Shown here: in pieces, positions 1 to 8,991 of the stretch
How positions within the stretch are numbered: position 1 is the stretch's first letter
Layout: every line of letters begins with the position of its first letter
Source of the DNA: a virus
Taxonomy: Duplodnaviria; Heunggongvirae; Uroviricota; Caudoviricetes
Reading direction: 5' to 3' (one strand)
Length of the DNA: 8,991 nucleotides
IMG/VR virus record: IMGVR_UViG_2675903578_000015
Program-made: the position numbers and the translations under genes
The notes under the pieces: generated by a model
What the model was told of the DNA's origin: nothing
The model's input: only the letters and a program-made list of their open reading frames with translations
The model's database searches: none

Positions 1-1236
1 CTACGATAACCGCGCATTCAACATGGCTACCTGTTCGTCGTTCATGTCATCAATCCACATACCGTAAATTTCATACACCATCTGCGCAGTTTCATGCCCC
101 ATCTGGCTGGCTATAAACGCCGGGTTCGCTCCTGCCGTCAACAGCCAGCAGGCAAAAGTATGCCGCGTATGGTACGGATTACGGCGGCGAATACCAGCAC
201 GTTTTACTGCTGCATTCCATCTCGCACCCAAACTGCTTACCGAGTAATAAGGTTTCTGTTTTCCGTTACACACTCTGGGCATGAAAACAAAATGCAGTTT
301 TTGCTTTTCGGTTCTGCCGTACTCCCGATGATAAAAAGTGATTTCGCTTTTGCGATGATGCCCGGTCAGTTTGTATTGCTCCTTCAGTGCTTCAAGAGCA
401 GGCTGCAGTAGTGTTACCGTCCGGATCCCCGCATTTGTTTTTGGGGGACCGAACATATCCAGTATCGTCAGGTTTCTTCTGACATTCACAACTCCCTTCT
501 CGAAATCCACATCCTCCCACGCCAGAGCAGCCAGTTCCCCGTGACGAAGCCCGGAGTATACGGCAAATTTCCACAAGTTCTGGCTCTGTCCTTTTTCACT
601 TTCCATTAATGCATTGAATTCTGTTTTAGATAACGGGTCAGGCTTTATTCTGTTTCTCTGTAATTTCTTTACTCCTTCAAATGGTTTGGTTGATATAAAT
701 CCCGACTGATACGCAAAACGTAACAACGAACAGAGCAGGGCGATATAGTTATCAACTGTGCGCACGGTTCTTCCTTTTTTGTTGGATCTTGGATTATCCA
801 GGTAAAGCGTTTCTCCATGCAGCAGTTCATTCCGGTAGTTTAAGATATCGCTATAACGAATATGCGATATCGGAGTACTCTCACAAATTATTATCCTGAG
901 TGTTTTTAATTGTGATTTCGTTTTCTTCATTGTGTTTGTTGTTAACTCTGTTTCTTTAATTTTTGTCCAGATATCACAAAGCTCCCCGAACGTTTTTATG
1001 ACCCTCGTTGTCACCATTTTTGCCCCAGTGCTGGACTGGGGAAAACGTCTTAAATACTCAAACTCACCGGAATTGATTTCATGAACTATCAACGCTCTTA
1101 AATTCCCGGCTTTTTTAATGTTACTGTTAGTAACCTCCCAGCCTTTCAATGTTTCCCGACATCGTTTTCCTCGAAACATGAACCAGATGCGAATGTATTT
1201 ACCTCGAATCTCGACACCTGTTGGTAATTTAGACAT
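1..1236 (-). CDS. intR: Phage tyrosine integrase (site-specific recombinase), 411 aa
   Basis: Complete minus-strand ORF, ATG at 1236-1234, TAG stop at 3-1. C-terminal region carries the H-x-x-R and downstream Tyr signature typical of tyrosine recombinases (..NPYHTRHTFA..MVYEIYG..). Length and sequence match recalled Rac IntR. Confidence 0.93.
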   Translation of the reverse strand: MSKLPTGVEIRGKYIRIWFMFRGKRCRETLKGWEVTNSNIKKAGNLRALIVHEINSGEFEYLRRFPQSSTGAKMVTTRVIKTFGELCDIWTKIKETELTTNTMKKTKSQLKTLRIIICESTPISHIRYSDILNYRNELLHGETLYLDNPRSNKKGRTVRTVDNYIALLCSLLRFAYQSGFISTKPFEGVKKLQRNRIKPDPLSKTEFNALMESEKGQSQNLWKFAVYSGLRHGELAALAWEDVDFEKGVVNVRRNLTILDMFGPPKTNAGIRTVTLLQPALEALKEQYKLTGHHRKSEITFYHREYGRTEKQKLHFVFMPRVCNGKQKPYYSVSSLGARWNAAVKRAGIRRRNPYHTRHTFACWLLTAGANPAFIASQMGHETAQMVYEIYGMWIDDMNDEQVAMLNARLS

Positions 1237-1237
1237 A

Positions 1238-1453
1238 TCATGAGTCTTTGATAAACTGATTTATCTTTGGATAGTTATACCAGATAATCCCTCGCTTACT
1301 GTCTGGCTTCCCTAAAGGAGATACTCGTTTGAAGTGGAAGCCTTCCACCCAACAGTTCTGGCGGTATGCTTCAATTTGTCTGGCCCCCAGACCAGTGCGA
1401 AGCATCAGGCCGTATTCAACCATCCACTCTTCATTAAAGATTACTTGTGCCAT
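1238..1453 (-). CDS. xisR: Excisionase-like small DNA-binding protein, 71 aa ([10 protein letters not shown]...)
   Basis: ATG at 1453-1451 preceded by GAGGTGAT Shine-Dalgarno on the minus strand. The 79-aa version in the ORF track starts at a TTG (1477) with no ribosome-binding site. TGA stop at 1240-1238 lies 1 nt from the intR start codon. Matches recalled ydaQ/xisR of Rac. Confidence 0.8.
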
Positions 1454-1504
1454 CGCATCACCTCTGGCAGGCGCCAATGTTAGACTTAAATTGACGCCCG
1501 ATGT

Positions 1505-1520
1505 TGATTATTAATAATCA
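1505..1520. promoter_or_regulatory. Perfect 16-bp palindrome TGATTATTAATAATCA between ydaC and xis, overlapping a plus-strand promoter-like pair TTGACG (1491-1496) - 16 nt - AATAAT (1513-1518)
   Basis: Read directly: the reverse complement of 1505-1520 is identical to itself. Hexamers match sigma70 consensus at 5/6 and 5/6 with a 16-nt spacer. Confidence 0.4.
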
Positions 1521-1552
1521 GCTATGAAGTTTTAATTTGAATACAATGCAAT

Positions 1553-1740
1553 TCACGAGGACTGAAGTTTCTCGCAATTAAAATTTATCAGTTTTACTTT
1601 CTGCTCTCTGGAAACGCCTGCTTCTTTTTTACCTGAGAGCATTTTTTCGCATTCTGATTTCGTTAGTTTAGATTTTGAATATCTTGTCCAGTTAGTAGGA
1701 GTGCCACCTTCCTTTTCAATAGTGGCGGTAATTTTATACA
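1553..1740 (-). CDS. ydaC: Small prophage protein of unknown function, 62 aa from MYKITATIEKEGG... (66 aa if the upstream ATG at 1753 is used)
   Basis: Minus-strand ORF with TGA stop at 1555-1553. The ATG at 1740 is preceded by GGAGG with a 6-nt spacer; the alternative ATG at 1753 abuts the masked block. Position between xis and recT matches recalled ydaC of Rac. Confidence 0.65.
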
Positions 1741-1755
1741 TGAACACCTCCATTA

Positions 1756-2006
1756 NNNNNNNNNNNNNNNNNNNNNNNNNNNNNNNNNNNNNNNNNNNNN
1801 NNNNNNNNNNNNNNNNNNNNNNNNNNNNNNNNNNNNNNNNNNNNNNNNNNNNNNNNNNNNNNNNNNNNNNNNNNNNNNNNNNNNNNNNNNNNNNNNNNNN
1901 NNNNNNNNNNNNNNNNNNNNNNNNNNNNNNNNNNNNNNNNNNNNNNNNNNNNNNNNNNNNNNNNNNNNNNNNNNNNNNNNNNNNNNNNNNNNNNNNNNNN
2001 NNNNNN
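1756..2006. other. Masked or undetermined bases (251 N)
   Basis: Run of n characters in the supplied sequence. It covers the 3' end of recT and the position where reference Rac carries the ralR/lar toxin gene. Confidence 1.
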
Positions 2007-2800
2007 TCGATTACACTGTATTCCCCGGTTAATACAGAGGAATCTGCAGGATCGATTGTCAGTGGTTCCTTTTCATCCATTGATACTGCACGCTGGATCT
2101 CAATTGATACGGGCAGATATTTGAACAGGCGACGAATAGCCGTTTTCTTTGCCATTTCTTCCCAGTGAGTTACCCACGGCCCGTTATTACCAGCTTTACT
2201 CTGGCTGCGCACCAGCTCAATCTGTTTGCGCGTCATAACTTCAAACTGAGTACCTCCGTCTTTCAGTCTTGCGACAGCATAGACGTGGGTAACAGGGGCA
2301 TCTTCGTTTTCTCCTGGGCGGTGTATTAACTTTTCATCAAGGCCAAATTCGAAATTAAACTCGTCACCTTCACGGACAACACGGGCTGACAGGCTGGCGA
2401 TTTGACCTGAACGGCGAGCCAGATCAATCATGCCGCGATAGCCAATGATTAGCTGAACGTTTTTTTTACCGCTCTTTTCGTTTTTATTACCAAAAGGCAG
2501 TAAATATGCATGACCGAGGGCGCTACCGGGCTCAAGTCCGAGCTGTGAACACTGTACGATTGCACTGACAAAACTCATAGTGTCACAGTTTCCTAACGCC
2601 GGAACTTTACGAATTTCTGTGGTGGCGATACGGATCATACGTTCAGCCGTCATATGGCGTGGAAGAGCTGCTGCCAGTTGCTCTTTCATTGATGGCTGGT
2701 TAATAAAACTAATCACGTCGTTATTTTTAATTGCTGCTGGTGCACGGTTTCCCTGAGTTTTTTGCAGATCGGCTTTTGCGATTGGTGGTTGCTTAGTCAT
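1991..2800 (-). CDS. recT: RecT single-strand annealing protein (Rac recombinase); 3' end and stop codon lie inside the masked block
   Basis: ATG at 2800-2798 preceded by AAGGAA. Translation [16 protein letters not shown]...[10 protein letters not shown] matches recalled RecT. The 1991 end is inferred from the recalled 269-aa length, not observed. The 434-aa ORF in the track is an artefact of reading through N. Confidence 0.88.
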
Positions 2801-5393
2801 TTGCATATTCCTTAGCCCAGCGGGGCAGTGATAACGTCTTAATAGCTGGCCATTCATCGGTATTGAGGCAGTCAGCCAGGGTTCGCAGATTGCGGTGATA
2901 TTCCAGCTGACCTGCCAGTTTTGCTTCTTCGCCCATCATGAAAATTTCAACCGGATAACGTCCGCATTCAATAGTTGTGCTGGCAACCAGAAAAACGAAA
3001 GTTGGCTGCACTCCAAACTGTGCTTCATAACCGTCACTGTAGAATGCATCCTGAACGTGATAGCGGTAGTCGTAATAAGCGGTTTTGAATCGTTGAATAT
3101 CCGCCGTAGTTTTCACGTCCATGATCCAGTGAAATTCAGGGATAATTTTGTCCGGACGGCACCGACACAAAATTGCTGTTTCAGGATCTTCCCAGTAAAT
3201 TGATGATTCAGCGTGTCCGGCGCTTTCAACAAGCCATTGCCCCAGCGGCAAAGCCATAACGCTCTGATACATGAGTTCAATTTTCCGGCCTTCTTCGGCA
3301 GTGATAACCGTTTTTCCTGTGCTTGCGCATTCCCTCAGAAACGCTTTCTCTTCTTCTTTTCCGGAGTTTGTCCGGCGGTTAAATTCAGGTGCTACGATAA
3401 AGCGGTTACTGAATTCTTCCGGCTCAAGTACCCGGCAGTGGAAAGCGGTTCCTAAATCGAGCGTTTTTGTCTTTGTGGTGTCCACGGGGGCATTTTTACG
3501 CCACAAATACAGTGCCGGAGTATCAGCAATGTCATCGAGCTGAGACTTACTGACACCGGGACCCGCGTGGTAATTCTCATTCGAAATTCCGTAATAAATA
3601 CCTGGCTCTATGTCTTCTACGATTACGGGATCTGCGACTTCGCCAGTTTCATCACTGCAATCGCGATGCGGATCGCTGCCAGCATTCTCATTGTGCGGAT
3701 GTTCAGCGCCTTCCATTTCCTCCGGATCATTTTCCTTAGCTTCAACCTGACTCTCTTCATCGAATGTTTCCTGGTATGTTGCGTCGCCCATCACCGCACC
3801 ACAGTCAGGGCAGTTATCCCCGCCAGTCTGGCCGCAGGCATTGCAGGCTATTTCCGGTTCCTGTTGCACTACTGGCTCAGGTTGATTCATATCCGGGCTG
3901 GTTTTTTCCGTTTCTGGCTGGTTCTGGTACACACAATCGCGAGTCTGGATCCCCTTTACCCATTTCGGATCGTTCGGGTCGCTAATTCCGTCAACAAATT
4001 CACCACGTGATGCAGCAAGCAATTTATCGGCATCGACAGGATTTTTTGATGGAATGTTTTTCCGGGCTTCATGGAGTTCTGCCCGCAGTTCCTGATATTT
4101 CGCATCAACAGAATTTACCTGTGACTGAGCATCCAGCGGCTGCGTGTCCTGATGATGTTCAGTTGCGTCCGGTTCCATTGTTTCAGCCTCTCCCTGTTCA
4201 ACTGCCGTTGTTCCAGATGGTTGCGGTTTTTCTTCATCATCCTGTTTTCCTTCTTCTGTTACTCGCTGCGGCATCGGGGCAGAGGAGCGACCGCAGGCAA
4301 TATCCACGATTTCCGGATCAGGGTTGGCATGATCGGTTTCAGTCAGTACTTTGTTCAGATATTCAGTGACGTGCGCGGGGATGACCTCGATCCCAATTGG
4401 TGCTTCTTTTACGGACGCAACCACGATGGCGCGGGAATAATCCAGCCCGCCAGGCATGGTGATGAATTTGTCGCGGAAAACAGAAAAGGGCGGTTTATTT
4501 TCAGCGATAATTTCCTCAATGCGTTTAGCGTGTGCCGGATGAAGGTTATAGATGTCCAGATCCATTGAACGGGCCAGTACGCCAGTGGCTACGTCCCGCG
4601 CCAGTGACGTCAGATCGTGTACGAAACCTTCGCCGCGATCGGTGAGGTTTCCGCCGCCAGCATTAGCACCGGAAGCCGTGCGAGTGATGTGTGAAACACG
4701 ATTACCCTTCATCCACTCTTTTGTCAGCAGTCCTCGATCGGTGTAGTCAGCGTTCAGGTATGCTTCGAAAAAAGCAGTTATCAGTCCCAGGTTTGAATTA
4801 CCAGGATTAGGGAAAACTTTGTCAGTGTCACGAACCAGTTTGTGGAGTTCGCGAATTTCCAGCGGGTCGAGCAGGCTGGTTTTGTGGGAAACAGCCAGGG
4901 CAGTAACAGCCGGTAGTTCTTCAGCCCGAGCAATGTGTAATGCCTGGAGTCCGTCGCGTGAAACGTGCGTTACCGGTTTTTCGCTGCCGTGTTGAGCAAG
5001 CCAACGAATGGGCAGTTCCTGGCCAGAAATTGGGAGTAGCATATTCTCCTCAATCTCAGTCATGTCTTCGCCGTTGACGTTGGTATTGCCTTGATAGTGA
5101 GCGTTGTCTGGTGCTGCTCCCGGTTTTAGTTCCCATGTCATGGAGTCTTTGCTGAGTTGATAGCGTTCACTCCAGGTAAAATCGATCTCACCTTCAGCGG
5201 GCAGGTCATTAACGACAGGAAAATTCGTGGCAACAGCTTTAAAATAGCTGCTCAGTTTTTTACCTGACTTAACGATCAGGTAGTCCAGAGTGGCACAGGT
5301 CGATTCAAAATCGTTGCTTGCCCACAGGACGACGTCAGGTTCACCGGATGATTTTTTCGCTTTCCGTAACAGGAAGAGTGGTTTTGTGCTCAT
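2793..5393 (-). CDS. recE: RecE exonuclease VIII, 866 aa; C-terminal third is the 5'-3' dsDNA exonuclease domain
   Basis: Uninterrupted 866-codon minus-strand ORF, ATG at 5393-5391, TAA at 2795-2793. The 3' end overlaps the recT start by 8 nt (ATGACTAA). Sequence matches recalled RecE. Confidence 0.95.
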
Positions 5394-5464
5394 TGTTTTT
5401 TAACCTCAACTCAGATTAAAATTCGTTTTGTTCAGTGAATGATCTTGCCGGATACACACTGTTC

Positions 5465-5489
5465 ATAGCCTGCGCCATACGCAGGCTAT
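5465..5489 (-). promoter_or_regulatory. Perfect 10-bp stem, 5-nt loop hairpin (ATAGCCTGCG-CCATA-CGCAGGCTAT) in the racC-recE spacer
   Basis: Read directly: 5465-5474 is the exact reverse complement of 5480-5489. It sits 5 nt after the racC stop. A T-rich tail follows on the plus strand only (TTTCTTTCAGATTT); none follows on the minus strand. Confidence 0.45.
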
Positions 5490-5494
5490 TTCTT

Positions 5495-5770
5495 TCAGAT
5501 TTCACCTTTTAATTTCATTGCAATTAGAGTTGCCAGAAATTCGGCTTTTTTTTCTGCGGGCAGATTCTTTCCGATATGCACCAGGCACATTTTTTTGACA
5601 CCTTCATCAAGTGTTTTTACGTTGCCTGATGGACCATCGATATCAACCACAGTGAATGGGGTTTCTTTATTTTCTGTTTTAATTACGTAGCCAATGCGCT
5701 TTCCTTCCAGATTCACCTCGTGAACAATGTCATCGGTAGTTACAACAGTGGCTTCATAATTGGTAATCAT
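5495..5770 (-). CDS. racC: Small prophage protein of unknown function, 91 aa (MITNYEATVVTTDD...)
   Basis: ATG at 5770-5768 preceded by a strong AAGGAG with 6-nt spacer. The 107-aa N-terminal extension in the ORF track has no ribosome-binding site. Matches recalled RacC. Confidence 0.85.
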   Translation of the reverse strand: MITNYEATVVTTDDIVHEVNLEGKRIGYVIKTENKETPFTVVDIDGPSGNVKTLDEGVKKMCLVHIGKNLPAEKKAEFLATLIAMKLKGEI

Positions 5771-5844
5771 GTTTTTCTCCTTAATTAAGGTTGAGCGAAT
5801 ACCTGCCATTTCTGGCATAAATTCAGTTTCGAATAGTCAATTAA

Positions 5845-6015
5845 TTAAAGTTCATGTGCCATCTGGTCTTTTTCGGCACAAGCTTCACTGCAATATTTTC
5901 TCGGTTCGTCTTTTGATAAAATCCCGTGCATGAAGTGAAGCATTCTTTCAATAGCTTTGCTTTCTTCAACGTCTTTTTTGCAAAGGTGGTAAGCACATTT
6001 TATTTTCTTAGTCAT
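5845..6015 (-). CDS. ydaE: Small Cys-rich protein, 56 aa ([14 protein letters not shown]...CSEACAEKDQMAHEL), putative zinc ribbon
   Basis: Below the ORF-track size cutoff; found by manual translation. ATG at 6015-6013 preceded by GGAG with 8-nt spacer, TAA stop at 5847-5845. Start overlaps the kilR stop as TGATG. Cys spacing is C-x4-C...C-x3-C. Matches recalled YdaE. Confidence 0.8.
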   Translation of the reverse strand: MTKKIKCAYHLCKKDVEESKAIERMLHFMHGILSKDEPRKYCSEACAEKDQMAHEL

Positions 6016-6236
6016 CACCATGACTCCGCCTTTACAGGTAAACCATCACGACCGAGGAAGACTTTAATCATGCGGTCAGTAATGCATGTTTTTGTGGTCA
6101 GGTTACGAATATATAGTTTTCGCTTTTTAATATTGTTTGCCGAGGCAATATATGTCCGGCCTTCATGAAGAACATAATCGCCAGGAGTCACACACTGACG
6201 TGGTATTTCATCAGTTCCGAAGTGATGTGCAATCAT
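6015..6236 (-). CDS. kilR: KilR cell-division inhibitor (FtsZ-targeting Kil protein of Rac), 73 aa
   Basis: ATG at 6236-6234 preceded by GGAG with 6-nt spacer. The 77-aa version starting at 6248 has no ribosome-binding site. Translation [32 protein letters not shown]... matches recalled KilR. Confidence 0.85.
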
Positions 6237-6411
6237 AATTATCTCCATTTTTACAAATGAACTTTGTTGATGCGGTGCCTGGTGCCTCCAGGTGACTGCA
6301 ACCAGTTAACAATTACAGTCGGCTTTCCCACCCAAACCAATAAGGACTAACATGACTTTTAACTGTGCCACGTGCGCTTAGCCGCATTCACCGCATCACA
6401 AAATTCACTTT

Positions 6412-6459
6412 AAAAAGGGCGGACATCAGCCGAACTTCAAGAAAAAAACTGATGCCGCC
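6412..6459 (-). terminator. Candidate orientation-specific intrinsic terminator or attenuator upstream of kilR
   Basis: Inverted repeat GGCGGACATCAG (6418-6429) / CTGATGCCGCC (6449-6459), 11 bp with one bulged A, separated by a 19-nt A-rich loop. On the minus-strand transcript the stem is followed directly by CUUUUU (plus 6412-6417); there is no U-tract on the plus strand. The large loop is atypical. Confidence 0.3.
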
Positions 6460-6677
6460 AGGACTACACACAGCAATGTCGTTATTTACAACCGGAGGCG
6501 CACTCCCACCATTTAAATTTAACAGACAAGACCGACTCTTTATGGATATCGGAAATGCGCCTTCGTGTTGTGCCCGGTTTTATTTCACCACCTCCGGGCT
6601 TCGGTGGTCTCGGCTATACCCCTACAGCGAGAGCTTGTGTTAACATTTCAATACCCTTACAGTTGAGAGTTATTGAT

Positions 6678-7097
6678 ATGTTGGATGTATTTACTCCATT
6701 GTTGAAACTTTTTGCTAACGAGCCACTCGAAATACTTATGTATACGATTATCATTTTTGGTCTCACTCTCTGGCTGATACCGAAAGAGTTTACTGTCGCA
6801 TTCAATGCTTANNNNNNNNNNNNNNNNNNNNNNNNNNNNNNNNNNNNNNNNNNNNNNNNNNNNNNNNNNNNNNNNNNNNNNNNNNNNNNNNNNNNNNNNN
6901 NNNNNNNNNNNNNNNNNNNNNNNNNNNNNNNNNNNNNNNNNNNNNNNNNNNNNNNNNNNNNNNNNNNNNNNNNNNNNNNNNNNNNNNNNNNNNNNNNNNN
7001 NNNNNNNNNNNNNNNNNNNNNNNNNNNNNNNNNNNNNNNNNNNNNNNNNNNNNNNNNNNNNNNNNNNNNNNNNNNNNNNNNNNNNACATCAGAGTGA
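6678..7097 (+). CDS. sieB: Superinfection exclusion protein B, inner-membrane protein; most of the body is masked
   Basis: ATG at 6678 with GAGAG upstream. The visible N-terminus MLDVFTPLLKLFANEPLEILMYTIIIFGLTLWLIPKEFTVAFNA contains a hydrophobic transmembrane-like segment. The frame reopens after the mask as ..TSE-TGA at 7095-7097. Matches recalled Rac SieB; exact start and length are uncertain. Confidence 0.7.
   Translation: MLDVFTPLLKLFANEPLEILMYTIIIFGLTLWLIPKEFTVAFNAXXXXXXXXXXXXXXXXXXXXXXXXXXXXXXXXXXXXXXXXXXXXXXXXXXXXXXXXXXXXXXXXXXXXXXXXXXXXXXXXXXXXXXXXXXXXTSE
6812..7085. other. Masked or undetermined bases (274 N)
   Basis: Run of n characters; hides about 90 codons of sieB. Confidence 1.
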
Positions 7098-7187
7098 TAG
7101 CGCAAACTGTTCTTATTATCTCGTCACCGAAAAATACTCCCATTTTATGAAGTTATTCTGGAACAGCAGGAGTAGACGTTTTAATCG

Positions 7188-7343
7188 TTAGCTTACTGTG
7201 TGCTTCTCCAACCATCGGCGCGCACCAGTTTCGGTTTTAAATGTTTTGCTTTTGGTATACGTCATGGCAGTGAACGTTCCATCCTGGTTGGGGAACACGC
7301 CGCACACCAGGGATTCGTTGTTGCCGAGGTCGATTTTTTGCAT
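7188..7343 (-). CDS. ydaF: Small prophage protein of unknown function, 51 aa (MQKIDLGNNESLVCGVFPNQDGTFTAMTYTKSKTFKTETGARDWLKRHTVS)
   Basis: Below the ORF-track cutoff; found by manual translation of the minus strand. ATG at 7343-7341, TAA at 7190-7188, only a weak GAGA upstream. Closely resembles recalled YdaF but differs at the C-terminus. Confidence 0.65.
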   Translation of the reverse strand: MQKIDLGNNESLVCGVFPNQDGTFTAMTYTKSKTFKTETGARRWLEKHTVS

Positions 7344-7353
7344 TTTGCGAATC

Positions 7354-7488
7354 TCACATCTTGTTGCTGTGTATAGCGACTTCTGCCTGCCAGAGATCCC
7401 AGTCGTTGCTGCGTAAAGCCTGCACAGCCTGGTTGTAAGTGATACCGCAACAATCCATCAAATACTGAACTACTTCGTAATGCACCAT
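7354..7488 (-). CDS. ydaG: Small prophage protein of unknown function, 44 aa (MVHYEVVQYLMDCCGITYNQAVQALRSNDWDLWQAEVAIHSNKM)
   Basis: ATG at 7488-7486 preceded by GGGAGAG, TGA at 7356-7354. The 60-aa N-terminal extension in the ORF track has no ribosome-binding site. Matches recalled YdaG. Confidence 0.75.
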   Translation of the reverse strand: MVHYEVVQYLMDCCGITYNQAVQALRSNDWDLWQAEVAIHSNKM

Positions 7489-7654
7489 CTTATCTCTCCC
7501 CTTAACGCCGGGTGGCGGAACTGAAACCTGCTGCACTGCAAAATCTGAACCCTGCCGTCATGTTCATACGCCTCGGGCTGGCTACTTAACCCCTGACCAC
7601 TGCCTGGTAACTCGAAGTATTGCCCTGCGTTCTGTGGGGCGGGGTGGGTTGGTA

Positions 7655-7712
7655 GGTATATAATGTACTTTGTGTTCATTGATGTAAAGTACTATAAGTA
7701 CATTTTGTGTGT
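7655..7712 (-). promoter_or_regulatory. PL/OL-like early leftward promoter-operator region downstream of racR
   Basis: Minus-strand hexamers TTTACA (plus 7683-7688) - 17 nt - CATTAT (plus 7660-7665). Flanked by ATGTACT (7663-7669), its inverted copy AGTACAT (7697-7703) and the palindrome AGTACT (7688-7693). A perfect TATAAT on the plus strand at 7659-7664 has no matching -35. Confidence 0.4.
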
Positions 7713-7778
7713 AAAAAAATGAGATGGGATAAAGTGAAGCACAAACCCGGAGGGGGACGCTACCGGATTTATGCTGGT

Positions 7779-8198
7779 TTAAGAGGCTTTTTGTTTTTTC
7801 TTTCGTGCTAGCTCTTCGTAAATTGCATTGTACTTCTGTTTTTTCTCCTCAAGAGTTTTTAAAAGTTCATCTGTCTCACTGTCAGGGAGCTCGTCCAGAA
7901 GGTCAATGATGATTTTTTGTCTTGGATTTAACTCCTGATAGAAACGTACCTGTCCACTTTCTTCTGTATCCTCTCCCAAAAGATAGGTTGGTGTTGTTCC
8001 AATGAGTGTTGCTAATTCCCTTAATTTCTCTCGGCGAGGAATTGTTTCGCCATTAAACCATTTGCTAACCGCTTTTGGTGTTAATTTCATTCGACGGGCA
8101 ATTTCTGCCTGCCTTCCATGTTGTTCATAACCAGCGTTTTCACAGGCTAGCGCAAGCCTACTGGCGAACTCTTTACGCGCTTTATCTTCATGAACCAT
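7779..8198 (-). CDS. racR: RacR prophage repressor, HTH XRE/cI-like; 139 aa from the ATG (145 aa if the in-frame GTG at 8216 is used)
   Basis: Minus-strand ORF with TAA at 7781-7779. Helix-turn-helix segment QAEIARRMKLTPKAVSKWFNGE. Neither candidate start has a Shine-Dalgarno. Matches recalled RacR. Confidence 0.85.
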   Translation of the reverse strand: MVHEDKARKEFASRLALACENAGYEQHGRQAEIARRMKLTPKAVSKWFNGETIPRREKLRELATLIGTTPTYLLGEDTEESGQVRFYQELNPRQKIIIDLLDELPDSETDELLKTLEEKKQKYNAIYEELARKKKQKAS

Positions 8199-8277
8199 AA
8201 GTTCAATGATATTCACTCTTGAATGTACTGTCAGTTCTGTTATAGCATGTACTCAAAGTTCACATTGTGAGGGTGAT
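8199..8277. promoter_or_regulatory. OR-like divergent control region between racR and ydaS
   Basis: 79-bp spacer between divergent start codons. Direct repeats of ATGTACT at 8223-8229 and 8247-8253, 24 bp apart. Plus-strand promoter-like TTGAAT (8219-8224) - 16 nt - TATAGC (8241-8246). GAGGG ribosome-binding site at 8269-8273 for ydaS. Confidence 0.45.
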
Positions 8278-8574
8278 ATGAACCAGAAAACACTTGAAGA
8301 TGTAATNNNNNNNNNNNNNNNNNNNNNNNNNNNNNNNNNNNNNNNNNNNNNNNNNNNNNNNNNNNNNNNNNNNNNNNNNNNNNNNNNNNNNNNNNNNNNN
8401 NNNNNNNNNNNNNNNNNNNNNNNNNNNNNNNNNNNNNNNNNNNNNNNNNNNNNNNNNNNNNNNNNNNNNNNNNNNNNNNNNNNNNNNNNNNNNNNNNNNN
8501 NNNNNNNNNNNNNNNNNNNNNNNNNNNNNNNNNNNNNNNNNNNNNNNNNNNNNNNNNNNNNNNNNNNNNNNNNN
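8278..8574 (+). CDS. ydaS: Cro-like small regulator/toxin partner YdaS; only the first 9 codons (MNQKTLEDV) are visible
   Basis: ATG at 8278 with GAGGG 4 nt upstream, divergent from racR. The 8574 end is inferred from the recalled length of about 98 aa and lies in the masked block, so it is not observed. Confidence 0.5.
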
Positions 8575-8587
8575 NNNNNNNNNNNNN
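8307..8587. other. Masked or undetermined bases (281 N)
   Basis: Run of n characters; hides most of ydaS and the start of ydaT. The 261-aa ORF 8206-8991 in the track is an artefact of reading through N. Confidence 1.
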
Positions 8588-8991
8588 ACATCGAGTCAGT
8601 GTTGTTAGCCCTGGCAGCCGAAAAAGGGCAGGCATGGGTAGCCAATGCCATTACTGAAGAATATCTGCGCCAGGGGGGCGGCGAATTGCCCCTGGTACCA
8701 GGCAAGGACTGGAATAATCAGCAGAATATCTATCACCGTTGGTTGAAAGGTGAAACGAAAACGCAAAGAGAAAAAATTCAGAAGCTGATCCCAGCAATTC
8801 TGGCAATCCTTCCGCGCGAGCTGCGTCACCGACTCTGCATCTTCGATACCCTGGAACGCCGTGCATTACTGGCGGCGCAGGAAGCGTTAAGTACGGCAAT
8901 TGATGCGCATGATGATGCAGTCCAAGCCGTTTACCGGAAAGCGCATTTCAGCGGCGGCGGGTCTTCCGACGATTCTGTCATTGTTCATTAA
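8569..8991 (+). CDS. ydaT: YdaT, CII-like or toxic prophage protein; 133 C-terminal residues visible (IESVLLALAAEKGQAWVANAITEEYLRQGGGELPLVPGKDW...SDDSVIVH)
   Basis: Frame reopens at 8590 and runs to TAA at 8989-8991. The 8569 start is inferred from the recalled 140-aa length and lies in the mask. Matches recalled YdaT. Confidence 0.7.
   Translation, partial: XXXXXXXIESVLLALAAEKGQAWVANAITEEYLRQGGGELPLVPGKDWNNQQNIYHRWLKGETKTQREKIQKLIPAILAILPRELRHRLCIFDTLERRALLAAQEALSTAIDAHDDAVQAVYRKAHFSGGGSSDDSVIVH

Follow-up and report, generated by a model that had tools for sequence, protein, structure and literature searches.

The perfect 16-bp palindrome between the excisionase gene xisR and the ydaC-like reading frame of a Rac-type prophage is most likely a further, previously unreported operator/promoter of YdaT, the CII analogue encoded in the same prophage. 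Taking the sequence comparisons together, we lean to the reading in which the palindrome would be a YdaT operator at about position -42 of a xisR-intR promoter, as an analogue of lambda P_I, and would possibly be shared with the gene of the small RNA RalA.

The window and its genes

The stretch of DNA analysed here (the window, 8,991 nucleotides at its full length) corresponds to the left end of a Rac-type prophage in E. coli. Over the 261 nt that surround the palindrome it shows 100% identity to several O157:H7 and O111 chromosomes, and 99.2% to K-12 (K-12 coordinate = window coordinate + 1,411,999), and the palindrome region is found in 1925 of 5426 complete E. coli genomes. The minus strand carries the series intR, xisR (ydaQ) and a DUF1187/ydaC-like reading frame, followed by ralR, recT and recE. 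Rightward of recE lie kilR and sieB, the immunity region and the 3' part of ydaT. The genes that matter most for the argument are the following.

1-1236, minus strand: intR, tyrosine integrase (open reading frame list and RefSeq/K-12 annotation)
1238-1453, minus strand: xisR (ydaQ), excisionase, DUF1233 (Pfam PF06806, E 6e-21; RefSeq annotation)
Stop at 1553, minus strand: DUF1187/ydaC-like reading frame (open reading frame list and annotation)
8588-8991, plus strand: C-terminal part of ydaT (its translation agrees with that of ydaT in the unmasked relative L002)

The intR gene starts 1 nt past the stop of xisR and is presumably co-transcribed with it. Three N masks interrupt the window (1756-2006, 6812-7085 and 8307-8587), the last of which covers the 5' end of ydaT and the canonical YdaT-box. 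Between them the masks hide ralR and part of the 5' end of ydaC, most of sieB, and a cro-like gene together with the 5' end of ydaT; reading frames that span them, such as 1553-2857 and 8206-8991, are artefacts. At position 1555 the window has an A where K-12 has a T, which creates a TGA 2 nt upstream of the 5' end of RalA, and because of this TGA the ydaC-like frame stops at 1553, as compared with about 1532 in the K-12 gene rcbA. Two Rfam matches below the gathering threshold were observed on the minus strand, DicF at 6417-6472 (39.1 bits vs 48) and STnc100 at 6229-6415 (35.5 vs 47). The DicF-like match coincides with the small RNA KilS (b4833), which is annotated in K-12 upstream of kilR.

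The palindrome as a probable YdaT operator

The palindrome, TGATTATTAATAATCA at 1505-1520, is perfect over 16 bp, just as the first-pass annotation had described it, and is a real, non-random feature. It is located in the 99-nt spacer from xisR (1238-1453, minus strand) to the stop of the ydaC-like frame (1553, minus strand), and is a single copy in the window even when up to 3 mismatches are allowed, with 0.07 copies expected by chance. The worry that such a palindrome could simply arise in an AT-rich spacer was not borne out: when the 99-nt spacer was shuffled with its composition preserved, 0.2% of the shuffles contained a perfect palindrome of at least 16 bp, and 0.1% the repeat TTGATT-N6-AATCAA at one mismatch or fewer.

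1504-1521: inverted repeat TTGATT-ATTAAT-AATCAG, with the palindrome (1505-1520) as its core; predicted YdaT operator on the basis of consensus match, conservation and covariation

YdaT is a helix-turn-helix tetramer and an experimentally supported functional analogue of lambda CII. The YdaT footprint in CP-933P, the operator OM, reads TTGATT-N6-AATCAA (Prolic-Kalinsek et al. 2023, PMC9986795), and the one in Rac, which extends over the start codon of ydaT, reads ATGATT-CATGAA-AATCAA (Wons et al. 2025, PMC11879457). The Rac and CP-933P proteins cross-bind each other's box. The repeat at 1504-1521 matches the footprinted TTGATT-N6-AATCAA at 11 of the 12 positions, with a perfect core TGATT-N6-AATCA, and so conforms to the operator repeat (T/A)TGATT-N6-AATCAA. 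The prophage that carries it also encodes a YdaT-family (PF06254) protein, the gene of which lies about 7 kb from the palindrome; for the YdaT homologues discussed below the assignment to this family was confirmed by Pfam.

Sites at no more than one mismatch from the consensus are rare. The 23-kb Rac prophage of K-12 contains only two, the palindrome site and the validated YdaT-box, and the same two-site result was obtained for L001 and L002, unmasked relatives of the window in which the canonical box TTGATTCATGAAAATCAA is present. Dinucleotide shuffles of Rac contain 0.18 such sites on average; the probability of at least two is 0.02, and that of a site in the xisR-ydaC spacer about 0.001. 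Auxiliary YdaT half-sites were not found within about 100 nt on either side of the palindrome, where the best candidate had 4 mismatches in 12 positions. The idea that the palindrome, with its dimeric-site geometry, could be an operator is thereby supported and made specific: in sequence it corresponds to the operator already known for YdaT, which the same prophage encodes. We regard it as quite probable, judging from the letters of the DNA, that YdaT binds the palindrome.

The published YdaT sites are two in Rac and one in the host (rcsA), and in the partial text of that report xisR, intR and ralA are unmentioned (PMC11879457). The xisR-ydaC spacer site is absent from these published sites, as far as the partial text goes, and no other paper describing it was found.

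A third perfect core, TGATT-N6-AATCA (CTGATTCGCGTAAATCAG), was observed inside ydaW, where it is conserved (13119-13136 in L003, which is K-12, and 12378-12395 in L002). It is probably not a promoter site, since neither side has a -10-like hexamer at 20-21 nt; the match may be due to chance, or it may be a YdaT site with no promoter.

Conservation of the box and a putative xisR-intR promoter

An XisR search of species-representative genomes yielded 22 loci, with XisR proteins that are 52-100% identical. The diverged loci (XisR identity 52-70%) belong to Citrobacter, Leclercia, Enterobacter, Klebsiella and Pseudescherichia. They have an inverted repeat NTGAxx-N6-xxTCAN at 65-70 nt before the xis ATG, within flanks that differ, and about a dozen diverged prophages carry such a repeat in front of xis. 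In an alignment of 15 xis-upstream sequences no columns are invariant except the ATG, two positions within a downstream hexamer and, in the box, TGAT and TCA. Conservation in Rac-like prophages, which had been proposed as a check on the palindrome, thus gave a divided answer: the half-sites are kept, but the perfect 16-bp symmetry is specific to Rac and the 6-nt spacer is variable. A set of 80 Rac-like viral contigs from the XisR search, in which XisR is 100% identical and which is therefore informative on polymorphism rather than on divergence, includes three with a spacer change that destroys the perfect palindrome and leaves the half-sites intact.

The conserved hexamer resembles a -10 element.

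1477-1482, minus strand: TAACAT, predicted -10 of a xisR-intR promoter without a -35, separated from the box by 21 nt and from the xisR ATG by 23 nt

A TAnnnT hexamer is found on the xis side of every xis-proximal box, at a distance of 20 nt, or of 21 nt in Rac and L024. In the relatives with the 20-nt spacing it reads TATACT, TATAAT, TATAGT or TACTGT, usually one of the first two. The A at its second position and the T at its sixth are present in all hexamers called at 20-21 nt, the second-position A being invariant in the alignment. The same arrangement was found in phage contigs. A xis gene was found in 32 of 80 YdaT-positive contigs (TGATA-type), and all 32 have the box, 20 nt and TAnnnT upstream of it, with the hexamer ending 23-24 nt before the ATG. 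A TTGACA-like -35 upstream of the xis hexamers was not found in the diverged loci or in the 32 phage contigs. In Rac, transcription of xisR-intR would start near 1470 on the minus strand, which would place the centre of the box at about -42.5. A recognisable -10, a poor -35 and a fixed distance from the activator site are the features of a CII-type promoter, and all three are found here.

The ydaT-proximal boxes have a TAnnnT at 20-21 nt as well, in 15 of 15 loci and on the antisense side only. This is the direction in which YdaT-dependent activation of reporters was measured, both in Rac (up to 29-fold) and in CP-933P. The composite motif of box and -10 occurs in K-12 Rac only at the palindrome site and at the validated YdaT-box. 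The Rac box of the spacer has hexamers on both sides, TAACAT toward xisR-intR and TACAAT toward RalA.

With regard to the validated YdaT-box, a TATGAT was observed exactly 20 nt from it on the racR-directed strand (10652-10657 of L003, minus strand; about 8536-8541 under the mask of the window), and equivalents are present in 15 of 15 loci examined. This suggests, from the position of the hexamer, that the YdaT-activated reverse promoter abuts the box, whereas PracR4 has been placed about 190 bp away (PMC11879457).

By this layout, YdaT bound to the palindrome would recruit or stabilise RNA polymerase at the -35-less xisR-intR promoter in the fashion of a class II activator. The synthesis of excisionase and integrase would thereby answer to the lysogeny regulator, as a counterpart of lambda P_I. 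We give the activation of xisR-intR by YdaT an even chance. The promoter of Rac looks weaker than those of its relatives, with a spacing of 21 nt vs 20 nt and a poorer -10 (TAACAT). The stationary-phase induction of xisR is RpoS-dependent and needs no YdaT; the C that precedes TAACAT would suit sigma-S.

When RacR is depleted, and ydaST thereby derepressed, expression goes up about 100-fold for xisR and intR and by a factor of more than 70 for ralA and ydaC; the rise of xisR and intR could equally be explained by read-through from the early-left operon. Overexpression of YdaT induces no Rac excision, and excision persists in a ydaT::bla strain, while overproduction of XisR alone raises excision about 10-fold. 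Since an excess of YdaT gives no excision and an excess of XisR does, activation in K-12 would be weak or conditional, or insufficient for excision: either the promoter responds weakly there (21-nt spacing, poor -10) or further factors are required. Lambda CII, for comparison, is irrelevant to excision.

The same absence of a rise in excision would fit a YdaT that binds the palindrome and acts negatively, keeping excisionase low either by blocking read-through from the early-left genes (recE-recT-ralR-ydaC) or by occluding sigma-70-like promoters. Both promoter-like pairs found by scanning indeed have an AATAAT inside the box (1513-1518 on the plus strand and 1512-1507 on the minus strand), and YdaT is known to cover the -35 and -10 of PydaST as well. 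These in-box pairs, however, are not conserved in the relatives or in the mosaic prophage L026 described below. Conservation is seen for a -10 without a -35, at a constant 20 nt outside the box, an activator-dependent layout like the one on the reverse side of the ydaT box that YdaT activates. We therefore consider a negative role improbable.

Covariation of the half-sites with YdaT

YdaT homologues were identified by an iterative profile search in 16 loci, and in each of these the 5' end of ydaT has a box of its own. Within a prophage the xis-proximal and ydaT-proximal boxes share their half-sites. These are TGATT in Rac, L018 and L020, TGATA at both boxes in L012, L013, L014, L016, L017, L021, L022 and phage PHB10, and TGATC/GTTCA at both boxes in L009; in L014 the complete 16-mer is common to the two. 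The half-sites thus track the cognate YdaT of each prophage. For 11 lineage pairs the four half-site positions that vary were compared: 35 of 44 comparisons matched, where permutation gave a mean of 25.1 (P = 0.0014, with no correction for phylogeny and shared ancestry). Because the lineages are non-independent, we take the covariation as supportive of recognition by YdaT, not as conclusive. Every locus with a YdaT homologue has a matching xis box, and L019 is without both.

The box is not tied to one type of excisionase. The 32 phage contigs with a xis gene encode proteins of two unrelated families, the lambda-type Exc (PF07825) in 26 and the XisR type (PF06806) in six. In L026, a prophage at yebY of E. 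coli ERL06-2442, the box, 20 nt and TAnnnT are again found upstream of an Exc-type xis.

L026 is a mosaic prophage. Its homology to Rac (the side of RalA, ralR and recT) starts exactly at the left edge of the box (L026 3001-3020), and to the left of the box it has an unrelated pair of genes, for an excisionase and an integrase of lambda type, which come with a hairpin and a -10 of their own. In this prophage, modules appear to have been joined by recombination at the box.

We consider it quite improbable that the palindrome binds a protein other than YdaT, be it XisR or IntR in autoregulation or one of the host proteins Fur, FNR, IHF and H-NS. XisR does bind DNA and may dimerise, and H-NS influences Rac excision, but the half-sites change per prophage in step with the ydaT box footprinted with YdaT, which a host factor would not explain, and the presence of the box before an unrelated excisionase family argues against recognition by XisR. 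As to the individual host proteins, TTGAT and ATCAA are FNR half-sites, but here they are 8 nt apart vs 4 in an FNR site (TTGAT-N4-ATCAA), and the best in-register match is 8/10. The 19-bp Fur box (GATAATGATAATCATTATC) is matched at 13/19 at best, in an AT-rich spacer, and would leave the phage-specific covariation unexplained. The matches to the CRP (6/10), IHF, LexA and ArgR consensus sequences are weak for an AT-rich region.

A hairpin on the xis side of the box

1470-1498, minus strand: inverted repeat/hairpin in the xis sense, GGCGTCAAT, an 11-nt loop and ATTGGCGCC

The loop of this hairpin contains most of the predicted xis -10. Equivalents were examined in L009-L026, L108 and L112-L161, and all 29 unique relatives fold alike, with inverted repeats of 8-15 bp and arm sequences that differ among lineages. 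These folds were obtained per sequence, as MAFFT/RNAalifold gave 6 consensus pairs only, the arms being unalignable by sequence. The mismatches in the arms are mostly G.U on the xis-sense strand (mean -16.8 vs -13.2 kcal/mol for the antisense), and because of these G.U pairs a xis-sense RNA is the favoured form. It looks like an RNA hairpin that is present only in transcripts reading through from upstream. It is neither a terminator nor a means of ribosome-binding-site sequestration, and repeated operators of the immunity repressor were ruled out for its arms, which are unique within each locus.

RalA and the plus-strand hexamers

On its other side the palindrome faces the gene of RalA.

1557-1735, plus strand: RalA sRNA, antitoxin of RalR (Rfam RF02694, model positions 1-179 of 179, 225.1 bits vs gathering 170; b4714 in K-12)
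1542-1547, plus strand: TACAAT, likely -10 of RalA, separated from the box by 20 nt and from the mapped 5' end by 9 nt
1491-1518, plus strand: TTGACG-16-AATAAT, the hexamer pair of the first-pass annotation (TTGACG at 1491-1496, AATAAT at 1513-1518), 10/12 in a consensus scan

RalA is antisense to the ydaC/DUF1187 frame. Primer extension placed its 5' end at the G in position 1557, 37 nt downstream of the palindrome (Guo et al. 2014, PMC4041452, for the mapping). In L026 the equivalent of the RalA -10 is TATAAT, at the same 20-nt spacing. The same bound YdaT may also raise RalA, because the site is symmetric and its other edge lies 20 nt from TACAAT. We infer a link of YdaT to the RalA promoter in this way, and hold the view that YdaT affects RalA as a tentative one. 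RalA is detectable without YdaT, and the box-less plasmid pCA24N-ralR-ralA still gives RalA activity. An 11-nt inverted repeat (AAGTTTTAATT at 1527-1537 and AATTAAAATTT at 1576-1586, 91% complementary) was observed to bracket the -10 and start of RalA.

The pair TTGACG-16-AATAAT had been put forward as the promoter of an antisense RNA directed into ydaC. It is present on the plus strand, with AATAAT overlapping the palindrome. The direction and the kind of transcript stand as well, as RalA is a plus-strand RNA antisense to ydaC; the hexamers named for it do not, since they would give a start at about 1525, some 30 nt too early. The pair is the best promoter-like match in the region. We nevertheless find it very improbable that it is a working sigma-70 antisense promoter, with the palindrome as its -10 region or as a generic operator. 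The RalA 5' end is at 1557, TTGACG is the complement of one arm of the xis-side hairpin, and in L026, which keeps the box and RalA (93.5% identity), unrelated sequence is found at the TTGACG position. The plasmid pCA24N-ralR-ralA, moreover, supplies RalA activity without this promoter. The pair, which overlaps hairpin arm and box and is not conserved together with RalA in L026, is probably incidental.

No intrinsic terminator was found on either strand between 1200 and 1760, and the palindrome does not qualify as a terminator of the ydaC transcript, having an AT-only interior and no T tract.

That the palindrome is a functionless chance feature of an AT-rich spacer is hardly credible: its inner 12 bases are indeed A/T only, and variation within Rac is too low to reveal selection, but the shuffle probabilities are 0.001-0.002, and position and half-sites are kept across diverged prophages with unrelated flanks, at a fixed spacing to the -10.

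The preferred reading of the palindrome as a YdaT operator can be extended to a single scheme, in which one symmetric YdaT site co-activates the two divergent -35-less promoters of xisR-intR and RalA, and the hairpin sorts the transcripts. Read-through transcripts of the early-left operon would carry the hairpin, and YdaT-initiated transcripts, which would start inside it, would lack it, in a 5'-end analogue of sib retroregulation. We think this full scheme unlikely.

Comparison with known systems

The targets already known for YdaT are a P_RE-like one and a single host target (rcsA). If the proposed operator is real, the P_I-like arm that is missing from the YdaT circuit would be in place for a widespread group of prophages of enterobacteria. 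The control of Rac excision, which is poorly understood, would gain a concrete cis element, and the small RNA of a type I toxin-antitoxin locus would be tied to the regulator of lysis and lysogeny.

The closest comparison is with the Rac YdaT-box and operator OM of CP-933P. The palindrome site shares with these its half-sites, the 6-nt length of the spacer, and its location in the same prophage as the regulator gene, as well as the TAnnnT at 20-21 nt on the transcribed side. Unlike the Rac YdaT-box, it lies some 7 kb away in the xisR-ydaC spacer, has a different spacer sequence that is itself palindromic, and is flanked by hexamers on both sides.

At class II activator promoters CRP or FNR is centred at -41.5. 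The predicted arrangement is similar: a palindromic operator of 16-18 bp has its centre at -41.5, or at -42.5 in Rac, adjoins the place of a missing -35 and is combined with a good -10. It differs from the CRP and FNR cases in that the activator is a tetramer with a POU-like helix-turn-helix, and the geometry given here derives from the positions of the -10 hexamers rather than from mapped starts.

The CII-dependent promoters of lambda include P_I, for int, and P_aQ, for an antisense RNA against Q (summarised in PMC9986795). As at these promoters, a lysogeny activator would act here at a poor or absent -35 beside recombination genes, with a regulatory RNA perhaps under the same activator. The recognition is different, since CII reads direct repeats, TTGC-N6-TTGC, that straddle the -35, and YdaT reads an inverted repeat just upstream of it. 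P_I, moreover, is located inside xis and serves Int only, whereas the predicted Rac promoter precedes xis. It would give Xis too, because the predicted start at about 1470 is upstream of the xisR ribosome-binding site and ATG (1453). The Int-without-Xis transcript of lambda P_I thus has no equivalent here, and the Rac promoter may resemble P_I in function but differs from it in organisation. As to the second promoter, the RalR/RalA type I toxin-antitoxin locus (PMC4041452) contributes a complete RalA to the window, and if the co-activation is true, RalA would be the Rac counterpart of the CII-dependent P_aQ RNA, with the difference that RalA acts in trans on the ralR mRNA and not as a cis-antisense RNA.

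Follow-up and report, generated by a model that had tools for sequence, protein, structure and literature searches.

Anatomy, conservation and possible role of the N-terminal region of the Rac prophage protein RecE

The recE locus and the folded head of its product

The window, the whole stretch of 8,991 nucleotides that was analysed, is the Rac prophage of Escherichia coli K-12, and the gene context intR, xis, ralR/RalA, recT, recE, racC, kilR and racR was seen. The gene recE (exodeoxyribonuclease VIII) lies on the minus strand at 2793..5393 as an ORF of 866 aa plus stop, and the start codon of recT (2800-2798) overlaps its end. The NCBIfam equivalog NF007259 for exodeoxyribonuclease VIII spans aa 1-866 with 1828 bits (cutoff 1269), and the protein is 100% identical to cluster representative P0001, whose cluster comprises 6555 member sequences. 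It is thus the same protein as the exonuclease VIII (RecE) of E. coli K-12, with no differences. Three plus-strand ORFs (3567-4010, 4007-4369 and 4152-4568) lie antisense within recE and were treated as mechanical ORFs.

The PD-(D/E)XK 5'-3' exonuclease domain occupies aa 598-866 (2796..3602, minus strand). The earlier note had confined the exonuclease to the C-terminal end of the protein, and its extent is indeed only ~260-280 residues: the only solved structure in RecE, 3H4R, covers aa ~605-866 (E 1.3e-176), PF12684 matches aa 615-850, and the fragment of aa 588-866 (E588) fully keeps the 5' exonuclease activity (PMC11257833). The N-terminal region is needed neither for exonuclease activity nor for standard recombineering (PMC11257833, PMC11611040). 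Two reviews from 2023 describe it as "of unknown function" (PMC11611040, PMC11610958), in agreement with the earlier note, which had called its function poorly defined. That description needs one qualification, namely that full-length RecE strongly boosts linear-linear recombination according to Fu 2012 (cited in PMC11611040). Since the reviews give no function beyond this boost, the region is an already-known, unexplained feature, a known unknown. It is also the only part that distinguishes full-length RecE from the ordinary truncated enzyme, and full-length RecE/RecT is the engine by which large gene clusters are cloned directly.

The region of aa 1-600 as a whole has a net charge of -52 and a pI of 4.6. 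The earlier note had treated it as a single undefined stretch, a view that has to be replaced by one of distinct parts: a folded aa 1-380, of which PF06630 covers aa 2-178, a tether and a Cys4 island. Structure prediction, which the same note had proposed as a check, gave a confident fold for aa 1-380 and left the acidic tether mostly disordered. In these models aa 1-380 folds with confidence into a conserved unit of two domains, hereafter the head.

Domain A (aa 1-100; 5094..5393, minus strand) is of mixed alpha/beta type and forms the first part of PF06630 (Exonuc_VIII, no assigned function), which matches aa 2-178 with an E-value of 6e-98 and 327 bits (cutoff 25). It carries the motifs DLPxE...D..TW...P with conserved P65, E67, D83, W87 and P95, and was modelled at a pLDDT of 80-97 in the full-length model but of only 47-86 in the first model. 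The rest of PF06630 falls in a connector (aa 101-179; 4857..5093, minus strand), delimited from Pfam and the models, in which a loop at 99-124 is followed by helices. This connector is a mosaic among relatives, with amino acid identities as different as 22% to Rac-SA53 and 91% to the GPEC709 DEDDh protein. The core helical domain B (aa 180-380; 4254..4856, minus strand) is the best-conserved part of the whole family, 82 of the 83 representatives with 400 aa or more having it, and reached a pLDDT of 87-98 in both models. Its motifs are RTxSGxxAGGxxxTDR, DFDIY, PGxLDYSRA and LTETDHxxP, and D252, R253, L264, R321, A322 and P339 are invariant.

Searches for relatives of these parts in characterised families were negative throughout. 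Pfam, NCBIfam and PADLOC gave PF06630 alone for aa 1-600, the PADLOC defence models gave zero matches and PDB sequence profiles gave no match. A fold search of aa 1-600 found no characterised family, the searched model being one with a low-confidence domain A. No Pfam or PDB relative of domain B was found by sequence or fold searches, and permissive Pfam scans of each sub-region returned only noise for domain B and for element C of the tether. A domain B profile run against a set of 5.8 billion proteins retrieved fragments of the same family only, and no further architectures. Assignment to a known family with an established function, against which the earlier note had weighed its own view, was thus not obtained for any part of aa 1-600, PF06630 itself being without one.

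The acidic tether and its conserved elements

Between the head and the exonuclease lies a tether of 207 residues that is acidic and mostly predicted to be disordered, low pLDDT in two AF2 runs serving as the proxy for disorder, and that contains a small helical element and the Cys4 island. The two acidic tracts pointed out in the earlier note are both real. The first, aa 380-420, has 13 D/E among its 41 residues (32%) and a net charge of -11, and corresponds to acidic linker 1 (aa 381-425; 4119..4253, minus strand), which is predicted to be disordered with a pLDDT below 50 over 388-423 and 388-426 in the two models. Its dN/dS is 0.56-1.67, where this and all other dN/dS values given here rest on 27-56 codons of a mosaic gene. 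The second, aa 537-597 (nt 3603-3785), has 22 D/E of 61 residues (36%), 2 K/R and a net charge of -20. It takes in acidic linker 2 (aa 542-597; 3603..3770, minus strand), likewise predicted to be disordered at a pLDDT below 50; the net charge of aa 542-600 is -19. No tandem DNA repeats were found as a source of the acidic tracts.

Between the two acidic linkers the models and conservation delimit element C (aa 426-480; 3954..4118, minus strand), comprising a helix at ~426-445, a short helix at 455-462 and a conserved 16-residue motif. It carries the sequence SDPxDPKW, with A460, P473, D475, P476 and W478 conserved, has a pLDDT of 62-90 and a dN/dS of 0.07-0.43, and occurs in roughly half of the representatives. 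A Q/E/N/P-rich linker of variable length follows (aa 481-514; 3852..3953, minus strand; pLDDT below 50), which takes up insertions of 7-14 aa in relatives and has a dN/dS of 0.36-0.70. In the full-length AF2 model the pLDDT was below 50 at 388-426, 480-516 and 521-591. This model brought no gain in confidence for aa 426-541 and no sign of docking on the nuclease, which is a weak test.

All 33 nuclease-bearing representatives measured have a segment of 91-272 aa joining domain B to the nuclease, and it carries -0.09 to -0.22 charge per residue against -0.04 in the remaining protein (n=33). The tether is accordingly conserved in composition, not in sequence, across the 33 relatives, and it is rich in indels with a dN/dS of 0.5-1.7. 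Acidic disordered tails occur in E. coli SSB, T7 gp2.5 and T4 gp32, where they are C-terminal, ~10-60 aa long and have defined partners. The RecE tether resembles these tails in being acidic and, as predicted, disordered, in bearing short conserved hydrophobic or aromatic motifs and in belonging to a DNA-processing protein, but differs from them in being internal and 91-272 aa long.

The Cys4 island (aa 515-541; 3771..3851, minus strand) is a putative zinc knuckle or mini zinc ribbon. The C-x2-C-x7-C-x2-C cluster reported in the earlier note is exact, its 15 residues being aa 517-531 with the four cysteines (C517, C520, C528 and C531) at nt 3801-3845, and these form two CxxC knuckles within the consensus CxxCGxxGGxxCPDCGxVMGDxTY. 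For a protein of 866 aa containing 14 Cys, chance alone would yield about 0.0012 clusters of the form CxxC-x(5-25)-CxxC. The dN/dS of the island is 0.12-0.25 as opposed to 0.5-0.9 in its flanks, and by this comparison of coding sequences the island is under purifying selection. It is also kept in P0208, a divergent protein from Salmonella with unrelated flanks, and most of the 22 distinct variants of the island retain all four cysteines. The exceptions are fragments, the deletion fusion P0127, the single-sequence variant P0037 (C517R) and P0135, which retains GPVMGDATY without the cysteines. The knuckle probably binds zinc. It shares two CxxC and the CxxCG / CPxCG signatures with C4 zinc ribbons and rubredoxin-type knuckles (DZR, Zn_ribbon_3), from which it differs in a spacer of only 7 residues and in sub-threshold scores. 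All zinc-ribbon Pfam models stayed below threshold, the best being DZR (E 0.006; 17.1 bits where 27.3 is required), and neither model gave a confident ribbon fold for the island (pLDDT ~40-57). The island is present in about 11 of the 83 representatives; this minority presence and the cysteine-less P0135 mark the knuckle as an accessory and not as the core of the function. At the DNA level, no other piece of the region is as widespread in E. coli as the segment encoding it, which occurs in 4514 of 5426 complete genomes and in up to 9 places per genome.

Exchange of nucleases and spread of the family

Relatives whose identity to RecE is 98-100% across aa 1-~545/585 bear other nucleases. P0013 (1023 aa) has a different, longer PD-(D/E)XK domain and its identity to RecE ends at ~aa 585, and P0118 (789 aa) has a DEDDh 3'-5' exonuclease (PF16473, E 3e-67) with identity ending at ~aa 545-590. 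The nuclease junction falls within acidic linker 2. The 83 representatives (at least 400 aa) include ~21 with PD-(D/E)XK, ~14 with DEDDh and ~45 without a detectable nuclease, the last being an upper bound that includes ORFs truncated at contig ends. As domain B accompanies PD-(D/E)XK, DEDDh or no nuclease, the head is independent of the type and polarity of the nuclease. The neighbouring genes vary likewise: recT comes after the PD-(D/E)XK versions, and xis-int comes directly after the DEDDh versions with no annealase. The N-terminal module is therefore independent of RecT as well.

The region is conserved in Escherichia, Salmonella, Klebsiella, Enterobacter, Brenneria and functional phages, a range drawn from phage matches, cluster names and source names, and domains A and B, element C and the Cys4 island are under purifying selection (dN/dS 0.07-0.56). 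It has no counterpart in lambda Exo/Red-alpha, which shares its role, core nuclease fold, ring and partner annealase with the C-terminal domain of RecE (PMC11611040) but has 226 aa and no N-terminal extension corresponding to RecE aa 1-600. 'RecE-2' and DnaQ-like nucleases occur in lambdoid Rec modules (PMC12315714). Closer to the N-terminal region are the prophage 3'-5' exonuclease/YdfE-type proteins (812-823 aa), represented by the Qin ydfE pseudogene, phage HannyBb and the CP-933P type. In common with RecE they have part of domain B as well as element C, the Cys4 island and the acidic tether, and their genes take the same early-left operon slot as recE, after kil or dicB and before xis-int. 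They differ in that the nuclease at the C-terminus is of the DEDDh type, with opposite polarity, or is missing, that no recT comes after them and that the N-terminal domain can be YdfE_N (PF27430) in place of PF06630. In the corresponding B2 sub-family (YdfE/DEDDh type) the Gly-rich TDR half of domain B has been swapped for unrelated sequence and the C-terminal half is kept. Direct BLASTP of K-12 YdfE against RecE aa 1-600 gave no significant match, and the link between the two goes through intermediates such as P0225 and P0151.

Possible roles of the N-terminal region

The explanation that we put first, and hold tentatively, is that the first ~600 residues constitute a nuclease-independent accessory module, carried in cis on a flexible acidic tether, with a recruiting or bridging role. 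The anatomy described above is that of a two-domain head (aa 1-380), an acidic disordered tether of ~200 residues and a ring-forming exonuclease, with two conserved beads within the tether, namely element C (SDPxDPKW) and the Cys4 knuckle followed by VMGDxTY. Every subunit of the exonuclease tetramer would bear one head on a long negative arm repelled by DNA, and the acidic tracts would be spacers selected for charge and flexibility and not for sequence. We infer that a partner protein or a DNA structure may dock on heads and beads, and that this contact could recruit or retain the nuclease at DNA ends or bridge to a second end or filament. Such bridging would account for why only full-length RecE joins two linear molecules efficiently, while the nuclease domain alone suffices for exonuclease activity and for linear-circular recombineering.

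The confident fold of the head (pLDDT 87-98) and its invariant polar residues (TDR, DYSR and TETDH) were counted in favour of this accessory module, and so were the exchange of nucleases, the acidic tether of all 33 nuclease-bearing representatives, the selection on the Cys4 bead amid relaxed flanks, the independence from RecT and the full activity of aa 588-866. Against it count the restriction of the Cys4 island to a minority of the family, the low model confidence for that island and the acidity of the head, whose pI of 5.4 (aa 1-375) is unusual for a DNA binder, and neither a partner nor a DNA-binding activity of the N-terminal region was predicted here. Possible too, and held less firmly, is the view that a family of Enterobacterales prophage proteins is defined by the head, whose proper task would be something other than exonucleolysis, namely a distinct activity or the hijacking of a host factor, delivered with interchangeable nucleases (5'-3', 3'-5' or none) on the acidic tether.

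The invariant polar cluster in domain B would, by its residues, equally fit an enzyme or a small-ligand site. It is rather unlikely, though worth weighing, that domain B is an enzyme or a binder of small ligands or nucleic acid, which would make RecE a two-activity protein in which the tether couples the second activity to the exonuclease. Besides the very confident fold (pLDDT 87-98), the unusual density of polar and glycine residues that are invariant or nearly so (R220, T239, G242, AGG 245-247, T251-D252-R253, Y282, R291, S320-R321, E352 and H355) speaks for it, as does the fact that domain B is the sole element common to essentially all members, nuclease-less ones included. However, the loss of the TDR half in the B2 sub-family speaks against a universally conserved active site, and no likeness of structure or sequence to any enzyme was found.

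The earlier note had offered DNA mimicry or flexible linkage for the acidic tracts. Predicted disorder, a dN/dS of 0.5-1.7 and indels favour the flexible linker, and a structured DNA mimic found no support. Known DNA mimics such as Ocr, Gam and ArdA are rigid folds with a fixed spacing of charges, and a rigid fold with DNA-like acidic spacing was not seen in RecE, where both tracts are predicted to be disordered (pLDDT below 50). We thus regard as improbable that the tracts inhibit host nucleases or defences in a Gam/Ocr-like manner, or auto-inhibit the exonuclease channel until an end is engaged. Such roles would agree with a net charge of -20 over 61 residues directly upstream of the nuclease domain, with the acidity kept in 33 of 33 nuclease-bearing relatives, and with a Rac recombination module without a recognised anti-RecBCD gene, RecE-type modules of this kind having been noted (PMC12315714). 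They agree poorly with tracts that are predicted to be disordered, vary in sequence and length at a dN/dS near 1, and precede nucleases with differing DNA-binding surfaces, and docking on the nuclease was not apparent in the full-length AF2 model, weak as this test is. Moreover, full-length RecET recombineering still co-expresses the RecBCD inhibitor Red-gamma, without which linear DNA would be destroyed by RecBCD (PMC5861427).

Little credence is likewise given to the Cys4 island as a zinc-ribbon nucleic-acid binder that grips the 3' ssDNA tail or the DNA end and so gives full-length RecE its extra function. The two rubredoxin/zinc-ribbon-type knuckles (CxxCG ... CPxCG), the sub-threshold matches to several zinc-ribbon Pfam families, the purifying selection and the wide occurrence of the encoding segment (4514/5426 E. 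coli genomes) are consistent with it. On the other hand, aa 517-541 contain 0 K/R and have a net charge of -3, and this and the strongly acidic surroundings are unfavourable for DNA binding; the island is missing from most of the wider family, the cysteines are dispensable in P0135 and model confidence is low. The island more resembles a structural knuckle presenting VMGDxTY...F to a protein partner.

Rac is a cryptic prophage whose recE gene K-12 normally keeps silent. This, together with dispensability for exonuclease activity and standard recombineering (PMC11257833, PMC11611040), could suggest that the N-terminal region is the baggage of a defective prophage without selected function, a reading that is very hard to maintain and largely refuted by purifying selection on domains A and B, element C and the Cys4 island (dN/dS 0.07-0.56), conservation from Escherichia to Brenneria and in functional phages, retention with three different nucleases, and the linear-linear phenotype of Fu 2012 (cited in PMC11611040).

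The view of the head as the carrier of a distinct activity or host-factor hijack would, if true, explain the unique ability of full-length RecE to join two linear DNAs, and the head would then stand for a type of accessory domain, in recombination or host takeover, that is new. The analysis yields defined parts that can be mutated, which are the head (TDR, DYSR, TETDH), element C, the Cys4 + VMGDxTY island, and the charge and length of the tether. As the module is indifferent to the nuclease it carries and is very common, 4514 of the 5426 complete genomes of E. coli containing DNA related to it, its role is probably broader than RecET recombination.

The recE gene and the anatomy of its N-terminal region

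That RecE (exodeoxyribonuclease VIII; NCBIfam equivalog match, 1828 bits) carries a poorly understood N-terminal region is already documented, and the existence of this region is no surprise to the specialist. Two 2023 reviews describe it as 'of unknown function' or 'unclear' (PMC11611040, PMC11610958), in line with the earlier note, whose coordinates were all right. The nuclease occupies the C-terminus only, as that note had also claimed: PDB 3H4R matches aa 605-866 and PF12684 aa 615-850, and a truncation comprising residues 588-866 keeps full 5' exonuclease activity (PMC11257833).

The window covers the E. coli K-12 Rac prophage at its recombination end. The gene (2793-5393, minus strand, 866 aa) encodes a protein 100% identical to a cluster representative covering 6555 sequences. 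The same strand carries intR (1-1236), an excisionase-like ORF (1238-1477), the small toxin ORF ralR, recT and, listed after recE, racC, kilR and racR, while the RalA antitoxin sRNA (1557-1735, plus strand; Rfam RF02694, 225 bits, full length) is antisense to ralR. There are three runs of N at 1756-2006 (251 bases), 6812-7085 (274) and 8307-8587 (281), the first of which takes away the C-terminal end of the partly masked recT, so that ORF calling merges recT and ralR into an artificial ORF of 434 aa (1553-2857, minus strand) with ralR at its 3' end. The recT ATG (2800-2798) overlaps the last codons of recE and its TAA stop (2795-2793; minus strand, ATGACTAA), an arrangement typical of translational coupling. 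Three plus-strand ORFs of 120-147 aa within recE (3567-4010, 4007-4369 and 4152-4568) are taken as mechanical.

The region upstream of the nuclease is indeed large, but it is not the single undefined stretch of the earlier note. Two AlphaFold2 runs with family alignments, the first on aa 1-600 and the second on the full-length protein, agree in dividing it into several parts. Residues 1-380 are predicted to form one folded unit, made up of an alpha/beta domain A (aa 1-100; pLDDT rising from 47-86 in the first run to 80-97 in the second), a connector (aa 101-179; helices preceded by a loop at 99-124, with second-run pLDDT of about 76-92 for aa 111-160) and a helical core, domain B (aa 180-380; 87-98 in both runs). 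These are followed by acidic linker 1 (aa 381-425), element C (aa 426-480; one long and one short helix plus the conserved loop SDPNDPKW, at pLDDT 62-90), a Q/E/P-rich linker (aa 481-514), the Cys4 island (aa 515-541; pLDDT only about 40-57) and acidic linker 2 (aa 542-597), with pLDDT below 50 in all three linkers.

Pfam covers only aa 2-178 of the folded unit (PF06630, a family without assigned function), and neither the local library nor newer precomputed annotations, where proteins with domain B only carry '-', offer a Pfam model for domain B. Relatives of known function were found neither by Foldseek against the PDB (best E 0.86) and BFVD (best E 0.4) nor by HMM profiles against all PDB sequences, negatives that are meaningful for the confidently modelled domain B but not for domain A, whose confident model postdates the fold search. 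PADLOC gave no match for the N-terminal region, and no characterised domain family emerged for it from the Pfam, fold and profile searches. The invariant residues of domain B (motifs TDR, DYSR and TETDH) suggest, as a rival explanation of the region, an autonomous enzymatic or ligand-binding activity, a reading weakened by the YdfE/DEDDh sub-family, which lacks the TDR half.

The acidic tether and the Cys4 island

In 33 of 33 nuclease-bearing representatives, 91-272 residues separate domain B from the nuclease, a segment rich in polar residues and always net acidic (-0.09 to -0.22 per residue versus -0.04 in the remainder of each protein). RecE has both acidic tracts described in the earlier note, at aa 380-420 (32% D/E, net charge -11) and aa 537-597 (nt 3603-3785; 36% D/E, net charge -20). 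When K-12 recE was compared codon by codon with four homologues, dN/dS was 0.56-1.67 for acidic linker 1 (indels up to 3 aa), 0.49-0.92 for acidic linker 2 (indels of 5-6 aa; three informative comparisons, the fourth being 100% identical there) and 0.36-0.70 for the Q/E/P linker (insertions of 7-14 aa). The values for domain B were 0.13-0.56 (indels up to 11 aa in one comparison), and for element C 0.07-0.43 (indels of 2-5 aa in two comparisons). Charge and flexibility of the linkers are thus conserved, and their sequence is not. No tandem DNA repeats were found beneath the acidic tracts. Of the two roles proposed for these tracts in the earlier note, that of flexible linker is favoured. DNA mimicry or auto-inhibition, the rival reading of such strongly charged segments, is opposed by their disordered-tether signature, which is not that of a structured mimic, and the continued use of the RecBCD inhibitor Red-gamma in recombineering with full-length RecET (PMC5861427) speaks against a role like that of Gam.

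The Cys4 motif lies where it had been placed (aa 517-531, nt 3801-3845), and only about 0.001 such clusters are expected in RecE by chance. Where present, the island follows the consensus CxxCGxxGGxxCPDCGxVMGDxTY, sharply conserved amid fast-evolving flanks (dN/dS 0.12-0.25 in comparisons with K-12 recE) and kept even in a Salmonella representative, P0208, with unrelated flanks. Among the distinct variants, exceptions to the full Cys4 are fragments, a deletion fusion, one single-sequence C517R variant and the representative P0135, which keeps GPVMGDATY without the cysteines. With their signatures CxxCG and CPxCG the knuckles are of the rubredoxin or zinc-ribbon type, and several zinc-ribbon Pfam models match the peptide below threshold (best DZR, E 0.006, 17 bits against a cutoff of 27). 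Nucleic-acid binding is a rival explanation for an island of this type, which here contains no basic residues and has a net charge of -3. The island is probably a Zn-stabilised knuckle that would offer the adjacent motif to a protein partner. In the papers that could be searched, neither the Cys4 motif nor a function for the acidic tracts came up.

Modular exchange within the RecE family

Scanned exhaustively with HMMER, 1.84 billion representatives gave only 244 family clusters at E <=0.001, and the named members all belong to Enterobacterales or their phages (Escherichia, Shigella, Salmonella, Klebsiella, Enterobacter, Citrobacter, Kluyvera and Brenneria). Of 83 representatives of at least 400 aa, dissected by local jackhmmer, 82 have domain B, most have domain A and about half have element C. 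The Cys4 island, present in about 11, is an accessory of one family branch and not part of the family core. About 21 of the 83 end in PD-(D/E)XK and about 14 in a DEDDh 3'-5' exonuclease (PF16473), and the nuclease was undetectable in about 45, an upper bound since some ORFs are truncated. A 2025 survey of lambdoid recombination modules mentions DnaQ-like nucleases and nuclease-less 'RecE-2' proteins without analysing them (PMC12315714).

Two E. coli representatives exemplify the exchange: P0013 (1023 aa) equals K-12 RecE to aa ~585 and continues into a different, longer PD-(D/E)XK domain, and P0118 (789 aa), with a DEDDh exonuclease at its end, equals it to aa ~545. Both junctions fall within acidic linker 2. 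The downstream genes differ as well. PD-(D/E)XK forms have recT next to them (Rac, Gifsy-2, Rac-SA53, strain OkiPb01679), DEDDh forms are directly followed by xis-int (HannyBb, GPEC709, vB_EcoS-813R8), and the nuclease-less YdfE_N/YdfE_C relatives P0225 and P0189, from metagenomic lambdoid prophages, precede not recT but a 187-aa Sipho_Gp157 gene (PF05565; L003:8358-8921, L005:8205-8768) whose start overlaps the stop of the YdfE-type gene. The N-terminal module is thus portable, and independent of nuclease type, nuclease polarity and RecT.

The most widespread piece of recE in E. coli is window 3640-4034 (aa ~453-585; the end of element C, the Cys4 island and linker 2), to which related DNA was found by megablast in 4514 of 5426 complete genomes, in up to nine places per genome. 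Most of these places lie within genes annotated '3'-5' exonuclease' or 'exonuclease'. DNA of the K-12-type nuclease is present in 1736 genomes. A RecE-family paralogue survives in the K-12 Qin prophage as an N-terminal remnant, the ydfE pseudogene (L006:5079-5999), which is interrupted by IS2. The match is to aa 22-206 of P0225, a YdfE_N-type protein (E 1e-30), and intact versions in the same dicB-ydfD-X-xis-int position (L009, L010, L002) are '3'-5' exonucleases' of 812-823 aa. K-12 therefore has RecE in Rac and, as a second family member, a dead DEDDh-type protein in Qin.

The recE gene is strongly mosaic. Compared with one homologue, domain A is 31% but the nuclease 99% identical; compared with another, domain A is 95% but the connector 22% identical. 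The dS of adjacent segments ranges from 0 to >1.5, and such variation between neighbours shows repeated recombination at domain boundaries. In-frame deletion fusions were also seen in public E. coli assemblies (P0002/P0004, 807 aa; P0121, 703 aa; P0036, 842 aa; P0003, 902 aa), joining RecE(1-~656 or 1-528) to the RecT body or RecE(1-~660) to the IntR integrase. They recall sbcA strains, in which deletions activate or rearrange recE. In a further variant, P0127 (756 aa), SGANAGGGN, the Gly-rich loop of domain B (aa ~241-249), runs straight into GGDNCPDCG, which is the second half of the Cys4 island; aa ~250-526 have been lost in frame, apparently via short GGxN microhomology.

A possible role in joining linear molecules

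The present analysis bears directly on anatomy, conservation, modularity and selection pattern only. The best-supported picture is that of a folded and conserved head connected to an interchangeable nuclease by a long tether, acidic and flexible, that carries two small conserved beads. In the accounts of Fu et al. (2012) given in PMC11611040 and PMC11610958, and in PMC5861427, the only N-terminal effect known is that full-length RecE with RecT is far better at linear-linear recombination. Taken together with this phenotype, the anatomy points, tentatively, to a recruiting or bridging role. Each subunit of the nuclease ring would carry a cis-acting module that may hold the enzyme at a DNA end, or draw in a second end or filament, and either would favour the joining of two linear molecules. 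That the region has no function at all is largely excluded by the conservation data.

What is added to the known existence of this region is a parts list and three observations not found in the searchable literature, namely the same N-terminal module on nucleases of opposite polarity, an acidic tether universal in the family, and a conserved Cys4 and VMGDxTY island. It can now be tested more directly why recombination between two linear DNAs is driven only by full-length RecE.

Follow-up and report, generated by a model that had tools for sequence, protein, structure and literature searches.

In phage P22, the spacer between arc and ant of the immI operon reportedly encodes a small antisense RNA, sar, which is said to cover the ribosome-binding site of ant. 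Phage lambda is said to produce OOP, an antisense RNA of 77 nt directed against the 3′ end of cII, which acts via RNase III. Work on sar goes back to Liao et al. and Wu et al. (Genes Dev 1987), and work on OOP to Krinke and Wulff (Genes Dev 1987, 1990).

RalA (Rfam RF02694) is an sRNA antitoxin of RalR and acts on ralR mRNA (Guo et al. 2014, PMC4041452). Precise RNA 3′ ends just downstream of stable stem-loops without U-tracts were described for Rho-terminated transcripts (Dar and Sorek 2018, PMC6061677). The recombineering genes of Rac are recE and recT, and their silence in wild-type K-12 is an old question of the sbcA literature; gene tables list sbcA as a synonym for both racC and recE. 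Here we describe a hairpin in the spacer between racC and recE where an abundant antisense RNA, located immediately before recE, has its 3′ end.

The racC-recE Spacer of the Rac Prophage

The stretch of DNA that was analysed (8,991 nt, in the following called the window) is the left arm of Rac, a cryptic prophage of E. coli K-12. A probe of 301 nt that spans the hairpin showed 100% identity to many E. coli chromosomes, where the flanking genes are annotated as racC and recE. The MG1655 record lists intR, xisR, rcbA/ralA/ralR, recT, recE, racC, ydaE, kilR, and kilS, all on the minus strand. Coordinates of NC_000913.3 equal the window coordinate plus 1411993, and the plus strands coincide. Three runs of N, of 251, 274, and 281 bases (1756–2006, 6812–7085, and 8307–8587), mask sequence and make the listed open reading frames that span them unreliable; judging from their coordinates, they hide ralR plus the 3′ end of recT, a portion of sieB/ydaF, and the region of racR-ydaS.

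The early-left operon of Rac (kilR-ydaE-racC-recE-recT) is transcribed from the minus strand and is repressed in the wild type. Its racC gene (5495–5770, minus strand, 91 aa) ends with the stop codon TGA at 5495–5497, and recE (2793–5393, minus strand, 866 aa) starts with the ATG at 5391–5393. The spacer between them comprises 101 nt, and both of its strands fold far better than shuffled sequences (z = −4.3 and −3.3). The fold consists of three hairpins: HP1, which has a perfect stem, HP2 (5433–5461), and HP3 (5398–5421).

HP1 (5465–5489) is built from two arms of 10 nt each, 5465–5474 (ATAGCCTGCG) and 5480–5489 (CGCAGGCTAT), which are 100% complementary and enclose the 5-nt loop CCATA on the plus strand. 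The stem has a G+C-rich core of 7 bp (GCCTGCG/CGCAGGC) and three A-T pairs, with six G-C pairs in total. The original prediction, made from the sequence of this DNA, had described a perfect 10-bp stem-loop of 25 nt that lies 5 nt past the racC stop and about 70 nt before recE. This description is exact: 5 nt (5490–5494) separate HP1 from the racC stop codon, and the measured distance to the ATG of recE is 71 nt. No other perfect stem of at least 10 bp with a loop of 3–8 nt is present in the window. By chance, a mean of 0.063 such hairpins per window is expected, and 4.7% of 300 dinucleotide-preserving shuffles had one. HP1 alone folds with −16.2 kcal/mol (z = −5.4 versus shuffles). We also considered that HP1 might be a dispersed palindrome of the REP/BIME type and rejected this, as the 301-nt region was found at a median of one and a maximum of three places per genome, always at racC-recE.

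A Published RNA 3′ End Maps to the Plus-Strand Tail of HP1

A stem-loop of this kind can be read on both strands, and the sequences that follow the stem differ. Past the stem, the operon strand continues with GAACAGTGTGTATCC (GAACAGUGUGUAUCC), which has no U-tract and a TransTermHP-style tail score of −1.57. The plus strand continues with TTCTTTCAGATTTCA (UUCUUUCAGAUUU), and its tail score of −3.99 is among the top ~3% of the 15-mers of the window. This bears out the earlier statement that a U-tract is missing in the direction of the operon and that a T-rich tail is found on the opposite strand. The U-rich tail (TTCTTTCA, 5490–5497, plus strand) reaches into racC, its last three bases being the complement of the stop codon. 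In a consensus scan HP1 was the first plus-strand terminator-like site.

Transcript ends in wild-type MG1655 have been mapped by Term-seq, and one plus-strand 3′ end of the published table, at 1417486, is assigned there to the antisense class with respect to racC (Adams et al. 2021, eLife 10:e62438, supplementary file 1). The average read counts given for this end are 185,664 and 146,140; for scale, the same sheet lists 66,698 for sokC and 6,222 for sgrS. The coordinate appears three times, and the file has three growth-condition sheets. We located the sequence given in the table at window positions 5443–5503, and its 51st base, which is marked as the 3′ nucleotide, is T5493. The RNA thus ends with ...CGCAGGCUAUUUCU, 4 nt beyond the last base of the stem and 7 nt beyond the G+C core. 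These data show that an abundant RNA ends at HP1 in wild-type K-12.

HP1 resembles the intrinsic terminators of E. coli in its G+C-rich stem-loop within the size range of 7–10 bp, its short loop, its U-rich tract, and the position of the RNA 3′ end 7 nt past the G+C core. It differs from canonical terminators in that the U-tract is interrupted in K-12 (UAUUUCUUUC; the tract is better in a second haplotype described below, UUUCUUUUUUUC), and in that HP1 faces against an operon inside an intercistronic spacer instead of closing a gene. Judged by this sequence anatomy, the plus-strand terminator is predicted to be of the Rho-independent (intrinsic) type. In the Rho-termination table of Adams et al. 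2021 we looked for coordinates starting with 14174 or 14175, and none with these prefixes was listed.

The original prediction had named 3′-end mapping on both strands as a check. For the plus strand the published end at 5493 provides a clear answer. For the minus strand the 3′-end table of Adams et al. 2021 contains no end at 14174xx, which is uninformative because the operon is silent in this wild type. The original prediction had also tentatively placed sbcA mutations that activate recE in this neighbourhood; the reviews consulted list no coordinates for them.

Since the published 3′ end maps to T5493, HP1 is a working plus-strand terminator in vivo, oriented antisense to the operon. Among the functions that had been proposed for the stem-loop, a terminator for antisense transcription is therefore the one that is supported, by the tail, by the conservation in 229 loci, and by the 3′ end at 5493.

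Conservation of HP1 in Rac-Like Prophages

E. coli genomes, phage records, and IMG/VR contigs yielded 229 Rac-like loci with the element, anchored either on the block around the recE start or on the hairpin itself. Homologues of the RecE nuclease domain elsewhere were left out, as they are found in unrelated contexts or on truncated contigs. The 229 loci contain 27 distinct hairpin-region sequences that belong to two main spacer haplotypes, haplotype A, to which K-12 belongs (ATAGCCTGCG-loop5-CGCAGGCTAT), and haplotype B ((AG)GCCTGCAC-loop3-GTGCAGGC(TT)). In every allele of the 229 loci the hairpin is located directly past the racC stop. All 27 distinct sequences have an A-run on the operon strand before the hairpin (GAAAGAAAT, GAAAAAAAGAA or GGGAAAAAG), which corresponds to the U-tract on the plus strand, and for haplotype B the plus-strand tail score is −5.2. 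Position and A-run hold even where racC is only 56–74% identical to the K-12 gene, and the most diverged RacC genes are followed by the same hairpin types. Lack of conservation in homologous prophages had been named as an outcome that would speak against a function of the stem; we found core, tail, and position kept across the 229 loci. RacC is confined to Escherichia and Shigella, and all homologous loci stem from prophages of these genera. The comparative evidence is supportive and not strong, because diversity is limited to these prophages.

To describe base pairing we used an alignment of 23 distinct alleles, in which 93.5% of the cells are paired versus 16–46% when the partners are slid against each other. 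In these alleles the G+C core is invariant and five pairs never vary, while changes on both sides were seen at two pairs, AU/UA and GC/AU. The plus-strand stem of haplotype B reaches 10 bp through an additional G.U pair; on the minus strand there is an A.C mismatch at this place, and the stem has 8 bp. Single transitions in the stems of HP1 and HP2 create a G.U pair on the plus strand in six cases and on the minus strand in two, a difference that is not significant. We therefore did not retain the balance of G.U and A.C changes as a criterion of its own for the choice of strand; the ratio of 6:2 leans toward the plus strand without reaching significance.

The same perfect stem is present on the minus strand, directly past the racC stop, and HP1 might mainly be a sense-strand element of the racC-recE mRNA, in keeping with the RNA processing or stability element that the original prediction had named as an option. 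It would then block 3′-to-5′ exonucleases after Rho-dependent termination or after endonucleolytic cleavage further downstream, stabilise the kilR-ydaE-racC portion of the mRNA, and determine the ratio of racC to recE expression. Elements of this class were described by Dar and Sorek 2018 (PMC6061677), and HP1 on the operon strand resembles them in being stable, in having no U-tract, and in following a gene directly. RecE RNA and protein are reported, with reference to Cardinale 2008, to increase in the presence of bicyclomycin, which inhibits Rho, so Rho limits leftward transcription here. In contrast to the stem-loops of Dar and Sorek, the conserved A-run and the G.U pattern of HP1 fit the other strand better: the A-run before the hairpin would have no role in a sense-strand element, the stem of haplotype B has two base pairs fewer on the minus strand, and the transitions lean toward the plus strand, if not significantly. 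The missing minus-strand 3′ end at 14174xx also speaks against a sense-strand element, a weak argument given that the operon is repressed in the wild type. We consider it unlikely that HP1 acts mainly on the sense strand, but a sense-strand function and the plus-strand terminator could coexist.

In 10 of the 229 loci (e.g., L026, L029, L054, L081, L091, and L102) the loop (window 5475–5479) is exactly inverted. It reads TATGG on the operon strand of K-12 and CCATA in the inverted loci, and the 10-bp arms are unchanged. The loop was probably flipped between the perfect inverted repeats by template switching. The inverted loop travels together with a variant of the racC C-terminus (KLGGEI).

The exact inversion indicates that the palindrome undergoes events at the DNA level, and HP1 also adjoins the boundary between the divergent spacer haplotypes. 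Both observations would be in line with a DNA-level palindrome that serves as a protein-binding site or recombination hotspot. Covariation of base pairs and the G.U pairs, on the other hand, point to selection at the RNA level, which argues against a DNA-binding site. A translational barrier for recE, which had been proposed as another function of the stem-loop, does not agree with the geometry of the spacer: HP1 ends 57 nt upstream of the recE Shine-Dalgarno sequence (GAGG, plus-strand CCTC at 5404–5407), and it is the separate hairpin HP3 that overlaps this sequence. The RNA 3′ end found in vivo explains HP1 without further assumptions, and we regard both the barrier and the DNA site as very improbable.

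HP3 is a weak, A/U-rich hairpin of the minus strand (5398–5421, arms 5398–5406 and 5413–5421, UUUUAAUCU/AGGUUAAAA) that covers the AGG of the Shine-Dalgarno sequence. It contains one U.G pair on the operon strand only, with a C.A mismatch on the plus strand. From this position in the sequence HP3, and not HP1, is the candidate for a translational brake on recE.

Two further loci deserve mention. L234, from a Logan contig (SRR23625871), has a replaced 5′ arm (GAAATAATACCGTATGGCGCAGGCTAT) just past a racC-like stop, and the stem cannot form; the cause could be natural loss or misassembly. In L016 (PP818812.1), a record with the name Actinobacillus phage vB_Apl-pPE4, there is a Rac-like kil-ydaE-racC-recE block of 88.6% identity to K-12, with a haplotype B hairpin. 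The host label looks odd for DNA that resembles E. coli.

A Predicted Antisense RNA between recE and racC

In order to get an idea of the transcript that ends at HP1, we searched the plus strand for promoters. In K-12, the highest-scoring sigma-70-like site of the 500 nt that precede the terminator is a predicted promoter at 5393–5422, with the −35 element TTGTTT at 5393–5398, an 18-bp spacer, and the −10 element TAAAAT at 5417–5422. Among the candidates it is the only site common to the three recE N-terminal allele types and to both spacer haplotypes, and it is the top-scoring site in all of them. Its distance to the end of the terminator stem is always 60–64 nt, while other candidates are allele-specific. 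The match to the consensus is modest (3/6 for the −35 and 5/6 for the −10 element, with the 18-bp spacer), and the promoter-like site alone is weak evidence, because each strand of the window has, on average, about one site with a score of at least 10 in every 600 nt. Its invariance is moreover confounded by elements of the other strand, as the predicted promoter overlaps the recE start codon, the Shine-Dalgarno sequence, and HP3. These three are contained in the block 5391–5423 (AATTTTAATCTGAGTTGAGGTTAAAAAACAATGA), which is nearly invariant, with two distinct variants (5 segments) among the 229 hairpin-anchored loci.

The flanks of this block differ from each other: two unrelated-looking spacer haplotypes are found on one side versus three recE N-termini (MSTKPLF..., MSTDKQVY..., and MSTDKQNF...) on the other. 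The block thus behaves as a mosaic junction between modules.

Transcription from the predicted promoter would start at about 5429/5430 and give an RNA of about 64 nt (5430–5493, plus strand), of which the 3′ end is mapped and the 5′ end is predicted. It would consist of HP2 (CAGTG...CACTG, 5433–5461), HP1, and a short U tail. Haplotype B has a different sequence at the place of HP2, which also forms a hairpin (GAGTGA...TCACTC). The predicted RNA folds with −24.9 kcal/mol (z = −4.9) for haplotype A and with −26.6 kcal/mol (z = −4.1) for haplotype B, and both share a common shape of 1–3 nt, HP2, 0–3 nt, HP1, and a short U tail. The predicted gene would occupy exactly the interval from the racC stop codon to the ribosome-binding region of recE. 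On reading the sequences, we saw no conserved ORF shared by the two haplotypes; the only AUG ORF of K-12 has nine codons and no Shine-Dalgarno sequence, and haplotype B lacks an ORF with a stop ahead of the terminator. We also considered and rejected a protein gene of the plus strand that would end at the terminator, since Pfam gave no match for the antisense ORFs within recE.

Like RalA, which was found as an Rfam match at window positions 1557–1735 on the plus strand, the RNA ending at 5493 is a plus-strand RNA of the Rac early-left region opposite the operon strand. Unlike RalA, it has no Rfam family and no annotation. A cmscan search of the whole window against Rfam 15 (E ≤ 1) returned only RalA, a DicF-like match, and an STnc100-like match, with none at 5394–5494, and neither RefSeq MG1655 nor phage Rac-SA53 has an annotation for the predicted RNA. 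Tables of sRNAs derived from Hfq RIL-seq (Bar et al. 2021 supplement) contain no racC entry and no genuine recE entry. Absence from the Hfq tables and a mature tail of just UAUUUCU do not fit an Hfq-dependent sRNA. The Cappable-seq and SMRT-Cappable-seq supplements listed no coordinate in the range of the predicted start, and the Cappable-seq supplement for EDL933 and the Shinhara 2011 supplement gave no match. The literature searched contained no named RNA at racC-recE, and the phrase racC-recE occurred in one paper only, on retrons. The 3′ end is already public in the table of Adams et al. 2021; the RNA itself is unnamed, unannotated, and undiscussed in the literature searched.

The terminator may be real and yet not belong to a dedicated sRNA gene. 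It would then stop pervasive or spurious antisense transcripts that arise in the A+T-rich recE gene and insulate racC, kilR, and the immunity region, and the 3′ end would be the exonuclease-resistant remnant of longer, heterogeneous RNAs. A Term-seq 3′ end is silent on 5′ ends, antisense 3′ ends are a common class in the data of Adams et al. 2021, and weaker promoter-like sites are present further upstream in recE (e.g., AGGAAA-17-TAAAAT at 5217–5245). These upstream candidates, however, are not common to the three recE allele types, whereas the terminator is kept in all of them. It would also be unexpected for a pure insulator that a hairpin in the spacer is kept in two very different haplotypes, and the read count is within the range of bona fide sRNAs. 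We therefore rate a mere insulating terminator as rather improbable, although it has more in its favour than a sense-strand element. It would be an ordinary function, yet even this would correct the reading of the hairpin in the direction of the operon.

The best sigma-70-like site of the whole window is TTGACA-17-TACGTT at 5595–5623 on the plus strand. It is located inside racC, downstream of the terminator, and is directed antisense toward ydaE and kilR.

Possible Effects on Expression of recE and recT

We favour the view that HP1 is the intrinsic terminator of a discrete cis-antisense RNA that is nested in the spacer and lowers recE-recT relative to racC, and we assign this reading a probability of roughly 0.55. 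RNA polymerase on the plus strand transcribes the G+C-rich stem and then the U-rich tract, with the RNA ending at U5493 in wild-type K-12, and the stable terminator hairpin allows the RNA to accumulate to sRNA-like levels. With its promoter placed on top of the recE translation-initiation region, the discrete cis-antisense RNA of ~64 nt would fill the racC-recE spacer with its body of HP2 and HP1 and touch neither coding sequence. Once the operon is turned on, the antisense RNA could pair with the spacer of the polycistronic mRNA and form a duplex of ~64 bp. Cleavage of this duplex by RNase III would separate or destabilise the recE-recT part and thereby uncouple its expression from that of racC or lower it relative to racC. 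Interference by convergent transcription at the recE start may act in addition to RNase III or as an alternative to it. Direct masking of the recE ribosome-binding site is unlikely, because the predicted RNA stops 22 nt short of the Shine-Dalgarno sequence.

By analogy, such a mode of action may be likened to that of P22 sar RNA or lambda OOP RNA. The Rac RNA would share with sar the class of antisense RNAs of ~65–70 nt and the location in an intercistronic spacer of a temperate-phage operon, as well as a promoter, predicted in our case, that is convergent with the operon promoter and an intrinsic terminator beside the upstream gene. It differs from sar in that the predicted RNA starts 22 nt away from the recE Shine-Dalgarno sequence and does not cover it. 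Analogous to OOP, it would be a short cis-antisense RNA that ends at a terminator within an early operon of the lambdoid type, and cleavage of the duplex is the proposed mode of action. OOP overlaps the 3′ end of a coding region, whereas the predicted Rac RNA overlaps non-coding spacer only.

If the RNA is a discrete regulator, RecET would be subject to an extra layer of control, post-transcriptional or by interference, which would set the ratio of racC to recE, and K-12 would have one more prophage-encoded sRNA. In a wider and more speculative version of this model, the spacer holds an unnamed gene for an abundant RNA of ~64 nt that acts as a gatekeeper keeping RecET low relative to racC, contributes to the silence of recE in wild-type K-12, and forms with its two haplotypes specificity groups that do not cross-react. 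We put this forward tentatively and hold it to be possible but doubtful. A review citing Bobonis et al. 2022 states that RacC blocks the retron toxin RcaT and that RecE is among the triggers of this toxin. Because RacC and RecE have opposite effects on one defence system, the ratio of racC to recE expression is of interest, and if the gatekeeper model is true, the RacC/RecE ratio could matter in conflicts over phage defence.

The two remaining Rfam matches of the window are both sub-threshold and lie on the minus strand upstream of kilR: an STnc100 match at 6229–6415 (35.5 bits, gathering threshold 47) and a DicF match at 6417–6472 (39.1 bits, gathering threshold 48). The DicF-like match is located inside the annotated sRNA KilS (b4833), which suggests that DicF of the Qin prophage has its counterpart in Rac in KilS.

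Follow-up and report, generated by a model that had tools for sequence, protein, structure and literature searches.

What do the small genes between the repressor and the recombination genes of the Rac prophage do, and do they work together? The question is raised by the interval 5495-7488 of a Caudoviricetes record (the window, 8,991 nucleotides in all), where, according to the original prediction, KilR alone among five small proteins has a known activity. The interval corresponds to an already known locus, the early-left accessory genes of Rac in E. coli. The features to which the argument refers are the following.

2793..5393, minus strand: recE, with an N-terminal PF06630 domain
5465..5489, no strand assigned: perfect hairpin with a 10-bp stem, after the racC stop and ahead of the recE start
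5495..5770, minus strand: racC, 91 aa
5845..6015, minus strand: ydaE, 56 aa
6015..6236, minus strand: kilR, 73 aa
6412..6509, minus strand: KilS sRNA, inside the kilR 5' UTR, placed by blastn mapping and the K-12 b4833 annotation
6678..7191, plus strand: sieB (superinfection exclusion), placed by blastn mapping and by the annotations of K-12 and of the identical DNA of strain EC2
7188..7343, minus strand: ydaF, 51 aa, DUF1391
7354..7488, minus strand: ydaG, 44 aa, the first ORF after racR
7660..7688, minus strand: candidate early-left promoter TTTACA-17-CATTAT, from a consensus scan only

The five minus-strand reading frames were all confirmed, as was the location of the cluster in the early-left region, between racR and recET. 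Locus, gene order and strands are those of Rac in K-12 MG1655 (racC b1351, ydaE b4526, kilR b1352, ydaF b4527, ydaG b1355). RacC, YdaE and YdaF are 100% identical to the MG1655 proteins, so that the supposed divergence of YdaF from K-12 at the C-terminus disappears, and the sole differences among the five proteins are F51C in KilR and R40H in YdaG. The racR allele of the window is not that of K-12, and measures 420 nt in the 100%-identical strain EC2 vs 477 nt in K-12. The spacer separating racR from ydaG is 290 bp long and contains the candidate promoter. At the other end of the interval, the hairpin at 5465-5489 carries no T-run on the minus strand. The cluster had been described as lying on the early leftward transcript, and sieB and KilS had been left out. 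Since both reside within the interval, the five genes are not one uninterrupted block. sieB is convergent with ydaF and overlaps its 3' end, and is partly hidden in the window by a run of N (6812-7085). The ydaFG genes are treated in the literature as a separate racR-proximal operon, and loss of RacR control derepresses all genes of the cluster 40-70-fold or more. An unannotated 69-aa ORF (7470-7679, phrog_19140) could be aligned gapless over its full length in only 9 related loci, and was therefore not treated as a gene. Apart from RalA, encoded outside the interval, Rfam yielded no relevant match, and it does not include KilS; PADLOC models gave no significant match for any of the five proteins.

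Rac is a defective prophage, and ydaF and ydaG, perhaps ydaE as well, might be regarded as decaying or spurious ORFs devoid of any current function. Many RacC alleles are indeed frameshifted in the C-terminal half, one ydaG allele among the related loci has an internal stop, and the ydaG family is tiny, counting 18 clusters, all from Escherichia (phrog_14709). However, the ratio pN/pS ranges from 0.13 to 0.31 for all five genes over about 80 related loci, denoting purifying selection, and Shine-Dalgarno sequences precede ydaG, kilR, ydaE and racC. The DUF1391 core of YdaF is very strongly conserved over 293 clusters, the domain varies hardly at all among hundreds of prophages, and the same genes are found in isolated phages, for example vB_EcoS-673R7 and Rac-SA53. 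Matches to curated families (RacC, YdaE and KilR in NCBIfam, DUF1391 in Pfam) show in addition that the ORFs are not due to chance. Decay is thus a highly improbable explanation. In PHROG and Pfam, YdaE and RacC showed no match to Gam, Abc or Arf.

KilR is identical to its K-12 counterpart at 72 of 73 residues, and matches NCBIfam NF008465 over the full length (161.3 bits vs a cutoff of 92) and phrog_294 (E = 4.6e-37). The C-terminal tail of 12 residues, required for toxicity (PMC12482147), is intact and identical to that of K-12. The literature upholds the view of KilR as an FtsZ inhibitor, and extends it, as the protein inhibits both FtsZ-dependent division and the localisation of MreB. KilS, verified by northern blot (PMC8175672), is 100% identical to K-12 b4833.

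The statement that KilR alone has a known activity does not hold. RacC blocks RcaT, the toxin of retron-Sen2 and retron-Eco9 (Bobonis et al.; bioRxiv 10.1101/2020.06.22.160242, Nature 2022), “presumably by directly binding” to it (bioRxiv 10.1101/2020.06.22.160242). In the same work RecE is the trigger of the retron, and RacC and RecE make up a blocker-trigger pair (bioRxiv 10.1101/2020.06.22.160242). The protein encoded in the window is the one tested against RcaT, being 100% identical to RacC of K-12/BW25113, and recE lies directly downstream of racC there and here. The start codon of the 91-aa frame has a strong AAGGAG Shine-Dalgarno ahead of it, and membership in the family is clear (NCBIfam NF007306, 206 bits vs a cutoff of 171; phrog_4778). 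With one protein inhibiting FtsZ and MreB and another blocking a retron toxin, the expected presence of host-takeover and anti-defence genes at this position is confirmed. The RacC family is confined to Escherichia and Shigella. The present comparison goes beyond the work of Bobonis et al. in showing that the slot is lineage-specific, other RecE phages having there the unrelated phrog_2434 or phrog_2016 proteins, or nothing. Homology of RacC to the 95-aa phrog_2434 proteins, which occupy the same slot in HK225/Gifsy phages, was rejected on the basis of an hhalign probability of 0.35%. AF2 models were obtained for RacC (pLDDT 78.7, a four-strand meander and two helices) and YdaF (pLDDT 73.6, a predicted beta-hairpin and a helix), and neither had an informative fold match.

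YdaE, identical to the K-12 protein, is annotated there as a zinc-binding protein, and is the second exception to the statement about KilR. Katayama et al. in 2002 reportedly provided a further basis for zinc binding. The cysteine pattern originally noted, together with several histidines, is present (C7-x4-C12 and C42-x3-C46, with four His). The protein scores 86 bits against NCBIfam NF041288 (cutoff 35), belongs to phrog_1520, and shares with five divergent homologues the invariant elements C..C, YCSxxCA and DQMAHE. Of the 13 representatives read from an exhaustive search, 12 keep all four Cys, and P0272 lacks the first knuckle Cys. According to these features, YdaE would be a single C4 zinc-finger protein ending with an invariant DQMAHE tail, and zinc binding is predicted. 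The family is small. The exhaustive HMMER search of 1.84 billion proteins retrieved only 17 cluster representatives, none longer than 96 aa, and no fusion to larger proteins. The sole fusion partner is a 38-aa peptide otherwise encoded upstream; natural fusions of the two are seen in phrog_6751 and in four distinct clusters at 50% identity.

Relationships to known metal-binding folds were considered and set aside. The Rtr1/RPAP2 zinc finger (PF04181) has in common with YdaE a Cys knuckle and a (Y/F)CSxxC(A) motif, but scores 28.1 bits vs a gathering threshold of 33, and YdaE lacks the phosphatase context. Prokaryotic metallothionein (PF02069) scores 20.5 bits vs 33. The literal string YCSEACA is found both in YdaE and in the cyanobacterial metallothionein SmtA (PDB 1jjd, E-value 0.2), but the four Cys of YdaE suffice for one metal site, not for a cluster. 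Sequence and profile searches of the PDB with YdaE and YdaG returned only this weak motif match and a chance match to SbtB. An FCSKSCA zinc finger encoded between recT and yqaJ of L277 resembles YdaE over a 12-residue motif only (hhalign probability 35%).

The genes kilR and ydaE overlap by one base in the TGATG sequence, as originally reported, and the overlap had been taken as a sign of functional pairing. According to this hypothesis, YdaE would be a dedicated modulator, antidote or co-toxin of KilR. A small gene lies directly upstream of every YdaE-like gene, often overlapping it (by -8, -7, -4 or -1 nt), and from the fusions to the 38-aa peptide it follows that, in that lineage at least, YdaE and its upstream neighbour can function together as a single polypeptide. 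Moreover, ydaE was scored “essential” in one TraDIS study. Yet the upstream gene, surveyed in about 355 loci, is KilR-like, or encodes the 38-aa peptide, at times as a fusion with YdaE, or is a YdfD/DUF1482 gene. The three families are unrelated, and all of them occur within one YdaE clade (>=70% identity). As DUF1482 corresponds to the YdfD lysis protein, the upstream slot holds host-killing genes, and the host-killing nature of two of the families, KilR and YdfD, fits a toxin-partner relationship. An assignment of Qin YdfB to DUF1482 proved wrong, and a C-terminal motif (R/K-N/D-G-D/E-x-P) tentatively shared by the three families is too variable within DUF1482 to be retained.

Kil is found without YdaE in POCJ13, L277 and L284, and in most lineages YdaE accompanies a non-Kil upstream gene; the obligate co-occurrence typical of toxin-antitoxin pairs is thus missing. 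In HK225-type phages kil and ydaE are separated by a gap of 30 nt. Experimental data point in the same direction. KilR alone, expressed from a pBAD plasmid, is fully toxic, and the Keio ydaE deletion is viable. Upon NusG depletion the chromosomal kilR gene still arrests growth with ydaE directly downstream, and deletion of kilR alone relieves the arrest, which argues against a neutralization of KilR by YdaE. A dedicated partnership is therefore quite unlikely. Since the upstream families interchange, and both Kil and RecE are found without YdaE, the kilR-ydaE overlap looks like translational and operon packing rather than the mark of a toxin-partner pair.

The downstream side is much more constant. 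recE, recognized by its N-terminal domain (RecE_N), follows YdaE in 196 of the 198 YdaE-anchored loci with enough DNA to test. Among 80 Kil-anchored loci, 78 have both YdaE and RecE and the other two lack both, and YdaE is present in 80/80 RecE_N-anchored loci of the Klebsiella clade. In L277, Gam-RecT-YqaJ follow kil in place of YdaE and RecE, and in phiSTEC1589 the RecE that accompanies YdaE consists of the N-terminal domain only, and Gam and Bet come next. The slot between ydaE and recE contains RacC, phrog_2434 or phrog_2016, or is empty. YdaE is not obligatory for RecE, which occurs without it in POCJ13 (Kil-p2016-RecE_N-Gam-Bet-Exo), in the Qin-like phage 813R8 (DicB-YdfD-RecE) and in Chris1. 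The correlation of YdaE and RecE_N identities is moderate (Spearman 0.36). Many of the sampled loci are closely related, and the co-occurrence of YdaE and recE may in part reflect inherited gene order.

The location of ydaE between kil and the recombinase recalls that of nuclease inhibitors. As a positional analogue of Gam or Abc, YdaE would be a zinc protein inhibiting a host nuclease, such as RecBCD, or a defence that senses DNA ends, thereby protecting the substrates of RecET. L277 has Gam in that very slot (kil-gam-recT-yqaJ), in lambda gam fills it as well, and in P22 it is arf that is flanked by kil and erf. According to the literature, deletion of ydaE lowers the susceptibility to a T6SS attack, and complementation is partial. 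YdaE does not, however, resemble Gam, Abc or Arf in sequence, has no match in PADLOC, and coexists with Gam in phiSTEC1589; the Keio and Tn-seq phenotypes could be explained by outward transcription from the cassettes switching on recET. A Gam/Abc-like role for YdaE is, on balance, unlikely.

YdaF and YdaG pose a different problem. YdaF has a match of 98.3 bits to PF07151 (DUF1391, gathering threshold 27.3), a domain present in all homologues found. YdaG, which contains the adjacent CC pair noticed earlier, scores 24.1 bits against PF14555 UBA_4 (gathering threshold 21.8; E = 3.2e-5), with weaker matches to UBA_8 and UBA_HYPK, and a PDB profile search retrieved no UBA chain. One Pfam match just above threshold suggests that YdaG may represent a UBA-like family of three helices. 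DUF1391 genes are promoter-proximal, downstream of RacR/DicA-type repressors and ahead of kilR or dicB cargo, in a sample made up mostly of close relatives of Rac. The two proteins could be regulators of the RacR/DicA-type switch or of transcription read-through, standing in for N or cIII, rather than host-takeover effectors. ydaFG occupy the position of P22 gene 24, an N analogue, from the early-left promoter to the opposite-strand sieB, and no N-like gene is annotated in Rac. DUF1391 tracks the repressor type regardless of the cargo, the near invariance of its core fits a regulatory task, and NusG limits the expression of kilR. Rho is reportedly a further limit to kilR expression (Cardinale et al., 2008). 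Against this, both proteins lack an arginine-rich motif and any recognisable DNA- or RNA-binding domain, YdaF has no fold match, the sample consists largely of loci closely related to Rac, and the argument is purely positional. Such a regulatory role is unlikely.

Taken together, the interval is probably an assembly of independent single-gene modules set in conserved positional slots, not a five-protein machine. According to this scheme, ydaG and ydaF travel with RacR/DicA-type immunity regions and are the first products upon derepression, with a possible role in the early switch or in the binding of a host factor. Next come the opposite-strand sieB gene and KilS, followed by a “kill slot”, occupied here by the FtsZ and MreB inhibitor known from the literature. 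In all lineages sampled ydaE, a putative C4 zinc-finger gene, has the kill slot on one side and recE on the other, matching in position P22 arf and lambda gam, and its overlap with kilR would be translational packing. YdaE might serve the RecE-type module as an accessory, either as cofactor or regulator of the RecE N-terminus or as a counter-measure to the host response provoked by RecE. The variable slot directly before recE is filled here by racC, the product of which, as reported in the literature, neutralises RcaT, which RecE itself triggers by degrading msDNA. RacR represses the operon, and in the lysogen Rho/NusG silence it.

A bolder version is offered tentatively, as possible rather than probable. 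YdaE might be a small zinc finger dedicated, as a partner, to the N-terminal domain of RecE (PF06630), or a counter-defence factor directed against RecE-provoked immunity. The row formed by kill slot, YdaE, variable slot and RecE would then be a cassette carrying a trigger plus its antidotes, with RacC-RecE as the first solved example and phrog_2434 and phrog_2016 as alternatives that block other abortive-infection systems. YdaG and YdaF, for their part, might represent a novel type of early-switch or anti-termination factor in RacR/DicA-type prophages which lack N.

As the activities of KilR and RacC have been published, the cluster is largely explained, YdaE, YdaF and YdaG excepted. The region is a textbook part of K-12, so no new system is revealed. 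New here is the comparative map of the loci encoding YdaE-like zinc fingers (C..C…YCSxxCA..DQMAHE), and of the slots around RecE. The idea of four blank proteins is corrected, RacC being a retron counter-defence protein and YdaE a zinc protein by annotation, and the map describes lambdoid early-left operons as assembled from interchangeable small-gene slots around RecE. YdaE, phrog_2434, phrog_2016 and the 38-aa peptide are candidates for further trigger/blocker or recombination-accessory functions. RecET recombineering is widely used, and ydaE and racC are normally left out when RecET is expressed; any modulation of RecE by either gene, or of the way in which hosts respond to RecE, would be of practical interest.

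The organization of Rac has known parallels. The PL operon of P22 reads 24 - sieB (opposite strand) - ... - kil - arf - erf - abc, that of lambda kil-gam-bet-exo, and the positional logic is the same as in Rac, with repressor, early promoter, leader-proximal small genes, division inhibitor and then recombinase. In P22, as in Rac, sieB lies on the opposite strand, and a small ORF, arf, overlaps kil. P22 Arf acts as a cofactor of Erf. The parallel does not extend to sequence, as no similarity links these phages to Rac. P22 Kil is unrelated to KilR, and Arf, an acidic peptide of 47 aa without Cys, is unlike YdaE and equivalent to it in position only; N, moreover, is not annotated in Rac. The dicBF operon of Qin (dicA, then ydfA-ydfB-ydfC-dicF-dicB-ydfD) is a further parallel. 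Its YdfA, a paralogue of YdaF within DUF1391, is like YdaF the first gene after a DicA/RacR-type repressor. YdfD (DUF1482) belongs to the family that precedes YdaE in prophages of the Klebsiella and Enterobacter types. Qin-type phages lack ydaG and ydaE, and RecE directly follows YdfD. The cargo is DicB/DicF in Qin and KilR/KilS in Rac, and either operon supplies a division inhibitor together with an sRNA.

The window corresponds to the left arm of the Escherichia coli Rac prophage. In 1,228 complete E. coli genomes a match spans 80% or more of the interval 5400-7800, and several strains, among which EC2, match at 100%. In the RefSeq annotation of EC2, whose DNA is identical, and of K-12 MG1655, the minus-strand order is intR, xisR, (rcbA/ralR), recT, recE, racC, ydaE and kilR; beyond kilR lie sieB, on the plus strand, and then ydaF, ydaG and racR, on the minus strand. 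The five minus-strand ORFs originally predicted within 5495-7488 are all present, and are listed here with three further features, RalA, KilS and sieB:

1557-1735, plus strand, RalA antitoxin sRNA (Rfam RF02694, 225 bits), opposite ralR/rcbA and outside the cluster
5495-5770, minus strand, racC, 91 aa
5845-6015, minus strand, ydaE, 56 aa
6015-6236, minus strand, kilR, 73 aa
6412-6509, minus strand, KilS sRNA, 100% identity to b4833, inside the cluster interval
6678-7191, plus strand, sieB, partly N-masked, inside the cluster interval
7188-7343, minus strand, ydaF, 51 aa
7354-7488, minus strand, ydaG, 44 aa

Their matches to curated families score well beyond the thresholds, and pN/pS ranges from 0.13 to 0.31 for the five genes over about 80 related loci; all are true genes, and chance ORFs are excluded. 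Shine-Dalgarno-like sequences lie 5' of ydaG, kilR and ydaE, and 5' of racC at the start that gives 91 aa. As predicted, YdaE has cysteines in the pattern C-x4-C...C-x3-C, YdaG has two adjacent cysteines (CC), and kilR and ydaE share one base (TGATG). RacC, YdaE and YdaF are identical to the K-12 proteins, and the divergent C-terminus attributed to YdaF was therefore an error; KilR differs from K-12 by F51C, YdaG by R40H. The locus has been described before, and for two of the five proteins a mechanism has been published. KilR is not, as had been held, the sole protein of known activity: RacC is a published blocker of RcaT, and YdaE is annotated in K-12 as a zinc-binding protein.

Runs of N cover 1756-2006 (the region of ralR/rcbA and the end of recT), 6812-7085 (sieB) and 8307-8587 (the ydaS region). 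The run within sieB measures 274 nt, against 249 nt of actual sequence in K-12 and EC2; the mask therefore does not keep length, and ORF calls that cross it are artefacts. Sequences of this enterobacterial prophage locus also occur in assemblies of unrelated taxa, namely a 517-bp contig of Geodermatophilus sabuli (L170), of the Gifsy/Enterobacter type (38-aa peptide, YdaE, RecE), and MAGs of Proteobacteria and Candidatus Nanosynbacter (L207, L208), of Rac architecture. These occurrences are almost certainly due to contamination or mis-binning.

RacC was the top blocker of RcaT, the toxin of retron-Sen2, in a genome-wide screen, and blocks RcaT of retron-Eco9 as well; the retron is triggered by RecE via msDNA degradation, and the authors call racC-recE a linked blocker-trigger pair (bioRxiv 10.1101/2020.06.22.160242), a description that a 2025 review of the published version repeats. 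The guess that anti-defence genes reside at this position thus holds as far as RacC is concerned. In the AF2 model (pLDDT 78.7) a disordered N-terminus is followed by a four-strand meander and two helices. Conservation is strong over the first 55 residues, and in many alleles the C-terminal half is frameshifted. In the A3 allele set, variants P0046, P0066, P0095, P0108, P0071 and others keep the N-terminal 55 residues and continue in an alternative frame, as in KKNVPGAYRKESARRKK instead of KKMCLVHIGKNLPAEKK. Such frameshifts have recurred in cryptic copies, consistent with decay. RacC fills its slot only in Escherichia/Shigella, and no homology could be detected between it and the phrog_2434 proteins that occupy this slot elsewhere. 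At 5465-5489, in the gap from the racC stop to the recE start, a perfect hairpin with a 10-bp stem (ATAGCCTGCG…CGCAGGCTAT) might serve as an attenuator or RNA-processing site with a bearing on recE silencing and sbcA activation.

KilR acts as an inhibitor of FtsZ and, when its level is higher, also of MreB, and inhibition requires its last 12 residues (PMC12482147). NusG silences the native kilR gene, and lowering of NusG by OxyS leads to kilR growth arrest. Rho is also involved in the silencing, as Cardinale et al. reportedly described in 2008. KilS has been verified by northern blot, and possibly has its own promoter (PMC8175672). When RacR control is disturbed, all the genes of the cluster are raised 40-70-fold or more.

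The ydaFG genes have been described as a separate racR-proximal operon, and literature of 2023 states explicitly that no function has been determined for either; this applies also to the Qin paralogue ydfA. YdaF is a DUF1391 protein (98 bits), a family of 293 clusters from Escherichia and Salmonella with the near-invariant core LGNNESLVCGVFPNQDGTFTAMTYTKSKTFKTExGARRWL. Its AF2 model (pLDDT 73.6) features a beta-hairpin and then a C-terminal helix, and gave no match in fold comparison. Over 80 loci, the DUF1391 gene is promoter-proximal, downstream of RacR/DicA-type repressors, and either sieB/kilR or ydfB-ydfC-dicB comes after it as cargo. Since the gene is constant and the cargo varies, YdaF is tied to the immunity region, not to the cargo. 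YdaG is limited to 18 clusters, Escherichia throughout. Its score above the Pfam UBA_4 gathering threshold (24.1 vs 21.8) provisionally suggests a three-helix, UBA-like protein-binding module; no UBA chain turned up in a profile search of the PDB. The racR-ydaG spacer contains an unannotated 69-aa ORF (7470-7679, minus strand), which has a match in phrog_19140 (E = 4e-25) and extends over the start of ydaG. The 3' part of this ORF (…FRHPALRGEIRW) corresponds to the leader that other prophages have ahead of their DUF1391 genes, whose over-called N-terminal extensions there read …FRYPALRGNEVSM. The ORF aligns full-length and gap-free in only 9 related loci; a conserved 5' leader with a ribosome-binding region is a likelier reading than a gene.

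The YdaE family is narrow. Searched exhaustively with HMMER, 1.84 billion representatives gave only 17 clusters, each of at most 96 aa, all from Enterobacteriaceae. Divergent homologues in HK225, Gifsy-1, Gifsy-2, SPN3UB, Klebsiella prophages and phiSTEC1589 share invariant C..C, YCSxxCA and C-terminal DQMAHE motifs. Among 208 YdaE-anchored loci, 198 include sufficient downstream DNA, and the RecE N-terminal domain (RecE_N, PF06630) lies 130-700 bp downstream of YdaE in 196 of them; YdaE is upstream of RecE_N in all 80 RecE_N-anchored loci (Klebsiella clade), and Kil-anchored loci host both YdaE and RecE (78/80) or neither (2/80), though many sampled loci are closely related, and the counts are therefore not independent events. 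In phiSTEC1589, YdaE adjoins a RecE reduced to the PF06630 domain, with Gam and Bet following. The neighbours are less constant. Three unrelated families occur directly upstream of ydaE, KilR-like proteins (phrog_294), a 38-40-aa peptide (phrog_22279) and DUF1482, which is the lysis protein YdfD of Qin and inhibits IspG; between ydaE and recE there may be RacC, phrog_2434, phrog_2016 or no gene. All three upstream families are found within one YdaE clade (at least 70% identity), some members of which keep the middle gene while others miss it. By inference from this context, YdaE is placed with the RecE module. It may be a cofactor or regulator of the RecE N-terminal region, or a counter-measure against a RecE-provoked response.

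In many Enterobacter, Kluyvera, Leclercia and Citrobacter prophages (GTDB, L169-L200) lacking the middle gene, the YdaE-RecE spacer is near-constant, mostly 140-147 nt (range 133-147, match end to match start), which suggests a conserved leader, small ORF or RNA element. One Kil-anchored locus without YdaE and RecE (L277) carries Gam-RecT-zinc finger-YqaJ instead. Its 95-aa phrog_17137 protein (6502-6789, CxCC…FCSKSCAAY), encoded between recT and the exonuclease gene of a Kil-Gam-RecT-YqaJ module, is similar to modules at the C-terminus of phage HNH endonucleases, and is a second small zinc finger inside a recombination module, unrelated to YdaE.

YdaE is dispensable, since it is missing from the close relative POCJ13 (Kil-p2016-RecE_N-Gam-Bet-Exo) and the Qin-like phage 813R8 (DicB-YdfD-RecE), and Citrobacter phage Chris1 has a different gene in its slot. 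The latter (L377, 1220-1591; 123 aa), annotated 'iron-sulfur cluster regulator IscR', has the 38-aa peptide on one side and recE on the other. The 38-aa peptide is naturally fused to YdaE in four separate clusters plus phrog_6751, and YdaE is therefore able to act with its upstream neighbour in that lineage. The fusions (P0261, P0264, P0265, P0273 and phrog_6751) are 92-96 aa long, the peptide (…LAQKGDP) being joined to the zinc finger; the peptide and YdaE genes of Gifsy-type phages are unfused, and overlap by 8 nt.

Mutants of ydaE are enriched in Tn-seq under stress, and show lower T6SS susceptibility, partially complemented; the gene was scored 'essential' by TraDIS. These phenotypes are hard to interpret; cassettes in ydaE may read out into recET, like sbcA mutations.

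The original prediction saw in the TGATG overlap the signal of a functional pairing of ydaE with kilR. This is not supported. Overlap or closeness to the upstream gene is common (spacings of -8, -7, -4, -1, +9 and +30 nt), yet that gene is interchangeable. Moreover, Kil is found without YdaE, plasmid KilR is toxic by itself, and native kilR stays toxic with ydaE directly downstream. Phage P22 provides a precedent, as its arf, despite an 11-nt overlap with kil, is a cofactor of the downstream recombinase Erf, though arf and YdaE are not homologous. For all these reasons, the overlap is read as operon packing. What remains of interest is YdaE, tightly embedded beside the RecE N-terminal domain and at times fused to the upstream peptide, and the immunity-linked pair ydaG and ydaF, which occupies the position of gene 24, the N analogue of P22.

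Follow-up and report, generated by a model that had tools for sequence, protein, structure and literature searches.

In prophage Qin, the small RNA (sRNA) DicF occurs as a 190-nt species dependent on RNase III and as a 53-nt species generated by RNase E, alongside terminated and read-through transcripts (PMC10448788), and RNase III processing of the full-length mRNA yields a 72-nt DicF (PMC5069750). In prophage Rac, the sRNA KilS was predicted from RIL-seq data in Escherichia coli K-12, verified by northern blot and found to be Hfq-dependent and to accumulate in stationary phase; only three RIL-seq partners with low sRNA scores were recorded, yncL being one of them, and the RNA was classed as derived from the kilR 5' UTR (Bar et al., 2021; PMC8175672). 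STnc100 is a prophage sRNA family of unknown function that has recently been linked to PasD. RNase III sites are also known in phage early mRNAs, as in the lambda N leader and at the T7 early sites. The gene that lies beyond KilS, kilR, is toxic, and its silencing, which the literature attributes to Rho/NusG, is important both for the viability of E. coli and for its recovery after oxidative stress.

The stretch of DNA analysed here (the window; 8,991 nt, IMG/VR record IMGVR_UViG_2675903578_000015) is E. coli prophage Rac: positions 3507-6811 were found by BLAST to be 99.8% identical to K-12 MG1655, and window positions correspond to K-12 positions minus 1411993. According to the K-12 annotation, kilR starts at 6236, not at 6248, with a Shine-Dalgarno motif (SD; GGAG) at 6246-6243, so that the spacer between kilR and sieB truly opens at 6237. 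A preliminary description of this spacer had singled out a bulged inverted repeat followed by a T-tract, proposing that it insulates kilR from read-through or, as a fallback, that the spacer encodes an sRNA. The fallback was correct. The sRNA is KilS, annotated and published, and the flagged feature is an already known sRNA gene together with its own terminator, requiring no new explanation. All 98 of its 98 nucleotides are identical to those of K-12 MG1655, and the gene occupies the same position, between kilR and sieB, on the same strand. The genes and the KilS elements are the following.

6015-6236, minus strand: kilR (FtsZ inhibitor), 73 aa, as in the K-12 annotation.
6412-6459, minus strand: KilS intrinsic terminator, predicted; stem 6459-6449/6429-6418 with one bulged U, 19-nt loop, C, and U5 (6416-6412).
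6412-6509, minus strand: KilS sRNA, 98 nt, identical to K-12 kilS (b4833; K-12 RefSeq 1418405-1418502, minus strand).
6461-6478, minus strand: candidate KilS seed CAUUGCUGUGUGUAGUCC, beginning at the reported RNase E site and kept before at least four different terminator hairpins.
6678-6811, plus strand: start of sieB (K-12 sieB start 1418671 = 6678), the remainder being masked by N.

The KilS terminator

Both the inverted repeat and the CUUUUU that follows it in the leftward transcript were found where the preliminary description had read them. The arms, GGCGGACATCAG (6418-6429) and CTGATGCCGCC (6449-6459), form a stem of 11 bp, seven of them G-C, with one bulged base (A6423 on the plus strand, U in the minus-strand RNA), and are separated by 19 nt in which folding predicts a small inner stem. 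In the minus-strand RNA the element reads GGCGGCAUCAG...CUGAUGUCCGCC-C-UUUUU-AAAG, its U-run occupying 6416-6412. The folding energy of the hairpin, whose calculation had been suggested as a check, is about -19 kcal/mol. When 6249-6677 was shuffled 300 times and the most stable hairpin adjoining a T5 run was sought on both strands, no shuffle gave one as good (mean -4.1, best -18.4).

A G+C-rich stem followed by a U-run (11 bp, C, U5) is what a Rho-independent terminator presents; the loop does not fall within the short range of 3-8 nt, there being 19 nt between the arms, and the element is atypical both in this unusually large loop and in having only five U's. The simple consensus terminator scan, which accepts loops of 3-8 nt only, missed the hairpin for this reason. 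Since the U-run stops exactly at the annotated KilS 3' end (K-12 1418405 = 6412), the hairpin and U-run are, judging from sequence and annotation, the Rho-independent terminator of KilS, in support of the earlier reading of a leftward intrinsic terminator, and the same hairpin end is probably the Hfq-binding 3' end of the sRNA. The supplements of the 3'-end mapping study of Adams et al. (2021) contain nothing for kilR, sieB or the coordinates of the KilS spacer.

The view that the spacer holds no convincing ORF also stood. No Pfam match was found for any ORF in the spacer, neither for the one of appreciable size, a 92-aa plus-strand ORF, nor for an in-frame extension of sieB, and the T-run in the hairpin loop shows a 1-nt length polymorphism among close relatives that shifts the frame of the 92-aa ORF; with zero Pfam matches and this frame-breaking indel, coding potential in the spacer was dropped.

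Likely KilS promoter, helix P and the kilR leader

Upstream of the terminator, three further elements were located.

6516-6524, minus strand: likely KilS promoter, an extended -10 TGTTAAATT, 7 nt upstream of the start at 6509.
6488-6572, minus strand: helix P, formed by arm CACAACACGAAGGCGCA (6572-6556) with arm GUGCGCCUCCGGUUGU (6503-6488), identified from an inverted repeat and covariation.
6572-6608, no strand assigned: interleaved 6-bp inverted repeats, GCCCGG/CCGGGC at 6572-6577/6594-6599 and ACCACC/GGTGGT at 6587-6592/6603-6608.

The reported start site of KilS is K-12 position 1418502 (= 6509), with an origin in Thomason 2015 or Ju 2019 according to Table S6 of Bar et al. (2021; PMC8175672), a table that spans the KilS region and 50 nt upstream. 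The extended -10 TGTTAAATT has no recognisable -35 with it. It is kept in KilS-type loci and is likely to be the KilS promoter; Qin-type loci carry TCGTTAAATT, without the TG. It is possible that 6509 marks a processed 5' end instead of a primary start, since the homologous end in Qin is made by RNase III.

Helix P includes a 15-nt imperfect inverted repeat, the longer helix being interrupted, and its loop of about 50 nt contains the KilS promoter and start site. Among 39 variants, 91.2% of cells are paired, compared with 25-45% for slid partners; changes on both sides affect 14 cells, versus 2.7±1.4 in shuffles (0/500). The Qin homologue of its 3' arm (positions 2241-2258 of the Qin locus, L002) holds the calculated 5' end of the 190-nt DicF, the species that depends on RNase III (PMC10448788). 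In Rac, the long form seems to arise from a promoter in the loop of the helix that serves for processing in Qin.

Next to helix P, the inverted repeat ACCACC-N10-GGTGGT of the preliminary description exists, with its real site about 6 nt to the right of where it had been placed. It and the GCCCGG/CCGGGC repeat are both kept in Rac-type variants, as ACCAC/GGTGG and GCCTG/CAGGC, and the latter repeat has a counterpart in Qin-type loci, the covarying hairpin CCCUG-AAAAGU-CAGGG. Both repeats are also conserved where rightward genes, sieB or others, insert: sieB is a rightward insert separating ydaF from the KilS module, and some variants have no sieB there while some carry other rightward genes. 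Neither repeat has a U-run on either strand, and ACCACC/GGTGGT is not a terminator. A second STnc100-like element upstream of KilS, suggested by CCCGGAGG...CCGGGCAC and by locus L127, was discarded, with no Rfam match even at E<=10.

Downstream of the terminator, the stretch up to kilR comprises the following features.

6237-6411, minus strand: kilR leader, a multi-branch STnc100-like structure of 175 nt, identified by Rfam, BLAST, folding and covariation.
6389-6411, minus strand: 5' arm of the closing helix, AAAGUGAAUUUUGUGAUGCGGUG, pairing with 6277-6255; one base differs from the Qin arm.
6255-6277, minus strand: 3' arm of the closing helix, CACCGCAUCAACAAAGUUCAUUU, with 8 nt left between its end and the kilR Shine-Dalgarno.
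6312-6340, minus strand: promoter-like pair TTGGTT-17-TGTAAT, probably incidental.

The leader folds with -66.5 kcal/mol (z=-5.9). When 27 diverse copies, taken from prophages of E. coli and from further Enterobacterales (Citrobacter, Lelliottia, Scandinavium, Buttiauxella and Pantoea among them), were aligned, the consensus comprised 26 pairs, nine of them with changes on both sides. In these copies 97.7% of cells are paired versus 27-46% with partners slid, and 70 cells are changed on both sides versus 22.8±3.5 in shuffles (0/500), a control that leaves shared ancestry in. That the structure is real is supported by the slid controls and by how strongly the arms differ in sequence between distant genera. 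Its closing helix comprises 21-30 bp in most leader-type copies, with z from -5 to -10 against shuffled arms, and the arms are very different in sequence in Lelliottia, Citrobacter, Buttiauxella and other copies. This helix otherwise begins directly behind the U-run; in Rac it begins within it (core arm 6411-6389) and reaches 23-30 bp.

According to our coordinates, the 3' end of the 72-nt DicF, 19 nt past that of the 53-nt form, lies inside the Qin closing-helix arm. By homology, the Rac closing helix is probably an RNase III site, with a cut predicted near 6398; kilR goes unmentioned in the body text of two global studies of RNase III. The comparison suggests that the surroundings of the KilS promoter and the kilR leader are RNase III processing signals that the dicBF operon also has. 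A further candidate role of the closing helix, occlusion of the kilR Shine-Dalgarno by an extension that reaches ..AAAAAUGG in duplex folding, was dropped because the model leaves the SD bases mostly unpaired in the full read-through RNA (unpaired probability 0.54-0.92) and because two other downstream-gene types have no helix extension toward the Shine-Dalgarno.

The position of the terminator bears on how kilR is expressed. The preliminary description had proposed the order terminator, promoter, kilR, in which the hairpin only insulates and kilR is transcribed from its own sigma-70 promoter, TTGGTT-17-TGTAAT (6340-6312). The hairpin is real and the pair is present as described, with five of six matches to the -10 consensus and 17-nt spacing, and an older study, as cited in PMC10448788, suggested a promoter upstream of dicB in Qin. 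Nevertheless, a promoter role for the pair found no support, since the -35 matches at only three of six positions and the pair falls below the threshold of the promoter scan (at least 4/6 in each hexamer). In addition, the -10-like TAAT lies in a conserved hairpin of the leader, GUUAAUUGUUAACUGGUUAAC, and the -35 half lies in its variable centre, where it is replaced in the kilR-linked copies L017, L095, L114 and L116. The proposed order found no support either: the only start found reported for the spacer, 6509, is upstream of the hairpin, in a table limited to the KilS region and the 50 nt before it, and Ragunathan et al. detected no internal promoter in the Qin counterpart of this operon (PMC10448788). 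An own promoter of kilR within the leader is therefore regarded as very unlikely. Insulation is plausible in a modified form, in which the terminator would attenuate transcription arriving from upstream and from the KilS promoter before it enters kilR.

The reading that accommodates the locus as a whole, and that is considered highly probable, is that the KilS terminator is the counterpart of that of DicF, that it attenuates kilR, and that the read-through leader is cut by RNase III. Within the kilR-sieB spacer, KilS would start at 6509 under a promoter of its own (TGTTAAATT), be transcribed leftward and end at the terminator, only the read-through RNA carrying kilR. Attenuation would follow because all leftward starts that are known or likely are separated from kilR by the terminator. 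The read-through RNA would fold into the 175-nt STnc100-like structure, whose closing helix of 23-30 bp would span from the U-run to just before the kilR ribosome-binding site, and RNase III acting at this helix would, as in Qin, separate the sRNA from the kilR mRNA. Helix P would bracket the KilS promoter, its Qin counterpart being the putative RNase III origin of the long DicF form. Both the attenuation of kilR and the RNase III cleavage are inferred for Rac.

The candidate KilS seed and the relationship with DicF

An RNase E site at K-12 position 1418471 (= 6478) is given in Table S6 of Bar et al. (2021; PMC8175672) from the data of Clarke 2014, and the single-stranded stretch of the KilS type, AUUGCUGUGUGUAGUC, preceded by GAC, begins at this site, where RNase E processing would leave a KilS of 67 nt. 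The candidate seed was predicted to pair with the yncL 5' UTR between -42 and -15 through 6 bp plus 10 bp (dG -20.8), the segment UGUGUGUAGU lying opposite -33 to -24. Only one of 200 shuffles gave a duplex as good, these being mononucleotide shuffles, a weaker control than dinucleotide ones. DicF-ftsZ, included as a positive control of the duplex test, gave z=-1.8, its known pairing using structured 3' residues; this control is uninformative, and the yncL result is to be weighed accordingly. The start at the RNase E site and the predicted pairing with yncL make the KilS-type stretch the likely seed of KilS, through which the sRNA may regulate yncL. Predicted pairing of KilS with ftsZ, the kilR mRNA or the sieB 5' region was no better than in shuffles.

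These results bear on whether KilS acts in trans at all. It could be a mere by-product of premature termination in the kilR 5' UTR, a purely cis attenuator with no targets, in keeping with its classification by Bar et al. as derived from that UTR, with its three low-scoring interactions (PMC8175672) and with the fact that no regulated KilS target has been published. KilS nevertheless accumulates in an Hfq-dependent manner; its single-stranded AUUGCUGUGUGUAGU is complementary to the RIL-seq partner yncL and is kept before several different hairpins, other members carrying other seeds, and its homologue DicF is a proven trans-acting sRNA. A by-product is, on balance, unlikely. An antitoxin-like action of KilS against kilR, by analogy with RalA/RalR of Rac, would fit the proximity of KilS to a toxic gene in a prophage that already has an sRNA antitoxin, RalA. 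However, KilS nucleotides 1-31 and 32-52 were predicted to pair with the kilR leader and coding region no better than shuffles (fractions of 0.085 and 0.79, respectively), and KilS-type RNAs also precede dicB and other genes, which makes such a role extremely improbable.

The Rfam DicF model (RF00039) matches 6417-6472 on the minus strand with 39.1 bits (E=7.6e-6 in the window, 5e-7 in the spacer alone), below the gathering cut-off of 48 bits, and KilS is not a member of this family by score; DicF of Qin scores 76.7. The KilS fold has z=-3.2. KilS shares with DicF a GGCGG(U/C)AUCAG...CCGCC stem with CUUUUU behind it; immediately before the seed, both have an RNase E site and, further upstream, a homologous helix P. 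It also shares the location, in an early-left operon after a gene of the ydaF/ydfA type and before a division-inhibitor gene, with an 80%-identical leader (6256-6422 against the Qin dicF-dicB spacer, a 170-nt BLAST alignment). In addition, the 5' half of KilS, its promoter region and the preceding motif align with the start region of the long DicF form. The order repressor, small ORFs including the DUF1391 gene (ydaF/ydfA), sRNA, leader, division inhibitor and recE-type genes is common to these loci, and was also found in the phage records Rac-SA53 and Tritos.

The two RNAs differ in their single-stranded 5' seed and loop, KilS having UGCUGUGUGUAGUC where the 5' end of DicF has UUUCUGGUGAC, and neither the 5' residues with which DicF pairs with xylR and pykA nor the 3' region that pairs with ftsZ are conserved in KilS. 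Moreover, the long form in Qin is about 90 nt longer, and KilS has its own mapped start site, whereas DicF is made only by processing. Because of the sub-cut-off score, the shared flanks and the absence of the DicF target residues, KilS is a homologue and functional analogue of DicF that lies outside Rfam's DicF family. A dicF-like sequence in Rac may have been described as early as 1994 (Faubladier and Bouche, J Bacteriol 176:1150). No paper linking KilS to DicF was found in the literature searched, Bar et al. included.

A family of related loci and its place among known systems

Related loci were collected by searching viral contigs with the most conserved 22 nt of the leader, and one genome per species with a degenerate version of it. 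About ten hairpin types were found upstream of the leader, with dG from -9.6 to -20 kcal/mol except in one degenerate copy. Nearly all of them are built on GGCGG...CCGCC and then CUUUUU, and compensated variants occur, such as GGUGG/CCACC and ACCAG/CUGGU. The single-stranded 5' stretches fall into four or five kinds, namely the DicF type, the KilS type, CCAUGUUGAUUACCUUU and hybrids. Hairpins and seeds occur in free combination with kilR, dicB and two further small ORFs: in locus L085 a KilS-type RNA precedes dicB, and in L095 and L116 a DicF-type hairpin with the KilS seed precedes kilR.

It seems reasonably probable that KilS and DicF are two seed variants of one modular prophage sRNA family, in which recombination within the conserved flanks would reshuffle seeds, hairpins and toxin genes. 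The module may combine helix P, an RNase E site and an exchangeable seed of 15 nt with a terminator of the GGCGG/CCGCC kind and with an STnc100-like leader that an RNase III helix closes; helix P may serve as an RNase III site or, in Rac, hold a promoter in its loop; and the whole may be placed in lambdoid early-left operons before interchangeable host-targeting genes, which include kilR, dicB and at least two others. If this modular reading is true, Rac differs from Qin by the promoter inside the processing helix, through which the sRNA could be produced from a repressed prophage while the toxin is not, and the cassette idea would help to explain how prophages diversify small regulators by seed swapping. 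Such cassettes are present in a large share of E. coli genomes, 81% of which carry at least one copy of the leader, and KilS itself was found in 1534 of 5426 complete E. coli genomes (28%).

The leader has relatives of its own. The Rfam STnc100 model (RF02076) matches 6229-6415 on the minus strand with 35.5 bits (E=6.6e-5), below the gathering cut-off of 47 bits; the Qin dicF-dicB spacer scores 34.4, leader-type copies elsewhere 36.9-47.8, and the canonical Salmonella copy 70.4. The kilR leader has the GGUGAAU...CACC(N)GGAGGCACC(N)GGCACC framework of STnc100 and its type of conserved multi-branch fold with covariation. In contrast to STnc100, which stands alone as an sRNA ended by a terminator of its own, it is fused as a 5' leader to a coding gene. 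Its first hairpin reads GCGGCU.AGCGC where STnc100 has CCCCC...GGGG, and its closing helix is extended to 21-30 bp. The kilR leader is, on these sequence features, a divergent relative of STnc100.

The closing helix resembles the lambda N leader and the T7 early sites in form: in each case a long and almost perfect helix precedes a gene of an early polycistronic transcript. It has no sequence relation to them, its cleavage by RNase III is predicted, and nothing points to the freeing of a ribosome site of the lambda N type at kilR, whose Shine-Dalgarno is mostly unpaired in the model even before cleavage. The comparison gives KilS, an orphan sRNA with one weak target, a family in DicF, a likely seed and a testable site in yncL, and what emerges extends known systems modestly without amounting to a system of a new kind.

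Possible allelic differences from K-12 Rac and the sieB junction

The repressor-side immunity region (window 7655-8587) gave no K-12 Rac match by megablast, and its flanks share 98% identity with K-12 Rac; on this comparison, the region looks like a different immunity allele from that of K-12 Rac. Three runs of N (masked sequence) and one full-length Rfam match are located as follows:

1557-1735, plus strand: RalA, the sRNA antitoxin of RalR (RF02694, 225 bits against a cut-off of 170)
1756-2006, 6812-7085 and 8307-8587: masked runs

The run within sieB spans 274 nt, whereas the K-12 sequence it replaces has only 249 nt, so that either the mask is not length-preserving or the sieB allele is different here. 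The sieB gene itself (window 6678 onwards) is an insert. At the sieB junction, beside the conserved repeats, related prophages (loci L017, L058, L075, L149, L064, L095 and L026) carry either no gene or another rightward gene.

KilS start site and STnc100-type elements

The source data set of the reported KilS start site (K-12 coordinate 1418502) is ambiguous, because Supplementary Table 6 of Bar et al. 2021 (PMC8175672), which gives presence flags and positions for two start-site data sets, appears to have these columns swapped.

In other Enterobacterales, STnc100-type elements occur in two or three copies, spaced a few hundred nt apart, and in L218 they are followed by a tRNA-like sequence. 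The loci with STnc100-type or STnc100-like elements are:

L196, 225-1398; L218, 3812-4735; also L162, L172 and L190: multi-copy STnc100-type elements
L127 (E. coli strain), 1376-1598, minus strand: STnc100-like element, 45.1 bits

Directly after the L127 element, within 70 nt downstream, a KilS-like seed and hairpin (UGCUGUGUGUAGUCUUGGCGGUACCAGC...) are found, an order that is the inverse of that in Rac.

Repeats upstream of KilS in Rac, and their counterpart in Qin-type loci

Two interleaved 6-bp repeats occupy window 6572-6608 on the minus strand, and both stems are conserved. With loops of 3, 1 and 9 nt, which are classical H-type lengths, they constitute a candidate H-type pseudoknot. The place corresponding to window 6572-6599 is occupied in Qin-type loci by a hairpin:

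L002 (Qin), about 2160-2200: CCCUG-AAAAGU-CAGGG

A conserved CAUAACRCGAAAGCGCA comes after this hairpin in Qin-type loci. The hairpin resembles a lambda boxB. In its place Rac carries GCCCGG-16 nt-CCGGGC (window 6572-6599).

Follow-up and report, generated by a model that had tools for sequence, protein, structure and literature searches.

The CI repressors of the lambdoid phages HK022 and 933W carry a RecA-cleavable C-terminal domain. The immunity region of HK022, presumably the one treated by Carlson and Little in 1993, shares its operator consensus, its 24- and 33-bp site spacing and the position of oR3 over the repressor ATG with the locus described here. The reference used for HK022 was the annotation of GenBank X16093 (locus L004) together with the summary in PMC8053113. 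In X16093, the oR sites (TGAACCATAAGTTCA, TGTACTATCAGTTCC and TGAACCATAAGTTCA) are spaced 24 and 33 bp apart with oR3 over the cI ATG, and the oL sites (TGTACTTAAAGTTCA and AGTACCAATAGTACA) lie 24 bp apart, bracketing the −35 element of pL as in the present locus. For HK022, PMC8053113 also reports a third oL site and one more operator, located about 300 bp downstream of OR. The operators of 933W, studied with those of phi24B by the Koudelka laboratory, are likewise 15-bp symmetric sites with a critical G-A/T-A-C run, one of which (OR3) overlaps the cI start, and only two OL sites are present, as here; unlike the present sites, they favor C/G at the outermost position (CGTAC...GTACG). Operator mutagenesis in 933W found positions 2-5 (G, A/T, A, C) to be critical and position 1 and the center to be tolerant (PMC3317979). 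PMC3317979 and PMC5977221 describe the binding of the 933W repressor to adjacent sites as non-cooperative, and the latter also describes autocleavage of lambdoid repressors.

Shorter repressors occupy the cI position in other prophages. In DicA/DicC of Qin and PaaR2/YdaS of CP-933P, both of them bistable and CI/Cro-like, operators occur at OR as well as at a PL-type promoter, and the repressors lack a peptidase domain, like the present one. The antirepressor Rem relieves DicA without any need for RecA, and PaaR2 is unresponsive to mitomycin C. PaaR2 operators are GTTTAGTAA palindromes, unlike those described below, and boxes of the DicA type (TGTTAGY-N4-RCTAACA-like) are absent from the DNA analyzed here. 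In the Rac prophage of E. coli K-12, the RacR operators (T/A)TAGGC-n3-GCCTA(T/A) have been mapped by DNase I footprinting, with O3 over the racR ATG (PMC9638921), and YdaT binds inside the intergenic region (PMC11879457). The logic of K-12 Rac, with repressor boxes at the left and right promoters and one over the repressor ATG, is shared by the present locus. In K-12 Rac, the repressor mRNA is moreover leaderless and expression of the repressor is driven by a YdaT box where ydaT begins, traits that the present locus probably has in common with it.

The window, i.e., the whole 8,991-nucleotide stretch of the Caudoviricetes record IMGVR_UViG_2675903578_000015, contains a repressor locus of a Rac-type prophage adjacent to ttcA, with ydaG on one side and the divergent early-right operon on the other, as judged from the annotation of locus L002 and K-12 synteny. 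The locus has a lambda-type CI/Cro architecture, in which the repressor lies between OL/PL and OR/PR, cro is divergent and multipartite operators are shared by the two sides. Five 17-bp sites in it are interpreted, with a probability of about 0.88, as the operators of an HK022/933W-type lambda-style switch carried on a cassette that replaces racR-ydaS.

Putative operator sites and promoters around the repressor gene

The features of the locus, in window positions, are as follows.
7655 to 8587: immunity cassette, replacing the K-12 racR-ydaS cassette; left junction 7654/7655
7660 to 7688, minus strand: PL-like promoter from a promoter scan; −35 TTTACA (7688-7683), 17-bp spacer, −10 CATTAT (7665-7660)
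7663 to 7679: putative operator OL1, ATGTACT TTG TGTTCAT; exact core, between −35 and −10 of the leftward PL-like promoter
7687 to 7703: putative operator OL2, AAGTACT ATA AGTACAT; abuts the PL −35, 24 bp from OL1
7779 to 8198, minus strand: repressor gene, 139 aa; HK022-CI-type HTH and DicA-type C-terminal helical tail
8190 to 8206: putative operator OR3, ATGAACC ATA AGTTCAA; over the repressor start codon (ATG 8198-8196, minus strand)
8206 to 8234, minus strand: PRM-like promoter from the promoter scan; −35 CTGACA (8234-8229), 17-bp spacer, −10 TATCAT (8211-8206)
8219 to 8246, plus strand: PR-like promoter read from the sequence; −35 TTGAAT (8219-8224), 16-bp spacer, −10 TATAGC (8241-8246)
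8223 to 8239: putative operator OR2, ATGTACT GTC AGTTCTG; one core mismatch, fills the PR-like promoter spacer
8247 to 8263: putative operator OR1, ATGTACT CAA AGTTCAC; exact core, directly downstream of the PR −10 and over the predicted start
8278 to 8306, plus strand: 5' end of the Cro-like gene, translated as MNQKTLEDV...; the remainder is masked by N

The original prediction started from copies of the 7-mer ATGTACT, taken as candidate operator half-sites. It had placed them correctly: ATGTACT occurs on the plus strand at 7663-7669, 8223-8229 and 8247-8253, its reverse complement AGTACAT at 7697-7703 and the palindrome AGTACT at 7688-7693. An exhaustive count over both strands of the whole window returned four copies of ATGTACT/AGTACAT against 0.67 expected, a number reached in 2 of 200 shuffles, and all four are confined to the two non-coding regions flanking the repressor gene, as had been claimed. 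The 6/7 match TTGTACT that had been seen elsewhere lies at 7828-7834, within the repressor coding sequence, and has no partner half-site. Every exact copy is one half of a 17-bp pseudo-palindrome with the core TGWAC-N5-GTWCA, more fully the 15-bp TGWACY-N3-RGTWCA, and this 15-17-bp element, not the 7-mer, is the unit of recognition.

When all 17-mers of the window were scored against ATGTACT-N3-AGTACAT, the top five fell within the two flanking regions, the highest (13/14) being OL2. An independent repeat finder recovered a 15-nt family, spaced by 24 bp, whose members start at 7663, 8223 and 8247; its repeats D2 and D4-D7 lack dyad partners. The exact core is found three times in the window (0.025 expected) and six times at up to one mismatch (0.85 expected; P about 0.0007), and a site pair exactly 24 bp apart, of which the window holds two, arose in 0 of 1500 simulations. 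The sixth match at up to one mismatch is at 4742 in recE, where the window and K-12 Rac are 99.8% identical, and was taken as chance because K-12 Rac carries this stretch with a different repressor. A 17-mer at 5839 (10/14) is also present in K-12 Rac and was likewise judged to be chance. No counterpart of the third oL site or of the distal operator of HK022 was found at up to two mismatches in the window or at up to one mismatch in the unmasked L002, and this near-identical prophage contains no additional clustered sites.

All five sites, together with the pR and pL hexamers, align in register with the annotated oR1-3, oL, pR and pL of HK022. OL1 aligns with oL TGTACTTAAAGTTCA, OL2 with oL AGTACCAATAGTACA, OR2 with oR2 TGTACTATCAGTTCC and OR1, 24 bp from OR2, with oR1; the 15-bp core of OR3, which follows OR2 at 33 bp, is identical to that of HK022 oR3 and oR1, TGAACCATAAGTTCA. 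The PL-like promoter is at the position of the annotated HK022 pL (−35 TTTACA, −10 CATCAT), its TTTACA is invariant in alignment A2, and it would transcribe ydaG, ydaF, kilR ... recET ... xisR/intR. The PR-like hexamers align with HK022 pR (−35 TTGACT, −10 CATAAT), and this promoter would transcribe the cro-like gene, ydaT and downstream genes. It was missed by the promoter scan because the final base of its −10 element is C; a TG is present at 8238-8239 within its 16-bp spacer, and the −10 reads TATATT in the ETEC1730 variant. This homology to pR and pL bears out the predicted overlap of the 7-mers with early promoters.

The PRM assignment draws on the promoter scan and on conservation: the TAnnnT of its −10 (T89, A90 and T94 of alignment A1) does not vary among seven relatives. 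The predicted PRM start is at or adjoining the A of the repressor ATG (8198), and reading of the sequence revealed no Shine-Dalgarno sequence upstream of this ATG; the repressor mRNA is probably leaderless, as has been demonstrated for K-12 racR and paaR2. Because the predicted PRM −35 (8234-8229) falls within OR2 and is about 33 bp away from the predicted start, activation of PRM by OR2 occupancy, as in lambda, is not a safe assumption.

The geometry recurs in diverged phages. In Klebsiella phage 2b, Citrobacter phage Omnitron and Salmonella phage SI8, whose repressor N-terminal domains are 72-40% identical to that of the window, cores stand at −64, −40 and −7 from the repressor ATG, and Omnitron has an additional 24-bp pair downstream. 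A site equivalent to OR3 at −7 from the ATG was found in L007, L008, L010 and L004. The footprint was made from diverged phage records, with the exclusion of Salmonella phage S9-5 (L009), whose record start cuts its OR, and the alignment columns without any variation are those of the half-site cores, the PRM −10 TAnnnT and the PR and PL −35 elements. Comparison of the flanking regions across relatives had been proposed as a check on the original prediction, and the operator cores proved invariant in four cassette variants: variable positions number 0 of 50 in the cores, 8 of 35 in spacers and edges and 41 of 142 in other non-coding DNA (Fisher 1e-6), and OR3 and OR2 are entirely unchanged. The pattern of substitutions agrees with the mutagenesis of 933W operator positions. 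The HK022 oR/oL homology, the common geometry in four diverged phages and the conservation of the cores uphold the reading of the 7-mers as operator half-sites, and the proposed lambda-like OL/OR layout is supported by five sites on both flanks of the repressor in a geometry common to relatives.

The same repeats might instead reflect promoter architecture shared by PL and PR, contacts of RNA polymerase without a dedicated repressor, or chance. A 22-nt repeat (D3) joins a −10-like element to both OL1 and OR1, and all sites overlap promoter hexamers, as such an origin would have it. However, OR3 sits on the start codon, outside any promoter duplicate, and dyad symmetry, a 24/33-bp register maintained across genera and invariant cores with free spacers are signatures of operators. 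Chance is excluded statistically, and no Rfam family was found at the sites, RalA at 1557-1735 being the sole curated RNA match in the window. Promoter architecture or chance is thus a very improbable source of the repeats, and they are treated below as operators of a dedicated repressor.

Repressor, Cro-like protein and comparison with K-12 Rac

The 139-aa repressor matches HTH families of Pfam including HTH_3, plus a weak sub-threshold MgtE_N hit (16.9 bits, cutoff 25.9) at residues 97-122, and the Pfam search found no Peptidase_S24 (LexA/S24-type autocleavage) domain in it. It is 100% identical to the 'CI repressor' of phage Tritos, for which a literature search returned no paper, and a genome-contig search with it hit a single locus, in Shigella flexneri (L006). 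Its N-terminal domain shares 47% identity with the HK022 CI domain (99 aa aligned, E 6e-32) and about 51% with that of the 933W/phi24B repressor. The recognition segments, TPKAVSKWFNGE in the window and TPKAISKWFNGE in HK022 CI, are nearly identical, and K42, S45, K46, W47, F48 and N49 of the recognition helix are invariant across six relatives; the helix begins with P41 in the window repressor and with S41 in 933W. Both phage repressors are longer: the HK022 cI coding sequence (L004 494-1201) corresponds to about 235 aa, with a record note 'AA 1-208', and that of the phi24B record spans 307-1014. In place of the cleavable C-terminal domain of HK022 CI, the window repressor has a DicA-type helical tail. 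DicA is its best NCBIfam match (NF007257, 56.8 bits against a cutoff of 101, aligned over 29-137 of 139), BLASTP with K-12 DicA gives 29% identity over 112 aa (E 5e-15), and residues 88-137 align to the DicA tail. Judged by these alignments, the repressor is DicA-related yet below the DicA family cutoff, and it looks like a domain hybrid with an HK022-type DNA-binding domain on a DicA-type tail.

The divergent gene is masked in the window, and its full 84-aa product was taken from L002, whose locus is 99.8% identical to the window; the listed ORF at 8206-8991 (261 aa) is an artefact that reads through the N mask. The product shares 62% identity with HK022 Cro (73 aa aligned, E 2e-34). This is nearer than the repressor is to its own HK022 counterpart (47%), and lambdoid Cro and CI share operators, so the sites might be thought to serve mainly or only the Cro-like protein, the 139-aa protein recognizing another sequence. 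Another factor such as YdaT could be considered as well, in view of its binding in the K-12 Rac intergenic region (PMC11879457). Against the Cro-like protein as sole user, the repressor carries almost the recognition segment of HK022 CI, a user of this operator family, and the sites stay with the repressor gene even where a phage has a different cro and different neighboring genes; against YdaT, neither repressor-flanking region contains a WTGATT-N6-AATCAW box at up to two mismatches. It is very improbable that the repressor is not the principal ligand.

The original prediction took the repressor gene for racR and the sites for RacR operators, the K-12 Rac repressor of the toxic ydaS and ydaT genes. 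The genomic position is indeed the same, from ydaG to cro-like/ydaT in a Rac-type prophage next to ttcA, and the prophage backbone, integration neighborhood and ydaT are as in K-12; window and K-12 Rac are 98-99.8% identical at 4507-7654 and at 8588-8991. Between these two stretches, however, there is no homology. The RacR equivalog NF049929 (NCBIfam, cutoff 200 bits) was not matched by the window repressor at E<=0.001, whereas K-12 RacR scores 244.6 bits, and BLASTP similarity to RacR is limited to the HTH, with 12 identities in 33 residues. The label racR is accordingly withdrawn. The divergent gene is of the HK022-cro type and gives no YdaS_toxin match in Pfam, whereas K-12 YdaS does; the repressor and Cro families of K-12 Rac are unrelated to those of the window. 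The statement that the RacR operator was uncharacterized is outdated in light of the published footprints (PMC9638921), and the footprinted boxes do not occur in the window, whereas K-12 Rac, in which RacR boxes occupy the corresponding positions to the left and right of racR, has six at up to two mismatches and lacks ATGTACT-type sites. The K-12 intergenic region holds four RacR boxes in 123 bp, and that of the window holds three sites of its own type in 79 bp. That the sites belong to RacR is therefore extremely unlikely, and the HK022/933W-type assignment is retained.

Of 5426 E. coli genomes, 1047 (~19%) contain the complete cassette segment 7655-8306. The right junction of the cassette falls within the masked positions 8307-8587, probably at the YdaT box where ydaT begins: in the Shigella relative, similarity to K-12 returns only with a 30-nt island at the beginning of ydaT. 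The island includes this box, and the box is present at the same place in Tritos. The genome surroundings of HK022 differ from those of the window, where the prophage is of the Rac type (recET, kilR, ydaT).

Proposed switch and significance of the cassette

In the mechanism proposed for the switch, the binding of the repressor, the activity of the promoters, any cooperativity, the leaderless start and the route of induction are inferred. Repressor dimers on OR1 and OR2 would cover the spacer and start of the PR-like promoter, and the cro-like gene, ydaT and downstream genes would therefore be silenced. On the left, dimers on OL1 and OL2 would cover the PL-like spacer and abut the −35, and this occupancy would silence ydaG, ydaF, kilR, recET and xisR/intR. 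The 24-bp spacing would put the two dimers of a pair on roughly the same helix face, as in HK022 and lambda, which would favor pairwise cooperativity. However, the C-terminal domain is unlike that of HK022 CI, so that cooperativity and looping are not simply transferable. Since OR3 lies over the start codon, just past the conserved −10 element, negative autoregulation is expected. The HK022-type Cro-like protein would most likely lock the opposite state through the same sites. Given the DicA-type tail and the lack of a RecA-cleavable domain, derepression would proceed via an antirepressor or by stochastic or stress-induced switching, and not by SOS autocleavage.

The HK022 operator type has long been known, and the set in the window adds no new mechanism. 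A wider proposal joins three elements, namely that the repressor is a natural hybrid of HK022 specificity and a DicA tail, that it confers SOS-independent cross-immunity with HK022 and that cassettes are swapped at fixed joints; as a whole, this remains tentative and rather doubtful. Cross-immunity to phages with HK022 immunity is possible because the recognition segment and the cores are almost those of HK022. If the proposal is true, cryptic prophages with this cassette could be derepressed or cross-repressed by phages of HK022 immunity, and cassettes would be swapped among Rac-, Qin- and Tritos-type backbones, with the left joint at the PL start and, on Rac-type backbones, the right joint at the YdaT box.

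A "Rac" prophage with K-12-like flanks may carry a repressor other than racR, and recognition of this corrects a tempting mis-annotation; in E. coli genomes, the two cassette regulators are annotated as generic HTH proteins only. Results on K-12 RacR, on its operators and on its cross-talk with C proteins should not be carried over to the ~19% of E. coli genomes with the cassette, for which the present analysis provides a concrete and testable operator map. The locus also offers an example of immunity-module exchange, in which the repressor moves together with the operators that flank it and the CII-like ydaT and its box remain in the backbone.

Predicted operator sites flanking the repressor gene

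The 7-mer ATGTACT occurs in the window on the plus strand at 7663, 8223 and 8247 and on the minus strand at 7697-7703, with AGTACT at 7688-7693. The original prediction interpreted these repeats as operator half-sites around racR, and their non-random occurrence was borne out by an exhaustive count (four copies against 0.67 expected), every copy falling within the two non-coding stretches that flank a leftward ORF encoding a 139-aa repressor. Extended outward, each copy becomes a 17-bp pseudo-palindrome of the form ATGTACT-N3-AGTACAT, the 7-mer itself spanning positions 1-6 of a 15-bp site and one base outside it. The five predicted operators are the highest-scoring 17-mers when the entire window is scored, and they include OR3, which had previously been missed.

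Predicted operators and neighbouring genes
OL1: 7663-7679, ATGTACTTTGTGTTCAT
OL2: 7687-7703, AAGTACTATAAGTACAT
Repressor gene: 7779-8198, minus strand
OR3: 8190-8206, ATGAACCATAAGTTCAA
OR2: 8223-8239, ATGTACTGTCAGTTCTG
OR1: 8247-8263, ATGTACTCAAAGTTCAC
cro-like gene: start at 8278, divergent from the repressor gene, masked beyond 8306

A 15-nt repeat family with 24-bp spacing was also recovered by an independent repeat finder. The self-complementary core used for statistics, TGWAC-N5-GTWCA, is found in the window three times exactly (0.025 expected) and six times with at most one mismatch (0.85 expected, P about 0.0007), and two core pairs are spaced by exactly 24 bp, versus 0 of 1500 simulations with any such pair. 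The sixth core with at most one mismatch, at 4742 in recE, was rejected as probably a chance match because its surroundings are 99.8% identical to K-12 Rac.

Homology with HK022 and 933W operators

A protein annotated as CI repressor in Escherichia phage Tritos matches the window repressor at 100% identity. The first ~100 residues of the latter share 47% identity with HK022 CI and about 51% with 933W/phi24B CI. The recognition segment is TPKAVSKWFNGE in the window repressor versus TPKAISKWFNGE in HK022, and K42, S45, K46, W47, F48 and N49 are invariant in the repressor alignment (six relatives). By sequence comparison, the ATGTACT sites are homologues of the HK022 operators annotated in GenBank X16093, lying in the same register, with the OR3 core identical to that of oR3.

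HK022 operators, and promoter elements of the window and HK022
HK022 oR1: TGAACCATAAGTTCA
HK022 oR2: TGTACTATCAGTTCC, 24 bp from oR1
HK022 oR3: TGAACCATAAGTTCA, 33 bp from oR2, centred on the cI ATG
HK022 oL: TGTACTTAAAGTTCA
HK022 oL, other site: AGTACCAATAGTACA, 24 bp from the first oL
PR -35: TTGAAT (8219-8224) in the window; TTGACT in HK022
PR -10: TATAGC (8241-8246) in the window; CATAAT in HK022
PL -35: TTTACA (7688-7683) in the window; TTTACA in HK022
PL -10: CATTAT (7665-7660) in the window; CATCAT in HK022

In Klebsiella phage 2b LV-2017, Citrobacter phage Omnitron and Salmonella phage SI8, the repressor N-terminal domains of which are 40-72% identical to that of the window (tblastn and alignment), cores lie at -64, -40 and -7 from the repressor ATG, and Omnitron possesses a further core pair with 24-bp spacing downstream of the repressor. 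An alignment of seven OR sequences is invariant at the half-site cores, at TTG in the PR -35 and at TAnnnT (8211-8206), the -10 of a PRM-like promoter in a promoter scan; the OL alignment is invariant at the cores and at TTTACA. Among four cassette variants (window, Tritos, Shigella and an 86%-identical ETEC copy), 0 of 50 core positions vary, compared with 8 of 35 spacer or edge positions and 41 of 142 remaining non-coding positions (Fisher 1e-6). HK022 homology and this conservation give good support to reading the repeats as operator half-sites arranged as OL and OR. In ETEC1730, the source of the 86%-identical variant, the PR -10 is TATATT where the window has TATAGC (aligned to 8241-8248) and the OR1 edge is GTGTACT where the window has ATGTACT; PR of ETEC1730 may be stronger.

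Mutagenesis of the 933W repressor identified operator positions 2-5 (G, A/T, A, C) as critical, with T or C at position 6 and tolerance at position 1 and the centre (PMC3317979), and the invariant cores and variable spacers and edges of the window agree with this pattern. This operator family goes back to the HK022 and 933W work, and the supposed novelty of the operator is not supported. HK022 CI reportedly binds adjacent operators cooperatively and loops OL to OR, and an extra operator about 300 bp downstream of OR is involved in immunity, according to PMC8053113, which cites Carlson & Little 1993 for the former. The HK022 sequence GGTACTAAAAGTACA (L004 163-177), about 270 bp past oR1, is probably this extra operator; no counterpart was found in the cassette, in either the window or the unmasked copy from E. 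coli strain 1428.

The cassette in relation to RacR and K-12 Rac

The gene enclosed by the sites is not racR: the encoded protein resembles the 158-aa RacR only over 33 HTH residues and does not match the NCBIfam RacR equivalog model, to which K-12 RacR scores 244.6 bits. The divergent gene, for which the name ydaS is likewise not supported, encodes an 84-aa protein that is 62% identical to HK022 Cro (unmasked strain 1428 copy) and gives no YdaS-family match, whereas K-12 YdaS gives one. Repressor residues ~88-137 show homology with the tail that forms the C terminus of DicA, a short repressor of Qin. DicA is also the best full-length NCBIfam match (56.8 bits; cutoff 101), and no S24 peptidase domain was found with Pfam. 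With its HK022-like first ~100 residues, the repressor therefore looks like an HK022-type DNA-binding domain joined to a DicA-type tail.

The RacR operator, believed not to be established, was published by DNase I footprinting as three inverted repeats, (T/A)TAGGC-n3-GCCTA(T/A), of which O3 overlies the racR ATG, the main racR transcript being leaderless (PMC9638921); a later paper describes four operators (PMC11879457). The window contains no such box, and K-12 Rac contains no ATGTACT site. In the K-12 MG1655 Rac locus (L001), RacR boxes are located in the racR-ydaS intergenic region (3736, 3772, 3797 and 3823), and a further RacR-type pair at 3131 and 3156 lies just inside the left joint of the cassette. 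In Qin, too, DicA-type boxes flank dicA. Thus, each immunity cassette brings its own operators for both promoters, which is the arrangement expected if the ATGTACT sites are those of the repressor whose gene they flank.

The K-12 pair (TAGGTAATGCCTA and TAGGCTATGCCTA, 25 bp apart; L001 3131-3168, MG1655 1419630-1419667) is the counterpart of window ~7660-7700 and brackets, in the ydaG-racR interval, a leftward promoter close to consensus, TTGACA-17-TATAGT, with which it makes up an OL/PL-like unit; a text search of the K-12 RacR operator paper found no mention of kilR, ydaG or sieB. The Qin inverted repeats (L011 2352-2434 and 2843-2935) are TGTTAGTCATAACTAACA, TTAGCATTAGCTAA, GTTAGCTATAGCATAC and GTTAGTCATGGCTAAT, and those downstream of dicA surround TTGACC, a -35-like hexamer.

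As judged from an annotated locus of E. coli strain 1428 (L002) that is 99.8% identical, the window is a Rac-type prophage adjoining ttcA, with the gene order intR, xisR, rcbA, ralR, recT, recE, racC, ydaE, kilR, sieB, ydaF, ydaG, repressor, cro-like, ydaT. It is 98-99.8% identical to K-12 MG1655 Rac at 4507-7654 and at 8588-8991 (ydaT), with zero DNA homology to that prophage between 7654 and 8588. Of 5426 complete E. coli genomes, 1047 contain the entire cassette (7655-8306). The sequenced phage Tritos (OV696610) carries the same cassette at about 96% identity, with Qin-like dicF and dicB in its PL operon and a different YdaT-like gene, annotated Rha, in its right operon; the cassette therefore moves between backbones.

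Three runs of the window are masked (1756-2006, 6812-7085 and 8307-8587). The listed ORF at 8206-8991 (261 aa) is an artefact reading across the third, where the real genes are cro-like (from 8278) and ydaT (ending at 8991). Relative to L002, the coordinate offset falls from 632 at intR to 601 at 7400-8306 and to about 561 where ydaT ends, which requires indels of about 31 and 40 nt between the two sequences, one or both of them inside a masked run. The RalA antitoxin sRNA (Rfam RF02694, 225 bits) maps to 1557-1735 on the plus strand, partly overlapping the neighbourhood of the first masked run.

Proposed regulation

Beyond the site map, homologies and conservation, we infer the mechanism throughout. 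As originally proposed, the sites overlap promoter elements. OR2 occupies the predicted PR spacer and OR1 overlies the PR start, and bound repressor should shut the rightward operon (cro-like, ydaT, ydaU, ydaV and beyond). OL1 occupies the PL spacer and OL2 abuts the PL -35, and repressor at OL should shut the leftward operon (ydaG, ydaF, kilR, recET, xisR/intR). The Cro-like protein probably uses the same five sites. OR3 overlies the repressor ATG, which the conserved PRM -10 precedes by 8 nt, and no Shine-Dalgarno sequence lies upstream of this ATG, which suggests a leaderless, autorepressed repressor mRNA, as shown for K-12 racR and paaR2. The scan-predicted PRM -35 lies inside OR2, so lambda-type activation of PRM from OR2 is doubtful. 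The 933W repressor, a relative of the window's, is non-cooperative according to PMC3317979 and PMC5977221, and any cooperativity here would rest on a repressor tail unlike that of HK022. Because the repressor lacks a peptidase domain, induction is likely RecA-independent, by analogy with PaaR2, which is unresponsive to mitomycin C, and DicA, which is relieved RecA-independently by the antirepressor Rem.

The YdaT box as published, (A/T)TGATTCATGAAAATCAA, is located where ydaT begins, corresponding to masked 8307-8587 of the window, and is also present in K-12 (L001 4178-4195) and Tritos; the K-12 box activates a reverse promoter towards racR (PMC11879457). In the Shigella flexneri relative (L006), the box (2241-2258, reverse complement) lies exactly on a 30-nt island, the sole K-12 homology at the right edge of the cassette. 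It looks like a recurrent recombination joint keeping a PRE-like input with ydaT, and the CII-like establishment input is therefore probably retained in the chimera. At 1504-1521, 51 bp upstream of xisR, is a YdaT-box-like palindrome, TTGATTATTAATAATCAG, with one mismatch to TTGATT-N6-AATCAA (chance expectation 0.04 in the window). It is conserved in K-12 Rac (L013 404-421), and PMC11879457 does not mention it; by analogy with lambda PI, it could act as a CII-like (YdaT) input to expression of xis/int.

The novelty is limited to the finding that a common, generically annotated cassette of Rac-like prophages falls within the HK022/933W operator family and combines it with a DicA-type tail.
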